64,000 nt of DNA from Harriotta raleighana (lineage: Eukaryota), in contig JBNZDD010013695.1 in NCBI GenBank assembly GCA_050575255.1, positions 565,152-629,151 on the forward strand, in the 5' to 3' direction. The position numbers and the translations under genes are program-made. Under the pieces are notes generated by a model. It was not told the DNA's origin. It ran no database searches and worked only from the letters and a program-made list of their open reading frames with translations. Shown here piece after piece: positions 1-64,000 of this stretch. The number at the start of each line of letters is the position of its first letter. Positions within the stretch are counted from its first letter, which is position 1.

Positions 1-845
1 CAAATATTCTGTGGTGATTTTCCTCACCTAAACTAGCACGTTTAAAAAAATATATTTCTTACATCCCAACTCTAGCACAAAAATAAATCTTCAGAATTGT
101 CTGAACACCGTGAACATCATCACAGCAATACCTAACTGTTCTTTTCAGACTTAAAAAAGTGCTCACAATCAATGTGTACTGTGACAGATGGGACTGGGCT
201 GTCTGCTCTCAACCAGAGAACGTTTAGTCTCCAAGGGACTTCAAGTCCAATGTTTGATAACTTTAGAGAAGTACAGTGAAATATTTGCTTGTGCAGCAAT
301 AATGCCGCCACATATCACAAGCACAGCTCTAGAATGCAGGCTAAAGTCTCAAAGACACTATTACTGTTGAATGTTGATGAGAGTCCCTTGTTGGAAAATG
401 TCCTTCTGTGATTTTTGCATGAAGACAGGATGCTTGCAATTTTAGAATATACAAATATACGGTGAATTCACTTTACATTCTTTATATTCTGTGAAGCGGT
501 TTGAGACGTCTAGAAGATGTAAAATGTGCTACATCATATGCAAGAATTATTATTATTATTATTACTCCTTCACACCTTAATACACAATAGCTATGGACTA
601 CTTTGATAGCAGGTCATCTCTTTAGTATCTAGTCACCCAGTTGGTTGGCCTCATGAGGGAGACAAAGTAGTCTGATTGAAGCAAATATGGTGATTTTAAT
701 GTAGGAATGCATCTGTGGAAAATTTGCAATAGGTCTAACATTCATTCAGCACAACAGTTCTCACAAAGCAAGGGCATTAGATCAGAGAAGTAAATGTGCC
801 TAAAGGCAGAAAACACAGCGCGGAAAGAGATTTGTTAAATCTTAC

Positions 846-1026
846 CAATGTCGTCATCAGTACGATCTGTGGGGTCTTTCTCTAGACACTCACGAACCAC
901 ATCCCTCCCCATCAGTGAATCAGAGGCTCGATCAATGTCCTCTTCATCTTCCTCCTCTTCCTCCGAGTCGACGGCTGTCTCTGTGAGTCCAGTTAGATCT
1001 ACATCCCCCATTTCACTCTCCGTGGC
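846..1026 (-). CDS. rapgef6: PDZ-GEF coding exon 8 (acidic linker before the cNMP-binding-like domain)
   Basis: ttctgtccacag|GCC ACG GAG...GAC ATT G|gtaaga. 181 nt, encodes [60 protein letters not shown]. Confidence 0.95.
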
Positions 1027-1674
1027 CTGTGGACAGAAGAAGATGGTGTAAAGGAAGCTGTCCTGTAAAGATCCTCTCAACCCAATAACGTCAAGACACC
1101 TGATGAGGAAACTCAAGACTCGAGGCGACAGCTACTTAGGAGCTACCTGGAGTTTGAGTACATGAACATATTTCAAACATCAGGGTTGGGAATCCACCTT
1201 GATTGGTTTGCAGAGAGGCAGCCAGCTGCTGCTCAAACTCCACATCTACACTGCTGGAAAGATTGCCCAATGGGAAGGGATGTGTGTCCAAATTATGGTA
1301 GGATGATGGTGGTAATGCTCTCATACATTTCATGTTCTCAGAGGAGTTCCTGGTACCTGCCTGCCAACCACTGAGGGCTCCATCCAGCCTGTGCTTGCTG
1401 AATGTCAACTGACCAATTAGTGACAATTCTCCTTGAGAAGATAAGGCGATCTGTGGGATGACAGGGTAGCCAACCTGGCTCTTTGGCAGGGGTTTAGACG
1501 GGCAGGCATAGTCACTGTGTAAATCACAGTCCTAACAGGTAAGGTCTTCCAAGCTGGATGAGCAGTGGAAAAACTTGACAGACTGCACTCTCAATGGCAA
1601 GCTACGCAGTTTTAGCTGGTTAGACTCCAGCAGTACCCAAGGCACATTCTGAATTTCCAAGCCTAGGTGGAACT

Positions 1675-1986
1675 TGTGGAGTCCTGCAGCTCAGTGGTTA
1701 GAGCACCCGCCTTACAAGGGAGAGACCTGGGTTCGATTCCAGGCAGAGTGAAACATTGGGCAAGTTTCCTTACTCCACATGCCTGATAATAATCCCTCAA
1801 AAAAGAATAATAAATTGGTCATTTCAATTCACAACTGTTTGTGGGACACTGCTGTACGCAATTGGCTGCCGCATTTTACCCACAAATATACAGTTAATTC
1901 ACTTTACAGTATATTCTGTGAAGTGCTTTCAGAAGTCTAGAAGACATTAAAACGCCATATCAAATGCAAGGATTATTATTATTATT
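1675..1986 (+). mobile_element. Full-length tRNA-head SINE (dominant family) with Deu-like core and (TTA)n tail
   Basis: A box agctcagtggttagagc, B box ggttcgattcc, core tgtttgtgggacactgctgt...ggctgccgc, tail atcaaatgcaaggattattatt. Confidence 0.9.
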
Positions 1987-2661
1987 AATGTATGGATCTC
2001 TCAGTTTGGTTTGGATATTATTACGCACAGTGATGGGTTTCTACATGTATTAAGACACCCAGCTCACCAAAAGTAAATCTATATTAATTATAGGAATCTG
2101 TAGGAATGAACAACTCCTTTTGCAAAGTTGAAATCACAATTCACAGAAGAATAGGTTTTGTCCCTTATCCTTACCAAAATGCTAATTTTTAATGGACCAC
2201 AAGTGTTAATGTTATTAATACAATAGTTTGAAACGGAATTTGCACTGAGCAGGAAACGCTACAACAAAGTGGTGAATTAAAAATGATCAAATACATATTG
2301 AATGTGTGTCAGCCTGGTCTCTCATACTGCTCCCACAGTAGTAGCTCTTCTCACTTCCAGCCTAGCTGTCAAGGCTTCTGAGTTAGAGGTTGATGGGTTG
2401 AAGCCCCATGGAATTTGTACCCTGTTGGGAGCCAGTGAGTCTGTAAAACCTGGTAAGAACTAAGGCGACGTGCATGCAGAGTATTCTGCAGGTACAAGAA
2501 ACTGAGTTTTGTGGGAGTCGGAGCTTGTGGATGGTGGAAGTAGGGAAACCAGTGAGGAGTGCGTTTGTGAAATCAATATCGATATTTATCACCATACATA
2601 TCTATTACAATATCTATTTAAATCACTCGCTATTGCATTAGAATGAGACTCTTTGACTTTG

Positions 2662-2995
2662 CGTATGAGCCTAGTTCAGTTGGTAGCCGTCACGCCTCTG
2701 AATCAGCCTACAGTCTACGCTGACACTGCATTACTGTGCTGAGGGGGTGTTGTATTGTTGGGAGGTGCTGTCCCACTGTCAAGGTTACTTGTCCAGGTGG
2801 ATATTAAAGATCCTTTGGCACTTATCAAAAAAAAGAAGGGAGTTTCTCCCAACTTTATGGCCAACAATCCCCCAAATTGATGATTCAATTGATAACTATT
2901 TGTGGGATATTGCTGATATCAAATTGTCTGTTTTATTGATCTCAAAAGGACGCTGTATTGATGATATTATCCATATAAAGGATTACAAAATTATC
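2662..2995 (+). mobile_element. Ancient DeuSINE-type element (AmnSINE1/SacSINE1-like)
   Basis: tRNA-like head agttcagttggtagc...cgcctctgaatcag and Deu-domain motif caggtggatattaaagatcctttggcactt...agaagggagtttctccc. Confidence 0.7.
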
Positions 2996-3883
2996 ACCTC
3001 AAAATGATAAATCATCAGGTTTACTTCCACAATAAATAATCTATAGCATATTTGATCTGATATATGTTAGATTCTGCTCAGCAATTGTGAACAAAACATC
3101 AGATCCCCATTGGAAAAGAAGTCAGTAAATAAAATCTGATGCTGCAATATGTTCGTATCCTGAGCTGCACCAGAGAGAGAACTGTCTTTAAATACTATCC
3201 TCAAATTGTATCAGGGAATCTTATCTTAGCTCCAGTGAGCATGTGTCCACAACACTATTCATCAGAAACTGGGAGGCCTAACTCAAGAGAAGCCATAAGA
3301 AGAGTCAGCGCAGACATGATAGGCCAAATGGCTTCCTTCTGTGCTGTACGATTCTATGATTCTAAGAAGCGACATTGATATTGGCTATTGATAGCACACA
3401 AGCATCTTCTTTTTAACTGCAAAAAAGAAAACTATAGCTGGAAAGCAATCTATATCTTTATCAGATGCTACCATAAAAGGTAGGTATGGTAACAGATCTG
3501 TACTGTCAGCTAGTACAGTAAACGAATGGAGACTGCGGTTGTTAAACATGTGAACGTCAGCAAAAAACACCCAGTCGCCCCCCCTTCTCCAATCATATGC
3601 CTACTTTACATGAGGGATGGCTACATTAATAATTAAGTCGCTGATCAATATTGGAAGCAGTCTGAAATCTAGTCTGCATCATTTACACTGCACTGAAAGA
3701 GCAGGCAAACTCTCCACAATTACAGGAAATTACACTACTGGAGAACAATTACTGGCAGACTGGAGCACCAGACATGGCATTACATACAGTTCTGGGCAGT
3801 TTGGCCAGGTGAAAAGTGTTGACCCTCTTGGAAACAACAAGTATATTCATTGAAAACATTATTTTTCTGCAGGAAAGGAACTA

Positions 3884-4556
3884 CAGTAAAACTCCGTTTA
3901 TCCGTGACTCGATGAACCGGAAACCCCGCTGAACCGGAACCTCAAAAAAAAAGTCCCGATTCGATAAACCGGAAGTTATCTGTCAGAATAGTGATGACAC
4001 ATTTAATGAATCGATTGTCGCACGCGAGTACTGGTGCAAGTAGTCGACCTAAAGTCACGCTACTGCCATTTTAAAAAAAATCCCGATACTGCCTTTTTTT
4101 TTAAAAAAAGCCACCCTACTGCCGCTTGGTTTTCCTCCCATGGCGGCCATTGCAGAAGTTATGTATAAATAATAAAGTACTAATACAACATTCTGTTATT
4201 ACAGTATCTGTTATTAGTGTATTTAGTCTATTATTTGTATTGTATAACATTTACAATACTATAATACATGTATATACTACAATAAAGTAGCTGTACAATA
4301 TTATAGTATCTGTTATTACTGTATTTACTCTATTATTTATATGGTACATTGTACAACATTTACAACAAAATACCCATACAATATTGTTATTATCTGTTAT
4401 TATTTAGTCTAGTATTAATATGATATCTGTTAAAATAATTTGTTTTTAAAAAAGTATTATTTTTAAAAAAAATATTTTAAAAAAATGTTCAACCGGAAAA
4501 CCGTTTAATCGCCCCTGGCCAGGTCCTGTGGGTACCGGATAAACAGGGTTTTACTG
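3884..4556. mobile_element. Non-autonomous pogo/Tigger-like (Tc1/mariner) MITE
   Basis: TIRs CAGTAAAACTCCGTTTATCCG ... CGGATAAACAGGGTTTTACTG, TA on both flanks, AT-rich interior with internal repeats, no transposase ORF. Confidence 0.85.
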
Positions 4557-7153
4557 TATTTTCCGTGTGCCCGTGTGATACTCCCCGGTTTTGCTCCGTG
4601 AGTATAACCGTTCCCGAATCGCTTTCCGGTGTGAAGGGAGCTATATAAATGCAAGTTGTTGTTGATTCCTTCCCCCCACACCACCACCACCGCAATGCTT
4701 TGCTCTGTGATGCCCCCCACCCCACTCACCCACTTTTCACTCCCAAAAGAGTTAAATTTCCCTCTGAGATCCCTTTCTCAACAGAGCAAAAGAATGTTCT
4801 TTTTTCCTGTTTAACCTTTAGGAAAGTCAACCAGCTAGGATGAGAGGAACTTGATATCATCACCGCCATCCTTAGCAACAGGAAGCCGATCAGAGACATC
4901 CATAATTAGAAATCTTCACAAACAGCAATGCTGAACTTTAAAACCAACAAAGGCATTTACTCCACCAATTATAACTGCAATGTTTGTCAAAATAAATGTA
5001 GTGATCCTGAAGATTCAATAATTCACCTCGGCAAATAGGTCAGGAAAATATAAAGGAATTGTAGCAATTAATTTGAAGTGAATGTCTCACAATACAATAC
5101 CAAATTACCTTCGTACAGCGCTTTTCACGTTGGGAGGATGTCCCAAAGCGCTGGATCCTCAGGGATTTGGACCCAAGCTGAGGAGGGGAGGCGGCATCGG
5201 GGAGGGTGGAGGGCTGAGAAGTTGGCCAAAGGCTGAGTCAAAGAGGGGGGTTTTGTGGTATGCCTTGAAGGAGGCAAGAGAGGGGGCAAGGCAAAGAACT
5301 CTCACAAACAGGATTGTTACAAAACACTCAGCTTTTAAGCATTAGGATAAAATACACTCCCTCAACTCTGGATTTAGGAAAGTGTAGCAGAATATAGGTA
5401 TGTGGAGATGACATACAAAAATATTTGGATTAGCTCCCCTAAATAAACACTGGATAATAAAAGGAATTGGATGTCTTATTCCTCCACTGTTTCCATTGTA
5501 CAACCAGGCATTGTTAAAGCAGTGGGAATAGCTGTCAGAGCCATGACACATACTTATTAGTGTTTATGTGACTGATGTAGCAAAAAATCAACACAGAAAG
5601 CACATTTAAAATGTACAGTATTAACACTTACAAACTCAAACGTATGGAGCTTTCTGGACACCATTCTGTAGGCGTCTGATGTGCTGGTGAAGTTGTCTCT
5701 TTTGTTCCTAAATCTATTGGAAGTTCTCATTATCAGCTTGCTGAACATGCAGCTCCCCAATAAATGAACAGATTATAATTAAAAAGCAATTTATGGACTA
5801 GTGCTCTCAGAACACTTCTCAAGAGGTTTACTTAAAGTAGTAAACATATAGTATTAGGCTCAATTATATGGTTTGGTTAAAACTATAATTTTTATACTTT
5901 CATAAAAGTAGTATATTTTTAGTTAGAAAGTGATGCTTGGAGCTGGATTTAGCACCATTGCAGCTAGATTTCATTACTATACATCCATGAAGCTGGGGAC
6001 GCCATCAAGGTGAAGGGAGAAGCAAGACATTGGGAGGGAAACCGGTGATCCTAGCTGGACAAGCAGCGATATCGATGGTTTTAGTTGGTTAGACTCTAGC
6101 AGTACCCCAACACATACTCTGGGATCTCGAAGCCTTGGCTCCTGCCAACCTGCACCTAATACTTTCCACATTTAGCTAAGCAGAATGATTCGTTCCAAGG
6201 AGAGAGTGTGTGAATTCCATCCCAACAACTCTGAATATCAGTATTATGAATAAACCTCTTTCTTCCACTCATCAACGCTTCAAATCCGGGGAGACAGCAG
6301 GTTCAGATATACCACAGCTCATTATAAGAACATAACCAATCTGTAATGGTTTCGTTTTTAAACCCTGCTATCCTTCACTGCATATTACAAGCTGCCAATC
6401 AAATGCAATACCAATCTCCTCATCATCAACATTCCTAATGAGCAGCTCTTGTTCTCAGCGAATAAAATGTACCTCTTCAGTCAGCAAATCACCAGAATTG
6501 GGTGATAAAAAGTACTTAAATTCAAAGTTGACAATGTGATCCATATGATGAGAGTTGAATTTCACTGGCTAATTTCTTGTGAACTCTTCATGTTTGTGGG
6601 TCAGGTGAATTCTTGGGTTATTTTAATTCAAGTCAAATATTTCCTATTGCTTGGTTCAAAACAAAACTCAAAAGGTAGGGGCGCAGAGGAAAGAAAGAAT
6701 CAAGTGAACCAAGGATAAGGTTTAAAAAATAAAACTTACAAATGACCAAATCTTGGCAATTTTCCACTCTTCCCTTGTATATTTGCACTCAACACTATTT
6801 TCTTCCAAGCAATCTATCTGGATGTCACTTATAAACACACAATTCTCTCCTGCAGAAAGGCTAGATTTAGGCATCGCTGCCATTTAAGATTTTTTTTAAA
6901 AAAAAGGCAATTTCATAATGCTGCTTGGCTGTTTATCAATAAACATACAAGCTAATTATATATAGAACATACTAGTTAAGCTTGAAAGCTCATCCGCAAA
7001 GGGTTTCCTGACTAGCAGACACAACACATTACAAGAACAAAGTCTATGTTGGCACCTGCAAAGTCTGTCAAAGATCCAATTTTTTTTGGGGGGGAGGGTT
7101 TGTGTGACTAATTACGAAAAAAACGATCGTGTTTCTACTCTTTGTAACTTTAC

Positions 7154-7285
7154 CTGATAGATATCCGACAGGCTGCTGCTCCCAGAGTCACTGGCAAAAC
7201 TGCACCCGGACTGGCTGGAAGGCACATGTTTACCCTGTGAATGTAGATTGTCTGTGAGGTGCATCTTGGAAAGATCTGCAGGAAG
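7154..7285 (-). CDS. rapgef6: PDZ-GEF coding exon 7 (LPAD exon)
   Basis: Long pyrimidine tract, then tttacag|CTT CCT GCA...TAT CAG|gtaaag. 132 nt, encodes [44 protein letters not shown]. Confidence 0.95.
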
Positions 7286-7714
7286 CTGTAAAGATTTTGA
7301 GGGGAGGAGGGAGAAAAAAAAAATCTGTTAATTTGATAAATAAAGCAAAAAAACGGAAGATCTAAGACAAGTCTGCTGCACTTTATAGGAGGCTTTTAAA
7401 CAACAGAATGTTGAGGCCAAGTACTCAATGTTGGCAAAGCAAGCATGTCAGGAGGGTGTTTGCAATGTCTGTGAAGCAATGGACAGGCAGCCCTAGTCGG
7501 ATGTCATTTGGAACTAAATGCAAGAGAGAGAAGGGAGAAACAAACTCGGGAAGAAGTGCATGCAAACAGATTTGAAAGACGGCTGGAAAGAAAGCAGAGG
7601 GATGAGAAAGAGGAAAAAGGGGACTCTAGGAAGAAAATGATTCATAAGGGAAAAACTATCAATGCAGTTTACGACACTGCAGTTAGGGATTCTTTCCACT
7701 CAGCTCCTGGCCAA

Positions 7715-7885
7715 GCCCGGTCGTTCCTGGGCTCATGGAAACCTGGCTGTTACCAGTGATTCTGCCCATTTCATTGAAACCGCCTTGCCTGGCTACACCT
7801 TCCACCACCCCACCCTGTCCCACCCTCCCACTCCCCCCCACCCGTCCCAGCCAGCATTGTGGCGGGGTGGCCCTCATCTTCCACG
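7715..7885 (+). mobile_element. L2-like AP-endonuclease fragment
   Basis: ETWL-like (gaaacctggctg), LPGYTFHH and GGVALI-like motifs with frameshifts. Confidence 0.55.
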
Positions 7886-8689
7886 GATAAAATACAACAA
7901 AGGAATTTAAATGCAGAAAGGTGATCAGAACTAAAACATAATTCTAGGCTGTGCGATAAATTGGCACCGTGCCCGTCTCTCACACAAGAGACCACAAAGA
8001 TGGCTGATGTGAGAAAAGAAAATCCACACTGTGCAATAATTACCACAAGAGCAGAAGAGAGAATGTGAGAAGCTCATCTGCATTTCACATGTCATTGTGA
8101 TACTGACAGGATCCTATAAAGGATGGCTGCGTCCACAATGTTTTGTGCTAGTGCACTGAATATCAGATGGAAGAACAGTGACAAGTGTTGAAGTAATGAA
8201 AATCAATGGCTTGGATACAGTGACAGAGCAAGACAATCATAATATGAAGATTTACAGGCTATAAGCCTGAAGATTATTAGCGTCTCTAAATGGTGGGATG
8301 GATTGCTGCTGGGAAAAGACAAGTTGGCAGGGCAAAGTGAAAATGGTATAGTGACAAGGAGCAAATAGTCTTTGGCATTATGGTAAGCATGCTTCAACAG
8401 AATGATTAACTTCAAAGGGTGTTCCTTCTGACATTATAGTGAAAATGCTTCTTTGAAGGCTGCACAGAGAGAGCTTTACTTGGTATTGCTGTGTTACATT
8501 TGATGAATGTATATTTTTTTGCCAAAGCATGGAAATGTGTGCACTTCCCTATCACTAAATTCCTGATCTTCACCTTCTCAAGAAATCCACCTAACAGATT
8601 AATTGCGTCATATACCTTACTCCAAATAATCCTCCGGTTAAAATTTAAATCCCTAATTTATGCATTTTCAAAGTTTCGAAGATGAAATT

Positions 8690-9110
8690 TCCAGACAAAT
8701 CAGGCAACTCACAAACTTCTCGATTTAGTTTTGCTTAGCCAGGTGTGTGTCCGACACACGAGGAAACCCACCCCATGCAGCAGCCAATTTGCGCACATCA
8801 AAGCTCCACAAACAGCAGTGGAGTGAGTGACCAATTCTATTTGGGGGGGATTGTGGCCCTGAACTCTGAGTGAAACTCCCTTCTCTTTCCAAACACTGGC
8901 ATAGCACAGTTCACATTCACCTGAACAGGAGGACGGGACCTTGGTTTAATGTCTCACCTGAAGGACACACTTCAGCAATGTAGCACACTCCAGCACTGTG
9001 CTGAAATGTCACCTTAGACTGCATGGGTTTCAAGTCCCAGAGTGGGGTTTGAACCCACAGCCTTCTGATTTATTAGAGGCGAGCACCAGCGATTGTGATG
9101 GCTTGACACA
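8690..9110 (-). mobile_element. Ancient DeuSINE-type element
   Basis: gcagcagccaatttgcgcaca...cacctgaacagg...gggaccttggtttaatgtctcacctgaagga...ttgaacccacagccttctga. Confidence 0.7.
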
Positions 9111-10424
9111 AATTGGGATTAGGATGGATTGCTTCTTGGAGAAGCCTGTATGGATTTTACTCTCGCTGTTAAATTGTCCGCTTTCCAAAATTACATCTTC
9201 CAGGTCGTGTGAGGAGCAGGAGGGTGCCAGTATGTCGTATGTTAGCCTGAACCCAGTTTATATTGTACATTTTGGCAGTGAATCCCAAACAAAAATCACA
9301 GGGAATAAATTGACTAGTTAAGTGCTGTGCTATAGGTTGATCAAAGTAAAATAATGTTGACCTTGCACACATATACACAGCATATTTATTCACAGAGCAG
9401 TAAAATGTATACCTGCTTGATTTCCCCGGCACAATTAATTTCAAAACAAATGCATTCCATTATCTATGCGTGTGGAGTACCAGCTAGACATTTTGAGTGA
9501 GTTTGGAATATACAAACGGCTTCATATACTTGAATTATTTAAGCAGTCATATGTACTGTACTCCACAAATGAAGTGACTTTTGCTGAATAGAGAAACATG
9601 TCAATGTAGATTTCCATCTTCTCATTGCCAAATAAGCAATGAAATCTATATTATTTTATCGCAACTTGAATTACTGTTTAGCACTGTATTTCTGAGAGCA
9701 AAAGCACGTACAAAAATGCAATTAAATAGCTTGAAATAGTTCTTATGAAAACACTTAATTTTTACTAAATAAACACTGGTAAAAGAATTCTTCTTTCCAA
9801 ATGGTCTCCTATCCTGAAGATGATAATTACTGCAACACTTGGTTGTACAAGCTCTGACAATCCTCCTGTGCCTCTCTAAAGTGGATGATATTTATGTATG
9901 AAACCACTCAATCCTGTCTTCATCCATTCTTCCACAACATTTCCAGCAAAGGGAGAGTGAAGGAAGATAATGCTAAGACAGTGGTGTCTGGTTAATGTCA
10001 TTCCTCCATTTACCCACTGAACCATTACATAAAACCTGTAAGATTTTCTTTAAAAAGACCATGAAAAAACAACCTTTGTTCTCAACGGTTTCACAGTGAA
10101 GTGTTTCATTTCTTTAATCACATCTTGAACAGATGGTAAATGTCATAGAGAACATGGAATCTAAATGATGTGCACTGCAGCTAAAGTGGTCTAACAGCCT
10201 GATGCAAAAGAGATTAATATCTATCTATAGTAAACGATCGTCAATTTAATTTGGGTTTGAGTTCTTGTTCATTGCAATCTATATGACCGATCTTAATACT
10301 GAGAATAATAGTCAACAATCCCAAGCAAGAGGACATTCTCAATTTGACATCAACCATTTATTTTATCCAAACTAAATTGGAATTTGCTGAAAGAAGCCAG
10401 GCTAAATAATTTGCTTTCCTGCAT

Positions 10425-10992
10425 TGTGGAGCCTTACAGTATAGGGGATAGCAAGCGAGAGGATCTGGGTTCGATATCTTAGGCAGGGCAGGGCAAAACC
10501 TTAGGCAAGTTTCCTTACTCCACAAGCCTCTGTTTACCAAGAAATCGGAAGTTAGTCGATAGCTAATACTCTGGGGGGGTGGAGGGAGGGACATAATACT
10601 CCCTTAAAAGTAAATAAATAATTTGGTCATTCAATCCAAGACTGTGTGTGGGACACTGCTGTACATTTTTGGCTGCCATATATTCTGTGAAGCGCTTTGA
10701 GACTTAAAATAAATGCAAGGATTGTAATAATACAAGGCATGGAATCCTGTGGCTCAGTCATTAGAGCGAGCACTCAACTCCCAGCAGGGAAAAACCTTGG
10801 GAAAGTTTGCTAACTCCACATGTCTTATAATGATTCCTCACTCAATCCACGACTGCTTATGCGCATAATTGGCTGCCGCGTTTCACCCAGCAAATATACA
10901 GTTAATCTACTTTACAGTATATGCTGTGAAGTGCTTTGAGACATCTGGAAGACGTGGAAAGCGCTTTATCAAACACAAGGATTATTATTACT
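10425..10992 (+). mobile_element. Two tandem degenerate copies of the dominant SINE
   Basis: Head, core and tail recur at about 10425-10735 and 10739-10992. Confidence 0.8.
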
Positions 10993-11889
10993 ACAGTATT
11001 ATTAAGATTATTACGGCTGCTAAAAACTAAATGTGTTCTGCATCTGAATCAATAATAATAATATTATGTTAGAGCAGTGGTGATCGGTTAATTATACCTT
11101 ATGTGCTTAGAAATTGGGGGGAGGGGATTAAATAGGGATTTTTAAAGCCCTAACAATAATTAGGCAAAAGTCACCTCGCAGTCATTATGTGTAAAGAATA
11201 CTAACATAATTGTCAGGGAATGAGCTGTGGCTGGAAGCCTTTTGCAAAGGAGTGTTACACACAAGGGAATCAGCTAACTCCATAAACTAGATCTGCAATG
11301 CTTGAGTGCTTTATTCAGTCTTTGAATTCCTTCCACCCGCTGTAACACTAACACACTACTTGGTATGTTTTTATAAAGAATCATTTTCCTAATGTACATT
11401 ACCAAACACATCTTCAGTGTCCAGCAAAAACGGGCCCACATCACTGATTCACGTCCCCAGAATACCGTCTGATCTGAAGTTAGTAAACAAGTCTAAATCT
11501 ACATCATATACAAATTTCATACCGTAGATCGAATACAGCAAACAGCAGGAAGCAGATCAATAAGTTACATTGTGATATTGTAAAGAATAAAATAAAATAG
11601 GAGGCAGAAAAGGAAAGCACAAATGTGAGGCAGAATCTGTTCAAGTTCCCCACTCACTGTTTACAGCATCAAAAGAAACCTTTGATTTGGTTATTCCCAA
11701 ATCTTGTATTCCCCATCGATGAGAAAATGCACAAATGCTTTTTGTTCAGCCTTCCCAACAGATACTGTGAAGGTTCATAATCTTAAAATACTGCACTAAA
11801 TTGCCAACCTTTGGCATTATGGCTACACAGAGCATTTGCAGTTTTGACATTTATGACGAGGGAGGGGGGAAGAAGTAAAGGCAAAGTTA

Positions 11890-12260
11890 ATAATCATCTT
11901 CGCATTTTATACTTCTCAAAAGTGCTTCATAAGAATTTACTGTAACACGCATTTTGTAGGCAAACATGACAGCTAATTTTCACATGACATTGTTCCACAT
12001 ACAGCCAAGAAGCAAATGACCCATTTCATTTGGTGGATTATTGGTCTGGACACCAGGGGACACGCTGTTCTCTTTTCAAATGGTGTAATCGAATCTTTAA
12101 TGTTCACCTGAACAGACAGATAGATAGGACCTCAGTTTAATATTTAATCCAACAAAGTAACAAGCCTCCAGTGAACTGTTAACCCAGATTAATAAATTCA
12201 AAATCTGATGTTGGGCTTGAACCTAACCTTGTGATTTGGTGGCAAACAGATATTGAACTC
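11890..12260 (-). mobile_element. Ancient DeuSINE-type element
   Basis: atctttaatgttcacctgaacag...ggacctcagtttaa...gggcttgaaccta. Confidence 0.6.
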
Positions 12261-13039
12261 CGGGTCGAATATTTCGTAAACCGTATAACGCTGTGTAAAT
12301 ACACGAGGAAGGAGAGAAATCCAAGAAATTTCATGGGTCGAACAAGGCAGAAAACATCCAAAAAAGAATGCAGAAATTGGTGGGTCTTCAGAAGCCTCGG
12401 CAATTCAGTTGCAGTAAACGGCAGTCAGATTTCAGTATTGACTTGGTGTAAATTTCACAGGTGCAAATGACTTCACTTAGCTTGGTCATAAACACCTTGA
12501 TCTTCAGTCTGTTCAATACACTTTTCATCAATAACACAGTGCCAAAGTGAGAAGACTGGGTCCATGACCTTTCCATATCTACGTTTATATCAGGCTAAGC
12601 TGTCATACATTTATTATCTTTGAACTCATTGCAGGCTATCTCTCTGGCCCACTCGGCCTCACTCCCTCTCGCATTCTCAGTGCCATTGCTTCATGTTTCC
12701 TCTGCTTGCTTTCTTTCCCCCTCGCTCCCCCTGTGCTGTCTTCACTCTCTCTCCCTGTCTGTCTTTGTGCGCCACCCTCCACCACACCTCTCTCTGTACC
12801 ACTCGATCACGGACACACAAGGTTCAAGAGGCCACAGGTTTATTATCACAAAGTGGGGGTTGCAGGGAACTTCAGCAACCCAGCAAAGATTCTAACCCAT
12901 TTCCCTCAGCTCCCACACTCAGCTCTGGCTGGCAATGTTGTGCACTTTGAGATGGCCTTCCTATATGAAAAAGATATGTTGTGCATTGATTCTAAATCCG
13001 TCATCCATCCATCAGCAGCCAAAAGGTTGGATGGACTCC

Positions 13040-13320
13040 CTCCCCTCACACCCTGGTCTAGCCTGACATTCTAGTGAAGTGTTGGTTGAGTCCTGCACTG
13101 CTGGAAGGGCCGTCCTTTGGATGAAACTGAGATCCTCTCTACACTCTCCAGCTAAAATTGGTCATTGATTTGTGGCTGTTTGTGGGTCGCCATTGCTCTG
13201 CACAAATTGGCTGCTGCTTTCACCCACAAAACACACAATCCGTGCAATCTACAGCTATCCCTGTGAAATATTTTGAGACATCTCAATGCTGTGATAAGGC
13301 ATTATGTTGAATGCAAAATT
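13040..13320 (+). mobile_element. Ancient DeuSINE-type element
   Basis: ctgcactgctggaagggccgtcctttggatga...gcacaaattggctgctgc. Confidence 0.6.
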
Positions 13321-14106
13321 TACCAAAAAGATTATCACAGTAAACGTTTGATAAAGCGTCATTCCTATGGAATTGACGAATTATCCAGAGCAGTGAGTTA
13401 GGCATATGAATAAATACATAAGTAAACGCGTCTGGGGTATTGACAACATGATGACTTAAAATGGTAGTGACCAGTTATTACCAGCAATTTACTGTAGTAT
13501 TTATGCCATCTGTTTGTGAAGTCTCTCATGGGGTACTTCATCAAAGGGCCTTTTGAAAGTCTAAGTACACTATGTTATATGGTTCCCACATTACTTTGGG
13601 GTGCCAACTGCTAATGCGACTGGTCAAACAAGATCCACTTGTATTGAAGTTCTGCTGGCTGTCGCTTATTAGGTTATACACNGCGTCTGGGGTATTGACA
13701 ACATGATGACTTAAAATGGTAGTGACCAGTTAAGCCAGGGTTGAATTACCAGCAATTTACTGTAGTATTTATGCCATCCGTTTGTGAAGTCTCTCATGGG
13801 GTACTTCATCAAAGGGCCTTTTGAAACTCTAAGTACACTATGTTATATGGTTCCCACATTACTTTGGGGTGCCACCTGCTAATGCGACTGGTCAAACAAG
13901 ATCCACTTGAATTGAAGTTCTGCTGGCTGTCGCTTATTAGGTTATACAATAGATTATATTATATACAATTAACCTTCCATTTACTTTCTTGGGATTGATT
14001 ATGTTGGATTTAGGATTATGAAGAGACTAGCAACATAGCATCCTGTTTACAGCTGTCTCATATGATGAGATGTACCTCAAAAGTACTCACCTGGAAAAAT
14101 AGCTCA

Positions 14107-14650
14107 TTTAATAATAATTCTTCCAAAAAAAACACAATAATAAAATTGGTCATTTCAACCCACAACTGTTTGTGGGTCACTTCNTTAATAATAATTCTTC
14201 CAAAAAAAACACAATAATAAAATTGGTCATTTCATCCCACAACTGTTTGTGGGTCACTTTNTTAATAATAATTCTTCCAAAAAAAACACAATAATAAAAT
14301 TGGTCATTTCAACCCACAACTGTTTGTGGGTCACTTCTGTGGGCAATTGGCGGCCGCGTTTCGATCACAAATATACAGTCAATTCACTTTATATTCTGTG
14401 AAGCGCTTTGAAATGTCTAGAAGCCGTGAAAAGCGCTATATCAAATGCAAGGAATATTATTAGATTATTTATTATATTTCAAGGAGGTGACAAAGGAACT
14501 GGAACAGTTAGATTGGGACGGCTGTGCGCAATTGGCTGCCACGTTTCACCCACAAAATACACAGTTAATTCACTTTACATTGTAGTCACTGAAGCGCTTT
14601 GAAAGGCCTTGAAGGCGTTGCATCAAAAGCATGGATTATTATTATTACTA
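14107..14650 (+). mobile_element. 5'-truncated dominant SINE bodies (partly duplicated at N junctions)
   Basis: Core and tail motifs as in 1675-1986. Confidence 0.8.
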
Positions 14651-15494
14651 TTGGGTAGAAAGCAAGCAAATAGATGCATGAACCTCGCCAGTGGCAAATG
14701 ACTCCCTTCATAATGTCAGCCATTGTTTCACAAAACTTCTGCTTCTCTAACTGTCCGTGGTACACAGTTCATCCATCCCCCGGGATCTATTGATTTTCAT
14801 CCTGTTGAGCCTTTTGAGAATCTAAATCACCATATGTCGAAGTCTGGGAGCTGAAACAATGTTCGCTGTATAGTGAAAGCTTTATTTTTTGGGTCCCCCT
14901 TGGGTAAAACAAATATCTCCAGGTAATAGTCATTTTTATGTTGAATCAATACAACAACAACAACAAAATTACACTTGTATAGCTCCTTTCACATCGGGAG
15001 GACATCCCAAGGCGCTGCACTTTGTTCCTACTTGCTATAACGCCTTGCATTCATACAGTGCCCCTCACGCAGGCTAGTGTCCCAGAGCTCTTGACAGTGG
15101 CGGAGCTCGACCCTGGGGGAGGAGGGGGGGAAGGGGGAAATGACTGTAGGCACGATCAAATAGGAAGGTCTTCAGATCCAAATCACCTCGACTGTGATTT
15201 GATTTCTCGGTTGATTCATGGTGAAATCCCCGGTGCAAATCATACAATAAGAAAAACAAATACTCATTGGCATCAGATTCAATCTCCTGTAAACCTTCCA
15301 GCAACTCAATCAATGTACTGGAGAGAGCAACATCACCGCTTGTTTAACCAATCCCAAGATTACCAACAAAAAATCTGTCATTCAGATAAGAAAGTCGCAC
15401 TCGCTTCTCAAATGATTTAAAAAAAAACTGCTTTAGTATTTGCACTGCTTTAAAAGTGTGTGCTTGAATAACAGTATATCAAAATACTAATGAA

Positions 15495-15712
15495 TAATCC
15501 TTGCATTTGATATTGCATTTTTCATGTCTTCCAGATGTCTCAAAGCACTTCACCTATACTGTAAAGTGAATTGACTGTAGATTTGTAGGCAAAACCCAGC
15601 AGCCAATAGCGCACAGCAGCGTCCCACAAGCAGTCATGGATTGAAATGATCAATTCTGTTTTTTAAGGGATTATTATCAACTGGGTGGAGTATGGTTTCG
15701 CCCTGCCCTGCC
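15495..15712 (-). mobile_element. Truncated dominant SINE
   Basis: aatccttgcatttgata... tail and core in reverse complement. Confidence 0.8.
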
Positions 15713-18529
15713 GGGAATGCCATGCATCCTCTTTTATTCTCCTCGAACACACTGGAACTCAGATTTCTTAGAGTGCTTGTACCATGACTTCCCCATGAGG
15801 ATATTTTTGCTCAAGCCATCTGGAGCAAGAAGCTTTAGGTTTGGTTCTTGAGCAATGGTATGTCTCAAGACACAAGCTGGGTTGATGGTAAACTTGCTCA
15901 GTTGCACTGCTGCAAGAGAATGCGTGTGTGATGTGTGTCGCTTGCTGTCTCGAGAATGAGAAACTTGAGGGGATTTTTTTTAACTTCCGAATTAGCCATC
16001 AGGAAATCCTTGTGAAAATGCCTTCAGAGATTTTTTATTCAAAGGATTCTGCCATCTCTAGTTAATTATCCTTTCCATTACCTGTGTTTGGTATTAAGTG
16101 GTACTTGACTGTATAACATTGGGCCATTAAGATGCTTATTAAGAAAATAAATTATCGCTTTCCCAATGCAAACAAAGTGCAGCTCAGAAACCAGCATAAA
16201 TTACGGTAAACTATTTTTAAGATGACCAAGTATAATACAATTGCTACAATCAGTTTTGCATAATTATATACAAGTTGAAAATGATGTCAGATGCTGTAAG
16301 GAAACAGAAAATAAACCAACAATTCAGTGGGAAATAATCACAACAAATATAAATCCCTAGACAATCATTCAATGTGCTTCCAGCAGATACCAGAAGAACA
16401 ACAAATTACATTTGTTTATTGAGCCTTTCACGTTGGGAGGATGTCCCAAGGTGCTGGAGAGTCAGGGATTTGGATCCAAGCAATGGGTTGGGACCAGGGG
16501 CGTATAGGGCAGGGAAGGTAGGAGTAGGAGGGCGGGTATCTCTTTTCGGTAAGACATTTGCGGTATGAGCGAAGGAGGGTGGTTAAAGAAAGGATCTGTT
16601 TGTGAAACTCCCGCCGTTAAGCCAGGCCAGCAGTGCCTTGGAATACTGGGACTCGCCTGGCTCAGGAACCACACTATAGTACCAAGGACGCAACAGAAGA
16701 CTGGTTCAATTTTGCCATTCCTTTGCCAGGAACGTCATCTTGGGAGGCAGTTCATCTCCAAAGAAGCCCCTCCCACCTGCCCCAAGGAGAATTATCACAA
16801 GTCGGTCATTTTGACACCTGACAAGAGTGGGTTTAACTCTCACTATTGCAATTACCCCCAAGGGAAACATGTCTAGGCAACTGCTTAGGTATCGAACCCA
16901 GGTGCTCTTGCTGGCGGGTTGAGTGCTCAAACGAATACGCGACAGGACTCCAATGCTTAGAAATATCATTAATTGGTTAAGTGGGAAGCTATCCTTTAAT
17001 AACCTGTCTATGAGAATACAGCATCATACTGTACATACAGCTGTATTAAAGTATAACCAACTTTTACACTAAAGTGCCTTTAATATAGTGATCAATCACC
17101 AAACAATTACAAGTACGTAAATGCATTAGTATTATTAATGACCAGTGCATGCTTTGTTGAAGAGGACACTGCAGAGAAGGGCACGTTTCTTTACAGTATA
17201 TCAAACTGTTCTGCTTAGTTAAGAGAGCAGAATATTAAGAGAATCAAATGACACATTAAATTACTTTGATTTGTAAAAAGACTGATTTTTTAAAATGCTG
17301 TGGTTTATCTTTAAGGCTAAGCAAGTAAACACTGCAAATGCAGCATTTTTTACTGCATTGTTTATTGTACTGTAAACTGTGCTGTAGATTGGTTCAATTT
17401 GACTCAAAATGTTATATTGTACTGGAAAAAAACTACAGGGGATAATTAATATTGTTGTGTGAGAGTGCGAAAGAACCCAGGAGAATGGTGCTTTTGACAA
17501 GACAACCACACTTGCACATTTACAAATACTAACTCAGCAACTTTCCAAAGTGATAATGCTACTTGTTCCACGGATAGCTCAGTTGGTAATTGAAATTGAG
17601 CCCTACACACCCGTAAGGTCTCAGGTTAGCATGTGCGATAAAAGGATCTCAGTGGATGACAGAAACATGTCTATATACACACCCTGGGCAGATGACGGTA
17701 ACAGCAAGTGTCAGCAAGCCTGACAGATCCATGGAAATCTACAGTAAGCAGATTTATTAACAAACAATGAAACCGAACTTATTCAGAGCTGCCAACAAAA
17801 GAGATGAAACTGCTTATTTGGAACCTCACTGCTGCTCACCCACGAAAACATAGAACACAAACATGAAGTTTCCTCGTGAAACTAATCCAGTGTATTATTT
17901 ACGAGTGAACGGTAGAATCCGGTTCCCGAGCCGGGCGTGTCCACAGGATGCCAGGGCACTGCTGACGATCAGCAGCAGGACCTGGAAGGGCAGAGCAGTC
18001 AATGGGGGGGTGGGGAGGTGGGCAGAGAACCATGCCACTCAGTTCCTGTTAACCCAACATTGTACCTCTGGGATTTCCTGCTTGGTTCGGACACCCGGTT
18101 TACCAAAACAATAACGCAGTGTGCTCCCAGCCACTTCTGTTTTCACCTCAGATTTCCAGCATCTGCAGTATTTTGCCTTTGGTGACTATCTTCCTGGGGA
18201 GTTGGGAGTAAGCAGGGTCTCGTTGCAGGATTTGGAAGGGCGAACCAATCACTGGGGGCAGGAAATCCTCCCACTCAGCTACTGTTAACACTCAAGCCAA
18301 AACCCTAGCTGGTAGGGTGGTCCTAGCTGGACAAGAAGCAGGAAACCTTAACCCAGACAGTAATGTCAATGGTAAGCTGTGTGGTTTTTAGCTGGCTAGA
18401 CTCCAGCAGTACCCCCAACGCACAACCTGGGGTCCCCAAACCTTGGTTCTCGCCAACTGGCACAAAATACTTTCCAAAATTGGGTAAGCAGGGTGCGTCC
18501 CTCTGGGGATGGTGCCAATTCCATTCCAA

Positions 18530-19160
18530 CAATTTATCTCTGGGATTTGCACGTGCAAGACTAGTTTGTACAGCCTTCATTACATCCAGATTCGACTCTG
18601 CCAATGCCCTGCTTGTTGGCCTCCCTCCACAATTTGCAGATCATCCAGAACTCTGCAGCTTATGTCCTCTACCGCACCAGGCTCCTTGACCCCATCGCAC
18701 ACCCATCCTTACCTGGCTCCACTGGCTCCCCGTCCTTCAGAGGATCGAGTTCAAGATTCTCGCCCTGACTTTGAAGGCCCTTCAAGGCCTTGCCCATTTC
18801 TATCTCTCTGACCTGCTAACCCCTTATCAACCTGTCCACTCCCTCCGCTCGCTAGCTCAGACATACTGCATGTCCCCCACCCGGCCTGCCCCATCATTGG
18901 CGGCCGGGCCTTCAACCTCTCTTTCCCCACCCTCTGGAAATTCATACCACATTCCCTTTGCCTCGCTCCCCCCACCCTTGCTTCCTTTAAGTCATGGGTC
19001 TAGACCCACCTCTTCGACCATGCTTTCAGCCATCCTCCTACCCTCTCTACCCTCCGTCCTCTCTGATCCCAATACCCCCAAACCCCCACTCGGGTCCTAA
19101 ACCCTGAGAGTTCACTGCCTTGAAACATCTTCTAGACATGAAAAATACTTTACAAACCTT
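18530..19160 (+). mobile_element. L2-clade LINE 3' fragment (degenerate ORF2 C-terminus and tail)
   Basis: Frameshifted peptides AFITSRFDSANALLVGLP and KALQGLAHFYLSDLLTPYQPVHSLRS, typical of the L2 ORF2 end. Confidence 0.85.
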
Positions 19161-20884
19161 ATTTTATTTCCTATTGGAGGTGCCATTTGGTGGTTTGGAT
19201 TTCCTTCGGCACGATGAGGGGGTCCATCTGAACCCCAAAGTATAGTGTTTAGCCTTGGCTCGATTGGGCACCTCAGTTCCACGAGGCAGTTTGATTACTT
19301 CAACCAAGTTGTCAAAAGAACAATTTAATCACTGAAGATTGTGCAAGATGTTTTTCAGAGATATTCAATACGTGTTAATTGTACAAATCATAATCTTCCC
19401 AAGCAACAGAATAATTCCACGATAAACAAAGTCAAATAAAATTTGATATCATAGCAGGTTGAAATGATGTGGTAGTACAGTACGTTGCTTCGAAACACGT
19501 GATATTTACTCTTATTAAAATCCTTGTCAGCGTCCAACAAACCAAGGCACAAAAAAAGCCCAACAAATTTCACTGCTAAGAGCATATTTCAAGGGCATAA
19601 CATCTCTCGAATTTCAGATAACGGCTCGATCCAGCAATCTTCGGCTTATGACATCATCTGATTCACTCAACACATTCTGGTTTGTAACAATATCCAGCTG
19701 AGAAGTCTCCCTTCAGGCCTGAACCACTCTCCCATATCTAAATCACATTAGCCTGCAACGAACAGCTCCTACCCATCCACAAGCTCTCTGCACCAGTTAG
19801 CACACATCCCACAGAATATTCCCCCTTTGAATCCAGTGGTAGCGTTATTCAGTTGTGACTGTCAGGCAACAGTCTAATCAGTCTTCGTCTAACAAGTGTA
19901 TTATTTATGAAGATTATTTTAAATAATGTAACACAAAAGAGTTCGCCCGAAGCGGGCGGGCCTTCAGCAACTCCGCTCTCACCCGCTGGAATTCCATGCC
20001 ACAGGCCCTGTGCCTTACTCACTTTCTTCCCTTCTTCAAGACACATCTCAAGACTCTCCTCTTCGACCATGCTTTCAGTCACCCTCCTTGTTATTATACA
20101 ACAGATATGGGTAGACATGCAAGACAACGGTTGATTCAAAAATCCTCATAAAAATCCAACTCTTTGATCATGTCTTGGATCACCTTAACCCCTACATCAA
20201 TTGCCTTGTTTGGACTATTACTGTGTTTCTGTAAAACACTACGAAATGGTCTCTTGTGAAAGATGCCTGGGTATAAATTGTTTTGCGTTATTCTTATTAA
20301 ATGCAGCACAACGGAAATTACGTTTTTTTCTCAAAATAAATCACTGTGTGAAGGTCCAAAAGGAGATGCGATTTTTCTGTTTCTTTTGAGGAGAATAATC
20401 TTTATCAGTTATGGTATATCAAGGGAAAGTGTAAGGTAACAGGAAGTAGAGAGAGAAAAAAAATCAAATAATCAATATTGAGTGCATTAGATGTAAATAA
20501 TATACTTTTAAACATTTTTTGTGCACACCACAGCTCTGCTTGAAGTCGTCTATGGACAATCAGAATAAAACACACAATTCCTCCCAACTGGAACTAACAT
20601 CAAATGTTCATTATGATATCCGTTCAATTTCAGACAATGTGAAAGCAACAACCATGCATGTTATTCGGGTGAGTTGTAAAAAGGGAGGAAAAATAGCAAA
20701 ACACTGTTTTAGATTATCCTTAAATAATAACATCCTTCCTTTGCATTGTGTTTTTTTTAAAACAAAAGTGTCAGGCAAATACAATAATTATGCTGAACTG
20801 TTAAACAAACTCACATTAGCTGTTGCAGAAGCAGACCAGAGCACAAATAAGGCCCAGAGAAATCCAAAGATATGGGTTGAATTG

Positions 20885-21305
20885 TAAGACATGGATTTGT
20901 TAAAGAGAAGTCTTGCCTGACCATCCAATTTTGCCAAAATAACCCGGGCAACAGACAGTAATACTGTGGATGTGGTATGAATGGATTTTTCAGAAGGCTC
21001 TTTTTAAATCGAGTCTCCTAAAAGCTTCGGAGGCTTGTTAAAAACAAAAGTGCGCCTGGGATTAATGGAAAGCTAGCAACAGATGGAAAATTGGTTAAAG
21101 AATGAGAAACAGAGGATGGGAGTGCGACAGTTGTTATTTACAATGGAGAGATGCAAACAGGGGTGTCCCCAAGGACTCAGTGTTAGGACCACTGCTTTTC
21201 TCCATTTATATAGATGATCTGGATTCTAGAGCAAATTAAGGAGCATAATTTCTAAATTTGCAGATGGCACGAAAATAGAGAGTGTAGCTAACAACGACGA
21301 GAAAG
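20885..21305 (+). mobile_element. CR1 LINE reverse-transcriptase fragment
   Basis: Degenerate SCLT, GVPQGSVLGPLLFSIYIDDLD and ISKFAD motifs. Confidence 0.8.
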
Positions 21306-22548
21306 CTTTTGTGTACAGCTTTTAGTAATTAAAAACAAATGTCTGTGCCCAAACACTGTTTCGCTGCCAAGATTCAATATATTGTCTGGAAATTCAAGGA
21401 AACTCTCATGTGAGTAAATATCAAAAAAATCATAACTTTCTTCATAAAAACTTTAATTTCCTTTCGAGTCACAGATTGGTATTCAATTTGTTGCACACAA
21501 CTTAATCCAAAACAAGTGTGAAAGCAAAGCATCGGGAATTTAATCATCTCTGATGATAATTGAGACAGACCTAAGGTCTTTTTCAGTTTTCCCATCGACG
21601 AATTTGATCCCATCTACAGTATATGAGCTCGTATAAATTCCAAGGATTATTGCAATATATCTATCCTATTTTTATACGTATGTATCTTATCTTGAATTTA
21701 TGTGTACTAAACTTCACTGGCCTACCTGATGCTTACTGCGGCATCAAGTTGTCTTTGTAAGACCTTTGCTGCCTCCTCCGCTTTACGTTTCCACCCAAAC
21801 CTGGTGTCATCGGCAATGCAACTGCCCTACACTGAGTGTGTGAATGCAAGTCATTAACAATTCCCAAGATAAAAACCGATCAGTCATTTCATGGCTATTT
21901 GCTGGGCACTGCTGTGTACAAATTAGCTACCCACTTTGCCTACTAAATACATATTCACTATACTTTACAGTAAAATCCTGTGAAGCACATTGCGATGACA
22001 TTATTTACTCAGTAACAAGTGGAAGCATTATTATTATAATAAACACAAAACAGGAGGAACCCCACTTAATACAGTAAAACTCACATAAGTCTGATCAGTA
22101 TAATTGGCTGAGTCGAACATCTGCTCAAATCCAGTTGAATTTATTTTTGCTCCTTTTCCAACTACCCTCTGCTTTCTTCACTTCAATCAATTTCAATCCC
22201 AAGCTTTCACCTTGATAGCTAGTGCTTCTGTTTGTGAAGAAGTGAAATGCCTTGTGGGAATCTAGGAATACTGAATCATACTGCTTTCCACGGTCAATTT
22301 GGGACATCCATCACCTCAACGTCTGTACTTTTTACTCTCTGCCATCACCACTCTTGGTCAGGAAGGAGAATATGGGCTAACTTCTAGCTTTCCCTTCCTT
22401 CTTCTGCTTTGTTGCTTGTCTTTCAAACAATGAGACTTACCTAAGCCAACCCAGAATGTGCCTTGAGAACTACCAACAGGAGCAAAAGGGACACTCTTCA
22501 GACATTAGACACTCTTCAGTCTAACAAGTCTTGTACATCATACACGAG

Positions 22549-22570
22549 TATATATATATATATATATATA
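22549..22570. repeat. (TA)n microsatellite
   Basis: tatatatatatatatatatata. Confidence 0.9.
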
Positions 22571-24254
22571 AAAATTAAGACAAATTGCTGCATTCATGAA
22601 TGTTGCTATAGAAATATGATGAATACCCAGTGTGAATCTGTGGAATGAAAGCCAAATCTCCTAGCATGAGTTATGTGACACAATTTAATTATGCCACAGA
22701 ATCTAAAGATTCCATTTCAAATCGATCTGGTCAGCTCTGTATTCATTAACCTCCACCATATCCACAGTTCGTCAACCAATTAACCTTCAGGAAATCCAAA
22801 AAAAATTCTGAATGTAATGTGCAATAAATAAAATTACATCGCAACGGGTTCGCAACAGCTTTTAGCATCTTCGTCAATGAGGCGAGTTTCATAAAACCAC
22901 AGTCGCTTTTGCTGAAGGGATTTGGGACGTCATCCAAACTGACAGAATTGTCACACTCTCCCAAGTGCACTGAACATTTGTTTTCTGATACTCTGCACAA
23001 GGCTTGTCAAGTGGTCCACTCAAATCCCCAATGATCATTGTTAATAACTTTTTCACAGTACAACTTTTGTGTTAATACGAATAGAGTCTACAGATTTCTA
23101 TTGTTTGAAACAACTACAAATAAATCCAGTAATCAGCATCTGTTCATCTTTATGTGTGGAAAGCAGAGTCTGAGCCCAGAGGTACAGATTTTTATGTAAT
23201 GACCATCAGCAATGGCAAGGTTTTATAGAACCACTTGGAGCTTAGTAACATACAATAAAATGTCTACCTTATTAAATTAGGTAACGAGCTTACGCGGCAG
23301 TTAAGCACTTGAAATTTGTTTGTTTTTTTATATATAAAAAGTAGGGTAGGCCCATGAAAACAAACCTTTCTAGTCACTTTGGGGATAGAACATATTAGCA
23401 AGCACAAACTGTAATTCTTCCCCTTTATTTTCTTCAAGGCTGTGACCATTTGCAAATAAAAAACACTTCAATTGAAAGAAAATGCCCACTATCACATCAG
23501 GTAACTGTGGACTGATAAGTATGTGGGTTGAGTGAAGGAGGGAGGGAGAGCGAAAAAGGAGCGAGAGAGAGATTTCTATCTGCTAATCACCACTGTTGGG
23601 ATGAATCTAGCAGCAAAGAGATGCTTTCTAGAAGGTGAAAGTTTGACCCTAATGTTTTTATATCGCATGGCCTGCGGTATGAGCTGCAAGTGGGGGATTG
23701 ACGGCCGAGCATGACTATATTTTCGTGACTCTACTTGGAATGGGAAGCAGGGCATTTGGAATGTGATAAACGAAATAATATGAGACGATTTATGCATACA
23801 CATTCATAATGTGTTTTTGCAATCTCATGTCAGACTTAGCGTGGCACGGTTTCAGATTAAAAGATTTAAAATATTTATTTCAAAAAGTTTATTCGTTCGG
23901 CTTTTTTGTTCAGGAGATGAGTTTACACAATTCTGCAGCATGAAAGATTTAGAAAAACAGATACCAGGTGAAATTCTGAAAACACATTATCACTCTGATC
24001 CCAATTCTCTCATTGTCTAAAAAATATCTGCCATTCAACTTTTAACTTTTGCTCTTTAAAGGGACCCTACCATCCAAGAAAAATGTTTGCTGTTTCTTAT
24101 TTTATATTCACAAGGAGAGAAAACAACCAGATGAAACACATATTGTTTGTTAAAGTGACTTGTATATTTACGAAGCAAAATATACAAGTCACAACAAATC
24201 AGCCCCAAAAATCTTTTCATGAGGACAGTGCCCCTTTAATTTTTCCAATGCTTT

Positions 24255-24452
24255 TCTATAATAATAAAATTGGTCATTTAAAATTGGTCAATTCAATCCA
24301 TGACTGTTTATGGGACGCTGCTGTGCGCAATAGGCTGCCATGTTTGGCCCACAAATATACAGTCAATTCACTTTTACAATATATTCTGGGAAGCTCTTTG
24401 AGACGTCTATAAGACGTGAAAAGCGCTATATCAAATGCAAGGACCATTATTT
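24255..24452 (+). mobile_element. Truncated dominant SINE
   Basis: Core plus gtgaaaagcgctatatcaaatgcaagga tail. Confidence 0.8.
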
Positions 24453-25022
24453 CCTAAACTCAGTGAAACACTTCCATATGCACTATTGGCACATTGCAAA
24501 CCAATTTATTGCACCCAAACGTGTAATTATTTATTTTATAAGCGCAAATTTTAATAATTTTGCATGATTCAATCCTGCCAAACATTTTGGTTTAGTTTTC
24601 TCAAAAAAGTAAATATCGAGTGTTTTCTCAGTGATTACAAAACACAAGCTCCCCAATGGCGTCTATTGCAAACATACAGGTTTTTAAGTGAATAACATTT
24701 TTTGTCATTTTCAAATAAGTTTACAGCACAGCTTAATAAGCACTAGGAGCTTCAGAATCCTGATACTGCATCAACACTGAAATCTCAAATAGCTTATCCA
24801 GGTCTCTTAAACATGGGCTAGTATAATTTTTTTAAGAATTAAAAAGATTGGAGGAAATTGAAAGAGCAGTACAACACATAAGAACATTATTTTTTAACAA
24901 AATGATTATCGAATACAGCGGGAAATTTGGGGGCTTTATTTTAATACACTTTCATGTTGCGACAAAATTAACTGGAGAGGAGTGCACCTTCTTTTGTTTC
25001 ATTGCACAGTAATGGTACTTAC

Positions 25023-25241
25023 CTTATTTCCTTTTTGGTTATTAACATTCCACAAACAGCCTAGAAGTTTCAATGTTTTCACCACAAAATAAAAACTGCA
25101 TTTAAGTTCCTCACTGACTGGAAAACCTGACTTCTTAGAGAGAAAGCAAAGATCCATAATATCGAGGCTGTCCTGAATCGAGAGCAAAGTCCGACCCATG
25201 CACTCACTACATGACCAGCAGGGAGTTTCACGATCTTGCAT
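25023..25241 (-). CDS. Candidate alternative first coding exon (MQDRETPCW...MDLCFLSKKSGFPV...QKGNK)
   Basis: 73 open codons, with in-frame ATGs also at MGRTLL and at 25157 (MDLCF), ending at a consensus phase-0 donor AAG|gtaagt. Confidence 0.45.
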
Positions 25242-25580
25242 GAAGTTCAAACGTTTGCCATCTCCATTCACGGCATGTTAAAGAAACAAAACATCTAATT
25301 GCCTCCAGGAGTTGGTGGGAGTAGAATCAAGAACAGCAGGAAGGCTAACATGGCTGACTGCTCACAGCTTCAGTTCAAATACAGGTTTAACAGCAGCAAG
25401 AGGTTGCAGGCCAGCTTCCAGATTTCAGCACCTCTCACAAATCTATTACAGGAAGCCAAGGAGCTGCATATGGATAAAAGTCTAGTTTAAGGCCACTGCT
25501 AACTGACAGTGTGACCACCGCTGGCTGGCTTTCTATTAGCTACCCTAACCAGATTTTGGTCATTACACTCTTTAACTTAC

Positions 25581-25640
25581 AGATGACAATGAAATCCGAT
25601 TAGCCAAGCAGACACACAGCTCTGGCAAGTAACCTGACAT
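25581..25640 (-). CDS. Candidate alternative first coding exon (MSGYLPELCVCLANRISLSS)
   Basis: ATG plus 20 open codons ending at phase-0 donor TCT|gtaagt, in repeat-free sequence. Confidence 0.4.
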
Positions 25641-25729
25641 TCGGCATGCACAAGACGCGCAAATAAAAAAAAATGTAACTTGGACGCTTAAGGTAACATT
25701 CAGACAGGTAAACAAATAATTGTGCTTAC

Positions 25730-25783
25730 TTTGGAGGACCAGGGCTGCAAGCAGTTGGCATAGCAACGTACAAGGAAAGCCAT
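25730..25783 (-). CDS. rapgef6: Alternative first coding exon of a short PDZ-GEF isoform (MAFLVRCYANCLQPWSSK)
   Basis: GAA ATG G Kozak context, 18 open codons, phase-0 donor AAA|gtaagc that joins in frame to LPAD. I recall a similar N-terminus in predicted vertebrate PDZ-GEF isoforms but have not verified this. Confidence 0.75.
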
Positions 25784-25789
25784 TTCCTG

Positions 25790-26700
25790 GTAAAAAAGAC
25801 AGAACGTTTCCCCTTTTATAAACGGAAAGCAAAAAAACAGGAGAGAAGAAAATATTCTGGAGCAGGACAAGGTGGAAGTCACTTCAGGAAATGCGAGCCC
25901 ATTGCAACAACAGTTGAGGTAGGTGAATGTCCCAGCCCGACTTTTTATCAACCTGCCAGTCCACAGACACAGGGAGGCTGCAGAGCACCACTGAAGGAGG
26001 TGGCAAGAGAACAGAGGTTTTCCTCAGGATGCTAGTGCAGCAGTGAAATGTCACAATTAATTCAACCCTAGTTTTCCCAGTCAGAAGTTCTACATTCCGC
26101 CTTGCAAACGAAAAACTGAGGAAGCCGCAGCTTAGGATGTCGTCATATGACAGAGAACCATTGCCTACTGACTGTCTGTGCCCGTTTCCTCAGCAGGTCC
26201 CTCAGGATAACCAGCTATTGATTGGATGCTTCGTAGCGAGATGAAATATCTAATAACAGAGGGAGGGGGAAAAAAGGGTGGGAAGAGAATAGAGCTACAG
26301 CAATGGAAATACTGCATGACATCATCTCCACACCATGCTATTGGAACTGCAGCAGATCAATCAGCCTAGCTATCCTGAAGCTGCAGACACAATGGTTATT
26401 GAATCGATCATGTAAATATATGCCACAGGAAAAAAACATACAGTGTACAGCGCAACCATCTGCAAGAAACCTGACACAGGCTCACATCATCTTCGCAGTG
26501 TTGCTGATTTGTGCGGAGAAAATTAAATCTGATTTATTTAAAAGCCTTTTCTGCAAAAAAAAATCACACAGCAAGGCAGTGAATGATTTATACTGGCTAT
26601 CAAACACTGTCTTACAGAATTATTCTGCCAAAGCTGTTGTTACCTGGCACTAAGAGTGGCTGAACACGAAATGTTATCCTATTTGCAAACACCTCTAAGA
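25790..26700 (-). promoter_or_regulatory. Putative internal promoter region for the short isoforms
   Basis: Repeat-free stretch directly upstream of the ATG/donor cluster. TATAAAAG on the minus strand at 25813-25820, CCAAT on minus near 26221-26225, TGACATCA near 26317. Confidence 0.4.
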
Positions 26701-27330
26701 TATGTTAATTGAAATCCCAGATCAATAAAAGTTTCCATCTTCCTTGCAACTAAAAGCATTCTTTTAAACCTGAAGTTAACATGATGCAAAAGATCAGGTT
26801 TAATTAAAAGTCACAACAAAAAATACAACACGTAAATAAATTCCACTAAAGCAATACAATCACGAGTTCGCTTTAGCTTCAAGCATATAAAGTACCACAT
26901 AATTAATAAGCTTTGCACTTTGCAGATCAGCACTCGTATTTCACTTGGCATTTTTATTTAAATATATTTGGTTGGATGCACTTCCTTTCTTTCTGCAAGC
27001 TCAGCGTTTAATAACTAGATTAACATTTATTCTGTGGTAACAAGATAGTCGATGTACAATTTTGCAAATATCGAAACCATTCAGTTTCAAGCTCAGCTAT
27101 GTCAGGAAAATACTGTGTCTATCGGGATCTTTTCTATCTGCCAGCTCTCTCAGAGCACTGAAATTCTGCTCTCTCTCTGTCTCCCTCTCGTTTATGTATA
27201 CACTTTAAATTACTACACATGAAAAATTATGTAAATCAGTGCATTAAAGATTTTTTGTCTGACTGCCTGATTTCAACTATCTTATTCAAATACCAGCTCA
27301 ATAATGGGAACTAAAATCTATTTCCTGTCA

Positions 27331-27347
27331 GTTGCCCTCTAGTGAAA
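27331..27347 (-). promoter_or_regulatory. Possible CTCF motif
   Basis: Minus strand TTCACTAGAGGGCAAC, one mismatch from the core, about 1.5 kb upstream of the alternative first-exon cluster. Confidence 0.35.
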
Positions 27348-27699
27348 TGACATCATCCCCTTTCTCTCCTCGCCAATCACTCTCCAGCAAGTGTAGTTCC
27401 CTGGTGTATTTACCCAGGAGATGGTATAGGCTGTACTGCTGCCTAAGCCGACTTCTGTATCGCAAACTGAAAGCTGAAAATTGGACTAATATTTCAGCTC
27501 TTTTCAAGCCCAACACATTCTCACTCGCTTATTCACTCAAGGGAAATGCAACGCACTTGTAATCAACCCCAATTTTATCTCAGATTTCCACATAAACCAT
27601 GGACTTCTAAACCATCGATGCAGGAGTTGTTTCTATTAAACCTTTCATGGAAATCTATTTATTTGTAATTCACTAAATTATCTAATAGGCAGCATACAT

Positions 27700-28350
27700 C
27701 AACAACAAATTACATGTGTCCAGCGCCCTTCACGTCATGAGGACCTCACAAAGCGCTGGGTAGTCAGGGATTCGCACCCGAGCTGGTCGTTGGGATCAGG
27801 AAAGGTGGAGTGCGGGGAGGATAGAGGTAGGAGAGTGACCAAAGACACAGTCGAAGAGAAGAGTATTGAAGGAGGGAAGGGAGGGACGCGAAGCAGAGGG
27901 ACTGAGGGATAGCATTCCGGATGGTGGGGCAGAGAGGCTGATAGGTGGNCGAAGAGAAGAGTATTGAAGGAGGGAAGGGAGGGACGCGAAGCAGAGGGAT
28001 AGCATTCTGGAGGGTGGGGGCAGAGAGGCTGATAGGTGTTTGGGAGTTCACAGAGGTAGGGAGGAGCAAGGATGTGGAGTTTGACGGTGAGGACCAGAAC
28101 CCTGAACTATATCATTAAGTGATGGGAAGTTAGTGGAGCTGGGTGAGGTTGATAAGAGTCTTGGAGCCTGGTGCTGGAGAGGACATGGGCTGCTGAGTTA
28201 TGGACGATCTGTAGTCTGTGGAGGGAGGAGTTGGGGAGGCCAACAAGCAGGGAGTTTGCATAGTCAAGCCTGGACGTAACAAGTGCATGGATGATGGTCT
28301 CGGTGGACAGTGGAGGAGACCGACAATGTTGCGGAGGTGGCGAAAGGCGA
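27700..28350 (-). mobile_element. L2-clade LINE 3' fragment
   Basis: Minus strand encodes a HALVTSRLDYANSLLVGLP-like peptide; L2 tail with (CAA)n at about 27700. Confidence 0.8.
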
Positions 28351-28775
28351 TGCCTAGCCTGCTGCGTAAGAGGGATAAGGTAATAAATTCAACAAGATGA
28401 GTTGAGAAGATATCACAACTCACAAACCCACAACTCAGCATCGACTTCATTTGATCTGAGATTTGCCTTCCTCCAATAATTCAAAGAAATTCACAATTTT
28501 TCTTTTCCATCTTGGTCACTGAGCTCCAGGACACTGCTTTGTGTGAAGGGCAATATATAAATGCAAGCTGTTATTGTTTCCCATTCTTAGCAATTCAATG
28601 ACACCCACTGAAGCAGCCTTCAATGTTACGTCAGTATAAAATCATTGAGATGTAAGAAAATGTCTACAACAATTGGAAAATGCGGGGAAAAAGTTTTTAC
28701 TTGGGCAAAATTTGAAAGCCAAAGAGGTGAGGCTGAGGAAATTTGGGGTGAATGTTCCAGAGGATGGTTGAAGGG

Positions 28776-29115
28776 TAATAATAATAATAATAATCCTTGC
28801 ATTTGATATAGCGCTTTTCACATCTTATCAACGTCCCAAAGCGCTTCACAGAGTATACTGTAAAGTGAATTGACTGTATATTTGTGGGCGAAACGCGGCA
28901 GCCAATTGCGCACAGCAGTGTCCCACAAACAGTCATGGATTGAAATGACCAATTTTATTATTGTAGTTTTTTTGGGGAGGGATTATTATTAGGCATGTGG
29001 AGTAAGGAAACTTGCCCAAGGTTTCGCCCTGATCTGCCTGGATTCGAACACAGGCCTCATGCTTGTAAGGCATGTAAGGCAAGTGCTCTAACCACTGAGC
29101 CACAGGAGCTCCACA
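28776..29115 (-). mobile_element. Full-length dominant SINE
   Basis: (TAA)n tail through tRNA head gctctaaccactgagccacaggagctccaca. Confidence 0.9.
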
Positions 29116-30944
29116 AAGCTGAAGGCTTACCCGCCAATACATGAAGTGGGCCAGAGTCAGGAGAACAGAGACTGTGGATGGGGGAGCAGGGTTACAGGAA
29201 ATCACAGAAGTATTTGAAGGCAAGGACAAGGACAAAAAACATGTTCTTTCTTTGCATCCTGTCTTCACAGTTACCTTATAATATAGGTTAGTGGTTAGTA
29301 CAGAATGTGCATGTTTACCTATTTGTTTTGGCATCCTGTCTTTTACCTTATACGTAATACATTTACAGCTCACTCTGTGTGCTTCTAACTTATCCATGTC
29401 TAGTTTTAGCTGGTGAGACTCCCAACAGTACTNGCTTGTACGGCTAGGACCACCATCCATTCCTCAACCAAGGGACGGCACTTCTGACAATGCGGCGTTC
29501 GTCCAGAATTGGGTCAAGAATGTCTATCTAAAGCACGAGTTAAAAGTCCCGACATGGGGCTTGAACCCACAAGCTTCTAACACACAGAGTGTTATCAACT
29601 GAGCCAGGCTGACACTTAGAAGATTGAACTTTCAGAAGAGGCGATAAAAAGAATCACAGCTTACAAAGCGTATTTAAGTAAATAAATAGAACAGGGTTAA
29701 AATGTACTTCCTCAAATGCACGATATTTCAAAGGGTAATAAGGCTGAATAACGCTTTTCTTATCTCAACAACACTGCATCACATTTCAAAATACCAGATA
29801 TACACATTATCACATTTCCTTTAAGATATAACCCTACATTAAATATTAAGAAATTAATAGTTAGTACAGTGGAGGATTGATTCTCACAATCTGAATAATT
29901 ACTGCAGATTTTTTAATTAGCTTGCGAATCAAGATAATGATCACATATTGCTTTTGAAACTTGCGTCAACAGTTCACAGAGATGGCAAATGTATGAAAGA
30001 GGGTAGATTTTACACAAACAGCTTTGTTAAATCGTATAACATTAAGAGAACCTATAAATCAAGTAGAAAGTGAAACCTGAATTTTTTTGGGGAAAATAAA
30101 ATATTGTTGATATATGACCCAAGGAGGAAAGACATGAGTGTGCCAAATACCTTACACAATATTTTTTAAATATTGTAAATTATGCTAAATATTTCTGCCC
30201 CAAGAAATAACAGGCTTCAATGTTTAAATTCCGATCCATTCAAAAATAAATATGATGTAAATAATTTATTCCACAACGTGCTTAAAATAGGCATCAGAGT
30301 AATAGATATTCTCTGAAATAGCCCATCTGAAATAGGGAGTAAAACTAAAATGTAATTGCACCCCTGAAAGCGATTGAACTAAACCACGTTTCTCCTTTAT
30401 GATTTTCCCTCTCTGGAATACTTGTTTGAAATTTACTTTTGGCAACCCTCCCTCAACCAACACCCAAACTCTTATTCACCGTGATTCATTATTATAAAAT
30501 CAAGCAAGAGTAAATTCGTATATTTAGAATGCTCAGGAAATCCTGTTCAAAAGCCACTCCAACAAAATTCATGCTCTGCAGAGAGAAATAATGGGAAACC
30601 CAATTCTTCTGTGGAGATTCAGCCACCTTAGCTACAGATAAAATATTGTTCAACCTCCGAGGGCCAGTGGCTGAGGGCTTTTATTCTCATTTGCCAAGTG
30701 CTCACTAATGTGACGTGAAAAGGTCTGATTATAAACATCAGCAAGATTTGCACAGAGTATAATGAGAATATGATTCTTCCCTGGAGGTGGGAGCAGAGTT
30801 GTCATCACAACCAAAATGATGTAATCTCCTAAAATAGAACCAGCAACTGAGGAAAAACAATACAAGGAGAATTTGAAAATCACAGCACCCTCTGCAGCTG
30901 CAGCAGTGAATCACTCTGGTAGTTTTAAAATTCTTTAAAGCAGG

Positions 30945-31267
30945 TAATAATAATAATAATAATCCTTGCATTTGATATAGCACCTTTCATATCTTATCGA
31001 TGTCTCAATATATTGTAAAGTGAATTGACTGCATATTTGTGGGCAAAACGCGGCAGCCAATCGCACACAGCTGTGTCCACAGTCGAGAATTGAAATTACC
31101 AATTTTTTATTGTTGTGTTGTTTTTTTGGGGGGAGGGATTATTATTAGGCATGCGTGTGGAGTAAGGAAACTTGCCCAAGGTTTCGCCCTGATCTACCTG
31201 GATCTGAAACACAGCTCTCACACTTGTAAGGCGAGTGCTCTAACCACTGAGCTACAGGAGCTCCACA
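30945..31267 (-). mobile_element. Full-length dominant SINE
   Basis: Same structure as 28776-29115. Confidence 0.9.
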
Positions 31268-33711
31268 TTGTTAATGTACATTAACCCATTCATAGAGGTT
31301 TTGCAAGTCACCAAATACTATACCACCCAAACATTATTGGGTTTGACTGTCTACTAGTCTACATCAATAACTGCAATGGATTGAAAATTATTTTCTACTG
31401 GGGAATGTGGAATTCACCAGATTAGTACCCTGGGCTTTCATCTCTGAGGCTTAGTTTTAAAGCTAGTCTTGACTGATAAAATAGGGAGGGATGCCATTCT
31501 ACACAAATGATCCAAACCAAATCAAATACCTATGAGACTGTTATTCTGCCATCAGATATCGATCTGTTCTGTGAACAATGTAATGCAGCAAATTTCGGAG
31601 GCATTGTATAAGGCCATGTCATTACAGTCCTAAATCTCCTGCATCCGACACTAAATTCTTGAAAATTGACAACAGGAGCCTCTACAAGCTCATAGCTCAG
31701 ACAGCGTCAATCTCATATAGGTACTGCCAGTTAGACTTGCAATCCACAAAGGTATCTTGCTTAACAAAAATAAGCACCAACACATTTAAGCACCATTTTC
31801 CCTTTCGTTGTAAGATTTACCACTTGGTTGACTAACAATAACCTTCGTCCAAACAAGGAAGTGTATCAGACGAAGTAAGCCCTGCAGCAGAACACTCGAG
31901 TGACTGAGTGGAAGAGGGCGCGAAATGGAATGTGTAGCTAAGGCATCACAGAACCTGATTTTGGTTTTAAGAAACAAGTAAGTTTAATACTTTGCATTCA
32001 TCCTCAAAATATATGAGTTCTTTAACACTCTAACACCACGAGCAGAACTTTAAAAATATTTTTTTTTTCAGACAAGACAGGAAATGGCAACGCCGCAGAC
32101 TCAATGCTACAGAACAGGATGCCCCCAAAAACAGGTTCCTTTTAAAAATCTGAACCACACATCACAACGTCTGGATAAAACTAAACCACAAACTTATATT
32201 ATGGTTTAAGAAAATGTTTCCTCTACCATTGCTGTTCCAGTTCCAAGACTACCTGCATAACTAATATAAACTGCAGGAAATGAGACGTTAGCACTTGCAC
32301 TACTAGTTCATGTGATTTCTAAAACATGTTGCAGCATACATTCTTCAATTTACAATTTATAGAACACTTCACTTTTCCCATTCGTAGGCATCATAATATT
32401 TATTTGCTCATTAAATTAGCTGTACAATGGCAGAGACGAAAAGGAGGGAAGCGGAGGACAAGAGGGAGGGAGGGAGCCTTCTAAATTCACTGTGGGGTAA
32501 GAATTTTTGGGGAAGAGTCTTATTCAAACAGTCTTTAAAACATATATTTTGCATTTTCCAGCATTATCCAAATTAATTTCTGCAATACAGTATAACTATA
32601 ATAAACTTTCTATTTGATATTATGCCTTATCATTTCTTTGAGACGTCTTAAAGTGCTTCACAGAATATACCGTAAAGGGAGTTCAATGTATACTTTGTGG
32701 GTGAAACGTGATAGCCAATTGCGTACAGTAGTGTCCCGTCTACAATACATCTAGATTAGAAAGCGAGCAGTAAACAAACTACCTTATGTTCAATAATACT
32801 AAGCAGATCACTATTTTACATCAGCAACAATACTGAGCACTCCCTTGGAATGAGACCAGACACCACACACAGATGCACAGCTAGCTCTAAGTACAAAGTA
32901 ATCCCACCTGGAACCTCTCAGTATTTAGTATCAACAGAAATCTCAGGGAAATGTCAGCTTAAGCCATAGATAAAATTATCTTGTCCCCATGCAAGGAGAA
33001 TCCCAACTATCTGATTCTTTATATCCAATTCCGAATAGACTGAGAAAATGGTGAGATGTGTGGAAATCTCAGCTTGGTTTGGTTACTCTAAAGCACTGTG
33101 ACGGGTTTCCGCAAGTGTCAAGACAGAACAGTGCGAGTTTACAGAACTTGAGGGCAGTTTTCTTTTATGATATTTCCACTGGTAGACGCTTTCCACTTAC
33201 AACAGGATTTTTACCACCTACACAGCAGCTAATAAACTTTGATTACTTCAGCGTTTAATCACAACTCGTTTAATTCCGCTTGTGTCTGTCAAGTTTTATC
33301 CAAAAAGGGTATTTGAAGCAGCAATTAAAACACAGTGGGTGTGAATGTTAACAGACCTGGTGGCATTCCAAATGTTTAGAGCATTTCACTGATTACACAC
33401 ATTAATGAATTCCATTTCACAACGCACATCACCTCATCCCGGGACGTCCTCCTGACGTGAAAGGCGCTATGCAAGTGTAATTTTGTTGCTGTTGTTGTTA
33501 AAAATATTAAATGGAGAAATTTCGTATTCGGAAGAGGTTTCTTTTGTAACGATACTCCAAAGCCATAGAGCTGTCAACTATTGTACTGTTGAACCCAAGT
33601 AATATTCTGCTACCATCTACAGTCTCTTATCTCCGTATCTCACCCTCCGTCCTCTTTAATCACCTGTACAATTAAGCCATTCAGCACAGCTCAGGAGTCG
33701 GTACTTCTTAC

Positions 33712-33738
33712 CAGATGTTCTCCATTGTCTATGGAGCT
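33712..33738 (-). CDS. Candidate 27-nt microexon (SSIDNGEHL)
   Basis: tttgtgtttattctgcag|AGC TCC ATA GAC AAT GGA GAA CAT CTG|gtaaga. Phase 0-0, no stop. Confidence 0.3.
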
Positions 33739-34333
33739 CTGCAGAATAAACACAAACTTCGAACAACTAGTACATCTTTCCTTTTCTCATTTTATCCATT
33801 TTATTTATCCATTTATCCATTTTATTCCTTTTTAAGATTTCTATCCAACTCCATCTTTGAACGCTAATGTGGATTCTGCCTTTGTTTTGACCACCGGGTG
33901 TCTGATATGTGCGGAAACCCATCATTGTGGTTTAGATTAACCAAATCAAGCTGAGATTTCTACACATTCATACTATTATTATCCCACCTATATATGCACA
34001 CTCCCTCCCTGCAGGGAAGCATCCTACCTATCTAATTCCGGAAATTATCAGGCACAGGATTGGCAAGAACCAAGGCTTAGGGACCCCCCCAGAGGTAACT
34101 CCTGGGCGTTGGAAGTAACTCCTGGAGTCTAACAATGTAGCTAAAACAACAGGCTGGCTGTGCTGTCATCAGCAGTGCCCTGGAAATACGGCGGACTAGC
34201 CTGGCTCAGGAATCGGGAGGGCTGGTTCGATTCCAACATTGCATAGCTTGGGATGTCATCTTGGAGCCAGTTCAGCTCTAAGGAGACCCCGCTTACGTTC
34301 CCCCCTCCGAGGAGGAGTGTCACTAATTGATTG

Positions 34334-36470
34334 TTCGAGATGCGATAAGCTCGGGTTTGAGCCTCGCCAGTTAGATGGTAGGTACAAGGAAGTTGCATGT
34401 GTGAGACAGTTGGTGAACCAAGAAAAATTATTGAGGTCAGGGTAACACTGTAGTTGACAGGATATTGGGCAGCAGGCTTATATAAGGTCATTCCTCGTAA
34501 AAAAAAACCTTCTGGACAATAGAGCGAAACCCATGTGACAATATTAAAACAGGAATTGGCAATTCATACCTATTTAAAAAAGGTAAAATGGACTGAATTA
34601 ACCAGATGAATAATCACACCGACTTGTTGGGTAACCAGCTGAGTACCATCAGCTCCACATCATATCTAAACGATTGTAACAGAAGGCTTTGTGGTTCCAT
34701 CTGCAGTTTCCATCCTGTCATGTGACAATTAGCAGTCACGATATTTCATTATTTTCCTTTGCTCGGATACGCAATAATTGAGAAAGCACATTAACATCTT
34801 TAGGGGAATTCATAAATATATTCTCTATGTTTTATTTTAAACTGAACATAAAAATAGATCATTATAATCACAACGACAAGAAAATTCAGCTCCCCTTTCT
34901 ATATAAATTCATTTCATGCTTCATATATCACTGAGGACCAACATATTAATTGTAGGTCTCAGCTGGGATGACTTGGGTGAGGTTTACTGGGGAAGCAATC
35001 CAGTTTCATGTCATGCAGTAGAGCAATACGGGGCTATACATCAAAGTTGCGGAAAGACACAATTTGGGAGTTCTGCCTCGAAACCGGAGCTAGTCCATCA
35101 ACGCTACAATATGTGCCTCAAACCTCACTGGGCGATCAACTGGACCACATAAGAAGTTTCAAGGAACCATTATTAAGAAAGGCACGAGTTCTTTGATAAA
35201 ATGACGTAAAGAATAAATAAAGGTGGATGTAGTTTATATGGGTTTTTCCAAACTTGATATTAAATGTCATATTAAATGTATGGCCCAACATAAGAAGCTT
35301 GTGACAAACAATTTAAGGTTATGGTATTCAAAAGGTGGCATCATGGATGGATAGGTTGAAGGATGGAAAACAGAGTGGAAATATAATATCNTTCGAGATG
35401 CGATAAGCTCGGGTTTGAGCCTCGCCAGTTAGATGGTAGGTACAAGGAAGTTGCATGTGTGAGACAGTTGGTGAACCAAGAAAAATTATTGAGGTCAGGG
35501 TAACACTGTAGTTGACAGGATATTGGGCAGCAGGCTTATATAAGGTCATTCCTCGTAAAAAAAAACCTTCTGGACAATAGAGCGAAACCCATGTGACAAT
35601 ATTAAAACAGGAATTGGCAATTCATACCTATTTAAAAAAGGTAAAATGGACTGAATTAACCAGATGAATAATCACACCGACTTGTTGGGTAACCAGCTGA
35701 GTACCATCAGCTCCACATCATATCTAAACGATTGTAACAGAAGGCTTTGTGGTTCCATCTGCAGTTTCCATCCTGTCATGTGACAATTAGCAGTCACGAT
35801 ATTTCATTATTTTCCTTTGCTCGGATACGCAATAATTGAGAAAGCACATTAACATCTTTAGGGGAATTCATAAATATATTCTCTATGTTTTATTTTAAAC
35901 TGAACATAAAAATAGATCATTATAATCACAACGACAAGAAAATTCAGCTCCCCTTTCTATATAAATTCATTTCATGCTTCATATATCACTGAGGACCAAC
36001 ATATTAATTGTAGGTCTCAGTTGGGATGACTTGGGTGAGGTTTACTGGGGAAGCAATCCAATGCTACAATTACTCTAAGAGCAAAAAATTTCATGTCCTG
36101 CAGTAGAGCAATACGGGGCTATACATCAAAGTTGCGGAAAGACACAATTTTGGAGTTCTGCCTCGAAACCGGAGCTAGTCCATCAACGCTACAATATGTG
36201 CCTCAAACCTCACTGGGCGATCAACTGGACCACATAAGAAGTTTCAAGGAACCATTATTAAGAAAGGCACGAGTTCTTTGATAAAATGACGTAAAGAATA
36301 AATAAAGGTGGATGTAGTTTATATGGGTTTTTCCAAACTTGATATTAAATGTCATATTAAATGTATGGCCCAACATAAGAAGCTTGTGACAAACAATTTA
36401 AGGTTATGGTATTCAAAAGGTGGCATCATGGATGGATAGGTTGAGAGTGGAAATATAATATGAAATGCAA
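34334..36470. other. About 1.06-kb tandem duplication split by a single N, probably an assembly overlap of two haplotypes
   Basis: 34334-35390 is nearly identical to 35392-36470, with N at 35391. Confidence 0.85.
35130..35382 (+). mobile_element. CR1 RT fragment (repeated at about 36215-36450)
   Basis: EFFD...KVDVVYMGF...WMDRLKDGKQ-like coding remnants. Confidence 0.55.
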
Positions 36471-36884
36471 NAGAGTGGAAATATAATATCAAATGCAAGG
36501 ATTATTGTTATTACAGTGTTATATTTATTATTATATATTAACATGTTCATTGTGAACATGTTTTGAAGGGGTAAATATAAAATGACAATAGGCATGTGGA
36601 ATAAACTATCCGGTGGAACAAGGAGCTATACCAAGTTTCCAAAAGGTAACCAGACGATTCTTAGAAGTTAAAAGGTTTCTGAATTATTAGGTGATGAGAT
36701 GGCTGTGTGAAATGAATCTTTCTGGAAGATGAACTGGCAAGATGATCTACTCCTGCCTGAAACCCAGTTAACAACAAGTCAGTGTTGCTGTCAACACAAC
36801 TTCTGCCAATGTCACATTTGCTGTCGGGAGGAGCAATAAAGTGATCAGTCATAAAATGTGCGGTAGGTTAGGGTATTAAGTGAT

Positions 36885-37172
36885 ATCAATCAATCAATCA
36901 AAATTTTTATTTATATAGCGCCTTTCACGTCGGGAGGACGTCCCAAGGCGCTATACAGTCAAGTGGGGGGGAGGGCTCGGGGCAAGGAAAGTCGGAAAAA
37001 TTGACTATATATTTGTGGGCGAAACGCGGCAGCTAAATTGCTCATAGCAGTGTCCCACAAACAGTCATGGAAGTGAGGGGGCCAGGGATGAAAGGGGGAA
37101 AGAGGGCAAGGGGAGGGGTCGGGGTAGGGGGAAGAGAGCAGGAAAACCAGGTATATATTTGGGGGCGAAAGC
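36885..37172 (-). mobile_element. Second copy of the chimeric (GATT)n-tailed SINE
   Basis: Same module order as 43841-44139 in reverse complement, starting with (ATCA)n. Confidence 0.8.
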
Positions 37173-37518
37173 AGGAAATTGGAATTGAAAGGATTAGTTG
37201 AGGTACAGATTAGTCAGGATCTAATTAAATGGCAGGCTTGAAGAGCTGAATGGCCTCCTCCTATTCCTACATTCCTATTAAATAGCCACCAGTCAACTCT
37301 CCGTTGTCCAAAGTGTAACTATGAAGCAGAGATATTGTGTTGACTCTTTGACAAGCAGTTCCTGGAATTTATAATCAAAGATTTCCTTGCGAACACATAA
37401 TCTATATTTTTACATCGGAAAAACCTTCCCATCTTTCCTTCTTTGCACCATTTAACAAATCACTCCAACTGTCTCCCTCCCTCCCACCCAAATGTTTTCT
37501 TTTCTCTTTACTTCATAC

Positions 37519-37527
37519 CTGTTTCCC
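37519..37527 (-). CDS. Candidate 9-nt microexon (GKQ)
   Basis: ttgcaacttttcctttgcttcacgtccatgtag|GGG AAA CAG|gtatga. Phase 0-0, about 670 nt downstream of exon 6. Confidence 0.5.
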
Positions 37528-38196
37528 CTACATGGACGTGAAGCAAAGGAAAAGTTGCAAATGTAAGACACCGACTTTGTAAGGTTTACCCACCCCTTGA
37601 AATCAGGTAAGCAGTAATTCAGCACAAACCCTCAATCATCTGGTCAGTGTGGCCAGGACGTTATAAGTGGAATACAAACCACAAAACTATTTGTTCTCTT
37701 TGTATTCTTGTAATCTGCTTACACTTTTAACAGGCTTGCAAGATGCACAATTACAATAGACTGAAATTAAAAAGTAAATAAAGAGCCAATGGATTTGCAT
37801 AAATTAGAAGTTAAGGAAATTGTAATTGTCTGCATTGGAGAGAGCCATTTACATGAAAATGATCTGTGGAATTAGTCTCCGTACAACAAAATAATACTTT
37901 GAACTTGACTGGCTTTTTTTTCTGTTAAAGTTGATTATCCAAATGTATTTGAACCTGAGGGCTTTATACCAGTGTAGAAACAAAATGCAACTCAAAACAA
38001 AAGAATAGCAACAGCTTGAATTCCAGATATACTAAGGTGAAACCAAGCTCTTATTTCATTAACTGTCTAAAGTTAACTACACAAGTTCAATCAACAAAAC
38101 TGTAACACACACACTTTAGACCAGTTATTTTAAAACTCAAAACAACTCACTCGAAACACAGCAGGATAGGTTTGATATGAAAGGGTGGGTTTTTAC

Positions 38197-38367
38197 CATG
38201 TGATAAGTACTGTTTAGTGACGGCCTGTCGGTATTGTAGGAATCCACATCATCGGTGATTGTTTGCCGCTCTCCCTTCAAGTTGATCTTCCTGAAACGCC
38301 GGCGAGACTGACGGTGAGTAACTTCCCTCTGAAGATTTTTCTCCTCACTCTCGCTTATGTTTTCCAC
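38197..38367 (-). CDS. rapgef6: PDZ-GEF coding exon 6
   Basis: tatttcag|GTG GAA AAC...CAC ATG|gtaaaa. 171 nt, encodes VENISESEEKNLQREVTHRQSRRRFRKINLKGERQTITDDVDSYNTDRPSLNSTYHM. VEN, LQRE and ITDDV are RAPGEF6-type. Confidence 0.93.
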
Positions 38368-39024
38368 CTGAAATACATGTTCAGGATCTTGATTGAACAT
38401 CCAGTTCTTCCATATGATAGAAAGTCGATGGAATTTTAAGAGACTCATTTTCGATTTGATAAAGTGTTCTGTGTGTGCACACGTGTTTCGGAGGGAGGGG
38501 GAGAGGGGAGGGGAGAAAAGAGCCCACTTTGTTAAGAACGATCCAAGCACAGCCACAGCAAGAAACTAACTGAGAAAATGACGTTATTTCAATGAGTTGG
38601 AGCCCACACTTCCTTCCAGGAAACAGCGAGTGATGGGGCCATCAATGCAAAAATGACTTGTTCTGCAATGCACACAAGGTGCTGAGCCCTGCAGTTTTCT
38701 AGTTGTAGGTTAAATATGCCCCCATGTCATGTCATACTTACAGAGATAAACTATCTGTTTGTACACATTGTTCAATTCTCTTTTTATATTTACACCACCT
38801 TAATGTAAATTACAGTAAAATGTATTCAGGTGGCATTAAAATGTTATTGTACATTTTGTTATTGCACATTTTTTCAAATATGCATTTATATAGTGTATAA
38901 TGATAATAATAATAATAATCCTTGCATTTGAGATAGCACCTTACCAAGCCTTCTAGACGTTGCAAAGTACTTCACGGAATGTACTATAAAGCAAATTGAA
39001 TGTATGTTTTGTGGCCGAAACTCA

Positions 39025-39690
39025 GAGTGCTTTACAAAGATTGGGGTCAAGACTGAGGAGGGAGAAGGACAAGGGAGATGTCAAAGAGGTAAATTTTAAG
39101 GCGTGGTAAATACAGAGGGTGATAGAGGCCTAGGAGGGCAGGTGATCCAGAGTTTAGGATGAAAGTTCAACACCAAGGAGACAGGCAGCAAGCCCAAGCA
39201 GAGACAGAATACAGTGGAGTGTGGTAGAAGATCAGAGAGTTAGGGCAGTAAGGGTGAGGAAATTGATCTAATAGTAAACAAGAAGCTTATGGAGCTTGGC
39301 AAGGATCGGAGTGATGGACATGCGCCTTTGGTGCGGGTGAGGATGCAGATGAGATGGATGAGATGGCGGTTTTGGTGGAGATGGTTGGTGGAGCCAGTGA
39401 GAAGTAATCCAGATGGATGGTGGAGCCAGTGAGAAGTAATAATAATCTTTGCGGTTCAAAAGAATAGGCACAGGTAACAAAAGAAAAGCAGTCTTGGTCA
39501 GGGAACTCATGTGAGAGAGAAACGAGAGCTGAGGATCGAAGACGCAATTTCGAGGTTCTATATTTGGTCAGGGAGGTCAGAGTAGAAGTGAGAAGATACG
39601 GGTGGGAGCCAAGAAGGATGTCTTCCACCTGGTCTATATTGTCTTGAAAGAAAGTGTGGCTCAACCAGGTGCATGATTGATGCTGACTTG
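39025..39690 (-). mobile_element. Degenerate L2-like LINE 3' fragment
   Basis: SITPILAKLH peptide and L2-type 3' sequence. Confidence 0.6.
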
Positions 39691-41299
39691 CAAGAGGACA
39701 GAACATCAACATAGAATAAAAAATAGAAGTGGAGCAATTGTGGGTAGAAAAATACACAAGCAGTAGATAAGCTAACCTTTTAGTTTATTTCTAAAAACAG
39801 TTTACTTTCCTTCTCCCCAGCTCTCTTTGGGTCTTCCAACCCAAGCACTGTCCCCGATTGAACTAAGCAAATGGTCTTCTCCCAAGTCCTTACAGGTCCT
39901 TACAATAAGCAGCCAGGAAGTGTGAGAGTATATGTGGGAGATTCTGCTTGGGAGGGGGGGAATTTCCTATTCTATTCCTGGAAGGCAGTAATATAGCCTT
40001 TACCTCTCTAAACAGTATACAAAATGTAATCCTACCACTCAGGAGCACAGCTCATTGAAGTTCTGATGTGCTATCCCACGAGTACAGAATACTCAGAATT
40101 TTTCAAAGGCTTTGTATGCATGGCTAACAAAATATCTTGCATAATAAGGGAAGTGACTTGCATGGGGGAGGGAGTTACATTACAGTCGGGATTTCTGTTT
40201 GAAAGAGGAACTAACTTGTGATGCAAATTTAATTGCAAAAAACACAAATTCTGTGAGAACAAATTAAATAGTATTTCCGTCAGGCAATTAATCTAACTGA
40301 TACAATAAATATGTCTAAATTACACTTTTGTGAACATTGGCATCCTTTTTTTCATGCAATAAATTTGCAATTTACGCAAGATTTTGAGCCCTGAAAACTA
40401 TTGAAACTGAAAACTACTTACTGATAGGTAAGGATGCATGGAATAAGAAAACTTGCCCAAAGTTTCGCCCTGACCAGGAATCGAACCCAGGTCCTCTTCC
40501 TTGCGAGGAAGTGCTTTAACCACTAAGCTGCAGGACCAAATACCCAAATATAACTGTTTTGTCACAACAAGTAATTCAAATTGATGCCTCATTTAATAAG
40601 ATGCATCATAAGAGGCCATCCTGATCTGAATCAATTTTGAAGTATGACACCTAACAATTACAAAACAGCAGATGGACAGTCTTTCTCACCGCACTCACTC
40701 TTCATAAGCCCCACACACTCATTCCTGAAAAGGAGAAATGCCATACTGTTTTGAATACAATAAGAGGAATCTGCCCTAAATGCAGTTCAAGATATAAATA
40801 TATCTTGGACTAAGCAAAAACAAATACAGTACTAAGAAAAACAGTTGCATACGTGTGTGTGTATCATGAAAATACGGTATATACCTAAACCCAAGGTTAA
40901 GGACACAATCTTCCTGCACAGAGATGGAAAATCACCAGCCACCACTCACGCATGTACCCAAATAAATTTTGTTAGTGGTATTGCAGTAAGTGTTAATCAG
41001 CAGTGAACAGGGAGGAGTCATAGATCAGGAGGTAAAAAGAAGTCCAGAAAGAAGGGAAAACTGAAGACTATTGCACATTACTTGCCCTCTCGTCCCACCA
41101 TCGCAGACAAGCCTTCAAACACTATGCCCCTACTCTCAAACACCATCACAAAATCCCTCCACTTGGTCCTCTCATTCTGTCTTTAAACATTCCTGAAAAT
41201 CTACCCATTTACCAATGCTACTACCACTTCCCATTTTAAAATGTTTCAAGACATTACCCAATGTTAAAGGCATTGTATAAATGCAAATCCTTGTGGTCG

Positions 41300-41672
41300 T
41301 AACAAAATTACACCAGTAGAGAGCCTTTCACGTCAGGAGGATGTCCCAAGGCGCTGGACAGTCATTCTTTCAGACTGCAGCTGGGGTCGGGGAGAATGGA
41401 GGGAAAGGGGGGATATGGGGTAACCGATGGGACCGTGAGTCTTGAAGGAGGCTCTGGAGGGGACGAGGCGAAGGGACTGTGGGATGTAGCTCCGGATGTT
41501 GGGGGCAGAGTGGCTGAAGGCTCGCCCGCCAATGGCGTGGCGGGTGGGTTGGGGGACATGGAGCAGGCCGGAGCCTGCTGAGCGGAGGGCGTGGGAAGGT
41601 TGGTAAGGGGTTAGGAGGTCACAAAGATAAGTTGGGGTGAGGACGTGGAGGGCTTTGAATGTGAGACAAGAA
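41300..41672 (-). mobile_element. L2-clade LINE 3' fragment
   Basis: LTFKALHVLTPTYLCDLLTPYQPSHALRS...GGRAFSHSAP followed by the tail. Confidence 0.85.
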
Positions 41673-42614
41673 AAAGGCAAGGAGAATCACTCTAAATTGC
41701 AGTAGTTCAAATCTAGAAAACATGTTATCATTGTAACTTTTAGGTACCATAATATTGTTCTAAAATTACTTGAAATGTGCTTTTGACTGCTCCATAATTC
41801 ACACTTTACACAATGTAATTTGTCTTCCCAAACACATCCCTGAACATTGGACTGGTGCCTTACACTTGGGGCAATATCGTATTAAAAAATGTGAAAAGCA
41901 GGAAGAGAATGGCACTAAATGAATAGCATTTTCAGAGAAAAAACATATACACGATGGGCCAAATGGCTTCCTCCAATGTTACACATTTTTACGATTTGCT
42001 TTTCCCTTGTTTTTGGCATTTTGGGGACAGATGCAAGTGAGTACATGGTTACATAAGAAAAACAATTGGTGAGAATGCAAAGCAGCAAAAGGAATGAAAG
42101 GCTGGTGTGTAAGGGTAACCTTTTTTCTTCCGCCCTCCGATCCAAAGTACCACCTTTGTATCCTGAGCGCATATTATAGCACTTGGTCTCTATGTAAATA
42201 GTAAATCCTGGTCTGGTACGTAAACCGGAACTCAACACAAACACTGAGAAAACACATTCAATTCATGGATATCCTGAATAAACTATTGCAAACTCCAGGG
42301 TGGGGAGGGAGCTGGTGGAAAAGGAATTGATGGTGAGTACTGCAGCATAAAGTTGACCAGAAAAAAATACAGCCATCATATAAATTAATTGACTGAAGCA
42401 ATTTCTCCACATTTTGACTGAAGCAGNAGTACTGCAGCATAAAGTTGACCAGAAAAAAATACAGCCATCATATAAATGAAGCAATTTCTCCACATTTTGA
42501 CTGAAGCAACCTAAATTAAACATCTAAACAGAAGACAACATGTGTATATGGTCTCTGATCATTCCAGTTAGAGGTACATATTCGCTGATTTTTTTGAGGG
42601 AGCAGGAACAATAA

Positions 42615-43220
42615 TAATACTGTATATTTTACATCAGGAGGACATCTCAGATTGCTCCACAGGATTTACTGTAATGCGTTGTGGTTGTGTATTGTGGAGG
42701 TCAACGCGGCAGGCAATTTGCACACACCGATATCTCACAAACAGCCTAATGGTGTGAATAATCTGACAAATTGTTGGCCAAGACACCGGATAAACTCTCT
42801 TTTCTTAATGAATGGTTTCATAGGATCTTTAATGCCTGCCTGAACTGACAGCCTGGTTTAATATTCCAACTGAAGGAGAGCACTTTCAACAATAAAGCCC
42901 ATATACACCCATGTAGTGCGTTGAAGTAAAAACGCAAAATACTGCAGTTGTTGCAAATCTGAAACAAAACCAGAAGTCGCTGGGAACACTCAGCAAGTCA
43001 GGCAGCAGCTTTAAACTTCTTTAGACGCTGGCGAGTGTTCCCAGCAACTTTCTGCTTTTGCTTCAGATTTGCAGCATCTGCACTACTTTGTGTTTCGTTA
43101 CTGCACTGAAGTGTCAGCTGAGACTATGTGAGTTCAAACGCTGACATGAGACTTGAACCCACAACTTCCTAACTCACAAGGCGAGAGTACAGTACTACCA
43201 ATTGATCAGGACGACACAAA
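42615..43220 (-). mobile_element. Ancient DeuSINE-type element interrupted by an inverted-repeat insert
   Basis: Deu core at about 42690-42900 and head at about 43100-43215, split by 42928-43099. Confidence 0.65.
42928..43099. repeat. Inverted repeat built from a Penelope-like terminal sequence
   Basis: About 70-bp arms: caaaatactgcagttgttgcaaatctgaaacaaaaccagaagtcgctgggaacactc and its approximate reverse complement. The same motif occurs singly at 18120-18182. Confidence 0.7.
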
Positions 43221-43550
43221 TAAAAAGAATTGCTTCAAAAGGAATCCTGTAACATTAAAAAAAAGTTTGATATTTTATCTCATATAAGCTCTCATTGGTA
43301 TCAAAGTAATGAAAATGTATACACAGGGTGACGAAAAAGCCATTATTTTTCAGCTAACCTATTATCTAAAAAAAATCTTAATTTCTTTTAAGACTTATGA
43401 ACATTGTAACGGTATCACAACATTTTGGTGACCGTGCACTAGCCAAATGAAGTAAATCCATAATGGATTAAGGAGAGGGGTGAGAGGGTGGAAGAGGAAA
43501 AGACATACAGTACAGCAAAGAATACAGATCTCATAACACAAACTCTAGTA

Positions 43551-44448
43551 GAGTAAAAGTCTGTTTATCCGTGACTCGATGAACCGAAAACCCGTTGGAC
43601 CGGCACCTCAAAAAAAAAGGCCCGATTCGATAAACCGGAAGTTATCCAGCAGATAAGCAATGACACATTTAATGAATCGATTTTCGCACGAGATTACTAT
43701 GTAGGTATTTCGGCTGGCCACTAGTCGAACCTAAGGGCTACTGTCCTTTTTTAAAAAAAAGTCGTGCTGCCATTTTGTTTTCCTCCCATTGCGGCCATTG
43801 CAGAAGTTAAGTATAAATAATAAAGTACTAATATAATCTTAATTTAATTTGCGCACAAATATACAGTCGTTTTTTCCTGTTCTCCTTCCCCTTACCCCAA
43901 ACCCTCCCCTTGCCTTATTTCACCCCTTTCTCCCAACCCCACTTCCATGACTGTTTGTGGGACACTGCTGTGTGCAATTTGGCTGCCGCGTTTCACCCAC
44001 AAATATACAGTCAATTTTCCTACTTTCTTTCCCCCGAGCCCCACCCCCCCACTCTGATCCCTACTTGACTGCTCAGTGCCTTGGGACGTCCTCCCGACGT
44101 GAAAGGCGCTATATAAATGTAATTTTGATTGATTGATTGAATCTTTTGTCATTACAGTATCTATTATTAGTGTGTTTAGTCTATTATTTATATAGTAGAG
44201 TTCAACATTTACAATAAAGTAGCCATACAATATTCTGTTATTACAGTAGCTGTTATTACTGTATTTACTCTATTATTTATATGGTACAGTGTACAACATT
44301 TACAATAAAATATCCATGTAATATTGTTATTATCTGCTATTATTTAGTCTATTATTAATATGGTATGTGTTCAAATAATTTTTAATTTAAAAAAAAGTTA
44401 AACCGGAAAGCCAGGTCCCGTGGGTGCCGGATAAACGGGCTTTTACTG
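43551..44448. mobile_element. Second copy of the same MITE, carrying a nested retro-insertion
   Basis: TA|GAGTAAAAGTCTGTTTATCCG ... CGGATAAACGGGCTTTTACTG|TA. Collinear with 3884-4556 apart from the insert at 43841-44139. Confidence 0.85.
43841..44139 (+). mobile_element. Chimeric SINE fragment (Deu-type core, pyrimidine-rich spacers, L2-type tail ending in (GATT)n)
   Basis: Core catgactgtttgtgggacactgctgtgtgcaatttggctgccgcgtttc, tail gggacgtcctcccgacgtgaaaggcgctatataaatg, flanked by an AATCTT duplication. Confidence 0.8.
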
Positions 44449-45091
44449 TACAACCCATAAACTAGCCACAACTGTCAAACTGGGACATACCGAATGTCAA
44501 TCATGATAAACTGCAACAATACAAATAATATGACACTGTCACAAAGATGCCAATTTAATATTCCATGGTTGCACAGAGATCAAAAGTTGAAGCAAAGAGG
44601 CATTTGCTCACGCTATTTCTTAAAGGTCAGCGTCATCAATGTCATCGGGTAACTGAATGCTCACTTGTGTCCAAGATAGCAGGGGGTGCGAGGAGTTTCA
44701 AAAGTAACTCACCATTATGTCTATCACTATTCCTTATCCAGAAACGAGAGTAGAGAACGAGACCATGTGGGCTTCAAGCATACAAATACCACCTTATTTA
44801 TATACAGTGGAATAAAGGATTATTGCTTTATTATTCATTTTAGAAAGTTCAAAACCTATTTTTATAAACCTATTAGTGTGTTAAACTTACTGAATCTATC
44901 TTAAATGCAGCCCGTTAAAAATACAACGATAGCCAGATTAATCAACTTGGCTATAAATTTAGTGATAAAGGTGTAATCTGTGGCGGAGGAGTACCTAATG
45001 AAGCATAATACAAGAATGTGAGAGCTGGCACTTGTTATGAAAGGGAAAACGCAAGAGTAAATAAAAAATGGTATTACGAGCCTGTTCTCAC

Positions 45092-45164
45092 CACAATCAT
45101 TTCTGAAGGCTCCAAAACAATGCATTCACTTCGTCTCAGGCTTCCTGCAGACTGCTTGCCAAAA
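45092..45164 (-). CDS. rapgef6: PDZ-GEF coding exon 5
   Basis: ccctttttgcag|T TTT GGC...ATT GTG|gtgaga. 73 nt, encodes FGKQSAGSLRRSECIVLEPSEMIV. Confidence 0.93.
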
Positions 45165-46069
45165 CTGCAAAAAGGGTGAAGAAAAGGAAAATGTTTACAT
45201 TCAATTAGCGAAACTAATCACGCGATTATCCACTGCCTCGATATTTGCAGTGAACTGGACATTTGCGTACAGTTACAGGGGGAACTTTGATGTGTTCTTC
45301 CTGCTTTGTGAGATTGACGAGACAGCGTGACCACAGATGGCATACATGACCTTCCAATCAACCAACGCAACATTTCACAACACTGGCTCACAACAAAGGC
45401 AAAAGGCCATCAATGGGAAGGTTTCCCACAATTTGATGTAATGCCCCACAAACTGATAATTGCGGATTTCTGATTCAATAACGTCAGGGATAGGTACATT
45501 GAACATGTATGTGTATTATTTTAATTGATCACTGTGACAGACGTTTCCCTTTGCCACTGTGACTGAAGGGTTCAACCTATCACAGCTAAAATAACGATAT
45601 CAAGAGAAACCAAACTGCAAATTTACCATCCTATAAACATTGCAAATATTAGTACAGTACAACTAATATAGATCATTCACAGCGGGGGACGAGGAATTAA
45701 TGTACCAGTTGGTACAATGGAAAATTGTTTAAAAAAAAACCACTGAAGAAATTCATCTCACACAGAGGGGGAAGCCATATATACATCATATATCTGATGC
45801 CATGTATGAAAATAGAGATGGGTTGGGTATCAGCCTGGGTCCAACCTGAATAGAGAACACTCACCAAGCAAGATGAATCAATCCATGAATACGCAGCTAT
45901 GGACCAAATGTTTCTGGAACAACGTGATCATCAATTAGCATCCTCTGCTGTGGTTTGTTTCAACCGAGACTCTGTCAAGTTGACTCCGAAGCTGAGCTTT
46001 TGGAACAGCCCGGCAGTTTCTCACCAAATTGCAAGATTTGTAGATGGGTCTTTTTTGATAAGCGCCACC

Positions 46070-46255
46070 ACTACTTAACGTCCACCTGAACAGGCAATCG
46101 GGACCTCGGTTTGATGTCTTCTCCTACACTGCACTGGAGTGTCACTCTGTACTAGAAGTTTCAAAGTGATGAGGTGGGCTTGAACCCACAACCTTCTGAC
46201 TCAGAAGCGATGACACCAATCTTCTGACTCAGACACAACTGAACCAGAATGACAC
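46070..46255 (-). mobile_element. Ancient DeuSINE-type fragment
   Basis: tccacctgaacaggc...gggacctcggtttgatgtct...gggcttgaacccacaaccttctgactcaga. Confidence 0.65.
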
Positions 46256-47042
46256 AGGTCAGAGAAAGGGAGAGAGTGGTACAGAGAGAGAAAGGGAGAG
46301 GACAGAAAATTCTGTACTAACTCTTGTGCTAAATGAAAAGTATCTGACTTCTACTCCCCATTTACTGATTTGAGACAGAGTGAAAAATCTTTTGTTCCAC
46401 TTTAAAGAGACATATCAAGTTCCTTATAAGTTTGCGTGTGTCCGCACACTCTTGCAAATAGGAAATTCATCACCTAGGTAACAGACGAAACCACTGTTTT
46501 GAGTCTTTCTCTCAGAGTCAAATAGACCTTCTAAGTTTCACCTTCGCTCTTCAACTTAGAAGTTTCATTTCGTAAAGGTCAACTTCATCAATCAGGAAGC
46601 TAATAGATAATAATAATAATAATCCTTGCTTTTGATACAGTCCCTTATCACGTCTTCGAGACATCTCAAAAGGCTTCACAGAATTGACCCCCCACCCACA
46701 GAACATTAAACATCAACAACAATCCTACAGGTAATTTGGCTGAAGGTGAAGCGAGGACAGTCCACCCACAGTTAATAATCTATGCTTTGTGCATAGTATT
46801 GCCCAAATAATCTATGCTTTGTGCATATTGCCCAAAGTCATGCTTTACCTGCAATTAGTAAATTCTGATTTGGGAATTTACTGTTTCAAAAATGTCTTGC
46901 CAAATAAAAAGCAGGAAACTGAAGAATAAAGCTAATTTCTAGATGACTTTAATGTTTTGTTAACTAGCGGTACAAAGTTTGAGTTGACGGAATGCTCGCA
47001 CCACGAACAGCACACACATTGTGAGTGACAAGTTTTGACTTG

Positions 47043-47194
47043 TAATAATAATAATAATCCTTCCATTTGATAAAGCGCCATATCACATGTTTGTGACGTC
47101 TGAAAACGCCTCACAGGACACACTGTATATTTTGTGGGTGAAACCTGGCAGCCAGTTGCGCACAGCAGTGTCACACAAGGAGTCGTGGATTGAG
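47043..47194 (-). mobile_element. Truncated dominant SINE
   Basis: Tail and core in reverse complement. Confidence 0.75.
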
Positions 47195-47274
47195 TGTCCA
47201 AGCTTCCTCAATAACACAAAGATACTGAAATTCTTGATATTTTCTTCAGAATTTTTGCCTACGACAATTGTAAT

Positions 47275-48630
47275 TTACACAGATTGTGCAGCATGGAAAC
47301 AGGCCACTCAGCCCAACAAATCCATGTGAGTCGCCATCCACCCACAACCTTATATGCAAATCTAGCTTCCCCTTAAATGTATAACACTGTCTGATTCAAC
47401 CACCACTTTGGACAAAGTTCCACATTCTCACAATTCTTCGCATGAAGTAGTTCCTCCTGAATTCTCTTTAAATCCTCTGGTCGCTATCTTATACTTGTGC
47501 CTCTGAGTACAGATTCCCCAACAAGTGGGGAAGAAAAACGTTTGCTAACTTCATCAAACTCTTTTATAATTCTGAACACATGTGTTAGGTTCCCTTGTAA
47601 ACATCTCTTCCCCAGCAAAAATTAAATCTACTCTGATACCATTATCATCTTTGTAAACCTACCTTGTACTCTTTCCATCACTGCTATATTGTGGTGGGGT
47701 AGCCAGAATTGGATACTGTACTCTAACTAAGTTTTAGACTAATTCAATATTACATTCTCACTTTTATCCTTCTGGACATAAAGCCCAAGAACCCTTTGGT
47801 CTTGTTTTTAAAAAAATATATATAGCACTATTTACCTCCCTAACTACTTTTAAAAGTTTTATGGATCTGAATTCCCAGATCTTTGTTTCTTCTTTATTTC
47901 CTACGATTTAGATGTACAGTACAACTTTTTTTTCCGCCAAAGTGAGTTATTTTGCAATCCTATGTTAAACTTAATTTCCTTATTCTGCCAGCCTGCGTTG
48001 TACATTTCTCTTAACTATTTAACATGCCCCCAGTTGGTGTCATCTGCAGATTCAGACACACCTCCTTTGGCTGAATCCAAATAATGATAATCCTTACATT
48101 TGATGTGAGATAATTCATGTGAATGATAAACAGTACCACTTCCAACCTCTTGCCAGCATCCATTGAGTTAAATGGAGTATAAATGGAATGCAAATAAATG
48201 AAAATTGCTGTTGTTAACTTCTACTCTTTGCTATCTGCTTTCTAACTATTCTTGAATACTTCTCACACAAGTCCACACACCCCAATTTTAACTTTTAAGT
48301 TTCTCACCTGGTGCTTTATCAAAGGCCTTCGGGAAATCCTAACACTACATCCACTGCATTTCCCTTATCTACTTTATGGATTAAATCTTCGAAGAATTCA
48401 ATAAGGTTTGTCAAGCATGTTCTACCTTTTTGTAAATCCATGCTGGCTGCTCTTAATTATATTCTCCTTCTCTAGATGACAAGTCAATTCATCTTTTATT
48501 ATGGATTACCCACAACCAATGTTAAGATGACTGGCCTACAGTTTCCTGGATAAGGTCTATTAACCTTTTTAATAATAGGTACTATATTTACCCGCCTCCA
48601 TCCTTCTGGCACGATTCCTTTCTCTACCAA
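47275..48630 (-). mobile_element. CR1 LINE fragment (RT to 3' tail)
   Basis: Minus-strand YRPVIL, ACLTNL, VDVVL.DF.KAFDK and FADDT-like motifs; CR1 tail near 47280-47330. Confidence 0.75.
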
Positions 48631-48665
48631 ATTTTTAAATATATATTATAAGTATATAATTTTTA

Positions 48666-48930
48666 AAATCCTTGCATTTGATATAGCACTTTTCACGTCT
48701 TCTAGACGTCACAGAGCTTTACTGTAAAGTGAATTCACTGTATATATGTGGGCAAAACGCAGCAGCCAATTGCACACAGCAGTGTATCACAGTCATGGAT
48801 TGAACTGACCAATTTATTTATTTTAATTTANTTTTTAGGGATTATTATCAGGCGTGTGGAGTAAGGAAACTTGCCCAAGGTTTCACCCTGACCTGCCTCG
48901 AATTGAACCCAGGTCTCTCACTTGTAAGGC
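48666..48930 (-). mobile_element. Near full-length dominant SINE between CR1 fragments
   Basis: Tail, core and B-box region present. Confidence 0.85.
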
Positions 48931-49244
48931 TGATTAGGGCTGTGGGACGCTACCCTTTGTGAGAAGTGCTATATAAATTCAAGTTCTTGTTTCATCAATT
49001 GCTATTAAATGATTATATTGCAGATATTTTCAACTCTCTTTGGGGACTTTTTCAAGCTGAGAGGGGAAGAGGAGAACAATTTAGCACAAGAGTGCGCGAA
49101 AGAGTGTGTGTTGGTGAGAGAGTGCATGAGAAAAGGGTGGGAGTGAGAAAGAGCATGAGGGAAAGCAGGAGGGAGAAACAAAGAGGGTGAGGGCAAAAAG
49201 AGCAATTCTTTTGCACTGCTTTTTACTCTTTATTATGCGTCTTG

Positions 49245-49745
49245 TTTGGTTTCATCTGCTCATTTTGGTAATACCACTGCTTTATCTGAGTCCAAATCAT
49301 TTATGTATATGGTGAGCAGTTGCACTTCTAATCTGAACTCCTGCAGAATACCACATCCTTTTGCAAGCCTGAGAAAATGCATTACTTCTAATTTTTGCTT
49401 TATTAACCCTTCTGCTGCCTCTCCCACAACTCTATGTGGCCTAATTTTAAGCACAAGGCTTTCTTGTGGCACTTTATTGGGACCTCTGAAAATCCAAATC
49501 CTCTACTTCACTGCATATCTGTTGCCTACGTTATTGATTACATCTTCAAATAACTCTGTAAACTTGGTCTAGCATGACCTACCCTTTTGAATCCACACTA
49601 TCTGCTCTTAATTATGTATTTTTTTCTAGATGACTAATTACTTCATCTTTTATTTATGGGTTCCAATTCCTTGCCCACAACCAATGTTAAATTAAGTGGC
49701 TTGTAGTTTCCTGGATTAGATCTACCCTCCTTTTTAAACGTAGAT
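49245..49745 (-). mobile_element. CR1 LINE RT fragment
   Basis: NYKPL, IYINDLD and DFQR motifs on the minus strand. Confidence 0.7.
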
Positions 49746-50125
49746 ATTACAGATTATTCATTTAGCATTACAACCATTTCTTTATTATCTGTTTGATTTT
49801 ATCTCCCCTTAATGGTACTAATCCCTACTTTAATCATGAAATTATTGGTAACATATTTCTATTTCTTTTTTTTGCTATATTCTTTTCATAAAAATTTAAA
49901 GTTTTGAAGGGCTTTATGTATCCTGTAACCAGGTCAACCCCCAGTGTTATTCTCAGGTCTAAAGGAGGAAGTGGAAGGAAAGGGATAAGTAAAACATCAG
50001 CAAAATCTCCTCAATGGCCTGGATTCAAACATAAATGGCTTCCCTATCTCAGGATTTTAAGAATTGACTTCGCTTATAAACCAGCAGAAGATTTGTTATC
50101 CTTGGGAAAAAAAATCATACACTAC

Positions 50126-50209
50126 CTGCAACTTGGAAGATACATCGATTCTTTCATAAATACACATCCTGAAACGAGGATGTACCAGCAAGTGGCAATG
50201 CTGTTAGGA
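50126..50209 (-). CDS. rapgef6: PDZ-GEF coding exon 4
   Basis: tatactttag|T CCT AAC...TGC AG|gtagtg. 84 nt, encodes PNSIATCWYILVSGCVFMKESMYLPSC(S), matching family CWYILLSGSV. Confidence 0.93.
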
Positions 50210-50271
50210 CTAAAGTATACAAAAAAAAATAAAGTTAGTAAACGTACAAGATTAGAGAACAACTAACTGGT

Positions 50272-50712
50272 GTGTCAGGCTTGCTCATTTGGCAGCACTT
50301 TCATCTCTAAACGCTGGTGGTTCAAGCCCCACAACAAGTCTTTGAATTTATACAGTCTAAGATGATATTCCAATGCAATGCTAAGGCAGAGGCAGAAGGA
50401 TTGCATTGCCGGAGACACAATCCTTCAGTTGAGACATTAAACCAGAGTTCTCATCTGCCTGTTCAAGTAGGTGTTAAAGATCCTATGGTACTATTCATAA
50501 AGAGAATAATTTTTTGCCCCCCCATTGGCTTGTCAAGCAATCCTCCAAATATAGTTGGTCATTCACTCCAAGGATCTTTATGGAACTTCGCCATGCACAA
50601 TTGAAACTGCTTCATTCACCTACAAATAACAGTCACCACACCTCACAATAAATCCTGTGAAAAGCTTTTTGATGTCCTCCCAAACGTGAAAAGTACTAAA
50701 CCAAATGCATGA
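50272..50712 (+). mobile_element. Ancient DeuSINE-type element
   Basis: tgtcaggcttgctcatttggcagc head and gttcaagtaggtgttaaagatcctatggtactatt core. Confidence 0.65.
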
Positions 50713-51379
50713 ATCATTAGTATTCAATAAATTCTGAACCGTAGAAACGAAAAAAAATGAATACAATAAATGCCCAGCTCTGGGTATCCGGAAATTGATC
50801 CTAGTAGACTTGTTGTGGGCACAAAAGCAATTTTTAAAAAAATCTGCGGACACAAACGTATGGACTTTTACTGCCCCAGCCCAATCTCCTAGCAGGCACC
50901 CCCACCTCACCTTCCTTGGTGTCCATCAGTGGCTAGGGGTAACGACTGAGTCAGTTTGAATCCCACCATGCAAGTTTTTAACCGCATTATAAGTATACTT
51001 AGGTGGAAATTCATCTTGCCAGACCAGATCTCACCCTTCCCCTCCCACCAATTTATCCCACTGATATTTTAATTGGATTTCCCCCTCCCGTTAGCCTTGG
51101 TTATAGTGTAGTTTAATTGGACATAGTAACAATAATAATCCTTGCATTTGATCTAGTGCCTTATCATGTCAGAACTTCACAGAATGCACTGTAAAGTGAA
51201 CTGTGTTTATTCACAAAGTGTACATTTCGTGGGTGAAATAGCATACCAGAGCAGACACTACATTATCCAATTAATTTATCATTGATTCATCTACTTTATG
51301 CAGTTCAAGAATATGATTCTTGGGAATATTCATAATAGTACCATATCCATTCATTCTGATAGTGTCCCATCACAATTTG

Positions 51380-51675
51380 TTGATTTATCTCAAAGCACTT
51401 CACAAGCTTTTATTGGTGAAGTTTATTGACTGTGTATTTGCAGCTCATTTACACCCAGAAACGTCCCATAAACAGACACGTGAATGGTCGACTTTATGTT
51501 GGGTATTATTGGTTAAGATACCTGAACAGTCAAGACTTTGGTTTAACATCTTGTCCCAAGGACACCTTCACCAACATTACAGCATACCCCCAGCATTGCA
51601 TTGGGGTGTCAGTCTCGATTATCTGATAACTCCCAGATTGCAGTTTGAACCCACAACTTTCTGACTTAGACGTGA
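51380..51675 (-). mobile_element. Ancient DeuSINE-type element
   Basis: cctgaacag...ggtttaacatcttgtcccaaggacacc...ttgaacccacaactttctgact. Confidence 0.6.
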
Positions 51676-51964
51676 TCGTGGCTAGGATTGTTGCCTGGAA
51701 TGAGGAAATTCAGATCTAGGGAAAGGCTTGAGGTATTTAGATAATGGGAAGCTTAGATAGAGAAGCGTTATTATTTGCAGTGATCGGAGGGTGGGGGTCT
51801 AGAACAAAAGGGCAGTTTTAATTATTTTCTTTTAAGTGAATACTCAATAAGCCCGTCGCTTACACAAAAATAACAATGTTATTCAGTGAGCACCATTACA
51901 ATATACTGAAACAGTGTCACAATGTAATTGCATGTTTTTCCATCTCTCTTCCCTTCCGAAGTAA

Positions 51965-52435
51965 GAATAATCCATGCTTTTGATATAGTGCTTTATCATG
52001 TTTTTGTGACGTTTCAAAACGTGACGTAGGATATAATGTAAAAAACTGTACATTTTGTGGGTGAAATGAGGAAGCCAATTGCGCACGGCAGTGACCCACA
52101 AACAGTCGTGGATTGAGTGATCAATTACAAGAAATCACTTGCCATTTTCAAACTCCTCCAAGAGTCAGCACAAAGTATGCAACCACAGTCCCAAAGCTTT
52201 GCATAATACTCACTTTCACCATTTTAAAATGGAATAGAATTATAATAATCCTTGTACAGTATTTGATATAGTGCTTTTCACGTCTTCCAGACGTCTCAAA
52301 GCGCATCACAGAATATACTTCAAAGTGAACTGACTGTACATATGTGGGGGAAACGCAGCAGCCAATTATGCACAGCAGTGTCTCACAAACAGTCGTGGAT
52401 TGAAATGACAATTTTTTTTGAGTGATTATTGTCAA
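51965..52435 (-). mobile_element. Two truncated dominant SINE copies next to exon 3
   Basis: Tail and core at about 51965-52125 and 52240-52435. Confidence 0.8.
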
Positions 52436-52455
52436 GCAATGTCACAAATACTTAC

Positions 52456-52512
52456 TAGAACAATACTTCATTGGCATCATGCCTTTCATAACGCACAGTT
52501 GTGCACATCAAT
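52456..52512 (-). CDS. rapgef6: PDZ-GEF coding exon 3
   Basis: tatctttcag|A TTG ATG...TTC TA|gtaagt. 57 nt, encodes LMCTTVRYERHDANEVLF(Y). Phase 2-2 fits both neighbours. Confidence 0.93.
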
Positions 52513-53873
52513 CTGAAAGATAAATATTCACACAACAAAGGCTTTTTAAATAGCGATGAGGAAAACATTGAAACATTGATTACATTTCAAATTCTGAACA
52601 AAGCATCTTAGAAAACTTTGTCAATGAATGACAACATTACGTTTGAGTTCAAAAACAAGGTGTTCTGAAAGATTACTCATTAATACAATTGCATGATAAG
52701 ATGTGTGCGGGGAGGGGAGAAAATCACATTTATTTCGTCTCAGTCCCACACATCAAAAATATTTGACTAATAGGGCTGGGTGGCTGAGAATTAGTTTTTT
52801 CTCTGTTCACTCTTTAAAGAAGAAAAAAACCATTTATTTGAAAGAAAGGTCAGATTATTTTAGCCACCAGTGTCTGACACAAGTCGAAATCCATCACCAT
52901 CATTAGGAGTACAGTAAGTAAACCATTCAGAGTTGCACACAAGCATGCAACCTACACATAAAATATTCCCTTGCAATCATGCCATTTTCAATGCACTACA
53001 CATTCTCTCCCTTGCAGGATTCAATCCCATTTAGAGTCAAACCCTCACATGTTTTTCGCCTTAGCACGTCGCGCTACCGGGAAAGCTGCTATATGTGAAG
53101 TAAGAAAACTTGACCACGGATTCGCCCTGGTCTGCCTGGATTGAAACACATGTCTATTGGATTGAAACACATGCCTCAAGCTTGTCAGGCGAATGCTCTA
53201 ACCACTGAGAATATGTTTGTTCAGATGGGCTTTTTCAGTTAGGCCTATCCTACACCCGAGTCTGCCCTTCCAAGTCTTGCCAATGAGCCAGGCTGGCTGA
53301 CCTGTTATCGACAATGCCCCGGAGTATTGAAGGCCCACCTAGCTCAGGAACAAGACAACGATCACCTTCGTAGAGGGTTGACTCGATTCCATTGCCAAAA
53401 ATCTTGAAACCAATTCACAGCCCCAATTAGGAAACCTCATAAGGGACAAAATAGATCCAACCATCGTCAGAATCACCAATCTCTGAATTTCCCACCCCAA
53501 ACCTCCCAAAACACGTAACCACATTGGAAATCCCCTCAACGGGGATTTTTACGTCCAAAAACTCATAAGGTTGTTAAAGACACAAATACAATGGTATTTT
53601 TACCACTAATTTCAGTATTGTTTAAAATTTAAGATTATCAATTCCTTTTCAGGTAATCCCACTTCTCTATAATAAAATCTGCTTTAATCAGGTTATGAAA
53701 CCCAAGCATAGAATAGCATTGTCGATGCCATTAAAAGTCAGTGCTGTTAAGATATTTCTTTACCAAACAAACCATACTGAGAATAAATGAGTTACTTAAA
53801 ACACCAGAGCTGTGGATTAAGAATCAATCCAAGTTTCATTTGGACAAACATCTTTATGCACGTAAATACTCAC

Positions 53874-53944
53874 CTGATCTGATGTTCCCTCAAATTAGAC
53901 AGGTCATCCATGCCATGGAGATGGGAGTATATAATTTCTAAATC
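53874..53944 (-). CDS. rapgef6: PDZ-GEF (RAPGEF6/RAPGEF2 family) coding exon equivalent to exon 2, start of the N-terminal cNMP-like region
   Basis: ttttttcttgaacag|GAT...ATC AG|gtgagt. 71 nt, encodes DLEIIYSHLHGMDDLSNLREHQI(R), matching family motif DLxxIYSYLHGMExLSNLREHQLR. Confidence 0.93.
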
Positions 53945-54005
53945 CTGTTCAAGAAAAAAATAAGACAGATTGAATTCAAAAGCAACAACTTTGTTGAAGG
54001 CCTAA

Positions 54006-54180
54006 CAATAATAATAATCCATTCATTTGATATAGCGCTTCAACACATCTTCAAGACATCTCAAAGCCCTTCACGGAATATACAGTGAAGTGAATTGACT
54101 GTATATTTTGTAAGCAAAACGCCGCACCCAATTGCACACAGCAGCATCCCACAAGCAGTCATGAATTGAGTGACCAAAAT
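54006..54180 (-). mobile_element. Truncated dominant SINE
   Basis: Tail and core in reverse complement. Confidence 0.8.
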
Positions 54181-55367
54181 AATATTATTACTTAATGTGG
54201 CATTCAGTGTGGCTGTACTACGCAGGTGGAAAATTACATCATCCTCATCATTCCTCAAACCACAAAATAACTCTTCAGGTCACGTCGCTGAAAGTAGCAC
54301 TGTAAACATTGCATCATAACCCCTTCCTATCTGCCACACTACTGCCTTTCTGTTATCTGGAACCCTAACCTTCAACTCATTCCCAGCTGCCTCTCTTTCA
54401 TCAGCAATTCATATAGAATTCTTCAAATGGGACAGTGTCTCGAGTGCTTAACAGTGGCAGAGCCTGATACTGGGGTGAATTTGTTTGAGTGTTTGGAGCT
54501 GGGGAAACCAGGAGGAGGGTATTAGAAATAGGCGAGTGAAAAGTCGGGTGTGACGATGGTGGAAAGGATAGCTGGAGAACAAAACCGATGCCTAGGTTAC
54601 ATACAAATTTGGTAAATTTTACGGAAAAAGGAGATTAAGGAGCCACAAATTCTTGATCTATGCCATAAATGTGACTCATTTTTTCCCCTTGATGACAGCT
54701 CTGTTGTAAGTGAAAGTGAGGAGCTAAATGGGGTGTGTAGTTGAAAAAGAGCCAAACAAACAAATTACTGTACTATGATAAAATGGTTTGCTTTGCGGAC
54801 TGCATAAACTAGCTGTGGTTTGTTTGGCTAGAGGTGTGCTGACAAACTAGATGGAAAGACCTCGGAGGTGGAGCTATGAAGTTACCCTCATCTGTGGAGA
54901 AAACGTCTTAGAAATTACTTCCAAGGAAAGACTACATTATTTATAACAATAACAATCCTTGCATTTGATATAGTGCCTTATCACATCTTTGAGGCGTCTC
55001 AATGCGCTTCAGAGTGAAATAACTTTTGGGAAAACTATTTGGGAAAACAGTTGCCCATTTTTCACACTGATTGTTACATGCATATCATTTATTATCCACT
55101 ACAGAACACTTAGGAGCTGGAGTGATAATGACAGCACATTAGCTTACACATTGGCTATTTAATTACTTCAGCAGCTGAGCGAGCTAAATAAACCCCAACT
55201 GAGGGGGAAACTGTGTAGAACTACAGCACTCTACACAACAGTACCATATCTCAGCACCTTGGGACATCGTCCCGACGTGAAAGGCGCTAGAGCAGTGCAA
55301 AATTTGTTGTTATAGTTCAGATGGAATTAAAATTCATGGTTGCAACACATCCACAATGAACAGGAAA

Positions 55368-55632
55368 TGGGGAGTCCCATAGCTCAAGGGTTAGAGCATT
55401 CGCCCTACAAGCGAGAATTCTGGATTCGATTTCAGGCAAGGTGAAACCTTGGGCAAGTTTCCTTACTCCACACGGCCGATAATAATCCCTCACATAAAAA
55501 TTGGTCAATTCATTCCACGACTGTGTGTTTGCCCACAAATAATACACTTTACAGTATATTCTGTGACGCGCTTTGAGACATCAAGAAGACTTGAAAAGCA
55601 CCATATCAAACGCAAAGATTATTATTATTATT
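55368..55632 (+). mobile_element. Dominant SINE with internal deletion
   Basis: tRNA head agctcaagggttagagc...ggattcgatttc, (TTA)n tail. Confidence 0.85.
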
Positions 55633-56733
55633 AAGTGACGTCAGCAATGACCTGATGACTCAGCGTTGACCATTTTTGAAGATAAGGACATCCATTTTTC
55701 TCGATGCTCAGTGAATATAGAAACTGAGTGCTAATAAAGGCAGATTGGAGATTTTGGAGACCTCCAATTACAATCTCATGGAGTGCTATGAGAGAGACAA
55801 CATACCAAGTAAGAATTATAATAATATCAATAAGAATCCTAACATTTGATTTAGCGATTTTCAGAGCAACACAAGCAGCCCAGAAGAAATCAACTTCCTG
55901 CTTAAAATAAGTTGTTGCTTCGATGACAAACAAACAGTCGCAGTGTACAGTAGCACAGAATATCAACTGCAGCATTTAGACCGGACTATTTTTGAAATGT
56001 TCCGTCCCTTCTTGTGAAGTTGCCGTTTTATGCGGAAATAAATCTCCACAGGCACCAGCAACCTGTCAGTATCTCAGCTAAGTAGTCGTTCTTCATGTAC
56101 AAGTCTAGACATTGAATGCCACCAGACTATTTGATCGTATGGGGCGGGGGCGAGCGGTGTCTCATACTCAATTCTGATCTTGTTCTCATCTGATGTCAAC
56201 GCACGTGCACTTTCTTCCAGAATACGAATCTGATCATGAGCCTAAACTTGGCTGTATATAGTGGAAAAATTGCACAGTTGTGTATAATGGTACAGCTTCC
56301 CACATGGGTGCGTACCACATACTGCTAATGCAAGGATGCTTCTGCGGAGATAATTCACGCAAAACACCCGCAGACGTTCCACTGTACAGTACATGCAGCG
56401 AAGCACTTTGGGACACCTGCCAACATGAAAGACACTATCAAATGTAAGGTTATAATATAATAACAATAATCCTTGCATTTAATGATAGCGCTTTTCACGT
56501 CTTATCGACATCTCAAAATACTTCACAGAATATGTTGTAAAGTGAATTGACCGTATGTTTGTGGACGAATATACCTCATGTAAGTTTATCAGTCAGGATC
56601 ATTATGTTTAATATGACCTAGGCAAAGTTTGAGTTTCTCTCCACTGTTATTTGATCCGAGGTGTTCACTATTAAATCGTGGTAAAATTAGGTTTTCATGC
56701 AAAGGTTTAAATAATTCTTTTTTTAAAATGTTT

Positions 56734-56760
56734 CTCGCCACCTAGTGGTAATACTGTACC
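56734..56760 (-). promoter_or_regulatory. CTCF binding motif
   Basis: Minus strand reads GGTACAG-TATTA-CCACTAGGTGGCGAG: a close match to the core CCACYAGRKGGCR plus an upstream TGCAG-like module. Confidence 0.6.
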
Positions 56761-58257
56761 TGCCAATGTGAAAGATTCACAGAAATGCTTACAACTAATA
56801 GATTTAAGTGGATTAATCATGTGGAACAGCCCCCAAGTGCAGAATCCCCAACTCCCGTTAAGTCCCACTTTGCACACTGGATTGCTGGCAGCTTTGATTN
56901 CCCCAACTCCCGTTAAGTCCCACTTTGCACACTGGATTGCTGGCAGCTTTCATTCATGATGTCAAAGGAAGAATATATATATTATATATCTATATATATA
57001 TATAGATATATAATATTATAATCTAATATATTCTGAAGATCCCTCTAGTGGGCTCATTTTTCAACCCTCAGTGAATTGGTTGGCCTTCATAAATAAGATA
57101 ATCACATCACTGTCCCTGTTATTGGGTCATTTCCCAACTGTGGCCGTGTGAGATTAAAATGTAATTTGACCATTGGAAACTCCCACTGCCAAAGTGAGTA
57201 CATGATAATGATCAGAGATCTCTACAGGTTTCAGGAGAAAAAGTGGACCTGCTCGAGGAGTAACAGTTTCTGGGAACGAAGCAAGCTCACACACTCACTT
57301 GGGGAAACCCAGAAACAAGCAAACGAGAAGTAGGAATTATGTTATCTACATATTTAGATTACTTACATTTCTCTTATGGTGTAATCAGTTTCAATCACGT
57401 ATTAACAGTCAAATCAAATTAGAATCTTTTTCATTTAATATAGCGCTATATATCATATCCCCAAACACATCTCAAGGAGCTTCGCAGCATTTACTGAAAA
57501 ATTCTATTTTCGGAGAACACAGCAACCATTTTGCATACAGCATCCATTCTCTCCAAAAGGCCGTGAAGTGAATGACTAATTTTATCTGGACAACTGTTGG
57601 CCTGGACACTGGAAGAAATAACCTTTCAAACCCATGTCATTTTTATAACAATACTGCAGTTTCAAAACCTTAACTTAGTTGCCTAAAGCATTGTAATTAA
57701 CAGAATTTATTTCAGTTTCTCCGCCTCAGGGATGTTGCCTAACACGTAGTGTGCTAGATAAACGCAAGTTGTTGTTGATTGGGTAAGATGGTGCTAATTG
57801 GACAAGTAGCAGGAAGCTTGCCAATGTTTCCAGTTGTACATGTTTTATAGCTGGATAAATGCTACCATTACTCCTAATCCTACTTTGGAGTCCCCGATTC
57901 TCGGCTCTTTAACGAACTGCATCTGATCTCTCGTTAAGACTGGGTGAGCAGAGTGGGTACGTCTCCTTGGGGAGAGAGCGTATCTTCCATACCAGAAAAA
58001 TCAAAACCATAGACACGTGGAAGTTTGCTTTGGAAACTCAAAGAATAGTGATTGCAGTGCGTGTGTGAGATACCCAGCTGCCCAGAAATAGTGAGCGCAC
58101 TTCCCCTTTTTGGGGGGTCAGCCGGATGTCTGACATATCTGGAAACTCTTCACCATGAGCAACAGTACCTAAACCAAACTGAGTTTCATGCATCGCAACA
58201 CATGGAAATTCCTAAGACATTTATTGGAATGGATTGTGCTCTCTCTCTCTCTCTGGC

Positions 58258-58575
58258 TCTGCGTTCACCGCCCTAACTGCCCAACCCTCGGTGGCCGGGC
58301 TTTCAGCCTCTCTGCCCCCACACTTTAGAACTCCATCCCACAATCCCTCTGCCTTGCTTCCTCCCTTTCCTCCTTCAAGGCCGGTCTCAAGACCTTCCTC
58401 TTCGACCGCGCCTTCGGCTCCCTCCTAAACTCTTCCCCCTCTCCCCACTCTATTTCCCCCTTCCCCTACCCCCGACACCACCCCCGCTCAGGTCCCGACC
58501 TGACTGTTCAGCACTTTGGGACGTCCTCCCGATGTGAAAGGCGCTATACAAGTGTAATTTTGTTGTTGTTGTTGT
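58258..58575 (+). mobile_element. L2 3' end
   Basis: GGRAFS-coding ggtggccgggctttcagc, tail gggacgtcctcccgatgtgaaaggcgctatacaagtg, (GTT)n. Confidence 0.85.
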
Positions 58576-58970
58576 CTCCCCCTGGTGCATCCTGCTTACC
58601 TAATTAGGGGGAGTATTAGATCAAGTTGGTAAAATCCAAAGCTTGGGGACCTCAGCGTCTGCATTCAGGTACTGCTGGAGTCTCACCAGATAAAACTGGA
58701 TAGCTTGTCATAGAGAGCACTGTACGACAAGCTTACCCATTGCTTGTCCAGCTGGCGACACTCTACCTGTTGGAACTTAGTTTACAGCTGAGTGGGAAGA
58801 TTCCCTGCACCCGCAGTGACTGTCTGCCTTCTGAATCCTGTCAATAAGCCAGGCTGTCTATTCCGTCATCCGGCAGTGTCCCGGTGAACTGGGGTCCTGA
58901 CTCGGGAAGTGCATTACTGAGACCTCCAGAGAGGTTTGGCTTCATTTTGATATTCCATTGCCAAACATGC
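58576..58970 (+). repeat. Unclassified interspersed repeat family (representative copy)
   Basis: Shares tactgctggagtct...ccag(a/c)taaaac and cagtg.cc.gga..actggg...gctcaggaa modules with 1300-1670, 5990-6175, 16610-16860, 18200-18510, 34000-34310 and 53230-53430. Confidence 0.65.
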
Positions 58971-59262
58971 TGCCTGACTTGCTGTAAATACAGTAGTGAG
59001 GATAAATACGATCATATCAGCTGAGCAAACTATCACGAGACAAACGGAGAGAACTGCCAAAGCTTAGTTATCAACTCAGTTTCCCTTCTCGAACTCCATA
59101 ATGATTTGCAGATGGCAAGTACATTTATAGAACATTTTATACCACAAACTGAATCTGACCCAGCTTAACGTGCCAAAATATCCAGACAAGAGTCCTTTGT
59201 TCTCCTTAGGAAAGGTTTATTTCCACCATCAACAAACTGCTACACTATGTAATAAAAGAACA

Positions 59263-59342
59263 TGCAGCAGGTCAGGCAGCATCTATGGAGAGAGGAAATT
59301 GAGTTAATATTTCAGGTCGATGACCTGACTTCTAATCAGCAT
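59263..59342 (-). mobile_element. Penelope-like terminal fragment with a degenerate hammerhead-like motif
   Basis: Minus strand ctgattagaagtc-AGGTC-atc-GACCT-GAAATATT-aactc...agatgctgcctgacctgctg. Confidence 0.5.
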
Positions 59343-59449
59343 TCCTGCTGGGAGGCAAGGACGTGTGACGCTCTTGGTCAGGGAAGGTGAACCATCAAGG
59401 AACATAATGACTGACTGGTTGTTAGCGATTGGCGGAGTTGCTTTCCTTG

Positions 59450-59652
59450 GGTAATAATCCCTTTAAAATATAGTAATCATTTGATCGCTCAATTCACGAC
59501 TGTTCGTGGGACATTGCTGAGCAGAATTGGCTGCCGCGTTTCACCCACAAAATACACACTTTACAGTATATCCTGTGAAGTGCTTTGAGACCGACTTGAA
59601 GATGGCATCAGTGCTTTACCAACTGCAAGGATTATTATCATCATCATCATCC
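59450..59652 (+). mobile_element. Truncated dominant SINE
   Basis: Core and tail motifs. Confidence 0.75.
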
Positions 59653-61043
59653 TCTTGAGGGGCTACTTTAAGACTATTTTCTAACAATTACTGTAAAAGA
59701 ATTAAAACACGATCCTGCATGAGAGAAATTACAAGTGTTGTTGTCCTTACACCAAAAGGTTATGGAAACCTTTTACAGTGTGTTGCACAGTGCGGGAGCA
59801 GTAGAGTGGGGGAGTCCTATTAGGCCTCAATAAAAATAATAAAAAATAAATCACAGCAGACAAAAGACACGGAGCTGAGTGTACAGAAGCTGGCCTGATC
59901 AGCAATGTCAGTAATAATAATAATAATCCTTTCATTTGATAAAGTGAATTGATTGTATAATTCCAAAGATCCATTCAAATTATTTTCCTTCAACCAAGAT
60001 GCCAGTTCTTGACTGCTAATCAGCACTCCTGCTGGAAGACAAGGACGCACTCAAGGGAAGACAGGTTGTGAAGACCAGCGGTGTTCAAGCAACTTTCAGG
60101 TACTCATAACCTGAGCTGACCCAATGCAGAATAGACGTAGGGACTGAGAACAACCAGCACCTCAGGTAATATTTCAGAAAAGACATTTGAACAACAACGG
60201 TTTAATTACTTATTTTGCTAGATAGTGAGTGTCCACAGTCTTTTGAATCATTTGGGGGACATTCCAAGCATATCCAACATTATCTTCACCTAATATCCCC
60301 AACTCTTTTGNCAGTTGTAGTCTCTGGATAGTGATCAGGAAAGAAACCTTGCCTAATCTCTCCCCCTGTAACCCCAAAACACTGAAATCAAATTCCTTTT
60401 AAAATACAGTATATATATTTTTAAAATAAAACAATGGATAGGGTGAGGACCAGGTNGGAAAGAAACCTTGCCTAATCTCTCCCCCTGTAACCCCAAAACA
60501 CTGAAACCAAATTCCTTTTAAAATACAGTATATATATTTTTTAAATAAAATAATGGATAGGGTGAGGATCAGGCNCTTTTAAAATACAGTATATATATTT
60601 TTAAAATAAAACAATGGATAGGGTGAGGACCAGGTTCAAATGTCAGAATGGCGGCTGTATCATTTCAAGAATAGCACAGTCAAACCTAATATTCTACAAA
60701 CAATTTAATATAAAGGATTGCTGTGTTTCCTCGTCATATCCCTCAGCTTCCAACATCCGGTACATTGCAGCAGAAAAGCCCCACTGTAGTAGTCGTCAGA
60801 GCATTCGTGACAGCACAGCAAAACCTTTGGTTGATGATAAAATTCTTCACAAATAGTGACATGATTTGAGCAGTTTTCAAATCACTGATTTTGTTGTCAA
60901 TTTAAAGCTCAGAGGCGATCTACTTCAGGCACGTTTTGATTTTCGGTTCTTTGTTCAGCAGCAATCTCGCCTCCAAGTAAGAAGGTTGAGAGATCGAAAT
61001 CCCAGTTTCGGACATTAACTCAAATTGTCGAGCTCAGCGGATA

Positions 61044-61117
61044 NNNNNNNNNNNNNNNNNNNNNNNNNNNNNNNNNNNNNNNNNNNNNNNNNNNNNNNNN
61101 NNNNNNNNNNNNNNNNN
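61044..61117. other. Assembly gap
   Basis: Run of 74 N. Confidence 0.98.
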
Positions 61118-61129
61118 GATAGACTCCAA

Positions 61130-61430
61130 TTCTAGGGTGTGCTTATTGTTGAATGTGCCATCCTTCAGATGAGATGTTAAACTGAGGTCCCACCTACACT
61201 ATTCAAAGGATCCGCTCTGAGACGCCGTCCGGCATGGAGGGCGCTATATAAATCGAAGCTGTTGTTGTTGTTGATCCCCATTGCATTATTTAAAAACAAA
61301 AACAGAGGGGGCGTTTCTACCGGTGTTTCGGGTCGCAATTCTCCCAAATAGAATTGGTCATTTGCCTCTTGGCTGTTTGCTGAGACGTCGCTAAGTACTG
61401 TACAATTGGGCTACCTTGTTTGCATACCAC
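61130..61430 (+). mobile_element. Ancient DeuSINE-type element with an inserted L2-type tail at about 61210-61273
   Basis: gtgccatccttcagatgagatgttaaactgaggtccc core and ggcgctatataaat...(gtt)n tail. Confidence 0.6.
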
Positions 61431-62711
61431 ACATACACGCTGAAATCCCAGAGATGGATTTTTCTTCAGATGGAATGCACATTTGTCTCCCTGGAGGGAC
61501 ACATCCTTCCAAATCCAAGATTCGCCCATGTACTCCCACGGCTTTCAGTTTCATCATGAAGGCCACATGAGGGCACTGGGTCAAAAGCCTTTTCGATAGC
61601 TGATGTAAGTGGGTTTCCCCGTAGGGATTACAACATTCTGCGAATTTATGTGGTGAAATATTTCATCCAGCAAAAGGAAGAAAATACCCAAGGTCGGAGG
61701 AAAACAAAATAAATAGCAACTGACACTCCTTACAAGGACAGGTGCCAATCAAAAGCAGCAGCAGAATATATATATATTTTTTAATCTATCTCTGTAAAGA
61801 AATCCTTGTGAATTCACAATACAATAATAACTTGTGCTAAAACTGCTGACCAATCTTCTTTCTCACCACAGTTCTTCACAATGCTAACAATTTAGCTTTT
61901 TTTAAAAAAAATCATCATTAAAAATAAAAAAGGTTGAAATAACCTCGCCAGGCCAGAAAAAGAAAGTAAGATCAGCCAATAATGAGGAGCTCCGACAAGG
62001 GGCAGTTCATGGCAAAGGGCAAGCAGTATCCGAGCGTATTGTGGTGGGAGAGCCTGTGGGTGGGTCTTTCATTTTTCCTTCTCCTTTGTGATACTTCCCA
62101 GGTTGAGGGTTTTCACCCGTGTTCGCAGGTAACCAAGGAAGGGTAACAGCAATCCTTGCTGTTGGTGTAGCGTCTTATCACGTCTTTTGAGACGCCTCAA
62201 AGAACATCACAGACTATACTGTGAAGTGAATCAACTGGGTGTCACTTGTGGGCGAAAGTAACCAATAAGCGCAACCAACGATCAAAAACCCCAAACATCT
62301 GAAACACACTGCATTTCACCAACAAACAAACGCCAAAATGCAGATGGATATGCCGATGCCAATATGAGTATTAAAATCACATGTCCAACAAAGCTGCCTT
62401 TGATTCATTTTGTATTTACTGATCAAAAATATAAGTTACCCCCATCTGGACTCCCTAATTAGCCGCATGTATTGGACGACCCTGTTGTAAAGCACGGGAT
62501 CCAGTTTAAATACTGCACCTAAATATCTCCAGTGACTGCACTACTTACTAACAGGCATGCACCAATTTCCTTAAATGGATGGAAAAATACAACCCGTAAG
62601 CAATTCCAGTCATGTACGAAGTCAAAATCATTCATGACACAATCATTTCCTTGTAATGTACATGCAAAAAAAAAACACACACACAAGTTCAGACAGGACG
62701 CCAACCCAATT

Positions 62712-63004
62712 AGTCCTGTTGCTCAGTGGTTAGAGTACTTGCCTCGCTAGCTAGAGATCTGGGTTCGTGTCCAGGCAGGGCGAAACCTTGGGCAATTTCC
62801 TTAATCCACACTCTTATAATAATCCCTCGAAAACAAACCAACAATAAATTGGTCATTTTCATGACTGTTTGTGGGACACTGCTGTGCGCAATTTAAATTG
62901 GCTGTCGCGTTTTGCCCACAAAGTAGACAGTCAATTCAATTTACAGCATATTCGATCTAGAAGACGTGAAAAGCGCTATATCAAATGCAAGGATTATTAT
63001 TATT
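62712..63004 (+). mobile_element. Full-length dominant SINE
   Basis: gctcagtggttagag head, core, (TTA)n tail. Confidence 0.88.
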
Positions 63005-63781
63005 AAGTGTACAGTACTGCAGCAAATTGCAATTAGCCTTAGGATATCAATATACTTACAAAGGATCAATTTAAACTCAATTCAGAACAAACTGAAAGTT
63101 GAATTTTACTACACACACAGTGCTGTATTGCTCTCAAGGTTCCACCAATACTACTAGAGCCAAGTCTTCGTAATGTGCACAAGGATTATCCCCCAAACTA
63201 ACTCGCCCACTAATTTGGTCTACCTCCGGGAAGAGCCTAGCTCTATTACACACCCTCTAGATGTGGATGAGTAGCTCTTAGATTAACAAATATACCATGT
63301 GTTTCCACAGTTAACTTCCCTACACTGAGGCAATCAGTGATTCAACATCAATCATAGATTGTGCACAAAACAAAATTTTCTGTAAAATTTGAGCACGAGC
63401 CACTCTCTTCCCCTCACACCATCTTCCCCTGTGAAGGCTAACATCTGCTTGTGGAAGGGACAATATATAAATGTGAGTTGCCAAAAATTAAGGTCTAATT
63501 AAGGTTAGGCGGGAAGATCAGTTCCCATAACACTTCATATATCTAAAGGAAATCTTTATTGTAGACTCACAACAGGATTCTCGGTTAAATTTAAAACCAC
63601 TTATAGATGATTAAAGGGAACTTCAAAAATAATACCTCACTTGTTGCCTGAAGATTAAAAACACAACACTGAACATAGCTTTTCTTGAAACAAACACTCC
63701 TAAAGGAATTTGACTTTTTTTTCCTCTTCCACTGGAACGCAGATACTCTCCTTACCCAAAGTACCCCCCACCACCCCCACA

Positions 63782-63812
63782 ACACGCGCACACACACACA
63801 CACACACGCGCG
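63782..63812. repeat. (CA)n/(CG) microsatellite
   Basis: acacgcgcacacacacacacacacacgcgcg. Confidence 0.9.
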
Positions 63813-64000
63813 CTAATATCCCCCTCTCTAAACTAGGATCGAATTCCCAAACTAAACAAGTACAGTAGTTAGGGTGTGAAATGGTTGATGCACAATTCAT
63901 ATCGGCCTTCGAGTGGCCACCAGATGAATACAACTACAACAAAATTACATTGGTATAGCCCCTTTCACATCAGGAGTTTATCCCAAAGCCTTAAAGAGTC

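Follow-up and report, generated by a model that had tools for sequence, protein, structure and literature searches.

A 760-bp segment in a long intron of Harriotta raleighana raises the question of whether a Rap GEF can change its N-terminal tag through a choice among small alternative first exons. The initial annotation had recognized three short frames in this segment (modules 1, 2 and 3) and read them as an array whose members all splice in frame to a shared downstream exon, the LPAD exon. We analyzed the window, that is, the whole 64,000-nucleotide stretch of contig JBNZDD010013695.1 that contains the segment, and asked which gene it carries and which of the three frames are exons.

Host gene and candidate exons

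By sequence similarity, the window carries the 5' part of RAPGEF6 (PDZ-GEF2) on the minus strand and not that of RAPGEF2. The best match of the gene was the sawfish RAPGEF6 (P0072), to which the minus-strand exons were 73-90% identical by tblastn (79, 84 and 88% on three of them). We also compared two constitutive exons with five bony-vertebrate proteins, three of RAPGEF6 (quail, lungfish and Albula) and two of RAPGEF2 (narwhal and Xenopus). Identity to RAPGEF6 was higher on both the LPAD exon (77-83% versus 70-72%) and the next constitutive exon (63-67% versus 57-59%), and we therefore rejected the earlier assignment of the gene to RAPGEF2. The features on which the analysis draws are the following:

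53950-53852, 52517-52458, 50220-50128 and 45175-45077 (approximate bounds), minus strand: four upstream exons of the long isoform, located by tblastn with P0072
38197..38367, minus strand: last exon of the long-isoform N-terminus, 57 codons with a phase-0 donor, 79% identical to P0072 and missing from the short isoform
25821..26500, minus strand: candidate internal promoter, GC 45-47%, with CCAAT at 26344 and 26225 and TGACG at 26145
25814..25820, minus strand: putative TATA-like box, 37 nt 5' of the module-1 start codon
25730..25783, minus strand: module 1, read as an alternative first coding exon (the 'MAF' exon), 18 codons with Cys7 and Cys11, phase-0 donor at 25729
25498..25700, minus strand: stretch colinear with the read-through of database sequence P0001, a possible conserved non-coding element
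25581..25640, minus strand: module 2, a 20-codon ATG frame ending TCT/GTAAGT, with a 6/9 donor and a weak start context
25023..25241, minus strand: module 3, a 73-codon ATG frame with the 9/9 consensus donor AAG/GTAAGT
7285-7154, minus strand: constitutive LPAD exon, 44 codons, phase-0 acceptor
838..1029 (approximate match bounds), minus strand: constitutive exon following the LPAD exon, 88% identical to P0072

The four upstream exons (45077..53950) encode the first cNMP-like region, which matches residues 25-99 of Epac2 (E ~1e-17). The exon at 45175-45077 lacks one codon relative to its counterparts in sawfish RAPGEF6 and whale RAPGEF2, and its 3' end is the MIV start region that mouse Rapgef2 is described as using for a 'MIVV' transcript. 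The exon at 38367-38197 lies inside a stop-free frame of 142 codons (38565-38137) that reaches some 200 nt 5' of its acceptor; an in-frame ATG near 38449 may mark a further start through 5' extension of this exon, or may be there by chance.

The three frames are present as first described, free of stops from the ATG to a GTAAG donor and with the translations then given. Their lengths (54, 60 and 219 nt, or 18, 20 and 73 codons) are all multiples of three, and the LPAD acceptor is indeed in phase 0. The segment is also free of repeats, as had been claimed, in that the surrounding 2 kb (24701-26700) has no other blastn match within the window. Neither similarity among the three modules nor internal duplication was detected by blastn in this region, and we rejected tandem duplication as their origin.

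Module 1 and the short RAPGEF6 isoform

A protein search with module 1 and its 22 upstream codons as the query returned 47 proteins. All 18 residues of the module were unchanged in 44 of these and a single substitution was present in each of the other three; Cys7 and Cys11 were retained in all 47, matches that were selected for similarity in the first place. The module was joined directly to the LPAD (or LPGD) exon in 27 of the 47, 21 of them of the RAPGEF6 type and 6 of the RAPGEF2 type. The remaining 20 read through the module-1 donor and all continue with Val-Ser, as fits a conserved GTRAG donor. Named carriers include the RAPGEF2 of narwhal, snub-nosed monkey, Xenopus and Pelobates and the RAPGEF6 of quail (P0022), lungfish (P0019) and many teleosts (P0029 and P0033 among them); none of the 47 is a named cartilaginous-fish isoform. 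The count of 18/18 identities is inflated by ascertainment, because the search favors near-identical short matches, yet the identity of the peptide across both paralogues and from cartilaginous fish to mammals holds, on these alignments, despite this bias. When the LPAD exon was used as the query in an independent search, the 50 matches included P0069, from a contig of 1,705 nt, in which module 1, with 17 of its 18 residues, is joined to the next two exons and which is therefore likely to be a spliced mRNA of the RAPGEF6 type.

Module 1 fits the LPAD exon, 18.4 kb downstream, in frame and in phase 0, and the joined database proteins confirm the proposal that an alternative N-terminus splices onto that exon, with loss of the first cNMP-like region. 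The short isoform loses 176 residues, including the domain that resembles Epac2 CNB-A (E ~1e-17), and keeps the second cNMP, RasGEF-N, PDZ, RA and RasGEF domains (as in quail P0022). Whereas the constitutive LPAD exon is 70-86% identical, the peptide of module 1 is the same letter for letter in both paralogues, and its invariance thus marks what may be a functional motif. These comparisons establish module 1 as an alternative first coding exon of RAPGEF6; use of any of the modules in Harriotta raleighana itself is something that we infer from the genomic sequence.

The region 5' of module 1 is consistent with transcription from an internal promoter. The start codon has a strong context, with a purine at -3 and G at +4, and the element at 25814..25820 resembles a TATA box. 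The GC content of the candidate promoter exceeds that just downstream of the cluster (32-36%). No CpG island was found in 25821..26500 and no second TATA or CCAAT box within the cluster of modules. Taken together, the sequence suggests an internal promoter directly 5' of module 1. A pyrimidine tract with an AG ending three bases 5' of the module-1 ATG was also observed (25784-25800, minus strand), and the codon that precedes the initial Met encodes Glu in 15 of 16 5'-extended ORFs of other species. The tract could possibly act as a conserved acceptor to which a non-coding exon further 5' is spliced, as an alternative to the first-exon reading.

The reading that we favor, with a probability of roughly 0.62, is that module 1 is an ancient alternative first exon whose tag replaces the long N-terminus and likely tethers a short, probably neuronal isoform to membranes through a lipid modification. 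The internal promoter (TATA-like box and CCAAT boxes) would give rise to a short RAPGEF6 transcript starting at module 1, and the 18-residue leader would take the place of the first cNMP-like region. Its use may be restricted to the brain, judging by RT-PCR on the mouse paralogue, and the exon presumably originated before the duplication that separated RAPGEF2 from RAPGEF6. Once S-acylated, Cys7 and Cys11 would hold the Rap GEF at membranes, much as the N-termini of GRIP1b and GRIP2b are described as doing.

The lipid modification is the more tentative part of this proposal, and we place S-acylation of Cys7 and Cys11 just short of even odds. Palmitoylation, which had been suggested for the cysteines of the whole cluster, is plausible for module 1 alone, through its analogy with GRIP1b and GRIP2b. 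Its main rival is that the peptide is conserved as a protein-binding motif or as a leader for stability or translation, possibly with an added constraint on promoter or splicing at the DNA level, which we consider possible at odds well below even. Consistent with such a role, Rapgef2 protein was reported only where exon-1' transcripts are expressed, an effect discussed in terms of stability or translation in the available text of that study (PMC5611689). Residues other than cysteine are invariant too, which would go beyond the usual needs of an acylation site, and the Glu codon before the Met points to a constraint on the DNA. Yet the brain-restricted MKP leader has no cysteine, so that an effect on stability would not be specific to module 1, and the cysteines at i and i+4, together with two basic and no acidic residues (net charge +2), would suit a helix that faces the membrane. 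The helical (amphipathic) moment was not significant for module 1 (P=0.094) or for modules 2 and 3 (P=0.36 and 0.51).

Modules 2 and 3

A single frame of this kind is cheap, because comparable frames of at least 12 codons recur in the same 30.8-kb intron, 13 of them in sense orientation (7 with GTAAG) and 5 in antisense. The occurrence of two extra frames at most 710 bp from the module-1 donor had a P of 0.0048 (GTAAG) or 0.014 (GTRAG) against the window background and of 0.0052 or 0.012, respectively, in 5000 dinucleotide shuffles. With the donors held fixed, P was 0.008 under a Markov null and ~0.04 at the empirical rate; among the other sense GTAAG sites of the intron, 9 of 45 carry an ATG frame of at least 18 codons. 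The clustering thus suggests more than chance (P 0.005-0.04), and is suggestive only, because the 710-bp interval was picked post hoc. A further 21-codon ATG frame was observed in the same intron (14153-14091, minus strand) at a perfect CAG/GTGAGT donor. It lies mostly in a three-copy, 77-bp tandem repeat with two N and is probably derived from the repeat, which cautions that perfect donors with frames can arise by chance.

The label 'Cys-rich', under which the modules had been grouped, did not survive comparison with the local composition (P=0.31, 0.35 and 0.33 per module; 0.17 pooled). Cysteine makes up 8-12% of the modules against 6.5% locally, and the pooled excess was significant against the whole intron (P=0.026); we dropped cysteine content as evidence for the modules, given the lack of significant local enrichment. 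It had also been remarked that the upstream modules would act as uORFs for the downstream ones if one transcript spanned the cluster. This is formally true, as 10 ATGs separate the module-1 donor from the ATG of module 3, and it disfavors translation of module 3 from such a transcript.

We regard module 2 as unlikely to be a real exon; it probably marks a U1-type site within the intron, preceded by a frame that arose by chance. An out-of-frame ATG lies 7 nt upstream. A search of proteins of 71-2000 aa, a range outside which stand-alone ORFs of similar length fall, gave no homologue (one candidate, which did not score). The stretch around the module is colinear (25700-25498) with 122 codons by which P0001 and its near-identical relatives P0107 and P0108 read through the module-1 donor. 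The frameshift-tolerant score of P0001, the one sequence so aligned and one picked beforehand by eye, was 58, whereas none of 40 null draws exceeded 47. A nucleotide-profile version of the test was not significant (z=1.0), and a shared landmark lies at offset 189 in P0001 and 190 in the window. The open frame of the three sequences allows a GTRAG at offsets 0, 183 and 241, and none within 30 nt of the position of the module-2 donor (offset 149). The module-2 donor is therefore impossible at the matching place in this cluster of sequences, which lowers the likelihood of module 2 to the level given above. In the same three sequences a Met precedes a Val-Ser pair by 21 codons, which would allow an ATG-initiated frame to end at a phase-0 donor at offset 183; the peptide it would encode is unrelated to module 2. 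The flanks of the ORFs (10 downstream and 7 upstream), compared as back-translated profiles, gave no convincing match, the highest z being 3.0 and 2.8 with 25 null draws.

Module 3 has a better claim, and the chance that it is a real, lineage-restricted exon is nearly even. It ends at a donor that scores 9/9, a perfect fit shared on the sense strand by just two other sites (and by none on the antisense strand), the true exon end at 53874 and the site beside the tandem repeat at 14091. In phase 0, the sequence leading up to this donor has no stop over 85 codons (P ~0.007), and the length of the ATG frame (P=0.003, Markov null) is equalled at 1 of 93 other GTAAG sites. With a perfect donor and a frame of this length, to dismiss module 3 would be wrong. 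The first ATG (25241) has a weak context and an in-frame ATG at 25157 a better one, at which module 3, if real, may start. Inside the module we identified acceptor-like sites in phase 0 before 25172, 25133 and 25130, that is, 150 and 111 nt before the donor; if module 3 is real, it is as likely to be an internal cassette of 111-150 nt as a first exon. No homologue was found among proteins of 129-2000 aa (seven candidates, none of which scored), a range that again leaves stand-alone ORFs of similar length outside, nor was there anything like module 3 in the ESM Atlas or Pfam. In metagenome contigs, a collection unlikely to hold this clade, 187 pattern matches yielded no confirmed case. Among 50 LPAD-exon representatives, no N-terminus resembled either module beyond low-complexity Cys/Val scores; the pattern left 5 of the 50 unparsed, and most of the N-termini were intron read-ins. 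Such negative searches are weak for a clade-restricted exon, as they covered proteins longer than 70 or 128 residues and gave no named cartilaginous-fish isoform even for module 1.

In the array originally proposed, each module would serve as a first coding exon in its own right, transcribed from a separate start site; modules 2 and 3 would then be confined to cartilaginous fishes. Module 1 is such an exon, and the clustering (P 0.005-0.014), the phase-0 GTAAGT at both extra donors, the donor and long frame of module 3 (P=0.003, Markov null) and the repeat-free, GC-raised setting agree with the idea, as does the precedent of mouse Rapgef2, for which three brain-restricted first exons (MAF, MKP and MLP) are described in the accessible text of PMC5611689. 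The array is nonetheless very improbable as a whole, given two modules that have no homologue and weak start contexts, the out-of-frame ATG ahead of module 2 and its impossible donor in P0001, P0107 and P0108, a single set of TATA and CCAAT boxes, and no local enrichment in cysteine. Module 3 could instead be a symmetrical internal cassette (111 or 150 nt, phase 0-0), in which the ATG is incidental and which would insert Cys, Lys and hydrophobic residues before the LPAD exon after splicing to module 1 or to the long-isoform exon that ends at 38197. All three acceptor-like sites are in phase 0 with no stop before the donor, one has 13 pyrimidines in 14 positions, and every flanking donor is in phase 0 as well. 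We find this doubtful, including the splicing to either partner: no such insert occurs in the 27 joined proteins, there is no homologue, and, since two of the three sites belong to a single tandem acceptor, their agreement in phase has a chance of about 1 in 9.

The extra GTAAGT sites can also be explained with chance frames, as promoter-proximal U1 snRNP sites that would keep the nascent transcript of a long intron from being cleaved early, a plausible reading whose odds come close to even without reaching them. Enrichment of 5' splice sites on the productive side of promoters is described in PMC4773876. The stretch 24945-23879 (minus strand), just beyond the module-3 donor, contains seven AATAAA/ATTAAA signals, against none between the modules, and the share of other GTAAG sites that carry a frame of at least 18 codons (9/45) shows how often such frames accompany a donor. 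The intron is AT-rich, however, and poly(A) signals would be common in it anyway, and the 85-codon open frame before the module-3 donor (P ~0.007) is left unexplained. The array of three first exons is thus unproven, while module 1 is, by its conservation, real and ancient.

The three-member array would be the more surprising result; module 1 on its own is an exon of a known kind, modest but useful. In the full version, a cartilaginous-fish RAPGEF6 would carry three unrelated cysteine-bearing tags within 760 bp, one an ancient S-acylated neuronal anchor, unchanged since before RAPGEF2 and RAPGEF6 diverged by duplication, and two younger ones drawn from promoter-proximal intron, a combination to which we give a very small chance. 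If true, it would mean that new first exons can be born beside an old one and would provide an isoform-level switch for the disputed localization of PDZ-GEF.

Comparison with known first exons and lipid-anchored leaders

For the mouse paralogue, alternative first exons 5' of the LPAD exon are already on record (PMC5611689). Mouse Rapgef2 is described there as having 11 exons upstream of the LPAD exon, and transcripts with the MAF, MKP and MLP first exons gave an RT-PCR product from mouse brain only. Module 1 is very probably the homologue, in the paralogous gene, of the exon of 'Rapgef2-MAF' (Jiang 2017), a match that we infer, because the same text gives just the first letters of the leader; the module-1 peptide is found without change at the start of annotated mammalian RAPGEF2 proteins. 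Both the mouse exon-1' cluster, as presented, and module 1 provide short leaders spliced in frame to the LPAD exon, one of them starting with MAF. In contrast, the gene in our window is RAPGEF6, and modules 2 and 3 resemble no known leader. We found no tblastn match to an MKP-like exon in the window intron, a search that short diverged exons could escape, and no ATG directly at a GTRAG donor of the MLP type (the three ATG/GT sites present are not GTRAG). A catfish RAPGEF6 isoform (X5, P0103) has a single Met joined to the LPGD exon, like the mouse 'MLP' transcript, and this second, single-Met type of first exon may be common to both paralogues.

The widely cited human-type MKP leader contains no cysteine, and the construct primer in Jiang 2017 matches that leader (PMC5611689, available text). 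If the MAF leader is acylated, a brain isoform of RAPGEF2/6 would have a built-in membrane anchor that is missing from MKP-leader constructs. The accessible portion of PMC5611689 makes no mention of a MAF exon in RAPGEF6, its conservation or its cysteines, and a literature search with coverage of few subscription journals found nothing on the exon in RAPGEF6, its conservation or its acylation. Palmitoylome supplements gave no matches either in two from PMC5498535, in the part available, or in 11 files of PMC4537140, the latter an uninformative null because the positive control, GRIP1, also had no matches. The accessible part of PMC13260025 contains nothing on isoforms. Close counterparts of module 1 are the annotated MAF-type RAPGEF6 isoforms of quail (P0022), lungfish (P0019) and teleosts (P0029, P0033), gene models with the identical 18-residue start on the LPAD/LPGD exon; none of them is from a cartilaginous fish and none has a module-2 or module-3 start.

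Protocadherin and UGT1A arrays consist of large, homologous, tandem first exons with their own promoters, which are spliced to shared constant exons. The locus resembles them in that an alternative first coding exon is spliced to constant ones. Unlike theirs, its modules are tiny and mutually unrelated by blastn, and only module 1 is established. A nearer analogy to module 1 is offered by GRIP1b and GRIP2b (pABP-L), which, according to the text available, have palmitoylated alternative N-termini of 19 and 18 residues (PMC6365469). They too are paralogous PDZ proteins with a short alternative N-terminus and a cysteine near the start; they are unrelated to RAPGEF6, and acylation is shown there and predicted here. 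Similarly, Gab1-beta, another unrelated protein, is described in PMC6176924 as losing its N-terminal domain and reaching the membrane via palmitoylation, the same trade of an N-terminal domain that the short RAPGEF6, with its predicted acylation, would make.
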